Shown here: piece after piece, positions 1 to 64,000 of the stretch
Layout: each line of letters starts with the position of its first letter
Numbering within the stretch: the first letter of the stretch is position 1
Assembly: GCA_965238075.1 (NCBI GenBank)
Contig: OZ250173.1
Location: forward strand, 2,048,001-2,112,000
Source: Candidatus Entotheonellaceae bacterium
GTDB taxonomy: Bacteria > Tectomicrobia > Entotheonellia > Entotheonellales > Entotheonellaceae
Length of the DNA: 64,000 nt
Direction of reading: 5' to 3'
Notes under the pieces: generated by a model
Database searches by the model: none
The model's input: only the letters and a program-made list of their open reading frames with translations
Told to the model about the DNA's origin: nothing
Position numbers and translations under genes: made by a program

Positions 1-456
1 GAGGCGAACGTGTGGGGCCAGTTCACGTACTCCTGCGAGATTGAGTATCTGATCGGTGGAGAAGGGCTAGATAATGCCGGCATTCACCTGAACGCTTTTC
101 TCGGTCACATACTTGTTTTCCTGGAGCACGCTCGAACGATCTATCACAAGATCGGCTATAACGGATCATTGCTTCTCCGCACGCTTCTAAAGCGAGTCCA
201 AGGAAAGCATTTCCTACATTTTCCTTATGGTAACTCTCCAGTGCCTGGTCCTGCCTCTCGAATTGACGATGTGATCTCGTTCGACATTTCCAGTTCTGCT
301 GTGAGATTGAATGAACAAAGGGATGAGGTGGCTGGCGACCTGCTGAAAACGCTATTTTTCTCCTTAAACTGGCCGGAGAAAGGTGCCGACTCCTCCGCTA
401 ACACGGAGTTGCTGGATGCCGCCGCGGACTACAATTTATGGCGCCAAAGGTCGTGA
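1..456 (+). CDS. C-terminal part of a hypothetical accessory protein (5' end probably outside the window)
   Basis: Open frame ending in TGA at 454-456; lower GC than neighbours; no diagnostic motif. Confidence 0.5.
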   Translation, partial: EANVWGQFTYSCEIEYLIGGEGLDNAGIHLNAFLGHILVFLEHARTIYHKIGYNGSLLLRTLLKRVQGKHFLHFPYGNSPVPGPASRIDDVISFDISSSAVRLNEQRDEVAGDLLKTLFFSLNWPEKGADSSANTELLDAAADYNLWRQRS

Positions 457-525
457 GCCTTGGCGACTGTGCCACCAATGGGGCAAAGCACCCCTTCCCC
501 CCAGCTAAGCGGCGCATAGGGGAAT

Positions 526-555
526 GTCGGATTACGCTGCGCTAATCCGACCTAC
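526..555 (-). repeat. GTAG-type REP element, copy 1
   Basis: Minus strand reads GTAGGTCGGATTAGCGCAGCGTAATCCGAC: GTAG plus an imperfect palindrome. Related copies at 37543-37572 and 47990-48019. Confidence 0.85.
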
Positions 556-1304
556 AGGGCAACGATGTCGGCGTAGGTGACGTAGGTCGGAGAGGAACTT
601 TTCGAGTGAATGCCGTCGTCGTCCCTGACGGGGGCGACCTCTCGCTGGACGACTTGCCCCGGCTGGGCCTGGATGGGCGAGGTGAACATGGGGCCGTCGA
701 TGACGCAGGTGTGGAACTCGCCGTTTTCGCCCAGGGGGTCGATGCCGTCGGGCAGGTCGGCGAGGAACTGGCGGTCGAACCATCGGCCCACCATGCCGCT
801 CGGCAGCCGTGAGTCGCCGGCAGTAATGATGGCGCGCAGGCCGGTGGCGATCATCGTCTTCGCGAGCTGGGCGGTGCCGTTTCCCCAGACCGGGAACAAC
901 GGGGTGAAGCCGGTGCCGCTGAGCTTGTCTTCCCGGTAGCGCCGGATGTCTTCCAGGAACAAGTCGCCGAAGGCGAGATGCGACGCCGTCTGGTGTTCCG
1001 GCAACGCCTGGACCCGGTCCAGAAACGCTTGCATGGCGGCTTCATACTGCGCGTTGGTGCACGGCGACGGGATCGGTATCTCGTAGAGCGGCAGGCCGAG
1101 CCGTTCGGACTGCAGCTTCAGGACCCACCGGGGCGTGGAGTGGATGGAGATGCGGTCAAAGGTCGTGGTGACGGTGGTGAAGATGCCGCGCACGTCGTAG
1201 CGCTCGGGCTGCTGCCGGAGCGTATGCAGCGCCCAGGCGGAGTCTTTGCCGGAAGACCAGGAGACCATGACGGGTACGGGGGTGGTTGGGTTGGCCGTGT
1301 TCAT
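552..1304 (-). CDS. Dph6/DUF71-like ATP pyrophosphatase (adenine nucleotide alpha hydrolase family)
   Basis: PP-loop SWSSGKDS, FGDLFLEDIRRYRE, DPLGENGEFHT; start overlaps the upstream gene stop (ATGA). Confidence 0.85.
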   Translation of the reverse strand: MNTANPTTPVPVMVSWSSGKDSAWALHTLRQQPERYDVRGIFTTVTTTFDRISIHSTPRWVLKLQSERLGLPLYEIPIPSPCTNAQYEAAMQAFLDRVQALPEHQTASHLAFGDLFLEDIRRYREDKLSGTGFTPLFPVWGNGTAQLAKTMIATGLRAIITAGDSRLPSGMVGRWFDRQFLADLPDGIDPLGENGEFHTCVIDGPMFTSPIQAQPGQVVQREVAPVRDDDGIHSKSSSPTYVTYADIVAL

Positions 1305-1921
1305 TTCGTCCCTTCGGATTGACCCGTCACCGCGGCGATCAGGTCCAGAAGGTTGGTGATCTGATAGTTGGGGATGGTGACGACCTCGTCGTGCCCGGCG
1401 GCCTGGACGTAGCGGCTGAAGGTGTCCGGCGCGACGTCGCCGATGGTGTACTGGGCAAGCGGCTGCTCGCTCTTTGATCCGTACACCAGGATGATCATGT
1501 CCGGGCTGGCAATGCCGTAGGCTTCGGCGTCTCTGCCCAGCACGAAATCGCGCTCGATGCGGGTGCGGCCGAAGGCGGCCAGGGCGAGGTCAATGCGTTG
1601 CGTGAAGGCGGCGTCGGCTTGATGCTCGTGGTTTTCTGCGGGTTCGGGGCCTTGGTTGTGGCTGTGATAAAACCAGGCGCCGTTGGCGTCGCGTTCAAAG
1701 CGGTGCAGGGTGCCGGCGTGGCCGATCTCGACAGCCGCCAACTGCGCCAGCAGCGCAGGCAGCAGCATGCGTATCTCGTGTGCTTCTTGCCCTTGGCGTT
1801 CGTCCTCGGGAGCCATCAGATCGGTGCGCTCAATGAGGATGACCGCCCCCACCAGCACCACAAACACCAGCCAAACAACGATCAGGCGGGAACGCCTGCC
1901 AGCGTTCATCGCTGCTTCCAC
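1301..1921 (-). CDS. DUF4340-like membrane-anchored accessory protein of a Gld-type ABC system
   Basis: N-terminal TM helix; YGI..P motif; typical position after a GldG-like gene. Confidence 0.65.
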   Translation of the reverse strand: MEAAMNAGRRSRLIVVWLVFVVLVGAVILIERTDLMAPEDERQGQEAHEIRMLLPALLAQLAAVEIGHAGTLHRFERDANGAWFYHSHNQGPEPAENHEHQADAAFTQRIDLALAAFGRTRIERDFVLGRDAEAYGIASPDMIILVYGSKSEQPLAQYTIGDVAPDTFSRYVQAAGHDEVVTIPNYQITNLLDLIAAVTGQSEGTK

Positions 1922-3549
1922 CAGACCGCGATACCGACCACGGCCAGGATGCCGGGGATGAGCACGATAGTCAGGAAGAGGGTGCCCTTCATCTGCCGAT
2001 TGGTGAGGTTGACGCGCGGCAGGTCAAACGTGCGGGGTTCGATGCCGATGAGGTTCTCCTGGGCCGCCAGGTAGCTCACCGTGTTAACGAACAGGGTACC
2101 GTTGCCCAGGATGTGGAAAAAGGAATTGGTAGCAAAGTCCGAGTCGCCCACGACCGCGATGCGCGACCGTCCGGTGGATGCGGGCGCCGTCTCCTCGTCC
2201 TCAGGCGGCAGGGCCGGTATGGGCGGCATGTCGTCCTGCGGCCCGAGTCGAATGGCCTGGGCGCTGCCGGGAGTGACCGGCCGCCGGCTGACGATGGCCA
2301 TGAGCGTATTCGGCCCCGCCTGATCGCCTTCGTCCAGCCCGACACGGTCGGGCGTCGTCTCGCCGTAGCTGTTGGTGGACGAGTTGACGATCGGCGTTAT
2401 GCTGGTGCCCGGCATCCGCTCGGGGGTTGGCGACAACGAACGCGCGCCGGGATAAAACGTCAGCGGCAATTCGCGGGTTACCTGGTGATGGTTGTAACTG
2501 GTGACCGCGGGCGACGACACGTCGGCCCAGAAATGCCTGGCCTCGTCGATGACGATGTTGTCGTCCAGCATCACGCCAAGCTCGCGCAGCACCGGCTCCA
2601 GACCGCTTTGCACGAAGGGGTCGAGCATGAAAAAGGCGTTGCCGTTGGCGGTCAGAAAATCTCCTATCGTCGTCACCTCGGTTTCCAGCAACGGCACCTT
2701 TGGCCCTGACACGACCAGCACTGCACAGTCGGCGAGCGCCCCGGTGCCGCGCAACAGGGACACCTTCTCCACCTTGTAATTCAGGGCTTCCAGGGCATGC
2801 CGCGCCTTGGCCATGCCGTGGCGTTCATGCACCATGGTTCTGCCGCCCAAACCGTGCGCGTGCCCGGCGTCGCCTTCCATATGATCGTGCGATTCGGTGC
2901 TGAAGGGGTCTGCCTCGCCATGGCCGTCGAGGAAACAGACGCGCTGATTGGCGCCTTGCGAGATGCGCAGGATGCCGTTGGCGATGTCCACCTCCTCGCC
3001 GCCGTGCACCTGCATGATGCGGTCGTCGCTTTCCAGGACAGCGGTGCCGGCGAATTGCACGCTCCGCATTCGGGCCTGTGCCGGGTTGATCATCGGGTCG
3101 TAGAAGTCCACCGTCACCAGCGGCGTTTGCGCGGCGATCAGTTCGTACAACTCGACCGTTGCGCGCAGCAGGGGGTCGTGGAAGAATACGATGTGCACCG
3201 GCTTTTCGAGCCGCTTCAGCATGGCTACGGTCTGCTTGGACAGCGAGTGTAGACCCGCGTCGGTGAGATCGAAACGCAGGGGATAGAGGACGGAAAGGTA
3301 CGCCACAACCAGCAGCACGCCCACCATGCCCAGGGCGTACAGCGCAATCTCCGTACGGCGGCGGTGCAGCAGGGCGCCGATGTCGCGGCGTAGCGCCACC
3401 AGGCCCCACACCATCAGCACGGCGCCGACGATGGCGGGCACCGTGGTCCACACCGACGGCTCCAGCAGAATCGCGTGAACCGCCAGCGCAGCCGCCAGCA
3501 GCGCGATCCCCAGCAACAGAATCAGGCCCGAAATGAAGGAACGTTCCAT
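1906..3549 (-). CDS. GldG-like ABC transporter auxiliary (extracytoplasmic) component
   Basis: 3 N-terminal TMs, FDLT..GLHSLS, FLDGHGE, VVGDSDF..N, C-terminal TM ending WWKQR. Confidence 0.85.
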   Translation of the reverse strand: MERSFISGLILLLGIALLAAALAVHAILLEPSVWTTVPAIVGAVLMVWGLVALRRDIGALLHRRRTEIALYALGMVGVLLVVAYLSVLYPLRFDLTDAGLHSLSKQTVAMLKRLEKPVHIVFFHDPLLRATVELYELIAAQTPLVTVDFYDPMINPAQARMRSVQFAGTAVLESDDRIMQVHGGEEVDIANGILRISQGANQRVCFLDGHGEADPFSTESHDHMEGDAGHAHGLGGRTMVHERHGMAKARHALEALNYKVEKVSLLRGTGALADCAVLVVSGPKVPLLETEVTTIGDFLTANGNAFFMLDPFVQSGLEPVLRELGVMLDDNIVIDEARHFWADVSSPAVTSYNHHQVTRELPLTFYPGARSLSPTPERMPGTSITPIVNSSTNSYGETTPDRVGLDEGDQAGPNTLMAIVSRRPVTPGSAQAIRLGPQDDMPPIPALPPEDEETAPASTGRSRIAVVGDSDFATNSFFHILGNGTLFVNTVSYLAAQENLIGIEPRTFDLPRVNLTNRQMKGTLFLTIVLIPGILAVVGIAVWWKQR

Positions 3550-3550
3550 G

Positions 3551-4258
3551 TCAACGCTGCCACTGCAGATAACTGGCGTTGAGGATCAGGGCGATGACGC
3601 AAACGACCAGGTAGAAGATCACCGACTCGGTGCGCACCAAGCCCTGCACGAATTCCTCGAAATGACGTGAAAACGAGAGGTAGCCCAAGAGACCTCGCCA
3701 CGCATAGGACGTCTGGAAGCGCTGGGCGTTGCCGATGAACCAGAAGGCCAGCAGCACCGCTACGGTGACGAGGGCCGCCACGATCTGGTTTTGCGTCAGG
3801 GCGGAGAACAGTTGGCCGATCGCCAGGCAGGTCATGCCCAGCAGCATGAAACCGATGTAGCCGGACAGGATCGTCATGCCCTCGGGGTTGCCGAACAGGT
3901 ACAGCGGCACCACATCAACCAGCGTGCCGGCCGTCATGAGCAGCAGGATGGTGACGGCGCCCGCGAACTTGCCCAGCACGATCTGCGAAGGCCGCAGCGG
4001 CAGGGTGGTCAGCAGTTCCATGGTGCCGGCGTTGTACTCACTGGCGAACAGCCGCATGGAGACGACGGGAAGGACCAGGAGCAGCAGGATAGCCATATTC
4101 TGGAAGGTCTCGGTCATCCTGGCATTGCCGGTGAGGAAGATGCTGTAGGTGAAGAAGTAGCCGGTGCCGACCAGGAACACCGCCATCACGAAGTAGGCAA
4201 TCGGCGAACGGAAATAGATCCGCAGTTCCTTTTGATACACGGCCAGGGCGCCGTTCAT
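3551..4258 (-). CDS. GldF-like ABC-2 permease
   Basis: KELRIYFRSPIAY, MRLFASE...GTMELL.TLP, TQNQIVA; about six TM segments. Confidence 0.9.
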   Translation of the reverse strand: MNGALAVYQKELRIYFRSPIAYFVMAVFLVGTGYFFTYSIFLTGNARMTETFQNMAILLLLVLPVVSMRLFASEYNAGTMELLTTLPLRPSQIVLGKFAGAVTILLLMTAGTLVDVVPLYLFGNPEGMTILSGYIGFMLLGMTCLAIGQLFSALTQNQIVAALVTVAVLLAFWFIGNAQRFQTSYAWRGLLGYLSFSRHFEEFVQGLVRTESVIFYLVVCVIALILNASYLQWQR

Positions 4259-4294
4259 GCCGTCATCCCTCGCTGACGCTCGTGCTGATTCATC

Positions 4295-5269
4295 TTATAC
4301 GCTCGAGTCGCTGTCGCTCGCTCGCTGTGGCGACGGCGTCTCGCTCACATACTGCAGGAAGATGTTTTCCAGCGTCGGCTCCTGCCGCCCGAGGCCGTGC
4401 AACGGCCAGCGCGGCACAACAGCACGAGCAATCGCCGCCTCTACGCCATCGCGCGCCTCGATCTGGCATTCGACCCGCAGTCTGTCACCGGTGTCGCCAA
4501 TGGTCTCCACCTGCACGGTTCGCACGCCGTCTACGGACAACAATTCCTGCCGCACCTCGTCGGCCGGCGCCGTCACCTCCAGGCTCACGCGGTTCGTCTG
4601 CTCGAGTGCTCGCTGCAGACTGCTTGGCGAGTCGATGGCCAGCAGCCGCCCGTTATTGATGATGGCCACGCGCCTGCAGATCATGGTGACTTCCGAGAGG
4701 ATATGGGTGCTGAACAGCACCGCGTGCTCGGCGCCAAAGGAACGAATGATGTCGCGCGCTTCGTGCAACTGGCCCGGATCCAGGCCGATGGTCGGCTCGT
4801 CCAGCAGCAGCACCTGCGGTTTGCCGAGCAGGGCCTGTGCGAGCCCCACGCGCTGCCGGTAGCCCTTGGACAGCTTGTAGATTTCGCGCCGCGCCACGTC
4901 TCCCAGGTGACAGGCGGTGACGACGCGGTCGAACTCCGCAGCCACCTCCGAACGTGCCACGCCCTTGGCTTTGGCGACAAAGCGCAAATAGGCGGTCACG
5001 TCCAGGGTGTCGTAAAGCGGCGGGTGTTCCGGCAGGTAGCCGATAAGGGAGGCGGCCGCGTCGTTCTGGGTGGCCATGTCGTAGCCGGCCACGCTGACGC
5101 GCCCGGAGCTGGCCGTGATGAAACCGGCGATCATGCGCAGGGTGGTGGTTTTGCCCGAACCGTTAGGACCGAGGAATCCGACAATCTCGCCCTTTTCCAC
5201 CGAGAACGACAGGTCGTGGATGACGGTTTGGGAACCGTAGCGTTTGGAGACGGATTCGAGGGTAATCAT
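4295..5269 (-). CDS. GldA-like ABC transporter ATP-binding protein
   Basis: Walker A GPNGSGKT, signature LSKGYRQR, Walker B LLLDEPT. Confidence 0.95.
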   Translation of the reverse strand: MITLESVSKRYGSQTVIHDLSFSVEKGEIVGFLGPNGSGKTTTLRMIAGFITASSGRVSVAGYDMATQNDAAASLIGYLPEHPPLYDTLDVTAYLRFVAKAKGVARSEVAAEFDRVVTACHLGDVARREIYKLSKGYRQRVGLAQALLGKPQVLLLDEPTIGLDPGQLHEARDIIRSFGAEHAVLFSTHILSEVTMICRRVAIINNGRLLAIDSPSSLQRALEQTNRVSLEVTAPADEVRQELLSVDGVRTVQVETIGDTGDRLRVECQIEARDGVEAAIARAVVPRWPLHGLGRQEPTLENIFLQYVSETPSPQRASDSDSSV

Positions 5270-5302
5270 ACCGCCCGGCGTTCATGTTAGAGGTCAATCG
5301 AA

Positions 5303-5331
5303 GAAGGCCCCTTCCGCGCGGAGGGGCCTTC
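5303..5331 (-). terminator. GC-rich hairpin between lactonase and ABC genes (probable leaky terminator)
   Basis: GAAGGCCCCTTCCG-CG-CGGAGGGGCCTTC with only a weak U tract on the minus strand. Confidence 0.6.
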
Positions 5332-5342
5332 CGGTCACAGGG

Positions 5343-6215
5343 CTATTGATACCACTTTTCGCCCATCACCTCGTACTGTTCCATGCTGTGGCCCAACCAG
5401 AGCTGGGCGTTCTCGATGTCACGAATCATCTTGATGCGGTTCACCGAATTCGTGTAGTCGAGGATGCTGTAATTGAGCCCGGCGGGGTGCCCCTCCAGGT
5501 TCTCCTTCACCCACACGGCGTCCTGGGTCAGGAGGACCGTGCCGGTGTCGGCCAGTTGCACCTTGACCGACTGGTGGCCGAGGGTGTGCCCCGGAGTGCT
5601 GATGACGACCATGCTGCCGTCGCCGAACAGGTCATAATCGCCGTCCAGCTCGAAGTAGTTGAAATCACGCGCGTCGTCATAGTCCGCTACGACGTGCGCC
5701 CCACCGCGCTGGAATTTCTCCGGCCACCACGCCTGATACAGTTCCTTCTTCTGGATCACGTGGATGGCATCCGGGAACATCTCGATGTTGCCGATGTGGT
5801 CCAGGTGCGAGTGCGAGGTGATGACGATCTTGACGTCGCTGGTCTTGAAGCCGACCTTTTCGAGTTGCTTGTCCATGACCTCCGCGCGCGTCTGGGACGG
5901 TTTCAGGAGATCGCAAAAGCCGGTGTTCCAGTGGCTACTGCAATTGCCGTCGGAGATGGCCACGTTGTTGCCGGTGTCAAACAGCACCAGGCCCCTCGGG
6001 TGATCGATAATCCACATGTTGATGGGGATCATGATATCCCGGTCCTGGTCTTTCGGATAGGTGGGCAGCAAAACGCTAATGGGCAGGGGGCCGAACAGGC
6101 CGCTGGAGGTCCAGAATATCTTGGTCGGGGCGTGCCCGTGACTCATGGCGGCGACCGAGGAGGCGCCGACACACACCATGACGAGTATTGCCACAGCGAC
6201 TCCGAGCTTCTTCAT
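5343..6215 (-). CDS. Secreted MBL-fold hydrolase, N-acyl homoserine lactonase (AiiA/AttM-like) family, copy 1
   Basis: HSHLDH metal motif, DLFGDG, TPGHTLGHQS, terminal LGH; N-terminal signal peptide. Confidence 0.85.
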   Translation of the reverse strand: MKKLGVAVAILVMVCVGASSVAAMSHGHAPTKIFWTSSGLFGPLPISVLLPTYPKDQDRDIMIPINMWIIDHPRGLVLFDTGNNVAISDGNCSSHWNTGFCDLLKPSQTRAEVMDKQLEKVGFKTSDVKIVITSHSHLDHIGNIEMFPDAIHVIQKKELYQAWWPEKFQRGGAHVVADYDDARDFNYFELDGDYDLFGDGSMVVISTPGHTLGHQSVKVQLADTGTVLLTQDAVWVKENLEGHPAGLNYSILDYTNSVNRIKMIRDIENAQLWLGHSMEQYEVMGEKWYQ

Positions 6216-6295
6216 ACGTCATCTCCTCCGATTGAGGGAAGGTCTGAACAAGTATCACAGCGGGAACGTTGCGTGCTGGAAGCCAGGCTTTGTTG

Positions 6296-6372
6296 GTCAT
6301 TCCCGCGAGAGCGGGAATCCACCGACTTTGGCCACCAACGAGCCTTCTGGACTCCCGCTTGCGCGGGAGTGA
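6296..6372. repeat. Paired palindromic repeat (GTCATTCCCGCG family), REP/MITE-like
   Basis: GTCATTCCCGCGAGAGCGGGAATCC ... GGACTCCCGCTTGCGCGGGAGTGA as an inverted pair; relative at 52428-52558. Confidence 0.8.
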
Positions 6373-6504
6373 TCGGGAGTTGCATTGCAAACCGTCAGAA
6401 TCTGCAAGCTTGAGCAGATTTTCCAAGGGGGTGAGAACCGGCAGCGGCCCCGCCCCCTTTCATGCGAGCCTTCCCCGACATCAGAAAGGCTCACGCGGCG
6501 CGGG

Positions 6505-7374
6505 CTACTGGTACCACTTCTCGCCCATCGCCTCGTACTGATTGATGCTGTGTCCCAGCCACAACTGCGCGTTCTCGATGTCGCGCATCATCTTCAGCCG
6601 GTTCACGGACTTGGTGTAGTCCAGGATGCTGTAGTTCAGGCCGGCGGGATAGCCTTCCAGGTTCTCTTCCATCCACACCGCATCCTGCGTCAGGATGACC
6701 GTGCCGGTGTCGGCCAGCTGCACCTTCACCGATTGATGGCCAAGGGTGTGGCCCGGGGTGCTGATGATGACCATGCTGCCATCGCCGAACAGGTCATAAT
6801 CGCCGTCCAGCGCGAAGTAGTTGAAATCACGCGCGTCATCATAGTCCGCCATGACGTGCGCCCCACCGCGCTGGAATTTCTCCGGCCACCACGCTTGATA
6901 CAGTTCCTTCTTCTGGATCACGTGGATGGCGTTCGGGAACATCTCGATGTTGCCGATGTGGTCCAGGTGCGAGTGGGAGGTGATGACGATCTTCACGTCT
7001 TCGACTTTGAAGCCGAGCTTTTCGAGCTGCTTGTCGATCACGTCCCCGCGCATCTGGGAGGGCTTCAGGAAATCGCAGAGCCCCTCGATCCAATGGCTCG
7101 TGCAGGAGCCGTCGGAAATGGCGATGTTGTTGCCGGTGTCATAGACGACCAGACCCTTCGGGTGGTCGATGACCCACATGTTGATAGGGATCAAGATGTC
7201 ACGGGCATCGGGGTAGGTCGGGATCAGACCCTGGATGTTGAAGGGACCGAACAGGCCGCTGGCCGTCCAGTAGACCTTGGGGCCGGAAGCGCCATGGCTC
7301 ATGGCGGCGGCCGTGGAGGCGCCGATCACACAGACCATGGCGAACAGCGCCATGGCGATCACAAACTTACGCAT
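6505..7374 (-). CDS. Secreted MBL-fold hydrolase, N-acyl homoserine lactonase family, copy 2
   Basis: Same motifs as copy 1 and long identical peptide stretches; signal peptide. Confidence 0.85.
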   Translation of the reverse strand: MRKFVIAMALFAMVCVIGASTAAAMSHGASGPKVYWTASGLFGPFNIQGLIPTYPDARDILIPINMWVIDHPKGLVVYDTGNNIAISDGSCTSHWIEGLCDFLKPSQMRGDVIDKQLEKLGFKVEDVKIVITSHSHLDHIGNIEMFPNAIHVIQKKELYQAWWPEKFQRGGAHVMADYDDARDFNYFALDGDYDLFGDGSMVIISTPGHTLGHQSVKVQLADTGTVILTQDAVWMEENLEGYPAGLNYSILDYTKSVNRLKMMRDIENAQLWLGHSINQYEAMGEKWYQ

Positions 7375-7472
7375 ACCAAATCTCCTTATAATGGAAAAAG
7401 CGACCCGGGGCGCAGATAGACTCCCGGACCGGAAATCCGCAGACGTTACAGCCTCATTTCACGCGGCGGCGT

Positions 7473-7502
7473 AACATAGCACGGGGGTTTCCGGCGTGTC
7501 AA
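7473..7502 (-). promoter_or_regulatory. sigma70-type promoter for the lactonase/ABC operon
   Basis: Minus strand TTGACA-18 nt-TATGTT with an extended -10 TG. Confidence 0.6.
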
Positions 7503-7530
7503 ACGCCAAAAAAGTGGCGTCAAATAAGGC

Positions 7531-8283
7531 TTACAATGCTGTTACGCCCCCGTCGATGACCATCTCGCTGCCGGTCATGAACGACGACTCGTCGGAGGCC
7601 AGAAACAGCACCCCGTAGGCGATTTCATCGGGGTCGGCGTATCTGCCGAGCGGGGTGCGGCGCTGCATGGCTTGCAGCCACTCCGGGTCGGACCAACCGC
7701 GTTCGGTCATCGGCGTTTTCACCGGGCCGGGATGGATGGAGTTGCAGCGGATGCCCTCGGCGGCGTGCTGCACCGCGGTGGACTTGGTGAGAATGCGCAC
7801 CGCGCCCTTGGAGGCGTTGTAGCCGGGGTGGATGTTGGTCTGCCCCACCATGCCGGATATCGACGAGATGTTGATGATGGAACCGCCGCCCGCCGCGCGC
7901 ATCGCCGGGATGACCGCCTTGGTGCCCAGAAACACCCCTTTGGCGTTGACCTCCATGATGCGGTCCCAATCCTCCACGGTGGCGTCGTCCCCGGCGTCCC
8001 AACTGGCGATGCCGGCGTTGTTGACCAGAATGTCCACCTTGCCGAAGCGCGACACCGCGGTGCCGACCGCCTCGCGCCAGGCGTCCTCGTCGGTCACGTC
8101 CAGCCGCACGTAAACAGCCTCGCCGCCCGCTGCCGCAATCTCAGCTTCAACCTGCCGGCCGTCGTCGTCCAGGATGTCGCCAAACACGACCTTGGCGCCT
8201 TCCCGCGTAAACATCCTCGCCTCTGCCGCCCCCTGCCCGCGAGCGCCCCCGGTAATAATCGCGACCTTGCCCTGTAAGCGCAT
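7531..8283 (-). CDS. SDR oxidoreductase (3-alpha,20-beta-HSD / glucose 1-dehydrogenase-like)
   Basis: TGGARGQG, NNAG, YNASK catalytic motif; RBS AAGGAG before MRLQGK. Confidence 0.9.
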   Translation of the reverse strand: MRLQGKVAIITGGARGQGAAEARMFTREGAKVVFGDILDDDGRQVEAEIAAAGGEAVYVRLDVTDEDAWREAVGTAVSRFGKVDILVNNAGIASWDAGDDATVEDWDRIMEVNAKGVFLGTKAVIPAMRAAGGGSIINISSISGMVGQTNIHPGYNASKGAVRILTKSTAVQHAAEGIRCNSIHPGPVKTPMTERGWSDPEWLQAMQRRTPLGRYADPDEIAYGVLFLASDESSFMTGSEMVIDGGVTAL

Positions 8284-8434
8284 TCGTCTGTCTCCTTGAA
8301 TCATAAAGTGGTGAGTGATCAGCGGTTCATCGCGGGGCGTAGTATCCCCGTTTGACAGGGCAATGCGCAACCGGCTCGTATCCTATGGCGCTGCGTACAG
8401 ATGGAACAGTACGTACTGCCGATCTGTAATGCGC

Positions 8435-8449
8435 TTGACTGAATGTCAA
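8435..8449. promoter_or_regulatory. Inverted repeat overlapping a putative -35 of the TA operon (candidate operator)
   Basis: TTGAC-tgaat-GTCAA 20 bp upstream of the toxin start; a perfect palindrome CAGTACGTACTG also lies at 8407-8418. Confidence 0.45.
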
Positions 8450-8469
8450 CTGTGGTTTACAAATGACGC

Positions 8470-8760
8470 ATGATCGAAGTGATCGAAAGCGCCACCTTCA
8501 ACCGGTGGATTCGCGACCTGCGCGATCGGGCCGCGGTGGCCCGCATCAATGCCCGCCTGCGAAACGTCTCGCTAGGGAACTTCGGCGACGTCAGGACAAT
8601 AGGCGGCGGCATATCCGAACTGCGTGTTCACCACGGGCCGGGGTATCGCCTCTATTTCATGCGAGAGGGCGAGACGGTCGTTCTGCTTTGCGGGGGCGAC
8701 AAGGACAGCCAGCAACGCGACATCGAACGCGCTAGGCGTGTGGCGACGGACTGGAGGTAG
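8470..8760 (+). CDS. Type II toxin, RelE/ParE superfamily (addiction module killer, HigB-like)
   Basis: GNFGD, GISELRVHHGPGYRLYF, LLCGGDKDSQQRDIERA. Confidence 0.9.
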   Translation: MIEVIESATFNRWIRDLRDRAAVARINARLRNVSLGNFGDVRTIGGGISELRVHHGPGYRLYFMREGETVVLLCGGDKDSQQRDIERARRVATDWR

Positions 8761-8762
8761 TT

Positions 8763-9050
8763 ATGCCTGAAACATTCACAAGATGGGACGCCGCGGAACA
8801 TCTGCGCACGAAGGAAGATGTGCGCCTTTACCTCGAAGCCTGTGCGAAGGAAGACCCGGGCGACGGGAGCCTGATCCGCGCTGCCCTGAACGACATCGCA
8901 CGGGCACAGAACATGACTCTGCTGGCCCGTGACATCGGGATGAGCCGGGAAGGACTTTATAAGGCGCTCTCCGAAAACGGCAACCCCAGCTTCGCCACGA
9001 TCATGCGGATCATGCGGGCGTTGGGCATGCAGCTGCGTATTACGGTGTAG
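8763..9050 (+). CDS. Addiction module antidote protein (HTH antitoxin)
   Basis: WDAAEHL, ALNDIARA, GMSREGLYKALSENGNPSFAT. Confidence 0.9.
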   Translation: MPETFTRWDAAEHLRTKEDVRLYLEACAKEDPGDGSLIRAALNDIARAQNMTLLARDIGMSREGLYKALSENGNPSFATIMRIMRALGMQLRITV

Positions 9051-9064
9051 GCGAGCACAAACAC

Positions 9065-9373
9065 ATGAGCGAAGAGAAAATCACGCGTATGTCGTTGGCG
9101 GAGGCGAATCGCCATAAGGGCAAAGGGCAAACCGACTGGGACCGGCTGCAGCGGGAGCAAGCCGATGGCGTGGAGCCGGAAGCGGACCCGGAGGAAGGCG
9201 AGGTCGACTGGTCGCAGGCCAGGGTCGTGATGCCGCCGTCCAAGTAGGCCCTCCCGGTGCGTATTGACAGGGATGTGCTTGAGTTCTTCAAGTCCCAGGG
9301 GCGCGGCTATCAGACGCGCATCAATGCGGTCCTGCGCAGCTATATGGAAACAGAGCGGGGGCGGACGGTGTAA
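9065..9373 (+). pseudogene. BrnA-family antitoxin with internal TAG
   Basis: TDWDRL N-terminus; after TAG at 9245-9247 the same frame reads ALPVRIDRDVLEFFKSQGRGYQTRINAVLRSY (BrnA signature) to TAA at 9371-9373. Confidence 0.85.
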
Positions 9374-9447
9374 AGGCAGATCACGGTGTGCCGAGGAACT
9401 CCTGGCGGAAGGCAGGGCGGATCGACTTCCAGATATGAGGAGATGGC

Positions 9448-10305
9448 GTGATGCTTCGTGAACGTGCACCTCGTTTCAGACTGGCGCTACTTTCAGCCTT
9501 GGTGAGTTCGGCTGTTTTCCTGCTCGCCGGCTGTGAGCAAGCGAAGGAGCCTCTGCCGAGCAGCTTCGATACCGCTGATGTCGACACCTACTGCAGGGAC
9601 TGGGCCAAATTACGGAATGCCGGCTTCGTGTACGAGAACAACGTCTGGAACCAAGGAACTATCAAAAGAGAACATCGTGCCCAATGCCTGTTGAAGCGTG
9701 TTGTGGATGGAAAAGTGCAGTACGGCTGGCGCTGGCAATGGCCGCGCGGAAGCGAGAACGTAAAGGCATATCCGGAAGTCATCTATGGACATAAACCATG
9801 GTTCACGTCTTCGACGACGGCGAACCTGCCGCGTCGAATATCCGCTATCGACGAGCTATCCGTTGCTTATGACATCGAGATGCGGGTGCGGGGGCGCTAC
9901 AACTTGGCCTTCGACATATGGGTGACAAACAGCGGGAGGCCGACACCGTCGGCCATCACGCATGAAATCATGATCTGGGTGGGCGAACGGACGCGGGCGT
10001 GGGAACCTTCTGCGGGGTATCTGGCCAAAAGGGTCACGATTGGCGACGTGACGTATGACCTCACCATCAGGCCGCACGCCGAGTGGCTCAAGGAGCACGG
10101 CGCCCCGAAGGTCGCCTACATCGCCTTCAACGCCCGCACGGCCCAGCTAAGCGGCAGAATCGACGTCAAGGAATTTCTCGATTACCTGACGGATCACGGC
10201 CACCTTTCTGCCGATGGTTACGTGGCCTCGGTGGAGTTGGGAAACGAGATCATGAACGGCACCGGCGAGCTATGGCTCAAGAGCTATCGAATCAGCGTCA
10301 ACTAA
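9448..10305 (+). CDS. Glycoside hydrolase family 12-like lipoprotein
   Basis: NNVW, VKAYP, YNLAFDIW, HEIMIW and LGNE (two catalytic Glu candidates); lipobox LLAGC. Confidence 0.75.
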   Translation: MMLRERAPRFRLALLSALVSSAVFLLAGCEQAKEPLPSSFDTADVDTYCRDWAKLRNAGFVYENNVWNQGTIKREHRAQCLLKRVVDGKVQYGWRWQWPRGSENVKAYPEVIYGHKPWFTSSTTANLPRRISAIDELSVAYDIEMRVRGRYNLAFDIWVTNSGRPTPSAITHEIMIWVGERTRAWEPSAGYLAKRVTIGDVTYDLTIRPHAEWLKEHGAPKVAYIAFNARTAQLSGRIDVKEFLDYLTDHGHLSADGYVASVELGNEIMNGTGELWLKSYRISVN

Positions 10306-10352
10306 GAGCTCGGAAATTGTCCAGAATACCTATCGAAACATAAGAAGGTCCG

Positions 10353-10838
10353 ATGGCTGTCGAACCCCCTTTACTGATCATGCTCGTCGGCCTGCCGGGA
10401 AGTGGCAAGAGTGCTGCCGCCGAACGCTTGGCTTCTGTAACCAGGAGCCAGGGACGACCGTGCGAAATTATTGGGACCGACGTCTACCTGGAGGCCGAGG
10501 CTGCCCGCCGAGGTCTGCCATATACAACCATTTTCGCGGAGCAGCGCGACTTAGCGGACGCCATCATGTGGAGGCAGGCCAAGGAGGTCATCCGCAGACG
10601 AATTTCCGTAATTTGGGATCAGACGAACCTCACGGTGAACGGTCGCCGCCGGCGCCTGTGTCTATTCCCCAGGGATTACTTGTGTATCGCGGCCGTCATG
10701 CCCACGGCCAACGACAAAGCCCGGGAACGCAACCTTGCGCGCGGCCCGGATCGCGCGGTGCCAGAGGACGCCTTTAATCGCATGCGGGCCGAATTCCGCC
10801 GTCCAACCGAGGAAGAGGACTTCCAGATGTTCCTCTGA
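10353..10838 (+). CDS. AAA_33 / polynucleotide-kinase-like P-loop protein
   Basis: GLPGSGKS, IWDQTNL, RN..R...VPE. Confidence 0.8.
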   Translation: MAVEPPLLIMLVGLPGSGKSAAAERLASVTRSQGRPCEIIGTDVYLEAEAARRGLPYTTIFAEQRDLADAIMWRQAKEVIRRRISVIWDQTNLTVNGRRRRLCLFPRDYLCIAAVMPTANDKARERNLARGPDRAVPEDAFNRMRAEFRRPTEEEDFQMFL

Positions 10839-10969
10839 TGCGTCGTAAAGAAAGACCCGTCGAGACGAAAGGTGGTACCTGGCGGAGAGTGGGGACGGTT
10901 TGCGGAGTCGACAAAGCGGTCGATGCAGTCGGGCCCCCACTTTTTTGGGGGACTGCCATCTGGTTGCCG

Positions 10970-11092
10970 GCGATAGGGCAGCTTCGGCATGCCGGAGGTG
11001 AGCAGCCAGCGTGCGACCGGCGGCACTTCAGTCGCGTCGCTGTAGCTGCCGATATGCGCGGCAACCCCAACGTTGTGAACGATATTGTGCAT
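10970..11092 (-). pseudogene. Truncated RidA-family gene (N-terminal ~40 codons); 3' limit approximate
   Basis: MHNIVHNVGVAAHIGSYSDATEVPPVARWLLTSG after RBS GGAGG; resemblance ends abruptly. Confidence 0.55.
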
Positions 11093-11268
11093 CAAGCGCC
11101 TCCTTCCTCGTGTCTGATCTCCCCTGCAGATTGCGTCGGCACTTCTGTGCATTTCAGCAGATTCCGACAGAGAATACCCGTGTTTCCAAATGGACAACGC
11201 CGAGGGGGCGGGGTAGGTTAGAACCTTCCCAAAGTGGATACATTGACAAAAACGGGGACGGACTGAAG

Positions 11269-11838
11269 ATGAACAAACAGGATGGGGGCCGGCGCGACCG
11301 CAGCGGCGCTCGCGGCGTGGCGATCGGCATCGTCGCCATGGCGGTGGTGGTGACGGCCTCGAACATTCTGGTGCAATATCCGATCAACGACTGGTTGAGG
11401 TAGGGCGCGCTGTCGTACCCGTTCGCGTTTCTGGTCACCGATCTGACGAATCGGCGCTTGGGGCCGGGCAGCGCGCGGCGCGTGGTGTGGGCAGGCTTTG
11501 CGTTTGCGGTCGTGCTGTCCGCGTGGCTGGCAACGCCGCGCATTGCCGGGGCGTCGGGGAGCGCCTTTCTGGTCAGCCAGCTCACCGACGTGTGGGTGTT
11601 TGACCGGCTGCGGCATCTCAAGTGGTGGCAAGCGCCGCTGGTGTCGTCGTCGTTGGGGTCGATCCTGGATACGGCGCTGTTCTTCTCCCTGGCCTTTGCC
11701 GGAACCGGCCTGCCGTGGACCACGTGGGCAGTGGGCGACCTGGCGGTGAAAGCGGTGTTTGCGGCGCTGTTGTTGATCCCGTTCCGACTGTTGCTGGGCG
11801 TGATCCGGCCAGTTGGGCAAACGGCCGTAGAAGCGTGA
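11269..11838 (+). pseudogene. VUT/YhhQ-family (queuosine precursor) transporter with internal TAG
   Basis: SNILVQYPINDWL, TAG at 11401-11403, then in frame GALSYPFAFLVTDL...SQLTDVWVF...DTALFF. Confidence 0.85.
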
Positions 11839-11873
11839 GCTGGGGGCCTTGGATCATCTGAGGAGGTAGCGCT

Positions 11874-12635
11874 TTGGGTGACGTGACGGGCACCGATCTG
11901 ACGCAATTCCGCGATTATATTGAAGACGCCAGCCGCATCGTGTTTTTCACCGGCGCCGGCGTCAGCACCGAATCGGGCATTCCCGATTTTCGCAGTCCGG
12001 GCGGCATCTGGACCCGGTTTCGGCCCATCGACTTCGCGGAGTTCATGGCGTCGCGGGAGGCTCGGCGGGAAGCCTGGCGGCGCAAGTTCGAGACCGACAA
12101 GACGCTCAGCATCGCCAAGCCCAACGACGGGCACGCCGCCATCGCCCGGCTGGTGCGGCGGGGCAGCGCGTCGTGCGTCATCACCCAGAACATCGATGGG
12201 CTGCACCAGGCGTCCGGGGTGCCGGATGAGCAGGTCATCGAACTGCACGGCAACACGACGTACGCCCATTGTCTCGGCTGCCGCGAGCGCTATGAGCTTG
12301 AACCCATCCGGGAGCGGTTCGAGCGGGATGGCGAGCCGCCGGATTGCCACTGCGGGGGTTACATCAAGACCGCTACGATCTCGTTCGGCCAGGCGATGCC
12401 GGAGGCGGAGATGGCGCGCGCCGAGGCGGAAACGAACGCCTGCGACCTGTTCGTGGCCGTCGGCTCATCCCTGGTCGTCTACCCCGCCGCCGGTTTTCCC
12501 GCCCTCGCCAAGCGGCGCGGCGCCCGCCTGGTGATTCTCAACCGCGAGCCGACTGACCTCGACCCCGTCGCCGACCTGGTGCTGCACCGCGAAATCGGCC
12601 CGACTCTGGCAAGCGTGTCCGGGGCTGGGTCCTGA
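11874..12635 (+). CDS. cobB: NAD-dependent protein deacylase (Sir2/CobB)
   Basis: GAGVSTESGIPDFR, TQNIDGLH, HG, zinc cysteines, GSSLVVYPAA. Confidence 0.9.
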   Translation: MGDVTGTDLTQFRDYIEDASRIVFFTGAGVSTESGIPDFRSPGGIWTRFRPIDFAEFMASREARREAWRRKFETDKTLSIAKPNDGHAAIARLVRRGSASCVITQNIDGLHQASGVPDEQVIELHGNTTYAHCLGCRERYELEPIRERFERDGEPPDCHCGGYIKTATISFGQAMPEAEMARAEAETNACDLFVAVGSSLVVYPAAGFPALAKRRGARLVILNREPTDLDPVADLVLHREIGPTLASVSGAGS

Positions 12636-12664
12636 TCCGCCGCACTTTTCCTGAACGGAAGACC

Positions 12665-13594
12665 ATGCCCCACACCTTTGAGATCATCCCGCGAGCCCCG
12701 TATTCATTCGACCTGACCGCCGCGCGTCTCGGGCGGTTTGACAGCGAGATCGTCGATCTGCTCGACGGCAAGCAGTACCGCCGCCTGCTCACCGCTGGTC
12801 GCCAGCTCGCCCTGGCCACAGTGACGGACGTTGGCACGGTCGGCAAGCCGCGTCTCGCGGTGGAATTGCGGAGTCCGTCCAAGGCGCCCCTGCAACGGGA
12901 GGCCTTCGAGGTGCAGGTGCGGCACATCCTGTGCACCGATCTCGATCTCAGACCGTTCTACCGCCTGGCGCGCGGCAACGACCTGCTGGCGCCGCTGGTC
13001 ACCCGCTTCCGCGGTCTGCGCCTGGCGGCCAGCCCGACGCTCTTCGAGGCGCTGGTCGGCGCGGTGCTGTCGCAGCAGGTCAACCTCACGTTTGCGTATT
13101 CCATCAAGCGGGAACTGGTTGAAAGCTTCGGGCGCAAATGGCGTGTCGGGGGCCGCACCTATTGGGCATTCCCGGAGCCGCGCCGCTTTGCCGAGCGCAG
13201 CGTGGAGGACCTGCGCGCCTTCCGCCTGAGCAACGCCAAGGCCGGCGCCCTCATCCGCCTTGGCGACGCCTTTGCTTCATCCACCCCTTTCCCCGCTCCG
13301 GCCGCCGAGCTGGCCTCGCTGTCCGACGACGACCTCATCGAGCGCCTGACTGCCCTCAAGGGCATCGGCCGCTGGACCGCCGAAACCGCTCTGGTGCGCG
13401 GCCTCATCCGTCCCGACGTCTTTCCCGCCGGTGATCTTGCGGTCGTCAAATACCTCGCCCAAAGCCTGTTGGGCAAAACGGAAAAAGCCTCCGAAGCCGA
13501 GATGCGCGCCTTTGCCGAAGGCTGGCGCCCCTACCGCGGCCTCGCCCTCGTTTATTGCTACGCCGAAATGGGTCGGCGGCGCAGCGAGGGCTGA
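12665..13594 (+). CDS. AlkA-family DNA-3-methyladenine glycosylase (HhH-GPD)
   Basis: FEALV..VLSQQV, LKGIGRWTA, FPAGD, WRPYR. Confidence 0.9.
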   Translation: MPHTFEIIPRAPYSFDLTAARLGRFDSEIVDLLDGKQYRRLLTAGRQLALATVTDVGTVGKPRLAVELRSPSKAPLQREAFEVQVRHILCTDLDLRPFYRLARGNDLLAPLVTRFRGLRLAASPTLFEALVGAVLSQQVNLTFAYSIKRELVESFGRKWRVGGRTYWAFPEPRRFAERSVEDLRAFRLSNAKAGALIRLGDAFASSTPFPAPAAELASLSDDDLIERLTALKGIGRWTAETALVRGLIRPDVFPAGDLAVVKYLAQSLLGKTEKASEAEMRAFAEGWRPYRGLALVYCYAEMGRRRSEG

Positions 13595-13733
13595 GGGCAG
13601 CCTGGTTGACACTTTCGTCGGGACTGGTGTCTAATTTCGGCGGGCAGAATAACGGCTTTGACAGCGATCAGGACCACGCCGGGGCGCCGATTCCGTCGGT
13701 GCTCACCGACCATGGGTTGAGAGGGATCACGTC

Positions 13734-14828
13734 ATGAAATTCGGTTTCTTCACCATCATTCCGTTCCACGAGAGCGACACGGAGCCGCGGCTGTTTCACG
13801 AAACGCTGGAGCGCATCGAGCTGGTCGATCAGCTGGGGTTCGACGAGGTGTGGATCGGGGAGCATCACTTCTCGCGGCACGGGCTGGTCTCGGGGGTCAA
13901 CACGTGGATGGGCGCGATCGCGGCGCGGACCAAGCGGGTGCGCATCGGCACGGCGATCACTATTCTGCCCTTCCACAATCCGATCATGGCGGCGGAAGAA
14001 GCGGCGACGCTGGACATCCTCAGCAACGGGCGGCTCAATTTCGGTATCGGCAGCGGCTACCAGCGGCAGGAGTTCGACGGCCTCGGCGTGCCGATCAACG
14101 AGGCGCGCGAGCGGTTTCGCGAATCGCTTGAGGTCATCACGCGCGCCTGGACGGAGGAGCGGCTCACCTTTCACGGCAAATACACGCAGGTGGACGACCT
14201 CTGGGTGCTGCCCAAGCCGGTGCAAAAGCCGCACCCGCCGCTGTACATCGCCGTCAGCACCAGCCCGACCAGCGTCGAGTTTGCCGCCAGCCGCCGCATT
14301 CCGATCATTGTCGGCGGCCCCACCGACGTGATGGGGCAGGCGCCACAGGTGGTCAAGCTGTGGCACGACAAAATGGAAGCGTTCGGCCACGAGCACGCCC
14401 ACATCGACCTGCCGGTGGCCAGCCGAGTGTACGTCGCGCCGACGATGGACGAGGCGCAGGGCGACATCCGGGGGCTTGAGGATTTCCACGGCCGCGTAAT
14501 GAGCAGCATCGGCACCACCGGGGCGCCCGTCGGCATGCCGACCGACCGGGACGGCAACCTGCCGCCGGGCTACGAGTTCTGGGCCAACCGGCAGCGTGAT
14601 CGCGACCGTTCGGCGGAACCCGGCCAGACCGTCATGCCGCCGCTCATCGGCACGCCGGAGGTGGTCAGCGAGCGCCTGGCGCTGATCGAGCAGCGCGGCA
14701 TTCGTCGCGTGTTCGCCCAATTCGGCTTTCCCGGCGTGCCGCACGCTAAGGTCATGCGCGCCCTCGAATTGTTCGGCACCCAGGTGATGCCGCATTTTCG
14801 CGCCCAAACGGCCGGCGTGGCCGGGTAG
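13734..14828 (+). CDS. LLM-class flavin-dependent oxidoreductase
   Basis: GFDEVWIGEHHF, LDILSNGRLNFGIG, PKPVQKPHPP. Confidence 0.9.
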   Translation: MKFGFFTIIPFHESDTEPRLFHETLERIELVDQLGFDEVWIGEHHFSRHGLVSGVNTWMGAIAARTKRVRIGTAITILPFHNPIMAAEEAATLDILSNGRLNFGIGSGYQRQEFDGLGVPINEARERFRESLEVITRAWTEERLTFHGKYTQVDDLWVLPKPVQKPHPPLYIAVSTSPTSVEFAASRRIPIIVGGPTDVMGQAPQVVKLWHDKMEAFGHEHAHIDLPVASRVYVAPTMDEAQGDIRGLEDFHGRVMSSIGTTGAPVGMPTDRDGNLPPGYEFWANRQRDRDRSAEPGQTVMPPLIGTPEVVSERLALIEQRGIRRVFAQFGFPGVPHAKVMRALELFGTQVMPHFRAQTAGVAG

Positions 14829-14839
14829 CGGGGCGCCGT

Positions 14840-15694
14840 ATGCAGGTTGTTGCGGACATCGCTGCCGTCCGCCGCGCGTGCCGTGCCGACCCTTCGGCCA
14901 CCTGGGGGCTCGTGCCCACCATGGGTTTCCTGCACGAGGGGCACCTCAGCCTGGTGCGCCAAGCCCGCCGCGATAACGCCCGCGTCGGCGTCAGCATCTT
15001 CGTCAACCCCGCCCAGTTCCATAATCCCGACGATCTGGCAACCTACCCGCGCGACCCCGAACGCGACCTCGCCTTGCTGAAGCAGGAGGGGGTTGATCTG
15101 GTCTGGACGCCGTCGCCGGATCTGGTGTATCCCGCCGGCTACCAGACGTATATCCACGTGGAAGAAGCGTCCCGTCCGCTGGAGGGCGCCGCGCGGCCCG
15201 GCCATTTTCGCGGCGTGGCTACCGTCGTCGCCAAGCTGCTGAACGTCTTTCAGCCCCAGCGCGTCTACTTCGGAGAGAAGGACGCCCAGCAGGTGGCGGT
15301 CATCAAGCGCATGGTGGAGGACCTCAACTTCCCGCTGACGGTGGTCAGTTGTCCCACCGTGCGGGAGCCGGACGGCCTCGCCATGAGCTCGCGCAACGTC
15401 CTGCTATCCCCGCAAGCGCGTCCGCACGCCACCTGCCTGTTTCGCGCTTTGCAGGCCGGCAGTGACGCCTTCGCACAGGGCCAGCGCCAGGCGAAGTCGT
15501 TGTGTGATGCCATGCGGACGGTGATTGATGCCACGCCGATGGCGCGTATCGATTACGTCAGTGTCGCGCACCCGCAAACGTTGGTGGAATTGGAGGCCGT
15601 GGAGGGCGCCGCCCTGCTGTCGCTGGCGGTCTTTGTCGATGAGGTACGGCTGATCGACAACATCACGGTGGGTGAGTTGGGCTGCGCCAATTAG
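14840..15694 (+). CDS. panC: Pantoate--beta-alanine ligase
   Basis: VPTMGFLHEGH, FVNPAQF, RPGHFRGV, FGEKDAQQ, DGLAMSSRN, RLIDN. Confidence 0.97.
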   Translation: MQVVADIAAVRRACRADPSATWGLVPTMGFLHEGHLSLVRQARRDNARVGVSIFVNPAQFHNPDDLATYPRDPERDLALLKQEGVDLVWTPSPDLVYPAGYQTYIHVEEASRPLEGAARPGHFRGVATVVAKLLNVFQPQRVYFGEKDAQQVAVIKRMVEDLNFPLTVVSCPTVREPDGLAMSSRNVLLSPQARPHATCLFRALQAGSDAFAQGQRQAKSLCDAMRTVIDATPMARIDYVSVAHPQTLVELEAVEGAALLSLAVFVDEVRLIDNITVGELGCAN

Positions 15695-15698
15695 CGAG

Positions 15699-16328
15699 TC
15701 ACGATGTCATCGGGCGGCGGGACAGATCGAGGGGAGCCGCGTCGCGGGCTTGAGCGAGCTCGAAGCCGGGTCTGGAGGGCTCCATAAAGGTGATGGCGTC
15801 GTAAAAGTCGTCCAGGGGCACGAACACGCCGTTGCTCTCGGCCCAGCGGCGCATACGCTGATTGCAGGCGTGCACCCAGGACAGAATCTCGATACGCCAA
15901 CCGCGCCGGTGCATGCGCTCGAGGGTGCTGTGAAAACCGGCCCCTTCCAGATAACCGGCGCCGTCGCCGGTGAGCAGGACCACAATGCCGGGATCTCCGT
16001 TGTAGTCCAGGGCGTCTTCGAGCATCCGCAATTGCAAGAGGCGGTCGGGCATTTCCTGTTCACCCCGTTCCCGGCTGCCGCGGTCGAATAATCTGACTTC
16101 AATTCCGTTGCTTTCCATCCGGTTCCAGAGTTGCCGCATCTCCGAAGGCACCGAGCCCACCGCCAAGGCTCGCTCAATGGGCCGGTCCGCGTGCGCCAGC
16201 CGCAGCATGTTGTCAAAGTGCACCCGAATGCGATACCGCGCATTGGGGTCTTCCGAGCGCTCCTCGGCCAAGCGCTGCGCCTCGTGGAAGATGTTCGAGT
16301 TGTCCCAGTACACGAAGATGTGGTCCAT
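15699..16328 (-). CDS. NYN-domain (PIN-like) putative ribonuclease
   Basis: VYWDNSNIF, EQEMPD, VLLTGDG, GWRIEILSW, FVPLD; RBS GAGG. Confidence 0.8.
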   Translation of the reverse strand: MDHIFVYWDNSNIFHEAQRLAEERSEDPNARYRIRVHFDNMLRLAHADRPIERALAVGSVPSEMRQLWNRMESNGIEVRLFDRGSRERGEQEMPDRLLQLRMLEDALDYNGDPGIVVLLTGDGAGYLEGAGFHSTLERMHRRGWRIEILSWVHACNQRMRRWAESNGVFVPLDDFYDAITFMEPSRPGFELAQARDAAPLDLSRRPMTS

Positions 16329-16352
16329 GCCGCCTCACCCTTTGATAAGACG

Positions 16353-19073
16353 CTACCATCTCGTCCGGCGAGCCGCTGTTTCGAGGCGGCGATATGCTGG
16401 AACCTGAACAAGATGCGGCGCAACCTTACGCACCTGAGCAAGTGCATCTCCCAAGTCATAGGGAATGATCGCGTTTTCTGCCTTCTCGACCGTCCGATCA
16501 AGGAGGCGCAATAACGCATTGGCTTTGGCCTCGTCGTCAACTATTGCCAGTTTTGGCACGCCATTCTCGTTCCCATACAACTCATAATCGGACATTGACC
16601 AACAAGCAAACGGCTTGAGAAACCGGTCCACGGTGTCCACAGCTTCGGCGAAGCCACCGCCGGCGATTGCCGGGAGTTTCGCCAATGCATGACTGAGCCC
16701 CGGCGATGTCAGTGAGCGTTCTTGCGGCCAGACGTTTTGCAGGAAAGGCTTGGCCACTGACCGGAATAGTTCCTCCCGCGACGGCAGGTTCGGTTCCTGA
16801 TTGCTCGGTGATGATATCTCACTTACGAAGCGCGTGGTTGCTTCTGCACAGGACGTACGTACCTCTTCGTCGTCCAGTGACCGTATCATTTGCTGGATAC
16901 GGCTGTGCTCGATAGCCGGTTCTCGTTGTTCCCACAGAGCATGAAGGGATTCAACGACCAAGCTGAATGCCAATGAACAACGAGCATCACGATCAAGCTG
17001 GCGGTCCTTGGTCCGCGCTGCCATGTCATCACCAATAATTCCCAGTACGTCCTTGAATTGCGTGCGACAACTGACAGCACGCCAAAGGGCCAGTGCATCC
17101 TCGTTATTCGCACGAAGCGGGCGAATAAGGTGCTCTTGGGTCCATTCTTTGTCAGTGTGTAGGAAGTATCCCAGAAGCTCGATCAGCCGATGCTTGGCAA
17201 TCAATCCAGATCGACCCGAAGCGTTGATGACATGATCTCTCACCATTCGTAAATCGCTGGGATTATCAAATGGCCGAGGATTCTGGGTTAAGTCTGGGCG
17301 GGCAGCCAGGAACACACCAACGAGCTTCCCCGCGGGTGGGTTCAGGGTATCCAGGTCTTGAGGCTCGTCGGCATTGGGCCACACGTTAACATTAAGGTTA
17401 GGTTCTTCATTCGGTGGCTGCCTTGCATTCGTCGTCTCGACAGCCGATGGCCAAGCGCGGAGCCAGACTACGGACCAATTTGGCTGGGCGACAACGTACT
17501 TTTGCCAAGAACTAAGCCAGTGGGTAATGCCTTCGATGGCTTTGGATAGAGTGTCACCGGACAACGTCTCAAGGAGATTAAGCATCCGACGGACGGCTTC
17601 CTTGCCAATTTCCCTTTCTTGATCCGCCGCAGGTGAATGTATCCAACCCAAGCATTCCCAGACCTGCGGGAACTCCGCTCCGCCATTGAGGCTTGATTCC
17701 ATGTCCTTCAAAACCTGCAGAGGGTTATCTTCTTCGCTCAGCCAAGCTCTTGCCCGGCTGGCTGGATCATCATCCAATCCGTGGGACGGGCGTGAGAGTG
17801 CTTGTTCCAACGCTCTCAGCCGATCAGTGCCCGCAAGGAAATCCAGGGAGCGGTCAGGATTTGGGAAGCTGTAACCCACTTTCGGGGCGTTCAAGAACCC
17901 CTCGTCGATTCGATCCATTTCAGCTAAATCGGAGAACCGGCCGATGTTTGATCCCAACCAGGTTTTGTCGCCCCGCGGGAGAGTAGCCCCGGCCACCTCA
18001 ATGCGTCTCAGCTCCCGGACAATCCAGTAGAGGCGAGCCTTCTCAATGTGGTGCACTTCGGCATTCTTAGGCCATGAGTTGCGAGACCGCCCCTTGCGTA
18101 TTCTTTTAGTAATGGCCTTTTGTGCGGCGTTGTCTAATTCGTAGAAACGTCGAGCACGCAGTTCGGCAATTTCCGGGTGGTGATAAACATCCCAGAAGGT
18201 TCCATGGTCTAATTGGAGAAGAAACTCACTTACCTCGGTGGCGGGCGCAATCCGGGAATCACGACAAATTGCCGCCCAGAGTCGCAGATGGATAGGAGAG
18301 ACCGTTTGTTTCCAGCGGCTGACAAAAGCAAGCGCAGCGGAAAAATCGACGTCAGCGAGACGTGAAACGACTGCATGAAGGAGCTTTACCGAGGGGGCAA
18401 TGCCTCGGCCAAATGCATCGGGTTCGTGCTTGTCTTCGTCGGACTTACACTCTGATGCGTAGTACACGCGGCGCAGTAAGAGATGCTCTCGTCCCCTCCA
18501 CCCGATGCGCCTTGCAATATCCAATCCGTGCGCAACCGCGGCATCCAACGCACTGGCCCAAGAAACGAGGAATTCCCCTTCGGTCAGTTGCTCCAAGCCC
18601 AGAAAGGTCGGATTGATCACTTTTCCACTTGTCAGGCTCGCACAAAACATATCGCGGAAGGTTTTGGGACTTTTGGGAAAATTCTGGTATTGGCGAGCGC
18701 GAGACAAGTAGGGTCCAACAACTAACCTTGGTGCGACGAGATCAACAATGACTGAAACAAGGCTGCCGGATCGGTCCCCGCAATGGAATCGTTCTCTGAT
18801 TGTCTTCTGATTCCAACTATCGTCCCTACCAATTGGCTCCTCCCAGCTTTCTTCAATTAAACGCCAAGCGGAACGCCACGGTTCCCTGAGATTTATTCCA
18901 TCCTCTCGATCAAGCCAGTTCAGGATTGCCTGTCGTTTGACGATTTCACTCGGACCGAGACCCACAGCCCATTCGATGGTTTCTTTGTCTTCGAGACGAC
19001 CCTTGAGAAACGCGACTGCACAACGCATTATCTCTTGGTCTCTTACACTCCAAGTCTGCGGAAAGGATCTCAT
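16353..19073 (-). CDS. 906-aa Trp-rich protein resembling the C-terminal region of Dsr1
   Basis: ATG overlaps the SIR2 stop (TGATG); C-terminus PFLQNVWPQERSLTSP...LGDALAQVRKVAPHL...YRRL recalls Dsr1. Confidence 0.7.
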   Translation of the reverse strand: MRSFPQTWSVRDQEIMRCAVAFLKGRLEDKETIEWAVGLGPSEIVKRQAILNWLDREDGINLREPWRSAWRLIEESWEEPIGRDDSWNQKTIRERFHCGDRSGSLVSVIVDLVAPRLVVGPYLSRARQYQNFPKSPKTFRDMFCASLTSGKVINPTFLGLEQLTEGEFLVSWASALDAAVAHGLDIARRIGWRGREHLLLRRVYYASECKSDEDKHEPDAFGRGIAPSVKLLHAVVSRLADVDFSAALAFVSRWKQTVSPIHLRLWAAICRDSRIAPATEVSEFLLQLDHGTFWDVYHHPEIAELRARRFYELDNAAQKAITKRIRKGRSRNSWPKNAEVHHIEKARLYWIVRELRRIEVAGATLPRGDKTWLGSNIGRFSDLAEMDRIDEGFLNAPKVGYSFPNPDRSLDFLAGTDRLRALEQALSRPSHGLDDDPASRARAWLSEEDNPLQVLKDMESSLNGGAEFPQVWECLGWIHSPAADQEREIGKEAVRRMLNLLETLSGDTLSKAIEGITHWLSSWQKYVVAQPNWSVVWLRAWPSAVETTNARQPPNEEPNLNVNVWPNADEPQDLDTLNPPAGKLVGVFLAARPDLTQNPRPFDNPSDLRMVRDHVINASGRSGLIAKHRLIELLGYFLHTDKEWTQEHLIRPLRANNEDALALWRAVSCRTQFKDVLGIIGDDMAARTKDRQLDRDARCSLAFSLVVESLHALWEQREPAIEHSRIQQMIRSLDDEEVRTSCAEATTRFVSEISSPSNQEPNLPSREELFRSVAKPFLQNVWPQERSLTSPGLSHALAKLPAIAGGGFAEAVDTVDRFLKPFACWSMSDYELYGNENGVPKLAIVDDEAKANALLRLLDRTVEKAENAIIPYDLGDALAQVRKVAPHLVQVPAYRRLETAARRTRW

Positions 19074-20269
19074 CAGCGAGCCCTTTGGCCTACCTGCGAC
19101 GACGCTTCCACGATAGCGTCGAGCCAACCCAGGTCCGCGTTGTGTTTGGAAACCAGAGATGACAAGCGAAGGCGTTCGCTTGGCTCGCTTCGACGGATGA
19201 TATGGTCGAATAAATCACGCTCTTCGTCGTTGGCCCCCGTCCTTCTTGCCCTTACGATATTCTTCATTTCTCGGTCGATACGGCTTCTCTTTCCATTGAT
19301 GGCCGAGAATTCAGCCCATTGGACCAGTGTACGTGTCAACTGAGAATGGTCATTACTTGGGCTTTCGTACCGTATCGGCGTGATGCCACGATCCCTCCAA
19401 TCCTCCAATGTTACGGGATCGTCCTCATCCATTCCCACGAATACGAATCGTTCCTTGAGGTCAGGAAAGCGGGCCACATCCGCAGCCACGGCGTTAAGCA
19501 GATATCTCATTGGTGGATCGTTTGCGCTGTAGCCTACAAAGACCAAGTTATACAGGCGGGTGGCGTCGTAGATCAGATCGGGAACGATTCGCCGGCGGAA
19601 ATAGTATTCGCCGAAGTCCTGATCGGAAATAATCAAATCGGCACTTCGCTTAGGATTTCGGTCCAAGGCGCCATGGATGTGCAGTACGCCTTTGAATTCT
19701 GGCCTGCGGGTTGGCCTAGGTATTCCCCCAAGTGCGTATGTCTCGACCGATTGCCTCATAGCCCGCGCGGCGCTTTCAAGGAGGAGATCGAAATTCGTCG
19801 TGATGATCGCCGATGCCCCACCGCGGTCGGCAAGGCGCATCAATGCTCGATGAATTGAAGCCGGTTTAGCCCCGGCACGGAGGATCGTTCCAATTTTCTC
19901 CCTAACCGGACTCCCTCCAGTGTTTCCTTCAACTCCCTGCTCAAGCCTCCGCTCAAGCATTCCCAAAACGACATCGTATTCGTCTTGTTGGAAACGCTTA
20001 ATCTCCGCTTTTTGTCCATCATTCAAGTTAGATAAGTCAGTGTTGTGTCCATTATGCGAAATAACGGAATACACTCCCAAATCCAGCGCTTCGTACACTT
20101 TTACGACGAGTTCACGGAAGTTGGGCAACCCTGCGGACATTGAAACGCCAGCGCCTGCGACGAAGAGAACCTCGCCTCGTGCATGGGCGAGGAGCAGACG
20201 CTCTGGAATCCGTGCGGCTGATTGCCCCAGCATAATAGCTCTGCTGTCGATGTCTGGAGGTTGGTTCAT
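19073..20269 (-). CDS. Defence-type SIR2 NADase domain protein (Dsr1 N-terminus-like)
   Basis: IPERLLLAHARGEVLFVAGAGVS, TTNFD, LHIHG, DFGEYY, FVGYSANDPPMRY; lacks the CobB zinc cysteines. Confidence 0.85.
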   Translation of the reverse strand: MNQPPDIDSRAIMLGQSAARIPERLLLAHARGEVLFVAGAGVSMSAGLPNFRELVVKVYEALDLGVYSVISHNGHNTDLSNLNDGQKAEIKRFQQDEYDVVLGMLERRLEQGVEGNTGGSPVREKIGTILRAGAKPASIHRALMRLADRGGASAIITTNFDLLLESAARAMRQSVETYALGGIPRPTRRPEFKGVLHIHGALDRNPKRSADLIISDQDFGEYYFRRRIVPDLIYDATRLYNLVFVGYSANDPPMRYLLNAVAADVARFPDLKERFVFVGMDEDDPVTLEDWRDRGITPIRYESPSNDHSQLTRTLVQWAEFSAINGKRSRIDREMKNIVRARRTGANDEERDLFDHIIRRSEPSERLRLSSLVSKHNADLGWLDAIVEASSQVGQRAR

Positions 20270-20404
20270 GGACGTGCCCGCGCCTGCGGTGGAGCAAAAA
20301 CACCGGCCCGCTTGAGTTTATCGCTTCTGCATTTTGGCGATTGTCAGATCTGTATTGTCAACAGATCAAGGAGTTGAAAGGTATAAATTTTCGGATCAGG
20401 ACGC

Positions 20405-21265
20405 TTATCGCGTCCAGGGATGCGGCAGGCCGGGTATTTTGCTGCGCAGGGTGTAGACGGAGGTTCGTGCCGTGAAGAACATCGTCTGCCGGTCGGGGCC
20501 GCCGAACAGCAGATTCGCCGGGATCTCCGGGGTGCGAATGATGCCCAGCCGGGTGCCGTCGGGAGCGAAGACCCAGGTGCCGCCCGGACCGGTGCAGTAG
20601 ACGTTGCCTTCCACGTCCACCTTCATGCCGTCCGGCACGCCATCGGACTCCACGGACGACATGTCGGCGAAAATCTGCCGACGCACCATGAGACCATCTG
20701 CCCCGATTTCGATGGCGTGAATGTAGGCTCCCCAGCGCGTATTGGAGACGTATAGGGTTTTCTCGTCGGGCGAAAAGGCCAGACCGTTCGGATACTCACA
20801 GTCCGCCACCAGGGTCATGGCGCCGTCGGGCGCGATCCGGTAAACCCCCGAATAGGGGCATTCGCGCTCTGCGAAGGGGACGCGCAAGCCGGGGTCGGTG
20901 AAATAGATGCTGCCGTCCGAGGCGCACACCACGTCATTGGGCCGGTTCAGGCGCCGACCCTCATAGCGCTCGGCAACCGTCTCGACTTGGCTATCGGCTG
21001 TCATGCGGGTGACCCGGCGGTTACCGCCTTCGCACATGAGCAGGCGGCCTTGCAGGTCGAACGTCGTGCCGTTGCCTTCGCCGGTGTTCTCACGCACCGT
21101 TTCCGGTGGCTGTCCCGGGACCAGGCGGTGCAGCCGGTTGTTGGGCAGGTCCACGAAATAGTAAAAGCCGTCGGGATGCCAGGTCGGCCCTTCCGTAAAG
21201 GCAAATCCCGTGGCCAACTGCTCGGCTTCCGTCGTTGCCAGAATCCTGCTGAGCGGATCACCCAT
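20405..21265 (-). CDS. SMP-30/gluconolactonase family protein
   Basis: FTEGPTW, NRPND, PNGLAFSPDE, PDGMKVD. Confidence 0.9.
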   Translation of the reverse strand: MGDPLSRILATTEAEQLATGFAFTEGPTWHPDGFYYFVDLPNNRLHRLVPGQPPETVRENTGEGNGTTFDLQGRLLMCEGGNRRVTRMTADSQVETVAERYEGRRLNRPNDVVCASDGSIYFTDPGLRVPFAERECPYSGVYRIAPDGAMTLVADCEYPNGLAFSPDEKTLYVSNTRWGAYIHAIEIGADGLMVRRQIFADMSSVESDGVPDGMKVDVEGNVYCTGPGGTWVFAPDGTRLGIIRTPEIPANLLFGGPDRQTMFFTARTSVYTLRSKIPGLPHPWTR

Positions 21266-21289
21266 GACAAGTCCTCCTTTCATCTCGCT

Positions 21290-21826
21290 TTATCCGTCCA
21301 TTGGCCAGACGGTGCGAATGGGGTCGGTGCCGTCCCAGTCGCGCGCGGCTTCGGCAATGCGCCGAAACATCCGCCCCTTGGGACCGCTGATGTCCGAGAG
21401 CTCGACCACCGTGCCGGGATGCCCTTCGGTTTGGAAGTAGACGAAGCGTCCCGGATCCCCGACGCGTCCTGACTGGCCAATGGCGTAGCCGGCATCGAGG
21501 GCGCGGGCGAGGTCGGCCTCGAACGTGGTTGTCCAATACGCAACGTGCTGCAGACCCTCGTGCCCTGCCTGCAGGAAATCGTGGTACATCGACGGCCCGT
21601 CGTTGCGCTGCTGGATGAGTTCGATTTGCAGCGTGCCCGAGTTCGCCAGGGCAATCGAGACTTCGGCAGGCGAGGGCGTCCCCTTATAGGAAAAATCCAC
21701 GATGGGCGCGCGCTCGACGTAGTACCACGGCCCAACGTCCAACACCTCGATCCAGTGCCGCATGGCGGCCTGGATGTCACGCACAACGTAGCCATTCTGG
21801 GTAACGGCTCCAAAGAATCGGCTCAT
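21290..21826 (-). CDS. VOC/glyoxalase family protein
   Basis: QNGYVVRD, QIELIQ, GLQHVAY, VVEL. Confidence 0.85.
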   Translation of the reverse strand: MSRFFGAVTQNGYVVRDIQAAMRHWIEVLDVGPWYYVERAPIVDFSYKGTPSPAEVSIALANSGTLQIELIQQRNDGPSMYHDFLQAGHEGLQHVAYWTTTFEADLARALDAGYAIGQSGRVGDPGRFVYFQTEGHPGTVVELSDISGPKGRMFRRIAEAARDWDGTDPIRTVWPMDG

Positions 21827-22014
21827 CTGTCTTCTCCTCTACTGTGACGCCGTGGGGCAGAACCCGCCTACGCGTCGTCGTTGGCATGATGACGGTTTGA
21901 CCTCCCCGCGGGCAAGCGATAGACTGACAGCCCTCCCAAGCGTGCCTGCTGGCCGCGGCGTAACGCAACCCGTTGGCTGCACAAACCGACCCTCGAATGT
22001 GACGGAGCTACCGC

Positions 22015-22653
22015 ATGGACAGTGGTATCCATTGGTTCGACTTGGCGACGATTGTGGTCTTGATCCTGAGCGGTATCTGGAGCCTGTTTCGGGGTTTCTT
22101 GCGGGAAATGCTGTCGTTGCTGGGCTTTGTCGTGGTGGTGACGCTGGCGGTGTACGCCTATCCCCACGTGTTCGTTGCCCTGGAGGGGGTCGTCAGTGAA
22201 ACCTGGGTGCGGCAGGTTGTCGGCATGGCGCTGGTCTTCATCGCCGCCGTGGTGCTCTTCGTCGGCTTCGTCAAATTGGGCGCGGTGTTGACCCATGCGA
22301 TGGGGCTTTCCATTCTCGACCGGCTGCTGGGCTTTTGCTTTGGCCTGCTGAAGGTCGTTGTCTTCGTTTCCCTGCTGTTCCTGGTGGGCAACAGATTCCT
22401 GCCTGATCTGACGATCCTGTTGACCCATACGTCCATTCTGGGCCCGACGTTCGGCTACACTGCCGGCCTGCTGGAAAGGACGATCCTGGAGCAAGGTGTT
22501 GGCATCCTTGAGGAGCCGCTCATTACGCCGGAACAACTGCCCGCCCTCCCGGAGCTGGGGCTGCCGGAGGTCGTCGAGCCGTACGTGCCAGAGCCGTTCG
22601 CCCCGGATGATTCCGCCCCCGACAATGGCGTCCCGGCGCCCGAGCCGCAATAG
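22015..22653 (+). CDS. cvpA: CvpA family membrane protein
   Basis: RGFLREMLSL, LDRLLGFCFGLLK; Pro/Glu-rich tail. Confidence 0.85.
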   Translation: MDSGIHWFDLATIVVLILSGIWSLFRGFLREMLSLLGFVVVVTLAVYAYPHVFVALEGVVSETWVRQVVGMALVFIAAVVLFVGFVKLGAVLTHAMGLSILDRLLGFCFGLLKVVVFVSLLFLVGNRFLPDLTILLTHTSILGPTFGYTAGLLERTILEQGVGILEEPLITPEQLPALPELGLPEVVEPYVPEPFAPDDSAPDNGVPAPEPQ

Positions 22654-22669
22654 AGCCGGCGTTTCCGGC

Positions 22670-23278
22670 TTATTCCTCGGCCTTGGCCGCATCGGTTTTG
22701 CTGAAGGTCTGCCGTACCTCCTGATTGGCCTCGATAAGGCGCTGCATGCGCTCCGTTGCCTCCTGCCGCATGAACTCCTCTACGCACGATAGCACCACGC
22801 GACCGGCCAGGGTATTGACGTTGGGAATCTCCGGCAGCGGATGGGCCTCCGGGTCCTTCTGCACGGCGGCGATGCGCTCGGCGATCGTGTCGTTGTCGTA
22901 CATTTCCTCGAAGCCATAGCGATAGTGCAACCGAACGTAATCCCGCTCCTTGGTCGAGTCGCCGTTCGCCTCCTGTTGCACGATGTTTTCCATGTCCATG
23001 TCTTCCGGGCGCTTGGCGTCGCTGGCGAGGAATTCCCCAATGGCCGAGAAATAGTTGGTGAACTCTTCCCGGTCCAGATCGTCCTGCGGAATTTTGGAGC
23101 TGATTTCCAGCTCAATGGCGTCCCCGTTGATGGCCGGCGTGCCGATTTCATACGTGATGCCGTCAAGGTGAAAGCGGTTCTCCCGCTTGGCCTGGTACTG
23201 CGTCTTGAACGACTCGATACAGTCCGTCACCCCGTTGGCAACGAACTGGTGGAATAGCTGCTGCCTGAAATCTGACAT
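22670..23278 (-). CDS. Acidic hypothetical protein
   Basis: RBS AAGGAG, host-like codon usage; no motif recognised. Confidence 0.7.
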   Translation of the reverse strand: MSDFRQQLFHQFVANGVTDCIESFKTQYQAKRENRFHLDGITYEIGTPAINGDAIELEISSKIPQDDLDREEFTNYFSAIGEFLASDAKRPEDMDMENIVQQEANGDSTKERDYVRLHYRYGFEEMYDNDTIAERIAAVQKDPEAHPLPEIPNVNTLAGRVVLSCVEEFMRQEATERMQRLIEANQEVRQTFSKTDAAKAEE

Positions 23279-23311
23279 CCCTTGTACTCCTTTTGAAAAT
23301 GCCGGCTCATG

Positions 23312-23358
23312 CTCCCCCCTCCCTCCCTCTCATTGGGGAGAGGGTTGGGGTGAGGGGG
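23312..23358. repeat. CCCTCACCCCAACCCTCTCCC-type intergenic repeat
   Basis: Minus strand CCCCCTCACCCCAACCCTCTCCCC..GAGAGGGAGGGAGGGG; relative inside ispG. Confidence 0.6.
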
Positions 23359-23565
23359 AAATCCAAATGAGATATGATCCAAAGGCCGCTCCCGCCAACG
23401 GTCTGGCGGCACCGAATCTGCCCTCGCGGCATCCAATCAATAGATACGGTTGAACATGGATGGAGTGACGCCAGTATAGACACGCCCCCCGCCCGGCGCA
23501 ACGCCGAAGCGTGTGTTGGCACCGTTCTTGACGCTGCTCGCCGGTGTCAATTAGACTGACTACCC

Positions 23566-25443
23566 ATGACTCTTCTGCGTGTAAGCAATATCACCAAGAC
23601 CTTCGCCGGGGTGCCGGTTCTGCAAGATGTTTCCTGGCAGATCGAAGCCGGGCGCAAGATCGGCCTGGTGGGCGCCAACGGCAGCGGCAAAAGCACCCTC
23701 CTCAATCTCCTCAGCGGTGTGATGAGCGCCGATCGCGGCGCCATCGAAACGGCGCGTCAGGTGCGCCTCGGCTACCTCACTCAGGAAATGGCGGCTGAGG
23801 GCGACCGGACGCTGTACGACGAGGTGTGCGAGGCGTTCCGCCCGCTGCTGGACATGCAGGCGGAAATGACTCGCCTGGAAACGCGCATGGCGCAGCAGCA
23901 GGCCAGCGACGCCGACATGCAACGCTATGGGGCGCTGATGGAGGCGTTCAACGCTCGGCAGGGCTATGCCATCCGCGCGCGCGTCGAGGCCACCTTGTCT
24001 GGGCTGGGGTTCCGTCCCGAGGCGCTGCAAACGTCGGTTCGACACCTCAGCGGCGGTCAGAAGAATATCGCGGCCCTGGCCCGCGTGCTCCTGCAAGAGC
24101 CGGACTTGCTGCTGCTGGACGAGCCCTCGAACCACCTCGACGTGCAGGCGACGGAATGGCTGGAAGGCGTCCTGCGGGATTATGCGGGCGCCGTCGTGGC
24201 TGTTTCGCACGATCGCTATTTTCTCGACCGCACCGTCGATGAAATCGTCGAGTTGGAGCAGCACGGCCTGCAGCGCTATCCTGGTAATTATTCCGCCTAC
24301 GTGACCGCCAAGGCGCTGCGCCGCGAGCAGCAGGGAAAGGCGTACGACCAGCAGCAGGCCGAGATCGAGCGGCACGAGGAATTCATCCGTCGCAACATGG
24401 CGGGGCAGAAGACCAAGCAGGCGCAGAGCCGCCAGAAGATGCTGGCGCGCATCGATCGGCTTGAAAGACCGGGCGGCGACGGGCGCCGCATGAACGTGCA
24501 ATTTACCGCCAACCGGCGTGAGAACCACGAGGTGCTGGTGTGCCGCAATCTGCAAAAGCGCTACGGCGACCGCGAGGTGCTGCGGCGCCTGTCGTTTACC
24601 GTCTACAGGGGCGAGAAGGTCGGCCTGACGGGGCCCAACGGCGCCGGCAAGAGCACCCTGCTGCGCCTGCTGATGGGCCAGGAAGCGCCCGACGGCGGCA
24701 CCTTGCAAGTCGGCAGCAACATTGCCGTGGCGTATTACGATCAGGAACTGGGCAGTCTGCAAGCACGGAACACCGTGCTCGACGAGGTGTGGCAGATGAC
24801 GCCGGATTGGACGCAGGGCGAGATGCGGAGTCACCTGGGCCGCTTCCTGTTCTCGGGCGATGAGGTGTTGCAGACTATCGGCAGTCTGAGTGGCGGCCAG
24901 AAGAGCCGCGTGGCGCTCGCCAAGCTGATGCTGACCAAGGCCAACCTGCTGGTGCTTGACGAGCCGACCAACCATCTGGACATCCCTGCCTGCGAGATGC
25001 TCGAGCAGGCCCTGGCGGGCTACCCCGGCACCCTGCTGATCGTGTCGCACGACCGCTATTTTCTGGACCGCGTCATCGACCGGCTGCTGATTCTGCACGA
25101 CGGCATGTGCACGTCGCACGCGGGCAATTATTCCGATTACCAAGCGTCCCTGGCGGCCCCGGCACCCGCCGCCCCGTCGGTGAAGGCCCGCAAGAAAGCG
25201 CCTCCTCCCCTCCGGCGGCGCGGCGTCAAACGGCGCACGCCAGGCTCCATCGAGCGTGAGATCGCCCAGGTTGAGGCGGAAATCGCCGCCCTGCAGGCCG
25301 AATTGGAGACCCGGCATGACCCCAGCGATTGGCAACAGCTTGCCGACATCAGCAGCCGACAAGGGGACGCCTCGGAACGGCTGCAACAGCTTCTGAAGGA
25401 GTGGGAAAACAGCATGGCCATCGAAGAAGGGAGCGTGAGTTGA
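23566..25443 (+). CDS. ABC-F family ATP-binding protein
   Basis: Two ABC cassettes (GANGSGKS, GPNGAGKS, LSGGQK twice, DEP.NHLD), no TM segments, C-terminal coiled coil. Confidence 0.95.
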   Translation: MTLLRVSNITKTFAGVPVLQDVSWQIEAGRKIGLVGANGSGKSTLLNLLSGVMSADRGAIETARQVRLGYLTQEMAAEGDRTLYDEVCEAFRPLLDMQAEMTRLETRMAQQQASDADMQRYGALMEAFNARQGYAIRARVEATLSGLGFRPEALQTSVRHLSGGQKNIAALARVLLQEPDLLLLDEPSNHLDVQATEWLEGVLRDYAGAVVAVSHDRYFLDRTVDEIVELEQHGLQRYPGNYSAYVTAKALRREQQGKAYDQQQAEIERHEEFIRRNMAGQKTKQAQSRQKMLARIDRLERPGGDGRRMNVQFTANRRENHEVLVCRNLQKRYGDREVLRRLSFTVYRGEKVGLTGPNGAGKSTLLRLLMGQEAPDGGTLQVGSNIAVAYYDQELGSLQARNTVLDEVWQMTPDWTQGEMRSHLGRFLFSGDEVLQTIGSLSGGQKSRVALAKLMLTKANLLVLDEPTNHLDIPACEMLEQALAGYPGTLLIVSHDRYFLDRVIDRLLILHDGMCTSHAGNYSDYQASLAAPAPAAPSVKARKKAPPPLRRRGVKRRTPGSIEREIAQVEAEIAALQAELETRHDPSDWQQLADISSRQGDASERLQQLLKEWENSMAIEEGSVS

Positions 25444-25817
25444 GTACCTCAGATCTGATCATCCTGACCGACGCCGATTACCGGCGCTTACGGCGTGACC
25501 TCAAGGAAACGGGACTCGATCTGTGCTACATGGCGCAGGCGGACCGACCCGTGCGCCTCAAGTGGTCCCCGGACCTCTTCCGACGAGTGGATTTTCTGCA
25601 AAACCTGGCGCAGCGCCGGCCAAGCGATCCCAGTTACCGCGTGGCGTCGGTGTCCCTCCTCAAGAAAGCCACCTGGTTTCAGCCCGATCAGTTCGCCATC
25701 ACTTTCCATGCCGTCGGCGACTTGCACGATGCGGACCTGGACAAGTATCTGGCCGAGCACAACGTGCAGAGCAGTGTCGAGACGTCGCGCGACATGCTGG
25801 CCGCCCGCACGGCTTAG
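25440..25817 (+). CDS. Hypothetical protein
   Basis: TTG start overlapping the ABC-F stop (TTGA); host-like codon usage. Confidence 0.55.
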   Translation: MSTSDLIILTDADYRRLRRDLKETGLDLCYMAQADRPVRLKWSPDLFRRVDFLQNLAQRRPSDPSYRVASVSLLKKATWFQPDQFAITFHAVGDLHDADLDKYLAEHNVQSSVETSRDMLAARTA

Positions 25818-25890
25818 CGGCACTCGCATCTTAACGCCCTGTCTCGCTAACGCTCGCAGGGCTGTGGACAGGCGGCGGAGGCCGCCCCTT

Positions 25891-27234
25891 ATGACCAGCG
25901 TCTTTCTCGCTGATTGGATTTCCGGCCTGAGCTTCGAAGCCCTGCCGCGCCGCGTCCGCAGCCGCGCCAAGCTGGCCGTGTTCGATGCTTGCGGCACCGC
26001 GCTGGCCGGCACGCACCACCCGGCAACGCAGCACGTGCGGCGCCTGATCGCGGACATGGATTCGGCGCCGCAGGTTCGCGTCATCGGCGACCCGTCGCTG
26101 CGCGTGAGTCAGCTCGACGCCGCCTGGCTGCTGGGCACCATGACGGACGCCTATCTCTACAGCGACGTTCATGTTCCCAGCGGCGGGCATTTCACCTCGG
26201 TTCTGCTGCCGGTTCTGCTGGCTGTGAGCGAGGTCCGAGAGGTCAGTGGGCCGGAAGCGCTGACGGCGTACGTCGCCGGCTACGAGGTTGCGGCGCGGCT
26301 GGCGGCGGCTGTGGATTCCGACCGGCAGCGTGGGCACATGACCGCCGTTGCCGGAACGATGGGCGCGGCGGCAGCCGCGGGACGGTTGCTGGGCCTGTCG
26401 CCCGAGCAGTTGCGTCATGCCTTTGTGATGACCGCGGCTGAGACGACCGGCGGCGATGACTCGGAGATGCAGAGCGGCCAGGCGGCGCGCAGCGGGCTGC
26501 TCTGCGCCTTGCAGGCGGGTCAGGACTTCAACAGCGGCGACGTGAAGGCCGGCGGGGAACTCGCAGCTTGGCTGGCGCTTTTTGAGGATGGGTCATTTCA
26601 GACCGACAGGGTGCTGAAAAGCTGGGGCGACGATTTCGCGCTGGACCGCGCCGAGTTGCACTTCAAGCTGTACCCGACTGACATCGCTGCGCATGGCTTC
26701 ATCGACGCCGCGCTGGCGCTGCATCAACAGGGCATCGAGCCCGATCAGGTGCGGCGTCTCGTTTGCCGGGTGAATCCGTCCGCGGTGCCGGCCCTGTCCT
26801 TTGCGCCCGCCAATCTGCAGCAGGCGCAGCGCAGCCTGCCGTATGCCGTCGCGGTGGCCTTGTGCGACGGCCGGGTGGGCTTGCCGCAGTTCAACCCCTC
26901 CCGCGTGTCGGCTGACGAGGTGCAAGCCCTGATGGGGCGCGTCGAGGTGGAGCAGGACGCATCTTTGGAGATGCCGGACGGTTCCGATTCCCCTGCCGTT
27001 TTGCGAGCCGACCTCAACGACGGTCGCAGCCTGATCGAGACCGTCGAACACGCCCGCGGCAGCCCGCAGCGACCCCCGACGCGTCCCGAGTTCGAGGCCA
27101 AGTTTCGCCAGTGCGCCGCTGCCGTGCTGTCAACCGAGCGGACGCTGCTCGCGGCGCGCTGCCTGTATCATCTCGACACCCTGCCGGACCTGCGCAGCCT
27201 GGTGGACATCCTCAGTACGGTGCCGCGCTCCTGA
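25891..27234 (+). CDS. MmgE/PrpD family protein
   Basis: D..GTALAG, AYVAGYEV, KLYP, ARGSP..P....KF; RBS GGAGG. Confidence 0.85.
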   Translation: MTSVFLADWISGLSFEALPRRVRSRAKLAVFDACGTALAGTHHPATQHVRRLIADMDSAPQVRVIGDPSLRVSQLDAAWLLGTMTDAYLYSDVHVPSGGHFTSVLLPVLLAVSEVREVSGPEALTAYVAGYEVAARLAAAVDSDRQRGHMTAVAGTMGAAAAAGRLLGLSPEQLRHAFVMTAAETTGGDDSEMQSGQAARSGLLCALQAGQDFNSGDVKAGGELAAWLALFEDGSFQTDRVLKSWGDDFALDRAELHFKLYPTDIAAHGFIDAALALHQQGIEPDQVRRLVCRVNPSAVPALSFAPANLQQAQRSLPYAVAVALCDGRVGLPQFNPSRVSADEVQALMGRVEVEQDASLEMPDGSDSPAVLRADLNDGRSLIETVEHARGSPQRPPTRPEFEAKFRQCAAAVLSTERTLLAARCLYHLDTLPDLRSLVDILSTVPRS

Positions 27235-27263
27235 GTCCCTATCCCCTTGAACTGGAGGTTAAG

Positions 27264-27713
27264 ATGGCAATCGACATTCCCTTTGGGCAGCCCGTTTCCG
27301 TGTTGTCCGACGATCCTGGAGACAGCGCCGAACGCGCCGTGCAGGCGTGGGCGGCCTTGGAGGCGGGTGAAATCGAGCCGGCGGCCTGCCGCGAACGGCT
27401 GAGCGCGATTGCGTCGGCGTATCCCGCCTCGTTGAGCGCCTGGGCGTCGCTTGGCGAGTTGGCGCTGTCCAATGACGTGGTCGCGGCGTACGCCTTTTTC
27501 CGCGTCGGTTATCACCGCGGTCTCGACCGCGCCCGTGCCAGCGGCTGGAACGGCACCCAGCAACTGCGCTGGCAGGACGAGCCCAACCGGCCGTTCCTGC
27601 GTTGCCTGAACGGCCTGCGGCAGGCCGCCGAGGCCATCGGCGAGACCGCGGAGGTGACGCGAATCAGTCATTTCCTGCGCGACCTCGACCCCGATCACCC
27701 GTTGGACTCGTAA
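27264..27713 (+). CDS. DUF3151-family protein
   Basis: AYAFFRVGYHRGLDRARASGW, W..EPNRPFLR. Confidence 0.75.
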   Translation: MAIDIPFGQPVSVLSDDPGDSAERAVQAWAALEAGEIEPAACRERLSAIASAYPASLSAWASLGELALSNDVVAAYAFFRVGYHRGLDRARASGWNGTQQLRWQDEPNRPFLRCLNGLRQAAEAIGETAEVTRISHFLRDLDPDHPLDS

Positions 27714-27750
27714 CGCACTGGCCCGCGCGCGAACGCCGAGGCGAGGCTTT

Positions 27751-28632
27751 ATGACGACCCTAGAGGATGTCATTCTGGCGCAGGACAGGCGGGGCGTTGC
27801 AGCCCTGCGTCCGTATCTTCCGACCGGCTTCTGTGAGGCGGCGGCGCGGTTTCTGCTGGCGCACACGGGAACGGTGCTGATTGCCACCGGCTTCTACGTG
27901 CAACGCGCCGACGCACCCGAAACCGATGGCCCACCGGGGGCGCTGGCTCTGGGGCGGGCCTTGGAAGCCTTGGGCAACCGGGTGGCGTACGTCAGCGACG
28001 CTTACACCGCACCTCTGCTGGCCGATTTGGCCCCCGACGACACGGAAACGGTGGATTTCCCCATCGCCGATGACGCCACGAGCCGTGAGGCTGCCCGCGA
28101 CCTGCTCGACCGCATTGCACCCACCGTTTTGATCGCCATCGAACGCTGCGGTCTCACCCGCAGCGGAACCTACCTGAACATGCGCGGCCAGGACATCTCC
28201 CCGCACACCGCCCGACTCGACCACCTTTTTCGGCAACATCCGCACAGCGTCGGCATCGGCGACGGCGGCAATGAAATCGGCATGGGAAACCTGGCAAGTC
28301 ACATTCCCGAGGTGGCCACCCTGCCTGACGAACCCACAGTCACCTGCGCGACCCACCTGGTCATCGCCAGCGTCGCCAACTGGGGGGCGTATGGCGTGGT
28401 GGCCGCGTTATCTCGCCTGGCAGGCCGCAATCTGCTGCCGCAGCCTGCCGACGAGTCGGCCTGCATCCGTCGATTGGTCTCATTGGGGGCGGTGGACGGC
28501 GTGACCGGCGTCGCCGACTGCACGGTGGACAGTTTCACCCTGTCCGAAAATACGGATGTTCTTGAGCGCCTTAACGGCATGTTGGAGGCGGAGGGGATAT
28601 GTCGGGAAGGGGAAGCGGGCCAGGGGCTGTAG
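27751..28632 (+). CDS. DUF4392 / D-glutamate cyclase-like protein
   Basis: TGF, ETDGPPGA, IERCG, YLNMRG, GIGDGGNEIGMG, VANWG. Confidence 0.85.
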   Translation: MTTLEDVILAQDRRGVAALRPYLPTGFCEAAARFLLAHTGTVLIATGFYVQRADAPETDGPPGALALGRALEALGNRVAYVSDAYTAPLLADLAPDDTETVDFPIADDATSREAARDLLDRIAPTVLIAIERCGLTRSGTYLNMRGQDISPHTARLDHLFRQHPHSVGIGDGGNEIGMGNLASHIPEVATLPDEPTVTCATHLVIASVANWGAYGVVAALSRLAGRNLLPQPADESACIRRLVSLGAVDGVTGVADCTVDSFTLSENTDVLERLNGMLEAEGICREGEAGQGL

Positions 28633-28738
28633 CGGGGGGTAACTCTGGTTCTTTACTTTGTGAAGCATTGCTCGGCGTCCGGCGGATCAAGTCAGGTGGT
28701 CAAAGCAACCAGCGCATCCCAAGCAGACACGGCGTCTA

Positions 28739-28766
28739 ACTTCGGATAAGGGCGGTTATGTCGCTT
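28739..28766 (+). other. dif-like XerC/XerD recombination site 1
   Basis: ACTTCGGATAA-GGGCGG-TTATGTCGCTT: 11-6-11 layout with inner ATAA/TTAT. Confidence 0.65.
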
Positions 28767-29235
28767 TTGGCATACTTCCTGGGTATGCTGGAAGGGTGGC
28801 CTAAGCTGCTACTCTCTCGATTTCATATGTGGATAACGATCGTTGGGTGAAAAAAATCTTTGGTGGTGGATCAGGGTATTGGGCAATCAATTTGCGGACC
28901 TGTGACTTTATCTTGCTCTGTTTGGGGCAACGAAACCCGATCAATATCTCACGGAGTTCGCATTGCTCAAGTTCAGCAAAATACAGTTTTCCATCTAAAT
29001 TTTCCTTTCGAGACCATGCGCGCCATTCTTCTTCGTATTCCCAGTTATATGATTTAGTATGCATAAGGTCGAGAAGTTGATTACGAGCCTTTTTAAATGA
29101 ATTATTATTGAATCTTTCTATAAAACGTCTTGACTCTACATCATTTCTTAACAGTCTAATCAGATCAGTAAAATTTTCCATAGTAAATCTTTTTTGTTGG
29201 TATGAAACTTTCCTAAACTTATCTGTTCTAGTGAA

Positions 29236-30516
29236 GGGCGCCTCGAAAAATGACTCACTGGCGGGCAAAACTGGCGTGAGTGACTTTGCCGCGCCATGGC
29301 GACAGAGAATAAACGGCGGTTTGCGTGGTGATGTCGCTCCTCAACAGGAGCCATGGCGCCTTCAAAGAGGGCATCCGGCACCCCCCTGCGCCCTTTAGCG
29401 TGAATCCACCATCGCCAGACGTTGCAAGTGAACCAGGCGCCGCATGTTGTAGGCAAGGTTCTTAAGACCTATGCGCGCCCTCGCCCGTACAAGCCCCATG
29501 CTGCGAACCAGAGTCCCGCCCATGTCGTTGTGCTGCGCGCCGAAGACATGCTCTATCCGAGCCCGAAATCGGGAACGACTCTGGTTGCCCGCTTTCTCCC
29601 AATCGCGCAACGGGCGGTTGCGAGAAGCCTTGCGATGAATCCGACTCGTCAAGCCCCTGGCTTTCACCTTCGCTTCAGTGTCTTTCGACCGGTAGGCGCT
29701 GTCCGCCCAGACACCGCTTGCCGTGTTGTCCGACGCCAACAACTCCTCAAGCACTTGGCTGTCATGCACCGCTGCGTCCGTCACCCGGTAACGCCGTATC
29801 AGCTTGTGCCGACGGTCGATGTTGACGTGATTCTTGTAGCCATAGTGGCTCTTGCCGTGCTTCTTGGTCCAGCGCGCATCCCTGTCTTTTTGCCGACGCT
29901 TGGCCGGCTTGTCGGCCCAGGCCTCGGGTAGCTCACCGCGCTTGATCTGCTCATTGTCGTCACGACGATTGCGCTGGATGGGAACCGCGACAATCGAAGC
30001 ATCTATGATCTGACCACCCATTGCCTGGTAGCCCTGGTTTTTCAGGTAGCCGTCGAAATCCTCAAACAAGGCATCGATGAGGCCAGCCTGTGACAACTGC
30101 TCGCGGTAGAGCCACACGGTTTTGGCGTCCGGCACCTTGTCTTCAAGTGCCAGTCCCAAGAAGCGCACGAAGGACAGGCGGTCGTGATACTCGACTTGAT
30201 CATCCGACAGATTGTAGAGGGCGCACAAAATGATGGCTTTGAACATGACGATGGCATCCCACGGCTTGCACCCCGAATTGGACTTGCGCTTGTCGGCTGG
30301 CTTGCGCCAGACGTTCTCCAGGCGGCTGCGGAATGCTTCCCAAGGAACGACGGCATTGATTTTCACCAAGGGATCGTTCTTGGCATCCAGAGCGGCGTAG
30401 CGATTCTCGACATCGAAAAAGCCCATCTGAGACATGTTCAACTCCTCCGGCCTTGCTGGTTGACGTGTTTCAGTAATTCTAAACCATGTGGGAGATGGGT
30501 ATTATTAGAGATGCCC
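29236..30516 (-). mobile_element. IS5-family insertion sequence, 1281 bp
   Basis: Imperfect terminal IRs GGGCGCCTCGAAAAAT / GGGCATCTCTAATAAT; TGAA target duplication at 29232-29235 and 30517-30520. Confidence 0.9.
29395..30441 (-). CDS. IS5-family DDE transposase
   Basis: VPDAKTVW, IIDASIV, DARWTKK, GYKNH, HDSQ, ADSAY, RARIEHVFG, NLAYN. Confidence 0.95.
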   Translation of the reverse strand: MNMSQMGFFDVENRYAALDAKNDPLVKINAVVPWEAFRSRLENVWRKPADKRKSNSGCKPWDAIVMFKAIILCALYNLSDDQVEYHDRLSFVRFLGLALEDKVPDAKTVWLYREQLSQAGLIDALFEDFDGYLKNQGYQAMGGQIIDASIVAVPIQRNRRDDNEQIKRGELPEAWADKPAKRRQKDRDARWTKKHGKSHYGYKNHVNIDRRHKLIRRYRVTDAAVHDSQVLEELLASDNTASGVWADSAYRSKDTEAKVKARGLTSRIHRKASRNRPLRDWEKAGNQSRSRFRARIEHVFGAQHNDMGGTLVRSMGLVRARARIGLKNLAYNMRRLVHLQRLAMVDSR

Positions 30517-30847
30517 TGAATTCATAACCGAGACACATGCCCATAAATTTGTCAGCATAATGTCCCCATAATGCAGGATTTTTATATGTCTCGCTAAAAC
30601 AGATCACGCCATAATCTGTCGCTAGACCCTTCTGGAATTTTAACACTCCCTTTTCAAACTCGCGATCGGGGAAGGCGATTGCTAAGAATTCGTAGGGATC
30701 GTTTGTCTTGTCCAGGTCGGAAATTTTCAGTCGGCTCCTTTCTATAGCCTGCAAGGCATGCTCTGTGCGCAGAAAATGATATAACCATTGTGTCTTCGGC
30801 ATCTACGTTCCTTCCCCTCCCGTGGAAATTTACGACTGGCCCTCCCA

Positions 30848-30876
30848 ACTTCCGATAAGACTATTATATGTAAACT
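30848..30876 (+). other. dif-like XerC/XerD recombination site 2
   Basis: ACTTCCGATAA-GACTATT-ATATGTAAACT; left arm 10/11 identical to site 1; spacer one base longer than canonical. Confidence 0.6.
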
Positions 30877-31174
30877 TTCGCATGCGCTGAAACTCGTATA
30901 GATGCTGGCTTTGCGCGTTTCGGCGGATGCGCCGAGGCGACTTCCCCACCGGAAAGGGCGATTTTGGCCGTTTCCGGTGAAAGCGGTGGGGCGGCCATGA
31001 ACCTGAAGGGCTTTCCTGCACCCCTCAGTGGGGTATTCGTGGGAGTTTCGCGGCGTCGCGCTTCAAGACCGGACGCGGGTCGCAGACCCCAGCAGCAGCC
31101 CGGAAACGGCAGGGATTTCCCACTCCAGGGGTACAACGCCGCCGTCACGACAAGTAAGCGCACAGAGATGCCGC

Positions 31175-32176
31175 TCACGCCCAGGGCAGGAACACGGTGG
31201 CGCCTGTGGTCTCTCGCGCTTCGAGCGCCCGGTGTGCCTCGGCGGCCTCCGCGAGCGGATAGACGTGGTTCACGGCGGGCCGCACGACCCCCTGCGCGAG
31301 AACCTCGAATAGTTCTTCCCCGCTGCGCTCCAGGGCGTCGCGCGTCCCGAGGTAGTGCATGATCGCGGGACGGGTGAGAAAGAGCGATCCGCGCGCGCCG
31401 AGCTCGATGACGTCGACGGGATCGGGCGGGCCGGAGGCGTGGCCGTAGCTCGCCATCATGCCGAGCGGGCGCAGGCAATCGAGTGACCGGCGGAACGTGT
31501 CCTTGCCGATTGATTCGTAGACGACGGCGCAGCCTTCGCCGTTCGTCACTTCGCGGACGGTGGCGACGAAATCCCCCGCGCTGTGGATGACGACATGCTC
31601 CGCACCCGACGCACGCGCCTCCTCTGCTTTCGCCGCCGAGCTTACGGTGCCGATGACGGTCGCCCCGAGATGCCTCGCCCACTGGCAGAGGAGCAGACCC
31701 GTGGCACCCGCCGCGGCGTGGACGAGCACGACGTCGCCCCGCTCTACGCGGTACGTCCGCCGCACGAGGTATTGCACGGTCAGGCCCTTGAGCATCGAGG
31801 CGGCGAGGATGCGGTCGTCGAGATGGTCGAGGGAAGCCGGCACCTTGAGGAGATTCGCGGCGGGGTAGTTGCGTACTTGGCTGTAGGCCCCGTGGGGCGG
31901 TAGGGCATAGGCGACCCGGTCTCCCACCGCAAACCCGGTGACACCGGTTCCGGCTTCCTCGACGCGGCCGGCGCCTTCGAAGCCGAGCACGACCGGCAGC
32001 GGCGGCACCGGCCAGGGGTGCGGTATGCCGCGGCGGTGATAGGTATCGACGAAGTTGAGCCCGACCGCCTCGTTGCGCAGCCGAACCTCGCCGGGACCCG
32101 GTGCCGGTACGTCGATGGCCTCCCAGCGCAACACGTCGGGCGCTCCTTTCTTATGGATCACCGCTGCCATCGGCAT
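31175..32176 (-). CDS. Quinone oxidoreductase (zeta-crystallin/MDR family)
   Basis: GLNFVD, LGFEGAG, HAAAGATG, GSLFLTRP. Confidence 0.9.
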   Translation of the reverse strand: MPMAAVIHKKGAPDVLRWEAIDVPAPGPGEVRLRNEAVGLNFVDTYHRRGIPHPWPVPPLPVVLGFEGAGRVEEAGTGVTGFAVGDRVAYALPPHGAYSQVRNYPAANLLKVPASLDHLDDRILAASMLKGLTVQYLVRRTYRVERGDVVLVHAAAGATGLLLCQWARHLGATVIGTVSSAAKAEEARASGAEHVVIHSAGDFVATVREVTNGEGCAVVYESIGKDTFRRSLDCLRPLGMMASYGHASGPPDPVDVIELGARGSLFLTRPAIMHYLGTRDALERSGEELFEVLAQGVVRPAVNHVYPLAEAAEAHRALEARETTGATVFLPWA

Positions 32177-32231
32177 CGTTTGCTTTCCTCCTGCGTTATT
32201 CAATCCTTCACCAGAGCAGGAAATTCGGGCA

Positions 32232-33404
32232 TCAAGGCGTGGTGGCGCGCATCGAGCCCGGGTGTCCGGGCAGCGCCAGCTTGCGGCCCGTGTCGATAAT
32301 CTGACCGTCCTGCACCTTGAAAACGCTCACATCGGCATCCAACAGGTTGGCGACCAGCAGCCAGCGGCCATCCGGGCTGAAGGCCAGCGCTTCGGGAACG
32401 CCGCCGGCCGGCAGTTCCGCCACGTGGCGCACGCCCGAATCGCTGATCTCGAACACCTGGATGCAGCCCGGGCTGCGCAGAAACCAGGCGTCCGGCGGCG
32501 CGTCGCTGCCGCACAGATTGCCGGTCACCGCCAGGCGGCTGTCCGGGCTGATGGTGATGCCCTCCGGCGCGTCGCCCGCCGCCAGGTGGTCGATGACGCG
32601 CGGCGGATTGTGCTGCAAGTCGATCACGGTGATCGAGTCGATGTTACCGTCGGAGCGCCCGTTGTTGCCCGTGTTGGCCACGATGGCCAGGCGTCCGTCG
32701 GGGGTGATGTCGGCGTTGTACGGGTAATCGCCAACCGCCAGGTCCGGCCCGACGAGGGTGACCTCGGCGCCGTCGATGGCCAGAAATGAGACCTGATCCG
32801 TGCTGGCCTTGTTGATCATGGCGCGTTTGCCGTCCGGGGTGAACGCCACGTGGGTAACCTGATCGCCCGTTTCCACCGTGCCCTCGAAACGCACCTGCTT
32901 GCCCGCGATGCTGAGCACCGACACGGACGTCTCGGCGCGGTTGGCGATGATCGCCAGGCGCCCGTCGGGGCTGATGGCCATGCCGGAGGGTTGGCGGCCC
33001 ACGGTGAGGGTGTCGATGACCCGCGGCGGGTTCGCCTCCAGGTCGATGACGTGCAGTTTGTCGCTGGGCATGAACTTCGGCGGCGAGGCGTCGGGATCGA
33101 TCCTCACGGCTTCCGCCACCAGCGCCAGGCGGTTGTCCGCGGTGACGGCCAAGTTGGTCGGCGGACCAAAGATGCTGTTCGGCACCTCAACGGTGGCGCG
33201 CAGCGTCGGGCCGTCCGGGCCGATGTCGATGACGGACACGGATTGCACACCCTGCGGGTCGATCTGCAGCTTGCCGTCGACGACCAGGGCCTTGTTGTCG
33301 TTGCCCGCGATGACCACCTGCGCCAGCGGGGTCGAGGGGAATTGGACGGCCAGCGCAACGGCCAGCGGTGCCAGCAGCCAACGAATGCTTGGAATGGTTC
33401 TCAT
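32232..33404 (-). CDS. Secreted YncE/YVTN-type beta-propeller protein
   Basis: Signal peptide; repeated P.G.A.SPDGR blades. Confidence 0.8.
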   Translation of the reverse strand: MRTIPSIRWLLAPLAVALAVQFPSTPLAQVVIAGNDNKALVVDGKLQIDPQGVQSVSVIDIGPDGPTLRATVEVPNSIFGPPTNLAVTADNRLALVAEAVRIDPDASPPKFMPSDKLHVIDLEANPPRVIDTLTVGRQPSGMAISPDGRLAIIANRAETSVSVLSIAGKQVRFEGTVETGDQVTHVAFTPDGKRAMINKASTDQVSFLAIDGAEVTLVGPDLAVGDYPYNADITPDGRLAIVANTGNNGRSDGNIDSITVIDLQHNPPRVIDHLAAGDAPEGITISPDSRLAVTGNLCGSDAPPDAWFLRSPGCIQVFEISDSGVRHVAELPAGGVPEALAFSPDGRWLLVANLLDADVSVFKVQDGQIIDTGRKLALPGHPGSMRATTP

Positions 33405-33576
33405 AGTGGTGGGACTCCTTCAGCCAAATGCCGCGCGATGTTTTCTTTGGGGTCGTTTCAGGGCGGCGATTATAGCACGCCGGGATGCGGTCGCCTCTGG
33501 CGGTTGGCGTCCCCGTCCCCTATGATGGGCGCCTTTTCGTTACCGAATGGGGCACTCATCACAGAAGGGGGAACGT

Positions 33577-34365
33577 ATGGATCGGGTAGCTGCCGCGGCC
33601 GACTTCCTGGCGGAACTGCGGCGTACACGGAGCGTTGCGCAGGCGCTGCCGGAAACCTGCCGACCGGTGGAAGCGTCCGAAGCCTACGCTGTGCAGGCCG
33701 CCCTCGTCGAGCGGCTCCTGGCGCCGTCGCACGGGCACGCGGTGGGCTACAAAGTGGCGTGCACCAACAAGCTGGCGCAAGACCTGTTGCGCGTCGACGG
33801 GCCGTTCTGCGGCCGGCTGTTGTCACCGACGGTCTATGCGCCGCCGGCCCGCTTGCCTGCTGGCGACTTCGTGCACCGTATCCTCGAAGCGGAATTCGCC
33901 TTTGAGATGGCCGACACGGTGCCCGCCGCCGCCGAGCCCTACACCGCGGAATCCATTGCCCCCTTCGTGGCTGCCATCCTGCCGGCTATCGAGATTGTCG
34001 ATTGGCACTACGTGGACTGGACTGCGGCCGGGGCGCTGTCGCTGATTGCCGACAACGCCATCCACGGCGCCTGGATCGTCGGTGAGCCGTACGCGGCGTG
34101 GCGCGATCTGGATTTGGCCACGCACGACGTGCGGCTCATCGTCAACGGGCAGGTCATTACGCAAGGCAACGGCGCCGCGGTGCTGGGGCATCCGCTCAAC
34201 GTGATGGCGTGGCTGGCCAATGAGTTGCCCAAATACGGCGGCGCCCTCAAGGCCGGCGACCGGATCAGCACCGGCGTGTGCACGGACGTCTACGAGGGCA
34301 AGGCGGGCGACAGCGTGCGGGCCGATTTCGGCGTCCTGGGCGGAGTCGATCTGGTCTTCGATTAG
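33577..34365 (+). CDS. 2-keto-4-pentenoate hydratase-like (FAH family)
   Basis: GYKVACT, EAEFAF, PAIEIVD, ADNA, LGHPL..MAWLAN, STG. Confidence 0.9.
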   Translation: MDRVAAAADFLAELRRTRSVAQALPETCRPVEASEAYAVQAALVERLLAPSHGHAVGYKVACTNKLAQDLLRVDGPFCGRLLSPTVYAPPARLPAGDFVHRILEAEFAFEMADTVPAAAEPYTAESIAPFVAAILPAIEIVDWHYVDWTAAGALSLIADNAIHGAWIVGEPYAAWRDLDLATHDVRLIVNGQVITQGNGAAVLGHPLNVMAWLANELPKYGGALKAGDRISTGVCTDVYEGKAGDSVRADFGVLGGVDLVFD

Positions 34366-34378
34366 CCGGGGGGAATGG

Positions 34379-34936
34379 GTGCGCGTCACGGTTGCAAGTT
34401 GCGGCATTTTGGTTGCATTGCTGGTTTTCAACGCCTTCAGTCCCCTGGCGGCGCAGGAACGCCCGCACATTCCATCCGAATCACGGCAGGAAGCGTTGTG
34501 GCAATACGCAGTGAGGCTCGGCAAGGGCAACGGCCTTATCGGGCGGCCGGCCATTCGCCTGGTGGAGCTCGACAAGGGCGCCGCCATGGCCGACCTTCGG
34601 AAGGGCGAGGTGCATCTGCACCCGGTGCACGCTTTTTCCGGCGTGTCACGTATCGTCGAGCTTTATCTGGCGCACGAATACCTGCATTTCGTGCTGTATT
34701 ACAAGGGCATTCCCGCCGCCGTGCAGCACTGCTGGATGGCCCGTAAGCGCATCGAAAGCACGCTGACGTTCGATTTTCTCGACCGCATCGACCGGCATGG
34801 CACGCTGCGGCGCTCCATGCTCAGGCACGCCACCTTTATTTCCTGGAAGTGGCGCCAGCAGTGCCAGGAGACCAGCGGCTGGTGGCACCCTCGGGTCTTA
34901 CGCCAGGGAATAGACGTACCGCGCTTGGCGAACTAA
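34379..34936 (+). CDS. Exported hypothetical protein with an HExxH motif
   Basis: GTG start, signal peptide ending LAA-Q, LAHEYLH. Confidence 0.5.
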   Translation: MRVTVASCGILVALLVFNAFSPLAAQERPHIPSESRQEALWQYAVRLGKGNGLIGRPAIRLVELDKGAAMADLRKGEVHLHPVHAFSGVSRIVELYLAHEYLHFVLYYKGIPAAVQHCWMARKRIESTLTFDFLDRIDRHGTLRRSMLRHATFISWKWRQQCQETSGWWHPRVLRQGIDVPRLAN

Positions 34937-34963
34937 AGTGGCTTCATCGGGAGGACCGAACAG

Positions 34964-35191
34964 ATGGATGATGTCCTGACCCTGACCCAGATCGAGGCGC
35001 AATTCGCGTCGGAGTGGGTGCTCGTAGAAGATCCGCAGACCAATGAAGCCCTGGAAGTGCAGAGTGGCAAGGTGCGCTGGCATAGCAAGGACCGAGATGA
35101 GGTCTATCGCAAAGCTGTGGTGTTGTGCCCCAAACGGTTTGCCATTCTGTATACCGGCACAATGCCGCAAGGCACGGCAATCGTCTTATGA
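34964..35191 (+). CDS. Small DUF5678-like protein
   Basis: EWVLV, G.V..HSKDRDEVY, ILYTG; RBS GGAGG. Confidence 0.6.
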   Translation: MDDVLTLTQIEAQFASEWVLVEDPQTNEALEVQSGKVRWHSKDRDEVYRKAVVLCPKRFAILYTGTMPQGTAIVL

Positions 35192-35570
35192 GTTTCCCCT
35201 TCGATCCTCAACGGGGATTGATCACTGTCCGTGCAGAGTTGTGGGGGCCGACTGGCAGCGCCGTACTCGTCTCGCCATCGACACTGGAGCGACGGGCACG
35301 GTAGTTAACGTCGGTATGTTGGTTGCCATTGGCTACGACCCGGCATTGGTGCCACACCGCGTCCAAGTGACCACGGGAAGCGGTGTTGAGTTTGCGCCAC
35401 GCGTCGTGCTCGACCGAATTATGGCTTTGGGGCAGAAACGTACGGGGTTTTCAGTTCTGGGCCACACCTTGCCACCCAGTGCGGGTGTCGATGGCCTGCT
35501 CGGTCTCGATTCCTTTTCTGGGCGGTGTTTGACTATTGATTTTCGTGCTGGACACGTAACACTTACCTGA
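35188..35570 (+). pseudogene. Retropepsin-like aspartyl protease with a 1-bp frameshift near 35267
   Basis: ATGA-coupled start MSFPFDPQRGLI; DTGA and DGLLGLD motifs lie in a different frame; span is 383 bp. Confidence 0.8.
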
Positions 35571-35692
35571 AAGCGTTAAAACGCGAGGCATTTCAGGTCT
35601 CTTTTGCACCGGCAGGGCGTCGTCGGCATACTGGGCCGCCTTGGCCCCTGTGCCATCGGATCGTACAGAGCGAAGAATGGAGAGAGCTGACC

Positions 35693-36472
35693 ATGGCATA
35701 CGAATTTGTTACCTATGAGAAAAAAGGCCGCATCGCGACGGTGACGATCAACCGTCCGGAGCGCATGAACGCCCTGCATCCGCCCGCCAACCTTGAGCTT
35801 CACGACGTCTGGAGCGACTTTCAGGACGATCCCGAGGTGTGGATCGGCATCCTTACCGGCAGCGGCGACAGGGCGTTTTCGGCGGGCAACGATCTGAAAT
35901 ACACGGCCGAACACGGCCTGGGCGGGGTACGCGTCGGCGAGAGTGGCTTCGGCGGCTTGGCCAAGCGCACGAATTGCTGGAAGCCGATCATCGCCGCGGT
36001 CAATGGCTTCGCACTCGGCGGCGGCTTCGAGATGGCGTTGGCGTGCGACATCATCATCGCCGCCGATCACGCCCGCCTCGGCCTGCCCGAACCGCGCGTC
36101 GGGCTGATGGCGGGCGCCGGCGGGGTGCACCGGCTGCCGCGCATGATGCCGCAGAAAATCGCCATGGGCTACATCCTGACCGGCCGCCACATGACGGCGC
36201 AGGAAGCGCACCGCTGGGGCGTCGTCAACGAGGTGGTGCCGCTTGCCGACCTCATGCCTACCGTCCATCGCTGGGCGCAGGACATCCTGGAGGGTGCGCC
36301 GCTGTCCATCCGGGCCAGCAAGCAGGCGGCGATGATGGGGCTTGGCCATCCGCTGGAAATCGCCCTCAACCTGGAGTACACCCAGAATACCGTTATGCGG
36401 CGTTCCGAGGACATCGTCGAGGGGCCGAAAGCCTTTGCCGAGAAACGCAAGCCCAACTGGAAGGGCCGCTAA
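35693..36472 (+). CDS. Enoyl-CoA hydratase/isomerase family (CaiD-like)
   Basis: NRPERMNAL, FSAGNDL, AVNGFALGGGFE, LPEPRVG. Confidence 0.92.
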   Translation: MAYEFVTYEKKGRIATVTINRPERMNALHPPANLELHDVWSDFQDDPEVWIGILTGSGDRAFSAGNDLKYTAEHGLGGVRVGESGFGGLAKRTNCWKPIIAAVNGFALGGGFEMALACDIIIAADHARLGLPEPRVGLMAGAGGVHRLPRMMPQKIAMGYILTGRHMTAQEAHRWGVVNEVVPLADLMPTVHRWAQDILEGAPLSIRASKQAAMMGLGHPLEIALNLEYTQNTVMRRSEDIVEGPKAFAEKRKPNWKGR

Positions 36473-36497
36473 GGGCGTCCCTGCTGCGAGAGGAAAG

Positions 36498-37526
36498 ATG
36501 AGCGATCTGCTGCTTCCCACCACCGTCGTCGGCAGCCATGCCTACCCAGGCTGGTTCTTCACTGCCCTTGAGGAAATCGAGCAGGGCCGCTATGGCAGCA
36601 CCGATGCCCGCGAGGCTGTGGACGACGCGGTCAACGCCGCCATCCTGGACCAGGAGCGCGCCGGCGTGGACATCATCTCGGACGGCGAAATGCGCCGCTG
36701 GTACTTCGTGCAGAGCTTCTACCGCCGCATGGAGGGCCTTGAGCGCCTGCCGGAACTGCGCAAGACGGGCGTTTATGGCTACGACATGCCGCCGCGCTAC
36801 CGTCCGGTCGAGCCTGTGACCGTGCCGCAGGGGCTGGGCATTGTCGAGGAGGCGCGTTACGCCCGTCAGGTCGCGCGGCATCCCCTCAAGGTGACCTGTC
36901 CGGGTCCCTTGACCCTGAGCATCCACATTCAGACCCGCGACCAGTCGTTTTACAAAGACCGCCTGGAACTGTGCTGGTCTTTCGTGCCGGTGATCAACGC
37001 CGAGCTCAAGGCACTGGTGGCTGAGGGGATTGACTTGCTGCAGATCGACGAGCCCTCTTACGCCATCGTCCCCGGTACGGCCAAGGATTACCTCGACCTG
37101 TACAACGCCACCGTTGCCGGGGTGGAGGCCAAAATTGCCCTGCACGTGTGTTTCGGCAATCTGGGCAGCCGGCCGCGCGGCCCGCGGCGTTATGCGCCGC
37201 TGTTTCCCACCTTTCATGAGGCGCGGGCGGATCAGTTCGTGCTGGAGTTCGCCAACCGCGAGATGAAGGAGATCGAGCGCGTCAGGGAGTTCTGCGAAGG
37301 GCGTGAAGTGGGGCTGGGCGTCGTGGACGTGAAATCGTTCTACGTGGAGCCGGTGGAGGAGATCGCTGCCCGGATTCGTGAGGGCTTGCAGTACATCGGG
37401 CCTGAAAAGGTGTTCATCAATCCCGACTGCGGCTTTTTTCAACTGCCGCGTTGGCTCGCCGTGTTGAAACTGCGGCGCATGGTGGAAGCTACCCAATTGG
37501 TACGGCGTGAGCTGACCGGCGGGTAG
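36498..37526 (+). CDS. Cobalamin-independent methionine synthase II family (single catalytic barrel)
   Basis: TTVVGS, DGEMRR, QIDEP, HVCFGN, LEF, NPDCG. Confidence 0.85.
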   Translation: MSDLLLPTTVVGSHAYPGWFFTALEEIEQGRYGSTDAREAVDDAVNAAILDQERAGVDIISDGEMRRWYFVQSFYRRMEGLERLPELRKTGVYGYDMPPRYRPVEPVTVPQGLGIVEEARYARQVARHPLKVTCPGPLTLSIHIQTRDQSFYKDRLELCWSFVPVINAELKALVAEGIDLLQIDEPSYAIVPGTAKDYLDLYNATVAGVEAKIALHVCFGNLGSRPRGPRRYAPLFPTFHEARADQFVLEFANREMKEIERVREFCEGREVGLGVVDVKSFYVEPVEEIAARIREGLQYIGPEKVFINPDCGFFQLPRWLAVLKLRRMVEATQLVRRELTGG

Positions 37527-37542
37527 GGAATTTTCGTGTCAT

Positions 37543-37572
37543 GTAGATCGGATTAGCAAAGCGTAATCCGAC
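37543..37572 (+). repeat. GTAG-type REP element, copy 2
   Basis: GTAGATCGGATTAGCAAAGCGTAATCCGAC. Confidence 0.85.
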
Positions 37573-37597
37573 ATTCCACTGAGATGAGACGCAGAAC

Positions 37598-37989
37598 CTA
37601 CCTGAAGATCATGTCCTTCATAATCATCCCGAGAAAGCCGAAGGCAATGAAGAAGTAGAGACCTACCAGCCACGAGCGAATTTGTATAACGCTCTGGTTC
37701 AGTTCGTTGAAGCGTTGATTCATCGTCAGCGTTTGTCGTCGAAGCGTTTGTCCACCTGCTCGAAGCGTTTGTCCACCTGCTCGAAGCGTTTGTCCACCTG
37801 CTCGAAGCGCTCATAGATGGCGCTAATGGCAGCGCGCAGTTCAACGACGTCCGCCTTGGTGGCGACCTGGGCGGCAATCGCCGCACTCAGCGCCTCATCG
37901 AGCTCTTCGACGAGAACCTGCGCCTGGGTCTCAGGCATGCCGCTGTCCGACAGCTTGGTTTTCAGTCTTAGTGTGTCAACGACGGGCAT
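37598..37989 (-). pseudogene. DUF1640/CCDC90-like coiled-coil membrane protein with a frameshift near 37733
   Basis: DTL..KL..SGMPE.QA, ATKAD, heptad repeats; the TM tail (MNQRF...WLVGLYFFIAFGFLGMI) continues in another frame to TAG at 37598-37600. Confidence 0.75.
37739..37809. repeat. 21-bp coding tandem repeat, about 3.4 copies (RFEQVDK)
   Basis: TCGAAGCGTTTGTCCACCTGC three times exactly, plus a partial unit. Confidence 0.95.
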
Positions 37990-38054
37990 TGGGTGACTCC
38001 TCGGACGGCTGGAAAAGTCTGGTAGGACACTCTATCACAGAGAGGCTCTGGAAA

Positions 38055-39221
38055 TCACCGCGTCGGCTCAAACACCAGCGGGTAGCGCTTGAGACCGCGA
38101 AAGAGCGGGTTGTCGACGCGCTCGATGGTCCCGTTCGGATCGGGCTCCACGCGGTGCATGCGGCGTAGGATCGTCTCCGTGGCGACGCGTGCTTCAAGCC
38201 GCGCCAGCGGGGCGCCCAGGCAAAAGTGAATCCCGATGCCGAATGCCAGATGCCGGTCGATATGGCGTTCAATATCAAAGCGATCCGGATCCGGGAACAC
38301 CTCCGGGTCGCGATTGGCAGAGCCCCAGAGCAGCAGGACCTTGCTGTCGGCGGGGATTGTCACGCCCCGAACGTCAACCGCTTCCGTGGTAGTGCGGAAG
38401 GTGCCCTGGATGGGCGAATCGTAGCGCAGCACCTCTTCAATCATGCTGTGGATGAACTGGGGCTGCTGGCGTACCTTCAAGCCCTCTGCGGCATGCGTGA
38501 AGAGCGCCAGGGCGCCGTTGCCGATCAGGTTGGTGGTGGTTTCGTTGCCCGCCACGAGCAGCAGCAGGCAGGCGTTGAGAAGCTCGCTCAGGGTGAGCGC
38601 GTCGCGCTCTTCCTGGGCGAGCACCAGCGCCGATACCAGATCCTCCCGCGGCGCGCGGCGACGCGCTTCAATCAACCCCACAAAGTAGGCCTTGAATGCC
38701 TCCCAACTCTCCATGTACTGCGCCATCCGCGCTTCGTTCTGTCCGGCCGCCACAATGTGGATGACGTCGTCGGACCAACGCTTGAAATCGTCCCGGCGCT
38801 CCGGATCCACGCCCAGCATCTCGGCAATGACGATCACCGGTAGCGGATAGGCCAGGTCCTGAACGAGATCAAACGCCCCTTCGTCAATCACCGCATCGAG
38901 CAGTTCGTCCGCAATCGCTTGAATACGTGGCTCCAACTGCGTCACCATGCGGGGCGTAAATGCCTTGCTGACGAGCTTGCGCAGCCGCGTGTGCTCAGGC
39001 GGATCCTGGGTAATCATGGACGCACCGGCTTGGCGATCCGGCCCAACGCCCTGAGCCGAGGAAAAAATCTCGGGCCGGCGTGCGGCTCCCTCGACATCCG
39101 CGTAGCGGCTCAGCACCCAGAAATCCAGTGCTTCGTTGTGATACACCGGGTGCTCGCGCCGCAGCCAGTCGTAGGCGGGATACGGGTTTTCCTTCACCTG
39201 GGGAGCAAATGGATCGTACAT
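38055..39221 (-). CDS. Cytochrome P450
   Basis: AGNETT, EEVLR, FGIGIHFCLG heme motif. Confidence 0.97.
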   Translation of the reverse strand: MYDPFAPQVKENPYPAYDWLRREHPVYHNEALDFWVLSRYADVEGAARRPEIFSSAQGVGPDRQAGASMITQDPPEHTRLRKLVSKAFTPRMVTQLEPRIQAIADELLDAVIDEGAFDLVQDLAYPLPVIVIAEMLGVDPERRDDFKRWSDDVIHIVAAGQNEARMAQYMESWEAFKAYFVGLIEARRRAPREDLVSALVLAQEERDALTLSELLNACLLLLVAGNETTTNLIGNGALALFTHAAEGLKVRQQPQFIHSMIEEVLRYDSPIQGTFRTTTEAVDVRGVTIPADSKVLLLWGSANRDPEVFPDPDRFDIERHIDRHLAFGIGIHFCLGAPLARLEARVATETILRRMHRVEPDPNGTIERVDNPLFRGLKRYPLVFEPTR

Positions 39222-39626
39222 GTGAGCACCTCCACGGGTAAGCGTTCAGAGCGTCGAAACAGAGAGACGCAACCCCCCTTGCCCCCTCATCGGGAATTCT
39301 TGAAAGCCTTGCGCGGTCAAAACAACGCCGCCGCCGAAGCCCCCTGACAAGGGGGTTGGGGGGTTACGCCAGCGGCAGCCCCGCGGCTCGTGCGCATGTC
39401 TTTGCCCATAGGGTGCCAATCCATCTTGAGCCGCTCTATTGCTGCCGGCAACTCACAGGCTCAGCGAGAAACTCCCGGCAAAATTTGGGGTCGTATTGCC
39501 CCTTTCCCCGACGCCCCGCACGGCTGCGCCAGCGAAAAGCAACCGCCACAGCAAACCGAGCACCAAGACCTGCGTTGAAGGTTGTCAACCGCCTCCTGCT
39601 TGAGTCGTCTTTGCGACGCAGACGGG

Positions 39627-42008
39627 TTAGCCTCCCGTTCGAGGTGGCGCCGTGCCCGGCTTCGGCCGGATCAGCCACGCGCCGAGCGACGGCAGCAGCA
39701 CAATGGCGCCGATCATATTGACGAGGAACATGAAGGTCAGCACCGTGCCCATGTCGGCCTGAAGCTGGAGCGGCGCCACGATCCAGGTCGCCACGCCGGC
39801 CGCCAGGGTGAGGCCGGTCAGCACCACCGCGGCCCCCGTGGTGGCAAGGGTCCGTACATAGGCGGTCGCAAAGTCGAGGCCCTCCGCCAAGTGGAGGCGC
39901 AGCTGCCCGTAGATATAGATGCCGTAATCGACGCCGATGCCGATGCCGAGCGCCACCACCGGCAGCGTGGAGACCTTCAGCCCGATCTCCAGCGCCGCCA
40001 TCAGCGCATAGGCGAGCAGCGAGACGGCGGCGAGCGGCACGACGATGCACACCGTTGCCGCCAGCGATCGGAAGAAGATCAGGCACAGGATGATGACCGC
40101 GGCGTAGACGTAGCCGAGAATCGGGAATTGCGAGGCCGACACCTCCTCGTTCACCGCAGCCATGACGCCGACGTTGCCGGAAGCCAGACGGAAGACGATC
40201 TCCTCGTCCGCATTGGCGGCGTTGAAAGCCTTGACCGCGTCGACAATGCTCTCAATGGTCACGGCCTTGTGATCCGTGGTGTAGATCATCACCGGCATGG
40301 CGCTGCAATCGGCGTTGAGCAGGCCGCTGCTGGTCGGCACGTACGTTCCGGTTTGTGCCAGCACGTACGGATCGCGCGGCACGGTCCGCCATTTGAGGCT
40401 GCCTTCCTTCAGGCCGGACGCGACCTTGCGGACGGCGCCGCTCAGCGCCGCCACGGATTGCACGCCCTCCACGTTGCGCAGGTGCCACTCGAAGCGGTCG
40501 AGGGTGTTCATCACCTCATAGTCGATGCAGCCTTCCGACTTGGTTTCGGCGATAACCGTGAAGACGTCGACGCCGATCTCAAACCGCTCGCCGATGGCTG
40601 CGGCATCGAGGTTATATGTGGAGGTTGGGCGCAGTTCCGGCACGCCGTGATGCTGATCGCCAATGCGCACCATCGGCGCATAGGAGGCGCCGACGATCAT
40701 CAGGACGGCGGCCAGGCCGATGGTGACGAGGGCGGGGCCGCGCCGTGCCACGCCCGCAAAACGGGTCCACAGCGGCGCTAAGCGTCGGTCGCGCTCAAGG
40801 GCTGCCTCGCGCTGCCGGGCGTTAACCGTGACGTAAGAGAGCAGGACCGGCAGGAGTCCCAGATTGGTGAGAATGATGGCGGCGACGCCGAGACTGGCGG
40901 CAATCGCAATTTCCTGAATCACCGGCACCTTGATGAGCGAGATGGTCACAAAGCCCACGGTGTCGGAGGCGAGCGCCACGGCGCCGGGCAGCAACAGGCG
41001 GCGCAGGCTGTCGCGCGCGGCCGGGAGCGGCGGCGCGCCGCCAATCGCTTCGGCGCGTACGGCGCTGACCATCTGCACGCCGTGGCTGACCCCGATGGCG
41101 AACACCAGGAAGGGCACGAGGATGGAGATCGGATCGATGCCGAAGCCGAGGCCGGCGAGGGCGCCAAGCTGCCACACCATCGCAATCAAGGCACAGGCGA
41201 GCAGCATCGCGGTGAAGCGCAGGGAGCCTGCATAGACGTAGACGAATAAAGCCGTGATGACAAAGGTGATGACGAAGAACAGCACGACGCGCACCGCGCC
41301 CGCTGCGATGTCCCCCACCACCTTGGCGAAGCCGATGATGTGCAAATCCGCGACGGCGTTGCCCCCGTCGGGCGCGCCTGCCTCGGCGCGAATGCGTTCG
41401 AGTTCTGCCGCGACGGTGAGGTAGTCGAGCTTGTCGCCGGTATTGGGGTCGAATTCCTGCAGCTTGGCGCTGACCAAGGCGCCGGAAAAGTCATTGGCAA
41501 CCAGGCGGCCGACGACACCGGCCTTGATGACGTTCTCGCGCACCTGCGCGAGGCTTTCGTCGGTCGGCTTGAAATCCGACGGCAAGACATCGCCGCTCAT
41601 GAGGCCGTCCTCGATCACCTCGATGAAACGTACGTTGGGGGTGAGGATGGAGTAGACCTGGGTGCGGTCGACGCCGGGCAGGAAGAACACCGCGTCCGTC
41701 ACCTTGTGCAGCAAGGCGAAGAACTCGGGCGTGAACATGTTGCCGTCGCGTGCCATCACCGCCACGGCCACGCGGTCGGCGCTGCCGAATTCGTCGCGGT
41801 ATTCAAGGAACGTCTGCATGTAATCGTGTTCGACCGGCAGCAGCTTGCTGAAACCGGCGTCCACGCGTAGCCCGGTGGCCAACCACGCCAGCGCCACCGT
41901 GACCACCGCGAAGAGGGCGAGTGTCACGAGGCGGCGGCCAAACACCAGACGGTCGATGAGAGTGGCGATGGGATGCCCGTTTCCGCTTGTCGTTGCTTCC
42001 GCCATCAC
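39627..42008 (-). CDS. RND/MMPL family transporter
   Basis: Two TM repeats with large loops; AIGVSHG and GIGVDYG. Confidence 0.9.
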   Translation of the reverse strand: MMAEATTSGNGHPIATLIDRLVFGRRLVTLALFAVVTVALAWLATGLRVDAGFSKLLPVEHDYMQTFLEYRDEFGSADRVAVAVMARDGNMFTPEFFALLHKVTDAVFFLPGVDRTQVYSILTPNVRFIEVIEDGLMSGDVLPSDFKPTDESLAQVRENVIKAGVVGRLVANDFSGALVSAKLQEFDPNTGDKLDYLTVAAELERIRAEAGAPDGGNAVADLHIIGFAKVVGDIAAGAVRVVLFFVITFVITALFVYVYAGSLRFTAMLLACALIAMVWQLGALAGLGFGIDPISILVPFLVFAIGVSHGVQMVSAVRAEAIGGAPPLPAARDSLRRLLLPGAVALASDTVGFVTISLIKVPVIQEIAIAASLGVAAIILTNLGLLPVLLSYVTVNARQREAALERDRRLAPLWTRFAGVARRGPALVTIGLAAVLMIVGASYAPMVRIGDQHHGVPELRPTSTYNLDAAAIGERFEIGVDVFTVIAETKSEGCIDYEVMNTLDRFEWHLRNVEGVQSVAALSGAVRKVASGLKEGSLKWRTVPRDPYVLAQTGTYVPTSSGLLNADCSAMPVMIYTTDHKAVTIESIVDAVKAFNAANADEEIVFRLASGNVGVMAAVNEEVSASQFPILGYVYAAVIILCLIFFRSLAATVCIVVPLAAVSLLAYALMAALEIGLKVSTLPVVALGIGIGVDYGIYIYGQLRLHLAEGLDFATAYVRTLATTGAAVVLTGLTLAAGVATWIVAPLQLQADMGTVLTFMFLVNMIGAIVLLPSLGAWLIRPKPGTAPPRTGG

Positions 42009-42014
42009 GCCCGC

Positions 42015-43046
42015 CTATTCGATTCCGGAGAGGGGTTCTATACCGGATTCCCCAACCAGCACGACGCTGCCGTCGGCTGTTGCCAGGGCGGTGGATATAC
42101 CTCGGCGCGCGGGCAGGGGCCGGTACGAGACGCTGAGGCCGTTGTCACGGCTGGTCAGGAGGGCACCGGCGAGGCCGGTGATCAGCATCAGGTCGGGGTT
42201 CACCTGCACGAGGTCGGTCAGCGTCGCGGTCGTCCCGGTTTCGATCCGCGTCCAGCTCTCGCCCGCATCCTCGGAACGGAACAGACGGCCGCGAAGCCCC
42301 GCAACGAATACGGTATCGGCATCCAGCGCCAAGGCCCCGAACCATGAGCCGCTGTATGGGGAGGGCAGGGCGCGCCACGTCTCGCCGCCGTCGTCGGAGC
42401 GGTACAGAACGCCCGCTTCGCCAGCGAGAAAGAGCCGGCCGGATCCGGCCGGCGCAATGGCGTTAAGGTGGAAATCGTCCTCGAAATCGCTATCGTCGGC
42501 ATGGAGCAGCGGCGGCCCGGTTGCCGCCTCTGCGTCGCTTTCATCCCAGCAAGCGTTCCGGCAGGTCCAGGTGTCGCCGCCGTCCGCGCTGGCGAGGAAG
42601 GTGCCGAAAGCGCCCACCGCGAAGCCGCTGTCCGCATCGCGGAACCAGACATCAAGCAGCGGCAGTTGCGCTTGCGGCGCGTGGTGAACGAGTTGCCACG
42701 TCTCGCCGCCGTCGCGCGTGCGTAGGACGACCGCGTCGTGCCCCACCGCCCAGCCCGTTTGCGCGTCGTGCATGCGTACCGCCGTCAGCATGACCTGTAC
42801 CGGCACCTGTGCCTGCGTCCAGGTGGCGCCGTCGTCGTCGGACAACAGGACGTGGCCGCGCTCGCCCACCACGACCAGACGCGATCCGGCCATCGCTGCG
42901 TCAAGCAACAGCGAGGTTGCGGCAAAGCGGGACTCGACCGCCGCCCTCTGGGCCGCCGCGGGTGCAACCAGCGCCGCGCAGACGGTCAGGACGAGCCACA
43001 GCCCGAGGCCCTTGAGCAGAGCGGCTCGCTCTCGCCGGCCGCCCAA
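42015..43046 (-). CDS. YCF48-like BNR-repeat beta-propeller protein (start uncertain)
   Basis: VGERG, repeated S.DGG.TW Asp-boxes, signal peptide. Confidence 0.85.
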   Translation of the reverse strand: MGGRRERAALLKGLGLWLVLTVCAALVAPAAAQRAAVESRFAATSLLLDAAMAGSRLVVVGERGHVLLSDDDGATWTQAQVPVQVMLTAVRMHDAQTGWAVGHDAVVLRTRDGGETWQLVHHAPQAQLPLLDVWFRDADSGFAVGAFGTFLASADGGDTWTCRNACWDESDAEAATGPPLLHADDSDFEDDFHLNAIAPAGSGRLFLAGEAGVLYRSDDGGETWRALPSPYSGSWFGALALDADTVFVAGLRGRLFRSEDAGESWTRIETGTTATLTDLVQVNPDLMLITGLAGALLTSRDNGLSVSYRPLPARRGISTALATADGSVVLVGESGIEPLSGIE

Positions 43047-43048
43047 GA

Positions 43049-44413
43049 TCAGCGCCGACCTTCGCGGCGCAGGGCTGCCGGGGTGAAGTCGCGCGATTTC
43101 GTCACCACGTCCTGCGTGCACATCGGGAATTCGTTGTCGAGGCCGAGGGCGAGGTAACGTCCCGCCTGCAGGTCGGTATGCACTTCGAGCGTCGACCAGA
43201 TCAGCGGTTTTTCGTAATAGTTGATGACGTGCGCTTCCGACACCCGCCAGAGTTCGTCGCGGTTGTCGTAGATGTCGGCGAGCATGATCTGCCACGAATC
43301 CTCGTCGATATAGAGGGTGCGCCGTTTGTAGATGTGCCGCGCGCCCTCCTTGAGGGTTGCCTCGACCACCCACACCCGGTGCAACTCATAGCGCAGGTGC
43401 TCAGGGTTGACGTGCAGTGGGGTGAGGATATCGGTGAAGGTCAGCTGGTTGCTGTGCAGCTTGTAGGCGTTATACGGCACGTAGATTTCGCGCTTGCCGA
43501 TGAGCTTCCAGTCGTAACGGTCGGTGGCGCCGTTGAACATGTCGAACTGATCGGCGGTGCGCAGCCCGTCCGTGGTGGTGCCCGGGTTGTCGTAGGCGAC
43601 GTTCGGCGCCCGCCGCACCCGGCGCTGGCCGGGGTTGTAGGTCCAGGCGTTGCGCGGCTCGCGCACCTGGTTCATGGTCTCGTGCACCAGCAGGATGTCG
43701 CCGGCCAGCCGCGCCGGCGCCAGCACCTTCTGCTTGAACAGGATCATCGTGTTGTCGAGTTCTTCCTCGGTCATGCCCGGCAGCGAATAGCGCATCTCGA
43801 TTTCAAGGCCGTATTTGACGATCGTGTAAGCGCCGCCGCGGGTCACGGCGGCCTGGCCGACGGTGCAGGCGATCGTCTCGCCGCGGTAGCGCAGCAGGTG
43901 GTTCCAGACGGCTTCCAGGCCGTTGGCCGGGATCGGAAAGGGGATGCCGATCACCGCGCCGCCAACGCCGTTACCGTTGTCCACGAGCTGCGCAGTGGCG
44001 GCGATACGCCGTGTGGCATCGTAGATGCGCTGCGGCGCCGAGGCGCTGCGCCGGGTCGGATAGACCGGCAACTCGAAGGTCGCGTAGGTTTCCAGCATGC
44101 GCTGGTGTCCGACCGAGAGCTTGTCGCGATAGGCGTCAAGGTTGGCGGCGTTGATGACGACCAGCGGTTGGTCGCCGCCGTAGGGGTCGCGATGGTGCTC
44201 GCCGACAACGTAGCCGGCAGGCGGTGTGGTGATGCCGCCGGTCCATTCCGGAATGGTGCCTTCGGCGTTGCCCGCCCGCTCCCCACCGAGGGGCGTGAGG
44301 TCGCCGCCGAGCCGCGCGATCTGGTCAGCTGAGATCTCGGCGGCAGCGGGGCAGGCGAGGGCGCCCGCGAGGGCAAGCGCGGCCCCGAGGAGTCGAAGGG
44401 TCGATATCTTCAT
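43049..44413 (-). CDS. DUF1329 family periplasmic protein
   Basis: LTPLGGERAGN..GTIPEW.GG, PFPIP, PGQRRVRRAP, RYELHRVWVVEA. Confidence 0.9.
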   Translation of the reverse strand: MKISTLRLLGAALALAGALACPAAAEISADQIARLGGDLTPLGGERAGNAEGTIPEWTGGITTPPAGYVVGEHHRDPYGGDQPLVVINAANLDAYRDKLSVGHQRMLETYATFELPVYPTRRSASAPQRIYDATRRIAATAQLVDNGNGVGGAVIGIPFPIPANGLEAVWNHLLRYRGETIACTVGQAAVTRGGAYTIVKYGLEIEMRYSLPGMTEEELDNTMILFKQKVLAPARLAGDILLVHETMNQVREPRNAWTYNPGQRRVRRAPNVAYDNPGTTTDGLRTADQFDMFNGATDRYDWKLIGKREIYVPYNAYKLHSNQLTFTDILTPLHVNPEHLRYELHRVWVVEATLKEGARHIYKRRTLYIDEDSWQIMLADIYDNRDELWRVSEAHVINYYEKPLIWSTLEVHTDLQAGRYLALGLDNEFPMCTQDVVTKSRDFTPAALRREGRR

Positions 44414-44425
44414 GATTCATGGCCC

Positions 44426-46312
44426 TCAGAATGAGTATTTGACGGTGGCGGAGACGAAGTCGCGGTCGTGCAGCTCGTTTCTCCTGCCGCCGTACGTGGT
44501 GAAATTGAGGTCAGCCTCCCAGCGGCTGAGATAGCCGGCGCGCACCCCGAGGGTCAGCGCGGTGCGGCCTTCCACGAACGAGCCGCCGGGTGCCGGGCTG
44601 TTGCCGCCGACGTCATGCTGGAACTGCAGGTATGGGAACAGGTTCACCGCGCCGACGGCGTTGTTGTAGTCGAGACGCGTCGCCAGCCGGTAGCCCCAGG
44701 AGGTGGCTTCGGCGTCGCTGCTGTTCGTGGCGGGGTCGTTGTCGGGCTCGCCGGCGGGGCTTTCCAGGGGCAGTACGTCGTTGTCCGGCATGCCATGCAC
44801 GCGCATCAGCGCTGCCTCCGTCACGAACGCCCCGCTGTCCGATCCCAGGACAGGGCCGAACACTTTGGTGGCAGTGGCCTGGACCTGGCTCACGTCGCGC
44901 AGGATATAGCCGCGGCCGGGGCCGTCCGAGTCATACTGGCTGGCGGCAGCCTTGTCGGCGATGCACGCGAGGCCGGTCGCCCCCGCCGCCAGACAGTCGG
45001 TGAACGGCGCCAGGGCATTGGCGAAGACCTTGCGTTCCGCGAGTTGCAGCGGCGCATCCTGGCGGAAGGAGTATTCGCCCTGCAACGCCCAGCCCGTCGT
45101 TCCGACCTCGGTACTGAAGCTGCCCCCGAGAAGTTGGATATCCTCCACATACTCGATGAAGTAGTACGCATTTTCAGTGTACATGTTGATGCCGATGGGC
45201 GCGGCCAACTTGGCTGTCTGTTCGCCTGCGCTTGCAGCCAGCTGGAGAAGGTGGGTGAGGCCGGCCTCAGCATCCGTTTGGGTCCCGGTGTGACCGCTGA
45301 CGACCGGCAGACGACTGTGGTAGTTCATGTAGTAAAAGCCGAATTCGGTATTGTTCAACGCCTCGGCGAGATAGCGGAACGTGATCCCCCACTGGCCCGA
45401 GTCGTCCGGCTCGTGGTCCACACTGCGCTTCGCGGTCAGGAAGTTGGGATCCGGCATAACGCCAAGGGCGGCGAAAGGATTATTCTCCGCGGTCAGGCCC
45501 ATATCGCCGAGGTCGAGGCCGAGTAGGGCGATCACCGCCTTCTCCGCACCCGCGCCAACATAATCGGTGACCGAGAAGTAGGTCCCGACCGGGTCGATCT
45601 TGGTGTTCTCCCAGTCGAGCTGATAGAAGCCTTCCACCGACAGCGTGTCAGTCAGCCCCACCGAGGCCGAGACCAGCGAGACCGGCATCAGCGCCTCACG
45701 CAGCTCCGAGCCCGGCAGCCGGAGCTTGCTCACGTCGAACGGGTTGATGGCGTTGATGCCGTTCTGGATGAACGTGCTCTCGCCCCAGTTGAGCACGTGG
45801 CGGCCGAGGCGTAGGTCGATCGCAACGTTTCCAACTTCAAACGCGCCGGTGAGGTAAGCGTCGAGCAAAATGATGTCCTGTCCCACCAACTCCTTCGCCT
45901 CATCGCTCAGGGGGGTGCGTTCCCGCGCGCCGTTCTCATTCTCGAAGTCGAGGAAACCGTTGATACGCAAGAAGGCGCCGAAGTTGCGGTAGCCGAGATC
46001 GAGATCACTGGTGAATTTGGAGGTGTTGCTGACGAGGCCGCGGCTGTAGTTGAGGTTGCCGTCGTTGCCGTTGACGTCGCTGGTCAGAAGGTCATCCTGC
46101 TTCTGGATGCGGAAGGTCAGACCATGCGAGAGGGTGGTATCGAGGCTTAGATGCAACTCGCCGTGACCGAGCTCGGCCGCCAACGAGGGTGACGTGAGCC
46201 CAACGGCTCCGAAGGCATACAGACAGAGGGTCGCACCGGCCAGCGCGCGAAGCCCGCCAGGCAACAGGTTCGGTAGCATCTGGCGGCAACGATCGCGCCA
46301 TATTATGTACAT
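44426..46312 (-). CDS. DUF1302 family outer-membrane beta-barrel protein
   Basis: NDGNLNY, WGESTF, NYHSRLP, DRDFVS, C-terminal YSF. Confidence 0.9.
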   Translation of the reverse strand: MYIIWRDRCRQMLPNLLPGGLRALAGATLCLYAFGAVGLTSPSLAAELGHGELHLSLDTTLSHGLTFRIQKQDDLLTSDVNGNDGNLNYSRGLVSNTSKFTSDLDLGYRNFGAFLRINGFLDFENENGARERTPLSDEAKELVGQDIILLDAYLTGAFEVGNVAIDLRLGRHVLNWGESTFIQNGINAINPFDVSKLRLPGSELREALMPVSLVSASVGLTDTLSVEGFYQLDWENTKIDPVGTYFSVTDYVGAGAEKAVIALLGLDLGDMGLTAENNPFAALGVMPDPNFLTAKRSVDHEPDDSGQWGITFRYLAEALNNTEFGFYYMNYHSRLPVVSGHTGTQTDAEAGLTHLLQLAASAGEQTAKLAAPIGINMYTENAYYFIEYVEDIQLLGGSFSTEVGTTGWALQGEYSFRQDAPLQLAERKVFANALAPFTDCLAAGATGLACIADKAAASQYDSDGPGRGYILRDVSQVQATATKVFGPVLGSDSGAFVTEAALMRVHGMPDNDVLPLESPAGEPDNDPATNSSDAEATSWGYRLATRLDYNNAVGAVNLFPYLQFQHDVGGNSPAPGGSFVEGRTALTLGVRAGYLSRWEADLNFTTYGGRRNELHDRDFVSATVKYSF

Positions 46313-46659
46313 GGTTGATTCCTCATAAGGCTATTCGCTTTGGCAGCAAGTACGCTATCGTTCTTTACCCACAAAACTTAAACAAATACAAGGCGAACGG
46401 GGTTGGTGTCAAGTTGGGATGTCTCTCATCAACAGCGGGTCCGGCAACAGATCGCACTGCTCATAAAGGTCCCCAATGTATCGCTTCAGCCATTTCATAC
46501 GGCAGATTGAATCACAGTCGCTCCGCCTTGGGCGTTTCCTATTTTCGTAGTGAGGACTGCTGCCAGCGAAGAATTGCATTGGCCAGCAGCATCCATGCGG
46601 CGTATACTGAGTGCCATTCGTTATTCCAGTAGCTCTCCAGTAGCTGTGAGGAGGTCGTA

Positions 46660-46872
46660 ATGTTCGGTCTAGGCGTGCAAGAACTGGTTATCATCCTCGC
46701 CATTGCCATGCTGTTTTTCGGCGGCAAGAAGATCCCGGAGATCGCCAAGGGCTTGGGCAAAGGCATTCGGGAATTCAAGACGGCCAGCGAAAAGGTGACG
46801 GACGACGTGACGGACGCAATCGAAGACGGTGGGGACGAGGAGTCCAAGAAGGTCGAAAGCAAGACGTCGTGA
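46660..46872 (+). CDS. tatA: Twin-arginine translocase TatA/E
   Basis: [28 protein letters not shown]. Confidence 0.95.
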
Positions 46873-47023
46873 CGTGACGTGACGTACCGCCGGTCCGCCT
46901 AACCAGAAAGCTCTTCAGAACGTGCTGTCGAGTCTCTCCGTGGTCGCGCCAAGGGAGTGTTGACGTGGTTGCTTGCCGGCCTTGGTCCGCCCCATCCTGC
47001 GGTTGGGTTATGGTGATGACGGT

Positions 47024-47974
47024 ATGTCAATGACGTCCGGTTCCGCCCTGCAATGGGCGCCGGAATGTGTGCCACAGCACGTCGAGGCCATCGAGGCGGC
47101 CAACCGCCTGTTCGGTTGCGTGCGTCAAGCCTCGCACAGGGTGTACCCGGATTCCGGGGTGCGCCCTTTTTTATTGCGCGGCACAGGCGCCCCCCTGGCC
47201 GTGGGCGGCGCTATGGCTGTCTACAAGCTGACCGTGCACTGCGGTCGGCATGCCTATCCCCTGGTCTGCAAAATTCCCCACCAACGGCGTCTCGTGTATA
47301 CGGCAAACGCCGACGCGCAAGCCCAAGATGACGCCACTTCTGGCCTTCTCGATACGCTCGCGGACCTTGCCGACACCGTGAACCGTCGTGTTGACGGGGT
47401 GTTTCCGCGCTGCGGCGGCGTGTGGCATTGGCGCGATGACGCCGGCGTGCCGCGCCATCTGCTCATCGAGGCCTTCATTCCTGGTGTGTCGGTAGAGCGG
47501 CTGTTGCTTCAGTACGAACAGCGGTTGCTGGCCGGCGAGCTGGACGCCGCCGCATACGCGCGGCTTCGAACCAGCGCCGAGCGGCTGGCGGTGGCGACCT
47601 ACGTGCGGCTGTGGGACGCCTTGGGCCGACGGCTGTTTACCTCCGATCCCAGTCCGTGGAACGTTCTGGTACGCCATGCCGATGCAGCGGCGGACGGGGC
47701 CGGGAGCGCCACCATCATCGATCTGCACAGCTTGCAGGAAGACGCCGGCTTTCCATACGTGGTGCAGCGGCTGGCCGCCGTGTATGGGCTGCGTGAGGAG
47801 GTGCTGGAGCGGGCGTTGCTTCCCGGTATTGTTGAGGCCGTGGGCCAGGAAGAAGGGCGGCGATTGCTGCTGGACAGCCTACCCTGCCTGGAGGCCGCTG
47901 CCGAGCAGGCGCGCCGCAACCTCGGCGTCGATACCCTGCAACTGCTGCTGCGGCTGATCCGGCGTATGGGATAG
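47024..47974 (+). CDS. Hypothetical protein with protein-kinase-like motifs
   Basis: LVCK, LIEAFIPG, SDPSPWNVL, IIDL in kinase order. Confidence 0.55.
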   Translation: MSMTSGSALQWAPECVPQHVEAIEAANRLFGCVRQASHRVYPDSGVRPFLLRGTGAPLAVGGAMAVYKLTVHCGRHAYPLVCKIPHQRRLVYTANADAQAQDDATSGLLDTLADLADTVNRRVDGVFPRCGGVWHWRDDAGVPRHLLIEAFIPGVSVERLLLQYEQRLLAGELDAAAYARLRTSAERLAVATYVRLWDALGRRLFTSDPSPWNVLVRHADAAADGAGSATIIDLHSLQEDAGFPYVVQRLAAVYGLREEVLERALLPGIVEAVGQEEGRRLLLDSLPCLEAAAEQARRNLGVDTLQLLLRLIRRMG

Positions 47975-47989
47975 GGGCCGGTTTGGAAC

Positions 47990-48019
47990 GTCGGGTTACG
48001 TTGCGCTAATCCAACCTAC
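47990..48019 (-). repeat. GTAG-type REP element, copy 3
   Basis: Minus strand GTAGGTTGGATTAGCGCAACGTAACCCGAC. Confidence 0.85.
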
Positions 48020-49917
48020 ACATCCTGGGTGGCAGCCTGTCGCTGCTCCAACTCGTCCCAGCGGGCATAGGCGGCGTCGCGTTCGCTGTCCAGGGCCGTC
48101 AGCCGCTCCATAATGGCCTGGAACGTCGCGGGATCCTTGTGGAAAAGCTGGGTGTCCTCAAGTTGGGCGTGCAAGGCCATCTGTTCGTTTTCCAGGGTTT
48201 CGATGGATTCCGGCAGACCTTCGAGCTCGCGCTGCTCCTTGTAGGTCAGCCCTCGCCGTCGAGGCTGCTTGGTTAAGGCCGCCGCAGGGCGCCGTTTGGC
48301 CGTGGGCGGCGCCTGCAACGCCTGCTGCCAATCGCTGTATCCCCCGACATACTCCCGCACCCGACCTTTGCCCTCGAAGGCGTAAATCGACGTCACCACG
48401 CCGTCCAGAAAGGCGCGGTCGTGGGACGCCAGCAGCAGGGTGCCGTCGTATTCCGCCAGCAATCCCTCCAACAGTTCCAGAGTTTCCGTGTCGAGGTCGT
48501 TCGTCGGCTCATCCAGGACCAGGAGATTGGCCGGTTGCGTGAACAGCCGCGCCAGCAGCAGGCGGTTGCGCTCGCCGCCGGACAGGGTCTTGACCGGCGC
48601 CCGGATGCTCTGGCGTGGGAACAGGAAATCCGCCAGATAACTGACCACGTGATGGGGCTTGCCGGCCACCATGACCTGATCGCCGCCGTGCGGGCAGAGG
48701 GTTTCCCACAGGGTGGCTTCGGGGTCCAACTGGGCGCGCCGCTGATCGAAATAGACCTTTGACAGCTTGGTGCCGAAGCGCAGGCGTCCGGTGTCCGGCA
48801 GCAGTTCGCCTATGAGGATTTTGATCAGCGTCGATTTGCCGATGCCGTTCGGCCCGACCAGGCCGATGCGGTCGCCGCGCATGATGCGGGCCGAGAAATC
48901 GCGTAGCACCCCATGGTCGTCGAAAGTTTTGCTGATGCCCTCGGCCTCGACGACCATCTGGCCGGAGCGCGCGCCGCTGCTCAGGGTGAAACTGACCTGC
49001 CCCGCCACCTCGCGGCGCGCGCGCCGCCCTTCGCGCATGGCCATCAGGTGGCGCACCCGGCCTTCGTTACGCGTGCGGCGGGCGCGCACGCCCTGGCGTA
49101 CCCAGGCTTCCTCCTCCGCCAAGCGCTTGTCGAACTGTGCGGCTTCGGTGTCCTCAACGGTCAACAGGGCGTTTTTGTGCTCGCGATAGGCCGCCCAGTT
49201 TGCGGGGAAGCGCCGCAGCCGCCCGCGGTCCAACTCGACGATGCCGGTGGCCAGACGGTCGAGGAAGACGCGGTCGTGGGTGACGAAGACGAGCGTGCCG
49301 GGGAAGCTCAGCAGGTAGGATTCGAGCCACTCGATGGAGCCGATGTCGAGATGATTGGTCGGTTCGTCCAGGAGCAGCAGCTCAGGATCGCCGACCAGGG
49401 CCTGTGCCAGGGCCACCCGGCGTTGCCCGCCGCTGGAAAGCGCGCCAACCCGTGCCGCGGGGTCGAGTTGCAGTCGCGACAGCACGGTCTCCACCTGCGT
49501 GTGCAGGCGCCAGCCGTCCTGGCGCTCCAGTTCCGTCTGCAGGGTGTGCAGACGCCTCATCAACGCCGCGGCCTTGGCGCCCTGCGCGACGGTCAGTTGG
49601 GTAGTGGTGTGGTGATAATCGGCGACGACCTCACCCACCGCGCCCAGGGCACTGGTGAGCGCCTGCTCGACGGTGTGGTCGGGGTCGAACATCGGCTCCT
49701 GCGGCACGAGCGCCAAGCGCAGCGCATGGACGCGGTGCACCGTGCCGGCATCGGGCAGCAAATCGCCGGCCAGCAGCTTGAGGAGCGTGGATTTACCGCT
49801 GCCGTTGCGTCCCACCAAGGCGAGCCGCTCACCGGATTCGACTTGCAGCGCCGCCTCGTCCAGTAACGGCACGCGGTCGAAGGCCAGCGACACTTGTTCA
49901 AGGGCAAAAACTGCCAT
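48016..49917 (-). CDS. uup: ABC-F protein, Uup-like
   Basis: Two ABC cassettes; EEAWVRQGVRARRTRNEGRVR linker; LTYKEQREL..LP C-terminal domain. Confidence 0.9.
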   Translation of the reverse strand: MAVFALEQVSLAFDRVPLLDEAALQVESGERLALVGRNGSGKSTLLKLLAGDLLPDAGTVHRVHALRLALVPQEPMFDPDHTVEQALTSALGAVGEVVADYHHTTTQLTVAQGAKAAALMRRLHTLQTELERQDGWRLHTQVETVLSRLQLDPAARVGALSSGGQRRVALAQALVGDPELLLLDEPTNHLDIGSIEWLESYLLSFPGTLVFVTHDRVFLDRLATGIVELDRGRLRRFPANWAAYREHKNALLTVEDTEAAQFDKRLAEEEAWVRQGVRARRTRNEGRVRHLMAMREGRRARREVAGQVSFTLSSGARSGQMVVEAEGISKTFDDHGVLRDFSARIMRGDRIGLVGPNGIGKSTLIKILIGELLPDTGRLRFGTKLSKVYFDQRRAQLDPEATLWETLCPHGGDQVMVAGKPHHVVSYLADFLFPRQSIRAPVKTLSGGERNRLLLARLFTQPANLLVLDEPTNDLDTETLELLEGLLAEYDGTLLLASHDRAFLDGVVTSIYAFEGKGRVREYVGGYSDWQQALQAPPTAKRRPAAALTKQPRRRGLTYKEQRELEGLPESIETLENEQMALHAQLEDTQLFHKDPATFQAIMERLTALDSERDAAYARWDELEQRQAATQDV

Positions 49918-49975
49918 CGTGTCTCAAATCATGAAATGCGTGCGCGAGATTGAATCCGCCCTGCGCCGGCCCGGG

Positions 49976-50938
49976 TTAAACCAGCGGCAGGCCGTGCTTT
50001 TTGCGCATGGCGTTGATGGTGGCCCGGAAGCCCTCTTCCATGGTGAATTGCGGGCTGTAGCCAATGGCGGCCTCGGTGACCGAGGGGTCGTAGTTCATGG
50101 CGCCGATCGTGTGACCGTCCTCGACCCGCAGGTCGGCGTCGGGCAGCAGCCGTTTGACGAACGTCACGGCGTCGCGCATTGATCCGGTGGTGCCGCAGAT
50201 GGTGAGGCCCGACAGCGGGCACGGCGGCGCCTCGGTGGCCAGGTGGATGGCGCGGCCCACGTCTTCGGCGTACAGGAAATCCGGCGCGTCGTCGCCGTTG
50301 CGGATCACACCCGGCTCGCCAATGGCCGGTTTTTCCAGCAATTCGGTCATGAAATCGGCGCCCGTGCCGCGCGCCATGGTTAATGCCTTGCCGTAGCCGT
50401 AAACGACGGTGAAGCGCAAGCCGATGTTGTCGAGGGCGCGCTGGTTCTTGTAGTGCATGCCGAGACTCTCGTTGAACGACTTGACGGCGCCGTAGAGGCC
50501 GGTCGGCTCGTGGTGGGCGTTGTTCTCGATGAATCCCTCGCGCTCCCCGGATATGCCGAACACGGCCACCGAACTGGCCCACACGACCTTGCTGACGCCC
50601 AACGCCAGCGCTGCCTCGAAGACGTTCAGCGTGCCCTCGCAATTAACCTTCAGCGTCCGCAATGGGTTGACCTCGCTGCTGACGCTTAGCGTGGCCGCCA
50701 GATGCACGACCCGCTGCGCCTGCGCGCTTCCCATGGCCCGCAACACGGCCGGCAGATCGGTCACGTCGCCGCTCACCAGTTGCACCCCGTCCGCCGCCGG
50801 GCCGCCAAGCACGTCGGCCAAGTACTCCCGGTTCAGCATCAGATCGAACACCGTCACCCGGTGGCCCGCCTCGACCAGCGCCTTCGCCGCGTAGGCACCC
50901 ACGAAACCCGTTCCGCCCGTTACGAGGTAATTTACCAT
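49976..50938 (-). CDS. NAD-dependent epimerase/dehydratase
   Basis: TGGTGFVG, HLAA, ASS, YGAVK. Confidence 0.9.
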   Translation of the reverse strand: MVNYLVTGGTGFVGAYAAKALVEAGHRVTVFDLMLNREYLADVLGGPAADGVQLVSGDVTDLPAVLRAMGSAQAQRVVHLAATLSVSSEVNPLRTLKVNCEGTLNVFEAALALGVSKVVWASSVAVFGISGEREGFIENNAHHEPTGLYGAVKSFNESLGMHYKNQRALDNIGLRFTVVYGYGKALTMARGTGADFMTELLEKPAIGEPGVIRNGDDAPDFLYAEDVGRAIHLATEAPPCPLSGLTICGTTGSMRDAVTFVKRLLPDADLRVEDGHTIGAMNYDPSVTEAAIGYSPQFTMEEGFRATINAMRKKHGLPLV

Positions 50939-51142
50939 CTCGCCTCCCAGCCGTGTGTTTTGCAACGTGTTCCCAGACCTTCATGAAGCCCGCCGGATCA
51001 TATCGCACCCCTCCCAGCCGGGCAACACGCCCGCCCGGTTCGGCGGCGCCAGATTTCCTTCTGGTAAAATGCGGCGACTTGCGAGTACGATGCAGTGCGT
51101 TATCGAGTCGTGGGCCTGTGGGAGATGCCTGGAGGATACGTG

Positions 51143-51412
51143 ATGTGGGCATGGGTCAAAGAGAACGGTACGGGGTTGCTTGCTATTGCTGCAGTGTTAA
51201 CTTTACTGTTCAACGTGGTGAACGCCAGGATCGACACCAAGTTCGAGGCCATGAACCAGCGTTTCGACGACCTGATTCAGAGCACGAACCAGCGCTTTGA
51301 TGCCGTTGACCAGCGTATGGACCGCATGACCGACTCGATCGATGCCTACGCGGCGACCTTGTGCGACTTGGTGAGCGCGTATCCAGCAACAAAGGTGCGC
51401 TGGATCTGCTAA
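51143..51412 (+). CDS. Small membrane-anchored coiled-coil protein
   Basis: RBS GGAGG; TM helix followed by NQRF/DQRM heptads. Confidence 0.6.
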   Translation: MWAWVKENGTGLLAIAAVLTLLFNVVNARIDTKFEAMNQRFDDLIQSTNQRFDAVDQRMDRMTDSIDAYAATLCDLVSAYPATKVRWIC

Positions 51413-51824
51413 GCCAGCAGATACAACGAACATCGCCCCCCTGGTGGTGATGTGACCCCTTGAGAAGTCGTTTTCCGCCGCGATCTCGCCTCAACTCCTA
51501 CTCCCGGATGCCCTCGAACCCACGCTGTTTTCAATCCTGCCTCCCAAATCCCGACTTGGATAAATCGGGACGCCTGCCTGGGCATGTGAGGGATATCGTG
51601 TCGCTGATAGAGATCGTTCGCGATGCTGTACAATCCGATTTAGGAAAGGGTCCAGGCGCAAAACGCTGGTTGGCGTTCTTAACGCTTGGTTAACCGGCTT
51701 ATACGATCCTGGTGCTTCCCCGCTGCTCGTTATCTGATAAGGTGCATCACCTGCGCCGGGGGATGGGACTTGGTGGTGAACGGCGGGGAGTGGCTGAAGA
51801 AGGGGCAGGAGCCGGGATAGCACG

Positions 51825-52403
51825 ATGAACACACCGTCGCATTTTCTGATGACCGCCGCCCTGCGCCGTGCCTGGAAGCACCAGCCGCCGCCCGCCAGCG
51901 CCTTCCTGCTGGGGTCGGTGGCGCCCGACATCGCGCTGTACCTGCTGTCTCTCGGCGGCGCCCTCCACTTCCGCTATCTGCTCGGCTGGAGCGCCGAGGC
52001 GACGTGGCGCCACCTGTACGACACCCTCTATTTTCACAATCCGTTCTGGATCGCCGCCCACAATCTGCTGCACTCCCCGACCGTGTTGATCATCGCTCTT
52101 GTCTTGCTGTGGCGCGCCCAGGGTCTGCCGGAAGCCCCGCGGCGCTGGCTGCGCTGGTTCCTGGCAGCGTGCCTGCTGCACAGCGTTGTGGACGTGCTGA
52201 CGCACGTCGACGACGGCCCGTTGCTGTTTTTCCCCTTCGAGTGGACGATACGCTTTGAAAGCCCCGTCAGCTATTGGGACAGCCGCCATTACGGAACGCA
52301 GTTTGTCGTTTTCGAGCTGACGCTCGACGTACTTCTCATCGCTTACCTCTGTCTGCCGCCTCTGTGGCGCCTGGCGCGGGCGCGTTCGGTGCGGGGCGCG
52401 TAG
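51825..52403 (+). CDS. Membrane metal-dependent hydrolase (YdjM-like)
   Basis: TPSH, GSVAPD, HNLLHS, HSVVD.LTH, FFP. Confidence 0.75.
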   Translation: MNTPSHFLMTAALRRAWKHQPPPASAFLLGSVAPDIALYLLSLGGALHFRYLLGWSAEATWRHLYDTLYFHNPFWIAAHNLLHSPTVLIIALVLLWRAQGLPEAPRRWLRWFLAACLLHSVVDVLTHVDDGPLLFFPFEWTIRFESPVSYWDSRHYGTQFVVFELTLDVLLIAYLCLPPLWRLARARSVRGA

Positions 52404-52427
52404 GTCGGATCGACGGATGAGTGGTTG

Positions 52428-52558
52428 GTCATTCCGGCGGAGGCCGGAATCCGGGGGCGGGCCCTTGCCCACCAGAAAACCCTGGACTCCGGCCCCGGAT
52501 CAAAGCCCGCCCCGTACTTGATACGGGGTCCGGGGTGACGTTCCTTCGCCGGAGTGAC
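52428..52558. repeat. Nested palindromic repeat complex
   Basis: Outer GTCATTCCGGCG pair with an inserted CCCCGGA/TCCGGGG unit that itself contains CCCCGTA-CTTGA-TACGGGG. Confidence 0.75.
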
Positions 52559-52583
52559 GTAGATTTATCAGCAGAAGGATTTA

Positions 52584-54683
<2,100 letters not shown>

Positions 54684-54813
54684 AGTCCGCCGGCTAGCTC
54701 CCTGATTCTGAATTCCGTGTGTACTTACTTCCTTTATTTCATCGGGAAACTTCAAAACCAGGACACCAGCCGGTTCTGGAGATCGGGGGTCGAAGTGTGA
54801 ATGGAGTGTAAAG

Positions 54814-55941
54814 ATGACTCGAGGGAAACTCGGGCGTAACGCCCCATGCTGGTGTGGGTCGGAGATAAAGTACAAACGTTGTCACCTTGATCGAGAGAGC
54901 CAATCACCGTTAGCTCTCTGGGACGCTTCCGACGTATTTACGAAAGCGTTCTCCGAGAAAAAGTGTTTGGCTCCGGACGCATGGCTGAATGGCTGCCGTG
55001 GAAAAATCTCCCGAGCGCACACCGTACCCAAGTCAGGGAGCCTTCAAAGGATCGCGCGTAACGGTCATGTGTACTCCTTTATCCCGCGCTTGGAGGATCT
55101 GCAAAAGCACGAGGGTAAAATGCTCCCGCGGCTGCTGGGCGTTAATCGAGCCTCGACATTTACTGGATTCTGTTCTGAACATGACAACAGCATCTTTGAG
55201 CCATTGGAGAAGAAAACCTTTGCGGGCACACGGGAACAATGCTTCCTGCTCAGTTACCGAGCCTTGGCGAGAGAGATCTATACCAAAATGGCGGCTTCCC
55301 ACCCTGAGCTTTCAAAGATCCGCCGAGCTGCGGATAAAGGAAGGCCACTTACGGAACAGATCGCGCTCCAGAGATTCAACCAATTAGTCGATATCGGGCT
55401 TTCATTTGGCCTCAAGGATTTAGATCACTACAAACACAGATACGACAAGATTCTCGAAAGCCGACAATTCGACGCCGTGCGGGGGTATGTCATCGAGTTT
55501 GAGGCTCCACCACTGGTAATGTGTAGTTGCGCGCCGTACCCCGAGCAAGATTTCAATGGCATCAAGCTGCAAACCGTGGCTGATCCGTCACGTGTCCCGG
55601 ATATTCTTTCTATTACATCCTTCTATGGTGGAGAAAAAGGGATCGTGGTTTTCTCCTGGCTGGCCGACAACGATCGGACATGTTGTGCTTTCATCGAGAG
55701 CCTAAAGGCAATTCCAGATGACTTCGTTACTGCGGCGTTGTTACGATTTTTCTTCACATATTCCGAGAATATTCACATGGCTCCTGGCTGGTGGGAGGAG
55801 CTACCTGGACGAATTCAGGATGCGCTCGTCAAGCGTATGAAGTTGAATACCGACTTTGCAAATGCGCTACCGAGGGCCGTGCTTGCGGATGATGGAATAT
55901 CTTTTGCCCCGTGGACTGTCGCAAAGCGATACGAAATCTGA
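54814..55941 (+). CDS. SEC-C motif protein with a possible HNH-like Cys/His domain
   Basis: GRNAPCWCGSEIKYKRCH; C..C..AHTVP and FCSEHD; lower GC. Confidence 0.7.
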   Translation: MTRGKLGRNAPCWCGSEIKYKRCHLDRESQSPLALWDASDVFTKAFSEKKCLAPDAWLNGCRGKISRAHTVPKSGSLQRIARNGHVYSFIPRLEDLQKHEGKMLPRLLGVNRASTFTGFCSEHDNSIFEPLEKKTFAGTREQCFLLSYRALAREIYTKMAASHPELSKIRRAADKGRPLTEQIALQRFNQLVDIGLSFGLKDLDHYKHRYDKILESRQFDAVRGYVIEFEAPPLVMCSCAPYPEQDFNGIKLQTVADPSRVPDILSITSFYGGEKGIVVFSWLADNDRTCCAFIESLKAIPDDFVTAALLRFFFTYSENIHMAPGWWEELPGRIQDALVKRMKLNTDFANALPRAVLADDGISFAPWTVAKRYEI

Positions 55942-56050
55942 GCCGCCCGCAGTTGTCGTATCGACGCTGCCGTCCGTGTGATGTCGCCGCGCTCCTGGCG
56001 TGGCCCTCGGTCAGCGGCTCAGGAAAGCGCTAGCTCTCGGCTAGGGTGCG

Positions 56051-56251
56051 ATGTATCAGCTTTACGCCTGCGCTGAGGGCTACGGACGTAAGACCGTGGC
56101 CCTTGTTTATCCCCAAACGCGGACCTTCACAACTGGGACTAACCTTCAGTGTCGACTCCCCGACGACGTAACCCTCATCTGCCTCCCATTCGACGTCGCG
56201 CATCCGCAGGAAAGCGTACAGCACTCGATGGCAGCCCTCACGAGCGCCTGA
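56051..56251 (+). pseudogene. McrC-like C-terminal remnant
   Basis: MYQLYA...YG...VALVYP matches the McrC C-terminal motif; the rest of the gene is absent. Confidence 0.55.
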
Positions 56252-56303
56252 CCTCCCTCTAAACCACCCGCCCGCGCACCCACCTTCAGGTAGCAATTTC
56301 CCA

Positions 56304-56333
56304 TTGACACCGGCTTACAGGCTCACTTAACCT
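56304..56333 (+). promoter_or_regulatory. Putative sigma70 promoter of the AOR operon
   Basis: TTGACA-18 nt-TAACCT, about 50 bp upstream of the start. Confidence 0.5.
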
Positions 56334-56382
56334 GCCGCTGTCAAATGCCTCATCGCAGCAACACACACGAAGGAGAGTCCGC

Positions 56383-56904
56383 ATGCTAAGGGCGCTCAAG
56401 CTTGAACCGGAAAAATGCACTGGTTGCCTGCAGTGCGAGATGGCCTGTTCGTATGAGAACGAAGGGGTTTTCAACCCCGCCAAATCCCGCATCAAGGTCT
56501 TCACCTTCCATCAAGAAGGGCGCTTCGCCCCCTACACCTGCACGCAGTGCGAGGAAGCCTGGTGCCTGCATTCCTGCCCCGTTGAGGCCATTGTCATCAA
56601 CGCCGAAACGGGCGCCAAGGAAGTGCTGGACAACGTCTGCGTCGGCTGCAAGGTGTGCACCATCGCCTGCCCGTTCGGCACCGTGAACTACAACCACGAT
56701 TCCGGCAAGGTGATGAAATGCGATCTGTGCGGCGGCGACCCGTGGTGCGCCAAGGCGTGCCCCACCGGCGCCATCACCTACGTCGACGTCGACAATACCG
56801 GCCTGGACCGCATGCGCGCCTGGGCGCAGCAGAGCCCGGCGGGACCGGCCACCCACGTCGAGCCGCGCCCCAAGGAAATCGCCACCTATAACCGCGCGCA
56901 GTAG
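56383..56904 (+). CDS. 4Fe-4S polyferredoxin subunit (AorA-like)
   Basis: Four cysteine clusters: CTGCLQC..AC, CTQC...C...CP, CVGCKVC...CP, CDLC...C...CP. Confidence 0.92.
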   Translation: MLRALKLEPEKCTGCLQCEMACSYENEGVFNPAKSRIKVFTFHQEGRFAPYTCTQCEEAWCLHSCPVEAIVINAETGAKEVLDNVCVGCKVCTIACPFGTVNYNHDSGKVMKCDLCGGDPWCAKACPTGAITYVDVDNTGLDRMRAWAQQSPAGPATHVEPRPKEIATYNRAQ

Positions 56905-56921
56905 CCGCGAGAGGAGACCCC

Positions 56922-58769
56922 ATGGCCTGGACAGAAAACGTATTACGAGTCGACCTCACCTCCGGCAAGATCGCCTCCGAACCGCTCAACATGGAATGGG
57001 CGCGCGATTATCTCGGTCAGCGCGGGCTTGCCACCAAGTACCTCTACGAAGAAATCGATCCCACCATTGACGCGCTTTCCCCCGCCAACAAGCTGATCAT
57101 GACCACCGGGCCGCTGACGGGCACCATGGCCTCCACCGGCGGGCGCTATTCCGTCGTCACCAAGAGCCCGCTGACGGGCGCCGTGGCGTGCTCCAATTCC
57201 GGCGGCTTCATCGGCGCCGAGATGAAAATGGCCGGTTGGGACATGATCATCTTCGAGGGCAAATCCCCGCAGCCGGTATATCTCTATGTGGAGAACGAGA
57301 ACGCCGAGTTGCTGCCGGCGGACGATCTGTGGGGTGCCTCGGTGTGGGAGACGGACGAACGCTTGCACGCCAAGCACCAGGACCCGCTCATCCGCATCGC
57401 CTGCGTCGGGCGCGCCGCCGAACAGGGTTGCCTGTACGCCTCGGTGGTGAACGACCTGCACCGCGCCGCCGGACGATCCGGGGTCGGCACGGTCATGGCG
57501 TCCAAGAACCTCAAGGCGCTCGTCTGCCGCGGCACCAAGGGCGTCGGCAACATCAAGGACCCCATGCGGTTCTTCCAGGCCACCGAGCAGGGCAAGAAGG
57601 TGCTGGCGGAAAACGCCGTCACCGGCCAGGGCCTGCCGAAGTTCGGCACCCAGGTGCTGATGAACGTCATCAACGAAGTCGGCGCCATGCCCACCCGCAA
57701 CATGCGCGAGGTGCAGTTCGAGGGCGCCCACAAGATTTCCGGCGAGGCCATGCACGAACCGCGCAGCGACGGCACCCCGAACCTGCACACCAACGCCGCC
57801 TGCTTCGCCTGCACCATTGCTTGTGGGCGTATCTCGACGATCGAGAAGGGCCACTTCACGATCGAGAACAAGCCCAAATACTGGGGCGCCTCCGGCGGCC
57901 TGGAGTACGAGGCGGCCTGGGCCCTGGGCAGCGACACCGGGGTCGACGACCTCGAAGCCCTTACCTACGTGAACTTCCTGTGCAACGAGGACGGCATCGA
58001 TCCCATCTCCTTCGGGTCCACCGTTGCGGCTGCCATGGAGTTGTACGAGCGCGGCGTCATCACCCAGGAAGACACCGGCGGTATCGACTTGCGATTCGGC
58101 TCCGCCGAGGCGCTCGCCAAGGCAACCGAGCTGACCGCCCGCGGCGAAGGCTTTGGCAAAATTCTCGGTCTCGGCTCGCTGCGCCTGTGCGGGAAGTACG
58201 GCCACCCGGAGCTGTCGATGACGGTCAAGGGTCAGGAGTTCCCGGCCTACGATCCGCGCGGCATCCAGGGCATGGGCCTGGCCTACGCCACCGCCAACCG
58301 CGGTGCCTGCCACTTGCGCGCCTACACCGTGGCGTCGGAAATCCTCGGCATTCCCGAGAAGACCGATCCCCTGGTCACGGAGGGCAAGGCGGAACTGGTC
58401 AAGGCATTCCAGGACGCCACCGCGGCGGTGGATTCTGCCGGCCTGTGCGTCTTCACCACCTTCGCCTGGGGCATGGAGGACATCGCGCCGCAGGTCGACG
58501 CCGCCTGCGAGGGCGACTGGTCGGCGGAGAAGCTGCTGGAGGTTGGCGAGCGCGTCTGGAACCTGGAGCGCGACTTCAACCTCAAGGCCGGCTTCACCAT
58601 GGCCGACGACACGCTGCCGCACCGCCTGCTGGAAGAGGGCGCCAACACCGGCCCGGCGAAGGGCAGGGTGAACGATCTCCAGCAGATGCTGCCGCGCTAC
58701 TACGAAATTCGCGGCTGGACGGAGAACGGTGAACTGAGCGACGACACACGCCGCCGCTTGAGGGTCTGA
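56922..58769 (+). CDS. Aldehyde:ferredoxin oxidoreductase, tungstopterin subunit (AorB-like)
   Basis: KSPLTG, GRSGVG.VM.SKNLK, CFACTIAC, EYE, DPIS.G, RGACH. Confidence 0.95.
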   Translation: MAWTENVLRVDLTSGKIASEPLNMEWARDYLGQRGLATKYLYEEIDPTIDALSPANKLIMTTGPLTGTMASTGGRYSVVTKSPLTGAVACSNSGGFIGAEMKMAGWDMIIFEGKSPQPVYLYVENENAELLPADDLWGASVWETDERLHAKHQDPLIRIACVGRAAEQGCLYASVVNDLHRAAGRSGVGTVMASKNLKALVCRGTKGVGNIKDPMRFFQATEQGKKVLAENAVTGQGLPKFGTQVLMNVINEVGAMPTRNMREVQFEGAHKISGEAMHEPRSDGTPNLHTNAACFACTIACGRISTIEKGHFTIENKPKYWGASGGLEYEAAWALGSDTGVDDLEALTYVNFLCNEDGIDPISFGSTVAAAMELYERGVITQEDTGGIDLRFGSAEALAKATELTARGEGFGKILGLGSLRLCGKYGHPELSMTVKGQEFPAYDPRGIQGMGLAYATANRGACHLRAYTVASEILGIPEKTDPLVTEGKAELVKAFQDATAAVDSAGLCVFTTFAWGMEDIAPQVDAACEGDWSAEKLLEVGERVWNLERDFNLKAGFTMADDTLPHRLLEEGANTGPAKGRVNDLQQMLPRYYEIRGWTENGELSDDTRRRLRV

Positions 58770-58860
58770 TGACGATTTGTCGCCCCGCTCACCCGTAGCG
58801 GGGCGGCGCGTCGTTGATGCGGTCGGCAGGTCTGCCGCGCCGGGTTGGGAGGAATGTCAC

Positions 58861-60120
58861 ATGCATCACATCATCATCGGCGCCGGACCCACCGGGGTCG
58901 TGGCCGCCGAAACGCTGCGCAAGCTGGCCGCCGAATCCCGGATCACCATCATCGGGGACGAGCCCGAGGCGCCCTACTCGCGCATGGCCATCCCCTATCT
59001 CCTGATCGACCAGATCGACGCCTCGGGAACCCATTTGCGCAAAACTGACGGGCACTTTGCTGACCACAACATTGAGGTGCGGCAGGACCGCGTATCGCGG
59101 GTTCAGCCGGAGCGCAAGAGCCTCTCCCTGCAAAGCGGCGCCGAGGTGTCGTACGACAAGCTGCTGATCGCCACCGGCTCGCGCCCGGTGTCGCCGCCGG
59201 TGCCCGGTATCGACGCTCCCGGCGTGCACGCCTGCTGGACGCTGCAGGACGCCCGCGACATCATGCAGCGCGCCCAGGCGGGCGCCAAGGTGGTGCTCAT
59301 GGGCGCCGGGTTCATCGGCAGCATCATCCTGGAGGCGCTAGCGGCGCGGGGAACCGATCTGACCGTTGTTGAAATGGAGGACCGCATGGTACCGCGCATG
59401 ATGAATGCCGTGGCCGGCGGCCTCATCAAGGCGTGGTGCGAGAACAAGGGGGTGAAGGTACTCACCTCCACGCAGGTCGAGGCCATCGAGTCCGGCCAGC
59501 CGCTGACGGTCAGGCTCAACAACGGCAACACGCTGGCCGCCGATCTGGTCATCGCGGCGACGGGCGTGCGGCCCAACATCGACTTCCTGGAAGGCTCCGG
59601 CATCCGCACCGATTACGGCGTGCTGGTGGATACGCACTTGGCGACCAGCGCCGCCGACGTGTACGCCGCCGGGGATGTGGCGCAGGGGCTGGATTTCTCA
59701 ACCGGGCAGTACACGGTGCAGGCCATTCAGCCGACCGCCGCGGATCACGGGCGCATCGCCGCCAGCAACATGGCCGGCCGCACGCAGACGCACCGCGGCA
59801 ACCTGAACATGAATGTGCTGGACACCCTGGGGCTGATTTCCAGCTCCTTCGGCGCCTGGATGGGGGTTGAAGGCGGGGACTCGGCGGAACTTCTGGACGC
59901 CGGGCGCTTTCGCTACCTCAACTTGCAGTTTGAGGACGACCGTCTGGTGGGCGCCAGCAGCCTGGGCCTTACCGAGCACGTCGGCGTGATCAGAGGGCTC
60001 ATTCAAACGCGGGTGCGGCTGCGCGGGTGGAAGCAGAAGCTCATGCAGGACCCCACCCGGGTCATGGAGGCTTACCTGGCCAACACCCTGGCGATCGGAC
60101 ATAACGCAGGCGTTGTATGA
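58861..60120 (+). CDS. FAD/NAD(P)-dependent oxidoreductase (AorC-like)
   Basis: GAGPTG, ATGS, GAGFIG, YAAGD. Confidence 0.9.
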   Translation: MHHIIIGAGPTGVVAAETLRKLAAESRITIIGDEPEAPYSRMAIPYLLIDQIDASGTHLRKTDGHFADHNIEVRQDRVSRVQPERKSLSLQSGAEVSYDKLLIATGSRPVSPPVPGIDAPGVHACWTLQDARDIMQRAQAGAKVVLMGAGFIGSIILEALAARGTDLTVVEMEDRMVPRMMNAVAGGLIKAWCENKGVKVLTSTQVEAIESGQPLTVRLNNGNTLAADLVIAATGVRPNIDFLEGSGIRTDYGVLVDTHLATSAADVYAAGDVAQGLDFSTGQYTVQAIQPTAADHGRIAASNMAGRTQTHRGNLNMNVLDTLGLISSSFGAWMGVEGGDSAELLDAGRFRYLNLQFEDDRLVGASSLGLTEHVGVIRGLIQTRVRLRGWKQKLMQDPTRVMEAYLANTLAIGHNAGVV

Positions 60121-60368
60121 AGATTTCCCTGAAGTTGTACGCCTCGCTGCGTGACCTCCTGCCACCCGATACCCCCTGGACCGGCGTGGTGATCGAGGTG
60201 CCGCTCGACATCACGCCGCACCAAGTCATCGATCAGTTTCGCGTCCCCCGCCCCATGGCCCACCTGGTTTTGCACAACGGCGTGTATCTCACCCCTGGGG
60301 ACCGCGACCGCGCCGTGCTGAACGACGGCGACGTGCTGGCCATCTGGCCGCCCATCGCGGGCGGATAG
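60117..60368 (+). CDS. MoaD/ThiS sulfur carrier
   Basis: Ubiquitin-like size, ends PPIAGG; ATGA-coupled start. Confidence 0.92.
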   Translation: MKISLKLYASLRDLLPPDTPWTGVVIEVPLDITPHQVIDQFRVPRPMAHLVLHNGVYLTPGDRDRAVLNDGDVLAIWPPIAGG

Positions 60369-60372
60369 CCGG

Positions 60373-60672
60373 GTGCCAAGCCCCGCCGTCGTCCGCTTCT
60401 CCCGCGACATGGGCATCACCCACAGCGAGTTCTTCCGCACCCTGCCTTCTGCCCTGGCAGCACTGCCCTACACCGTCCAGGGCCACGACGTGATTATCAA
60501 CGACAACACGCAACGCCTGGTAATCACCCTGTCGCCCGAAAGCCGCCGCCGCCTCGGGGCACTGTCCCTGCCGACCACCCAGGCCCACTTCACCTTCTCA
60601 GGTCATTCCCCGCAGGACATCGACCGGTTCATGGCTCGCTTCGACCGCGCCTTCCAGCGCGGTGGCGGTTAG
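60373..60672 (+). CDS. Small AOR-operon-associated protein
   Basis: RDMG....EF.R.LP, ends FQRGGG; 4 bp after the MoaD-like gene. Confidence 0.65.
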   Translation: MPSPAVVRFSRDMGITHSEFFRTLPSALAALPYTVQGHDVIINDNTQRLVITLSPESRRRLGALSLPTTQAHFTFSGHSPQDIDRFMARFDRAFQRGGG

Positions 60673-61421
60673 GGGGTATCAGGAACCAGAGGCGCAAAAT
60701 TCTCGCTGGTCATGGGCTCATGCTGGCCCCAATTGCCGGTCATCTCGATCAGAACGCGCTGTTTCGAGGGCGCAGGCTGGGGATTGATCCTCACTACTTT
60801 CGCCTTGTATCTGTCGGGTGCATGGGTCATTGCGTTCGCCAGATCCTGTGCGAGATAACGGGGTGTCCAGCCGATCATGTGGTGGTCCGTCGTCTGCATC
60901 TGCACTGCCAGTTTAGTCGCGGGATTGGCGAGTTCCAGCGCCATATACAGTTCTTCCCCCGGTGTCAGTTCTGCAAGCCGCTCTTGAGCGGCCTCGCTGA
61001 CGCGTCGCCAGCTGTGGAGGAAAAAGCGGCAGGTAAAACTCCCGTCTTCTTCCTTGATAATTTTGGGGAAAACCTCGTAGGTATCCGTTACGCGTGAGCC
61101 GCCGTTTACCGAAAGAATCTCAATGGGGTCAGCCCCTTCGGACAGGCCAAGATAGCGTAGATAGTCGGCGAAGTCCGGGCGTGCCCGATTCATGACCCGG
61201 TTCTGGAATACGGGAAACAGTTCCGGAGAGCAATAGGTTTCATACAAATTAGGAAACTCCAACAACAGCGGGAAATCCGCCTCCTCCTTCGCTCGTTTTG
61301 CGCCCCCCGTGTAGCGGAAGCGATAGGATGGGCCTTCAACATTTACATCCAGACGGCCTACCGGGAACCATCCGTGGAGTGCCTTGTCCTGCCATGCCAG
61401 AAATAGGGTTCTCGTATGCAT
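60669..61421 (-). CDS. HipA-N/HipS-like plus HIRAN domain protein
   Basis: LFLAWQ, PVGRL, LFPVFQNR, FFLH, E..NP....AV, IGWTPRYL; TGATG-coupled to the kinase. Confidence 0.8.
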   Translation of the reverse strand: MHTRTLFLAWQDKALHGWFPVGRLDVNVEGPSYRFRYTGGAKRAKEEADFPLLLEFPNLYETYCSPELFPVFQNRVMNRARPDFADYLRYLGLSEGADPIEILSVNGGSRVTDTYEVFPKIIKEEDGSFTCRFFLHSWRRVSEAAQERLAELTPGEELYMALELANPATKLAVQMQTTDHHMIGWTPRYLAQDLANAMTHAPDRYKAKVVRINPQPAPSKQRVLIEMTGNWGQHEPMTSENFAPLVPDTP

Positions 61422-62299
61422 CAGACCAGCTCTCCCAATCGTTCAAAGTTGTAACACAGCAGCGCAATTGCGAACTCACGGGCTGAGGGCGTCATCCAGT
61501 CTTCGGGTACACGGTTTACAAGACCACGCAAAACGTTTTCGTCCAATTTTCCAAGCTTGACAAGTGCTGGCCGGAAAAAGTCTGGATGCGTACCAGTCCC
61601 CCGCCTTACCAACTCCAGAGGGCTGGGGCCTCGCCGTTCTTCCTCCGACCAGTAAATCGCGCCATGTCCCTTCTCTGCATAGTTGCCGACGCGGTTCTCC
61701 GCCAAGTGCCTATCGCGGCGGGCATCCAAAAGCTCCCGACCCAGCGAGGAGGCGTGATCAAATGACGGCGCTATGGAATGGTTGCCTGCACGCATCCGAA
61801 GGAAGCCCCAGTTCTCATGATGACGATCCGTGTTGCCAATCAGCGCGTCCAGAGCCAAGTACTCTGCGATGTGGAGTTTCGCCCTTCTTGCACTTTCATG
61901 CTCCACAAAAAAGCGATCCATTACCTGCCAGATATTCGACAGGGTATGAGCCGACTGACGAAACTTTTTCTGGGAATCATATTCGTGGACAATTCGCTCT
62001 AACATCTGGTTGCCGTGGGCCAGTTCCCGACCGCCGCTCGCGAATGATTCCGTCACCGACCCGCGGTTTCCCTGAAACTCCGCGAGTTCTACTTTCGCAT
62101 GCAGGGTCCCAAGCTGATCCGCTACTTCCGCAGCAATCTTTTCCGCCCAATGTTGTCCGGTGTTGCATTGAGGAAATTTGAAAAGCCAGTCGGTGTCGGG
62201 GTCGGGGTTGCGATACCAGAACTTCTCTTTGCTCCCCATCTCCTCAACTTCAACCCGCCATTCCGGCTGTACTTCAACGATTTGGTACGAGCCAGACAC
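61421..62299 (-). CDS. HipA-like (HipA_C/CtkA-type) kinase
   Basis: GSKEKFW, WLFK, WAEKIA, DALIGNTDRHHENW, APSFDHASSLG. Confidence 0.88.
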   Translation of the reverse strand: MSGSYQIVEVQPEWRVEVEEMGSKEKFWYRNPDPDTDWLFKFPQCNTGQHWAEKIAAEVADQLGTLHAKVELAEFQGNRGSVTESFASGGRELAHGNQMLERIVHEYDSQKKFRQSAHTLSNIWQVMDRFFVEHESARRAKLHIAEYLALDALIGNTDRHHENWGFLRMRAGNHSIAPSFDHASSLGRELLDARRDRHLAENRVGNYAEKGHGAIYWSEEERRGPSPLELVRRGTGTHPDFFRPALVKLGKLDENVLRGLVNRVPEDWMTPSAREFAIALLCYNFERLGELV

Positions 62300-62409
62300 G
62301 GCGACCCCTTTCGCGTGACCAGGTTCAAACCGCGACGCCGAAGGTGGTGAATTGACTACAAGTGAAGCCGCCGTCCCAATTAAGCGACGACGGTGCGCCA
62401 AGGTCAGCG

Positions 62410-62619
62410 TTAGCGTTCAAAAATGGGAGGGATTTTGATAATCGACCGCGAAGTGCCAATGTAAATCTCATTGTGATCTGGAACAGGGACGGTCAAAGTG
62501 GAGTCCTCATTCCTTTTCTGCATGGCAATGTGACTCCCGCGTTGACGAACCTGCGGGAAGTCATGTTCTGCAAGGATGCGGTGCACTTCCCGACCGGACA
62601 GCGGGCGTAGCCTACCCGA
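62410..62619 (-). pseudogene. hicA: HicA toxin, probably degenerate
   Basis: LSGREV..IL, RQRGSH, VPVPDH, IGT..SII; TCG at the expected coupled start position. Confidence 0.7.
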
Positions 62620-62839
62620 CCGCAACCTCCAGAGGCGTAATAAAAACTTCGCATTGGAGGTGCCGCTCAACTTCGGAAACGTCAGCCGTTTCGAAGAACA
62701 ACTCCAGGGCCTCGGTCAGATTGCAGCGAGCTTCTTCCACTGTGTTGCCCTGACTGGCGATGTCCACTTCGGGGCATAGGGCGACGTAGCCGTTACCCTC
62801 GCGCTCGATGATGGCCAGAAACCGCCGAAGCTGTTTCAT
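62612..62839 (-). CDS. hicB: Short HicB-family antitoxin
   Basis: YVALCPEVDIASQGNTVEEARCNLTEALELF. Confidence 0.88.
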   Translation of the reverse strand: MKQLRRFLAIIEREGNGYVALCPEVDIASQGNTVEEARCNLTEALELFFETADVSEVERHLQCEVFITPLEVAVG

Positions 62840-62848
62840 CCAGTGCTC

Positions 62849-63373
62849 TCAACCCACCGTCAGCTTCTCGACCACGCGGTCGAACACCGTCTCGGCGCGG
62901 TGGCACACTTCGTCGCGGGTCAGGGGTTGGATGGGGTGTTCGACGAGAATCACGTTGAACGCCGACAGGCCCAGCGCGTCGGCCTGGGCGCGGGCGGCAT
63001 TGGCGAACTCGGTGGTGGTGCAAACTGCGGCGGGGATGCCGGCTTTTTCAAAGTAAACGCCGTCGTGCACACTGCACGTTGTGCACGAGCCTCAATCCGC
63101 CAGCGCTTCGATGATCAGATCGCACTGCTGTTCGAGTTCCCTGCGCATGTCCTCCGGCGCGGGCCGGGCAAAGGTAGGCTTCATGCGCCGCAAAACGGCC
63201 TTGGGCTGGTGTACTTCATGCAGCCACTCCTCGATGCGGTCCAGGAAGTGGTTGCCCTGCGCCTTGCTGATGTCCAGCAGGCCGATCACCTTGCCGTGCA
63301 GGTCCGGCACCCGCGCCGCCAGACTCGCGGCGTCGGCCACCGGTGCTGCGGTTGGATCGTACAACTTCGTCAT
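62849..63373 (-). CDS. UGSC-family selenoprotein (174 aa, in-frame UGA at 63092-63094)
   Basis: Read-through gives EALAD-U-GSCTTCSVHDG; both halves are in frame; a hairpin follows the UGA. Confidence 0.9.
63063..63088 (-). promoter_or_regulatory. Candidate bacterial SECIS hairpin
   Basis: UCGUGCACA-ACGUGCAG-UGUGCACGA, a 9-bp perfect stem starting 3 nt after the UGA. Confidence 0.65.
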
Positions 63374-63400
63374 GGGTTTCTCCTTTTAGGGGAATACAGG

Positions 63401-64000
63401 TCAGTCAAACTCGATCGGCGCCGTGGCCAGGCGGCTGCCAGCGCCCCAGCCCGATAAGTGAATGGAAAATCGTCCGGCGGTGCCGCCTGCAACGACGACC
63501 GTGATGCCGTCCGGCGAGGTGATCTTGGGAATCAGGGTCGCCTTGTCCTGTGCCTCCAGCCCCTCCGGCACCCGCTGGGGCCACACGCCCTCGGCGCCGT
63601 CCGGGCCGGGCAGCAACTCGCCCAGAGGCCGCTGCATCTGCTCGTACAGAAAGCGCTTGACGTCTTGTTTGCTCAGGCCGTCGGCGCCGATGGTCTTGGC
63701 GTGTTCCGGCCCAATGACCACCGCGCAGTTGTCGTTGAGATACGCCTTGTGTTGCCAGCCCACCGCCATGCTGGCCGCAATGGTGGTCAGGATGCCTTCG
63801 GCGGTGCGGCTGCCGTGGTTGCTGATGCATTGCGGGGCGTCGCAGCAATACACGCTGACGGTGCTCTGCTCGGGCCGGTAGCCCTGTTCGACGTGCAGCG
63901 GTTCCCAGGGGCTTGCCTCTTCGTACTCGCCGATGAGAAAAGTGTACTTCCCCGGGTGCCCCATGGTGGACTTGTCGATTTCGCCGGGGCGGGCGCCGCC
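63401..64000 (-). CDS. Uncharacterised protein of the type found next to UGSC genes (5' truncated)
   Basis: MGHPGKYT....E.EE.SPWEPLH...G, PEHA, VVAGG; frame open to the window edge. Confidence 0.75.
   Translation of the reverse strand, partial: GGARPGEIDKSTMGHPGKYTFLIGEYEEASPWEPLHVEQGYRPEQSTVSVYCCDAPQCISNHGSRTAEGILTTIAASMAVGWQHKAYLNDNCAVVIGPEHAKTIGADGLSKQDVKRFLYEQMQRPLGELLPGPDGAEGVWPQRVPEGLEAQDKATLIPKITSPDGITVVVAGGTAGRFSIHLSGWGAGSRLATAPIEFD

Follow-up and report, generated by a model that had tools for sequence, protein, structure and literature searches.

The gene pair described here very probably encodes a two-protein, Dsr1-like anti-phage sirtuin, carried on a horizontally acquired island of 4.07 kb that holds nothing else. 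It lies on the reverse strand of a window of 64,000 nucleotides (the whole stretch of DNA that was analysed) from a Candidatus Entotheonellaceae bacterium, where the listing of open reading frames gives a SIR2 (effector) gene of 398 aa (P0001; 19073..20269, -) and, downstream of it, a gene for a putative sensor of 906 aa, predicted to be an all-alpha solenoid (P0002; 16353..19073, -). The sensor frame was listed as 16353..19127 (-), with 924 aa from a TTG, and is read here from the ATG at 19073-19071, which gives the 906 aa; the database's own gene call for it, P0003, has 891 aa and a start downstream of sensor residues 11-15. The TGA of the SIR2 gene (19075-19073) overlaps this ATG in a TGATG at 19071..19075 (-; context cgcTGATGaga), exactly as the original prediction had it, and an AAGGG that resembles a Shine-Dalgarno (SD) motif lies 7 nt 5' of the ATG, within the end of the SIR2 gene (19081..19085, -). 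A contig from another study's sequencing run, identical over 16300-19807, carries the TGATG junction letter for letter. RNA-library contigs cover parts of both genes, possibly through carry-over of DNA; none of them bridges the SIR2/sensor junction, and some parts of the stretch are without cover. The stop/start overlap alone suggests that the SIR2 chain and the sensor may be made in a ratio of about 1:1.

The SIR2 chain carries GAGVS at residue 39, TTNFD at 157, HIHG at 197 and VGYS at 245, the motifs that had been described as intact, and it matches Pfam SIR2_2 (PF13289) at E 1.8e-20; as its cysteine count is 0, it is without a zinc finger, again in keeping with the initial description. Asn159 of TTNFD (codon 19793..19795, -) and His199 of HIHG (codon 19673..19675, -) are presumably the SIR2 catalytic asparagine and histidine, as in SIR2 NADases. 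Neither residue varies in any of 39 rows, and the same holds for the catalytic motifs of the chain at large; in an alignment of 49 rows the conservation of both residues is at least 98%. The AF2 model of the chain is of low confidence (pLDDT 65.6), and its best fold matches, which include the filament-forming NADases KomC, BcThsA and FAM118B, therefore weigh weakly.

For both proteins the best PADLOC family is Dsr1 (1e-44 for the SIR2 chain, 4.8e-16 for the sensor). Against the NCBIfam Dsr1 model (NF041818), the SIR2 chain aligns over positions 9-299 (E 1.4e-56, 192 bits) and the sensor over positions 646-1263 (E 7.5e-26, 90 bits). In profile-profile comparison with hhalign, the first matches Dsr1 8-301 (probability 100%, E 3e-54, 35% identity), and residues 16-906 of the second match Dsr1 410-1262 of a canonical alignment of Dsr1 (probability 99.85%, E 1.2e-30, 811 columns) at 18% identity. 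The resemblance of the first frame to the N-terminus of Dsr1 and of the second to its C-terminal part, which had been proposed, is thereby borne out, and the two proteins together span a whole Dsr1. P0001 is the equivalent of Dsr1 residues 8-301 with a C-terminal helical extension; around the break, P0001 332-398 and P0002 1-15 have no detectable similarity to Dsr1 302-409. The parts stand in the same order in both, with an N-terminal SIR2_2 NADase-type domain bearing GAGxS, TTNFD and HxHG and a large helical sensor with homology along its whole length, and the totals are 398 + 906 = 1304 aa here and about 1262 aa in Dsr1. The difference lies in the number of polypeptides, as Dsr1 is a single chain of about 1260 aa whereas the present pair consists of two ORFs with a TGATG overlap. 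Unlike this pair, canonical Dsr1 is nearly always fused: 114 of its best 120 relatives carry a SIR2 domain, and the other 6 are of irregular length (872-1040 aa). At 192 and 90 bits, the two chains lie far under the curated whole-protein cut-off of NF041818, which is 1400 bits; fused members of the Dsr1-like clade score 228-318 bits and canonical Dsr1 1736-1942 bits. These scores mark the clade of the pair, as judged by sequence, as a Dsr1-like sister group that is distant from the tested Dsr1, and because of this distance its trigger and even its outcome may differ from those of the tested proteins.

As to what has been reported for Dsr1, the Garb et al. preprint states that B. subtilis received a cloned DSR1 and that NAD+ was depleted by DSR1 during phi29 infection, and PMC13581612 gives the major capsid protein of phage ZL19 as the sole activator of EcDsr1 from E. 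coli. Dsr1 is called “poorly characterized” in a Sci Adv 2026 paper, and in the methods of a 2026 paper “split proteins” are named without description among the Dsr1/Avs7-type sensors. The searchable text of 7 supplementary files of PMC13581612 contains neither “split” nor “Dsr1” nor “SIR2”, and searches of the literature turned up no account of a Dsr1 encoded by two genes. As a split variant of a sister clade of a named family, the pair is not a new kind of system.

The sensor chain is Trp-rich, as had been noted (30 Trp in 906 aa, 3.3%), and the C-terminal motifs named for it are present, although their spacings deviate by one or two residues. Its AF2 model (pLDDT 75.8, pTM 0.53) retrieved only generic HEAT/ARM solenoids in Foldseek (TM 0.2-0.3), sequence and profile searches of the PDB with P0002 gave no match, and conservation windows along the chain revealed no hypervariable block. 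Among the other SIR2 defence systems, DSR2 (structures 8k98 and 8wy8) is alike in having a SIR2 NADase head and a helical sensor, which in DSR2 binds a phage structural protein, and the SIR2 folds match weakly. DSR2 differs in being a single chain and in the sequence of its sensor, which is unrelated: P0002 has no DSR2 match in PADLOC or the PDB, and its sole PADLOC match is Dsr1, with no match to the middle and C-terminal tail-tube-binding domains of the DSR2 type. SIR2-HerA, SPARSA (SIR2-APAZ/pAgo) and Thoeris (ThsA/ThsB) likewise encode a SIR2 NADase effector beside a separate partner, but the partner here is a Dsr1-type sensor and not a HerA, pAgo or TIR protein, and no HerA or pAgo gene is a neighbour. 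The PADLOC models of ThsA and of Ago-associated SIR2 match the SIR2 core only and far more weakly than Dsr1, those of ThsA covering just residues 120-265 of P0001, and the SLOG/STALD domain and the neighbouring TIR ThsB of Thoeris are both missing. Avs7, a STAND NTPase, shares its sensor type with Dsr1 and recognises phage major capsid proteins according to PMC13581612; the present pair differs from it in having no STAND NTPase. Membership of P0002 in the Avs7-type superfamily, whose sensors are helical, bilobed and sharply bent and are homologous to that of SeAvs7, would follow solely from its homology to Dsr1 and that statement.

In a tree of 91 rows (IQ-TREE), the fused 1300-aa relatives are basal and form four all-fused clades, the split forms fall in a crown clade, and several later changes of architecture occur within the tree. 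By this phylogeny, fused and split forms have evidently switched repeatedly within one clade, and conversion between them needs only a one-base indel. The expectation that close homologues would not be fused was right for most of them; a fused minority exists (P0039, at 63% identity, P0118 and the locus L038). The fused proteins of this sister clade (for example P0039, 1292 aa; P0118, 1305 aa; P0128, 1313 aa), which are annotated as “SIR2 family protein” or “hypothetical”, share 40-63% identity with the SIR2 chain and up to 63% with the sensor, and they possess the same helices on either side of the break. They differ in their single chain, in which a linker of variable length (10-25 residues) takes the place of the pair's stop/start overlap.

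Multimer modelling of the pair, which had been proposed as a check, gave a co-fold of the SIR2 chain and the sensor with an ipSAE of 0.73 (runs of 0.75, 0.72 and 0.73), whereas the highest-scoring of 3 controls gave 0.24. The mark passed in this way is one that 116 of 157 solved complexes attain, as do 2 of 215 mismatched pairs. Contact agreement between the runs was 100%, and the pLDDT of the partners was at least 77. As no solved Dsr1 structure was found when the PDB was searched by sequence, this pass is unlikely to reflect memory of a solved complex. On the SIR2 chain the predicted interface consists of helices at residues 363-393 (19091..19183, -), which are confident in the AF2 model and in which E365, A378 and W382 are invariant; on the sensor it consists of helices at residues 11-46 (18936..19043, -), with F22, R26, L27 and W35 invariant. 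The co-fold supports a docking of the C-terminal helices of the SIR2 chain on the N-terminal helices of the sensor.

The model favoured here proposes that the SIR2 and sensor genes would be transcribed jointly and translated in a coupled manner, by way of the ATG/stop overlap and the ribosome-binding-like motif, and that their products would assemble non-covalently, with SIR2-chain helices ~363-393 packing on sensor helices ~11-46 so as to rebuild a “neck” that is continuous in one-chain relatives. The alpha-solenoid sensor may then bind a phage protein, for which homology with E. coli Dsr1 suggests the major capsid protein as a possible candidate, and this binding would turn on the SIR2 NADase (Asn159, His199), such that NAD+ is lowered and phage replication blocked. 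The anti-phage role, the NADase activity and the triggering by a phage protein are those that we infer from the family. It is rather unlikely that the break is itself functional, whether because bound phage protein frees the SIR2 enzyme to form an active oligomer or filament, or because one sensor serves exchangeable effectors. A toxin-antitoxin-like arrangement is likewise improbable; here the SIR2 chain on its own would have NADase activity, perhaps in filament form, with the sensor as a stoichiometric inhibitor that frees the enzyme upon binding a phage protein or when the supply of sensor fails. Separate chains and coupled translation do resemble toxin-antitoxin genetics, the filament-forming NADases are among the best fold matches of the low-confidence SIR2 model, and the contact predicted between the chains, a small bundle of terminal helices, could separate. 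However, the interconversion of fused and split forms in one clade implies that the covalent link is seemingly of little functional effect and that release is needless, and the order of the genes (effector, then partner) and their sizes match Dsr1.

Homologues in other genomes are split at the same point. Profile-scanning of genome contigs with the alignment gave 57 loci, a scan of the contigs with a single protein as query having found nothing, and in 54 of the 57 a SIR2 gene lies directly upstream of the sensor gene. The junction in these 54 is a 4-nt overlap in 35, a 1-nt overlap in 15, fused in 1 and odd in 3; in 50 of these 54 related loci, which represent at least 7 phyla, stop and start thus overlap by 1 or 4 nt at one common point. 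A G-rich SD-like motif occupies -16..-5 at 45 of the 51 junctions, as against 15% of 2,500 control positions, and the distance matrices of the SIR2 and sensor genes are correlated (r 0.905) to a degree reached by 0 of 2,000 permutations. Among the best 120 relatives of the sensor, 118 lack a SIR2 domain and measure 761-930 aa, and the other 2 are fused. The two genes evidently travel as a unit and under selection. The view that the split evolved and did not arise as a chance frameshift, which the original prediction had drawn from the clean junction, is strongly supported on sequence grounds by the conserved overlap, the SD-like motif, the co-divergence of the genes, the stand-alone relatives and the junction in an independent run.

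The same loci make it very unlikely that programmed -1 ribosomal frameshifting at the overlap yields one Dsr1-like polypeptide, such that the split would exist only in DNA. At each of the 50 overlapping junctions the sensor is indeed read in the -1 frame with respect to SIR2, and one-chain relatives exist and work in the wider family. However, none of the 50 loci has a slippery heptamer of the form X XXY YYZ within the final 90 nt of its SIR2 ORF, the junction sequences vary widely between loci, and frameshifting would need neither the start codon at the overlap nor the SD-like motif. Decay of a Dsr1 gene into a pseudogene that a frameshift has broken and that no longer functions could be entertained in that a one-base indel turns the fused into the split form or back and some related loci are visibly damaged, with frame changes in L019, L028, L043, L047 and L057, while L030 and L048 are remnants. 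This is most improbable, however, as neither ORF is truncated here or in 38 loci at 45-71% identity, the catalytic residues are invariant, the two genes co-diverge, nearly all of the best sensor relatives stand alone, and in a ~91%-identical variant all 15 gaps sum to multiples of three, keeping the frame.

The island that carries this candidate two-protein system spans ~4.07 kb (16340..20405) and is horizontally acquired and accessory. Its site is empty in four same-genus genomes (G001, G002, G003 and G005), in which the flanks lie 57-65 bp apart, and the island therefore carries only these two genes; the sensor is present in 0 of 5 same-genus genomes. The islet of lower GC that had been noticed is real, with values of 0.51-0.57 over 16250-20500 against 0.62-0.71 in the flanks. 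Of the neighbours that had been named, the gluconolactonase gene was correct, but the left neighbour is a gene for a 209-aa NYN-domain protein (15699-16328, -), native to the genus, and panC lies one gene farther out. The NYN gene was considered as a third component and rejected, as it has a homologue in 0 of 57 loci and is native to the genus; no conserved third gene emerged across the 57 loci, the best flank cluster occurring in 5. Upstream of the SIR2 gene, the island's non-coding part (20270..20405, -), presumed to hold the promoter region, contains TTGACA-like words at 20360-20355 and the palindrome CAGATCTG; a consensus promoter scan of 20270-20405 returned no site. In a survey of defence neighbours (PADLOC on 100 of 219 flank ORFs, from 26 loci), matches beside the pair were seen in 9 of the 26 sampled loci, namely Hma, type IIG R-M, HEC-01, PDC-M38, PDC-S35 and canonical Dsr1. 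A role outside defence, such as NAD-dependent deacylation of proteins by an enzyme with a large regulatory scaffold, is scarcely credible: the pair here does stand alone among housekeeping genes on both sides, outside any defence island, and 17 of the 26 sampled loci have no PADLOC neighbour at E <= 1e-15, but the cysteine-free SIR2 chain is without the zinc module that protein deacylases have, defence NADases are the families that it matches best, the pair is patchily distributed and horizontally transferred over at least 7 phyla, and at several loci it is embedded in Hma and R-M islands.

A two-chain Dsr1-like clade also points to a gap in annotation, as the sensor genes, where source databases name them, are called “hypothetical protein” and the scores fall far under the curated Dsr1 cut-off; single-gene Dsr1 rules in defence finders would presumably miss this clade. 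The widespread natural two-chain form marks the boundary between effector and sensor and predicts the helices that would join both. It also offers an experimental handle, in that the halves could be separated, swapped between clades and re-fused by one base. If the break should prove functional, the split clade would possess a route of activation that is closed to one-chain Dsr1. The recurrent changes between fused and split architecture further provide a clean case of an immune protein whose gene undergoes fission as well as fusion.

The locus consists of two genes on the minus strand, a SIR2 gene (19073..20269, ATG start) encoding a chain of 398 aa and a sensor gene (16353..19073) encoding 906 aa when translated from the ATG at 19073, the frame of the latter being given in the ORF listing as 16353..19127 (minus), 924 aa from a TTG. 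The genes meet in the sequence cgcTGATGaga, in which the stop codon (TGA, 19075-19073) and the start codon (ATG, 19073-19071) have one A in common. GAGVS (39), TTNFD (157), HIHG (197), and VGYS (245) motifs are present in the SIR2 chain, which contains no cysteine; the sensor has 30 tryptophans in its 906 residues, and GC content is 0.51-0.57 over both genes vs 0.62-0.71 in the surroundings. The overlapping ORFs, SIR2 motifs, Trp-rich second product, and lower-GC islet of the original prediction were thus recovered by ORF listing, translation, and GC scan. Its placement of panC as the left neighbor was not, as a 209-aa NYN-domain (PF01936) gene (15699-16328, minus), starting 24 nt past the sensor stop, intervenes and panC lies beyond.

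Pfam identifies SIR2_2 in the SIR2 chain and no domain in the sensor. The NCBIfam Dsr1 model NF041818 (1263 positions; curated cut-off 1400 bits) aligns with the SIR2 chain over model positions 9-299 (E 1.4e-56, 192 bits) and with the sensor over 646-1263 (E 7.5e-26, 90 bits), and Dsr1 is the top PADLOC family for both. When alignments of both families (A5, A1) were compared, profile to profile, with a 12-protein Dsr1 alignment (A4; NF041818 scores, known for 4/12 members, are 1736-1942 bits for three and 1308, below 1400, for P0199), SIR2 chain residues 19-331 matched Dsr1 8-301 (probability 100%, E 3e-54, 35% identity) and sensor residues 16-906 matched Dsr1 410-1262 (probability 99.85%, E 1.2e-30, 811 columns, 18% identity). 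The gene pair therefore spans the whole of Dsr1, with the break just past the enzyme part, and the proposed likeness of the first ORF to the Dsr1 N-terminus and of the second to its C-terminal part holds by NF041818, PADLOC, and profile-profile comparison alike. For the approximately 80 residues at the break (SIR2 chain 332-398 plus sensor 1-15), the profile-profile comparison detected no counterpart in Dsr1 302-409.

That the junction is an assembly slip of this record can be dismissed, because a contig from a different study (run X2; the strain may be identical) matches the window over 16300-19807 with 0 differences and 0 gaps. A 12.7-kb contig from run X7 spans 16413-20450 at ~91% identity with 15 gaps, in groups that each sum to three or a multiple thereof, and its junction is intact. 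The match of this ~91% variant (X7, X11, X13) ends at 16413, ~60 nt before the sensor stop, and its C-terminus or downstream context is therefore unlike that of the window. In the metatranscriptome libraries X11 and X13, contigs map to portions of the sensor gene and to the 5' end of the SIR2 gene, and no contig bridges the junction; they give no more than a hint that the pair is expressed, DNA carry-over being possible.

A chance frameshift is likewise difficult to reconcile with the relatives. At E <= 0.001, a 90%-clustered collection contains 699 relatives of the sensor; among the best 120 of these, 118 are 761-930 aa long and carry no Pfam domain, the other 2 having 1292-1305 aa and a SIR2_2 domain. 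Scanning a single genome per species yielded 219 pattern matches and 147 confirmed relatives, the best 80 of which represent 57 distinct loci, assigned by record title to Pseudomonadota (35), Latescibacterota (6), Nitrospirota (6), Thermodesulfobacteriota (3), Planctomycetota (3), Hydrogenedentota (1), and an archaeal (Methanosarcinales) MAG (1), with 2 unplaced. A SIR2 gene lies immediately upstream of the sensor in 54/57 loci, the remaining three (L030, L048, L056) lacking a SIR2 gene and retaining only part of the sensor; in 38 loci the ORF pair is full-length. The junction is a 4-nt overlap in 35/54 loci (ATGA 29, GTGA 5, TTGA 1), a 1-nt overlap in 15/54 (TGATG 11, TAGTG 4), a single open frame in 1/54 (L038), and irregular in 3/54 (L018, L035, L045). 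Both overlaps place the sensor in the -1 frame, and the L011 junction, cgtTGATGaga, is both types together, so the two are interconvertible by point changes. A G-rich Shine-Dalgarno-like word stands 5-16 nt upstream of the sensor start at 45/51 junctions vs 15% of controls, and the core words GGAG/GAGG/AGGA at 25/51 vs 7.9%, the controls being 2,500 positions within the same SIR2 genes; a -1 slippery heptamer was found in the final 90 nt of the SIR2 gene in 0/50 loci. Across 39 genomes, pairwise distances of the SIR2 chain and the sensor are correlated (r 0.905; 0/2,000 permutations as high), the sensor diverging faster (mean distance 0.468 vs 0.345), and the SIR2 motif residues G39, A40, G41, S43, T157, T158, N159, F160, H197, I198, H199, and G200 are invariant in 39/39 rows. 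The recurrent overlap, the Shine-Dalgarno-like word, the co-divergence, and the invariant motifs together bear out the earlier suggestion that the split evolved.

The sensor is absent from all five same-genus genomes (0/5). In four of them (G001, G002, G003, and G005; flanks 89-97% identical to those of the window), the NYN gene and the gluconolactonase gene adjoin with a 57-65 bp spacer, in place of which the window has an island of about 4.07 kb (roughly 16340-20405) that holds the two genes and ~135 bp upstream of them; it contains no integrase and shows no clear target duplication. The fifth, G004 (C1:2057940-2061862), has a different layout, its left flank matching up to query position 2284 and its right flank partly missing, and the insertion site is therefore variable within the genus. 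The NYN gene belongs to the native gene set of the genus (~90% identity in relatives); it was rejected as a partner, as no homolog stands beside the pair in other loci, and it may receive read-through from the island. Since no conserved third gene was found across the 57 loci and the NYN gene is native, the module is a self-contained two-gene unit moving between genomes. Upstream in the island, at 20340-20370, the palindrome CAGATCTG lies between two TTGTCA words (TTGACA on the minus strand); this region could be a candidate promoter and operator, the consensus scan having made no call there.

In a PADLOC scan of 100 sampled of 219 flank ORFs >= 200 aa (26 loci; E <= 1e-15), defense matches were found beside the pair in 9/26 loci and none in the other 17, comprising HmaB/HmaC, type IIG restriction-modification, HEC-01, PDC-M38, PDC-S35, mad3, PDC-S49, an RmuC-like gene, and, in L009, canonical Dsr1. 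In the latter (L009:8873-12671, Candidatus Foliamicus), the canonical Dsr1, itself disrupted, lies ~1.2 kb downstream of the split pair as overlapping ORFs of 833 and 473 aa, with PADLOC scores of 981 bits (model positions 1-840) and 395 bits (830-1274), both Dsr1 types sharing one island with the type IIG gene and PDC-S35. In Latescibacterota (L004:818-12096, also L005, L006, and L048), the pair lies within or adjoins an Hma-type system, with the HmaB methylase immediately 5' of it and HmaC 3' of it in L004; in L048, all that survives of the pair is sensor residues 660-906, which follow a DNA methylase gene. A gene with a HATPase_c_4 domain follows ~30 nt 3' of the sensor in L003, L005, and L006, its product in L005 and L006 additionally having a Schlafen AlbA_2 domain. 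In two alphaproteobacterial MAGs (L028:3092-4263, L057:3200-4407), ~1.2 kb that may be an insertion sequence interrupts the SIR2 gene, the L028 insert carrying a 279-aa ORF on the opposite strand. A Hyphomicrobium MAG (L030:83-7074) has a decayed copy, in which sensor residues 217-903 alone are left, spread over two frames and preceded by a 1598-aa RTX-repeat protein. On the 6.2-kb contig of the Methanosarcinales MAG (L007), the pair is nested among bacterial sequences (nearest rows P0118, P0114), reflecting either cross-domain transfer or a binning error.

In its AlphaFold2 model, the sensor is an all-helical solenoid (pLDDT 75.8, pTM 0.53; low confidence at 100-226 and 553-577), for which Foldseek returned only generic HEAT/ARM solenoids (karyopherins, CRM1, SF3B1, CAND1; TM 0.2-0.3) and a sequence search no solved relative. 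The SIR2 chain model is weaker (pLDDT 65.6), with confident C-terminal helices at 309-397, and the top fold matches of this low-confidence model are the defense NADases KomC, DSR2, ThsA, SPARSA SIR2, and FAM118B. The break sits within a variable linker of 10-25 residues between two conserved helices, one ending ..ADLGWLDAI and the other ..AFLxGRLEE..TIEWAL. Co-folding of the full SIR2 chain with sensor 1-600, from 39-row alignments in matching genome order, gave an ipSAE of 0.73 (runs 0.75, 0.72, 0.73) vs 0.24 for the top-scoring of three controls, a mark reached by 116/157 solved complexes and 2/215 mismatched pairs, this calibration being rough since our own alignments were supplied. The runs agreed in 100% of contacts, with partner pLDDT >= 77. 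The halves of split genes tend to pass such a comparison, but PDB sequence searches found no solved Dsr1 that the predictor could simply have reproduced, and the co-fold supports the predicted binding of the SIR2 chain to the sensor. Its predicted interface comprises SIR2 chain 363-393 and sensor 11-46, centered on the invariant F22; because sensor residues 11-15 take part, the overlapping ATG is favored over the Met16 start of the database gene call P0003 (891 aa).

A search for longer proteins related to the SIR2 chain gave 125, of which about 70 have 1200-1350 aa and 40-63% identity, followed by canonical, NCBI-named Dsr1 (e.g., P0211) at ~33%. Fused members of the close clade score 228-318 bits on NF041818 vs 1736-1942 for canonical Dsr1 (cut-off 1400), so the whole clade, fused or split, falls outside the NCBI Dsr1 equivalog and, on these sequence scores, may be named Dsr1-like. 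A SIR2 domain is present in 114 of the best 120 relatives of the canonical Dsr1 sensor part, while the other 6 vary irregularly in length (872-1040 aa), with five of them on contigs of 3-5.5 kb. Canonical Dsr1 is thus almost always one chain, whereas the Dsr1-like system of the window is two. Sensor trees from FastTree (133 rows: 57 split, 66 fused, 10 Dsr1 outgroup) and IQ-TREE (LG+G4, short search; 91 rows: 47 split including 38 genome loci, 38 fused, 6 outgroup) agree: rooted on Dsr1, four all-fused clades branch first (24 rows in IQ-TREE), and one crown clade (SH-aLRT 90) holds every split row and 14 fused rows. At least 9 architecture changes are needed, 6 of them forced by well-supported branches, and a grouping of all 47 split rows apart from the fused was rejected (delta lnL 1296, p-AU 2e-51). 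The covalent link was therefore either lost several times or lost and regained. We infer the direction of change, and favor one early fission followed by re-fusions, because all split junctions share position and frame offset and because some crown fused forms retain an in-frame Met at the split start (P0118 ..REPPLMRPRWANL; L038 ..AQFMIPPWATL, with a GGAG-rich word still upstream, an indel error being possible in single MAG records such as this), while the basal fused forms aligned lack it (P0123 ..AAVTRSWAGL). The Met is also absent from the nested fused P0124 and P0134.

PMC13581612 names the major capsid protein of phage ZL19 as activator of E. coli Dsr1, reports that the Dsr1 sensor type is common to Avs7, and mentions split forms of Avs7/Dsr1-type sensors; the preprint of Garb et al. 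describes transient NAD+ depletion by DSR1 in phi29 infection, without culture collapse. A full-text literature search found no paper describing a two-gene Dsr1, and Supplementary Table 8 of PMC13581612 may list the clade. In the most likely mechanism, both genes would be co-transcribed from the island's own upstream region, and their translation would be coupled by the overlap together with the ribosome-binding word inside the SIR2 gene, as conservation of both supports. The SIR2 chain and sensor are predicted to assemble non-covalently via their terminal helices; as in distant relatives, the solenoid may then recognize a phage protein and the SIR2 chain may hydrolyze NAD+. The split Dsr1-like pair, not surprising in principle, is real, widespread, and unannotated.
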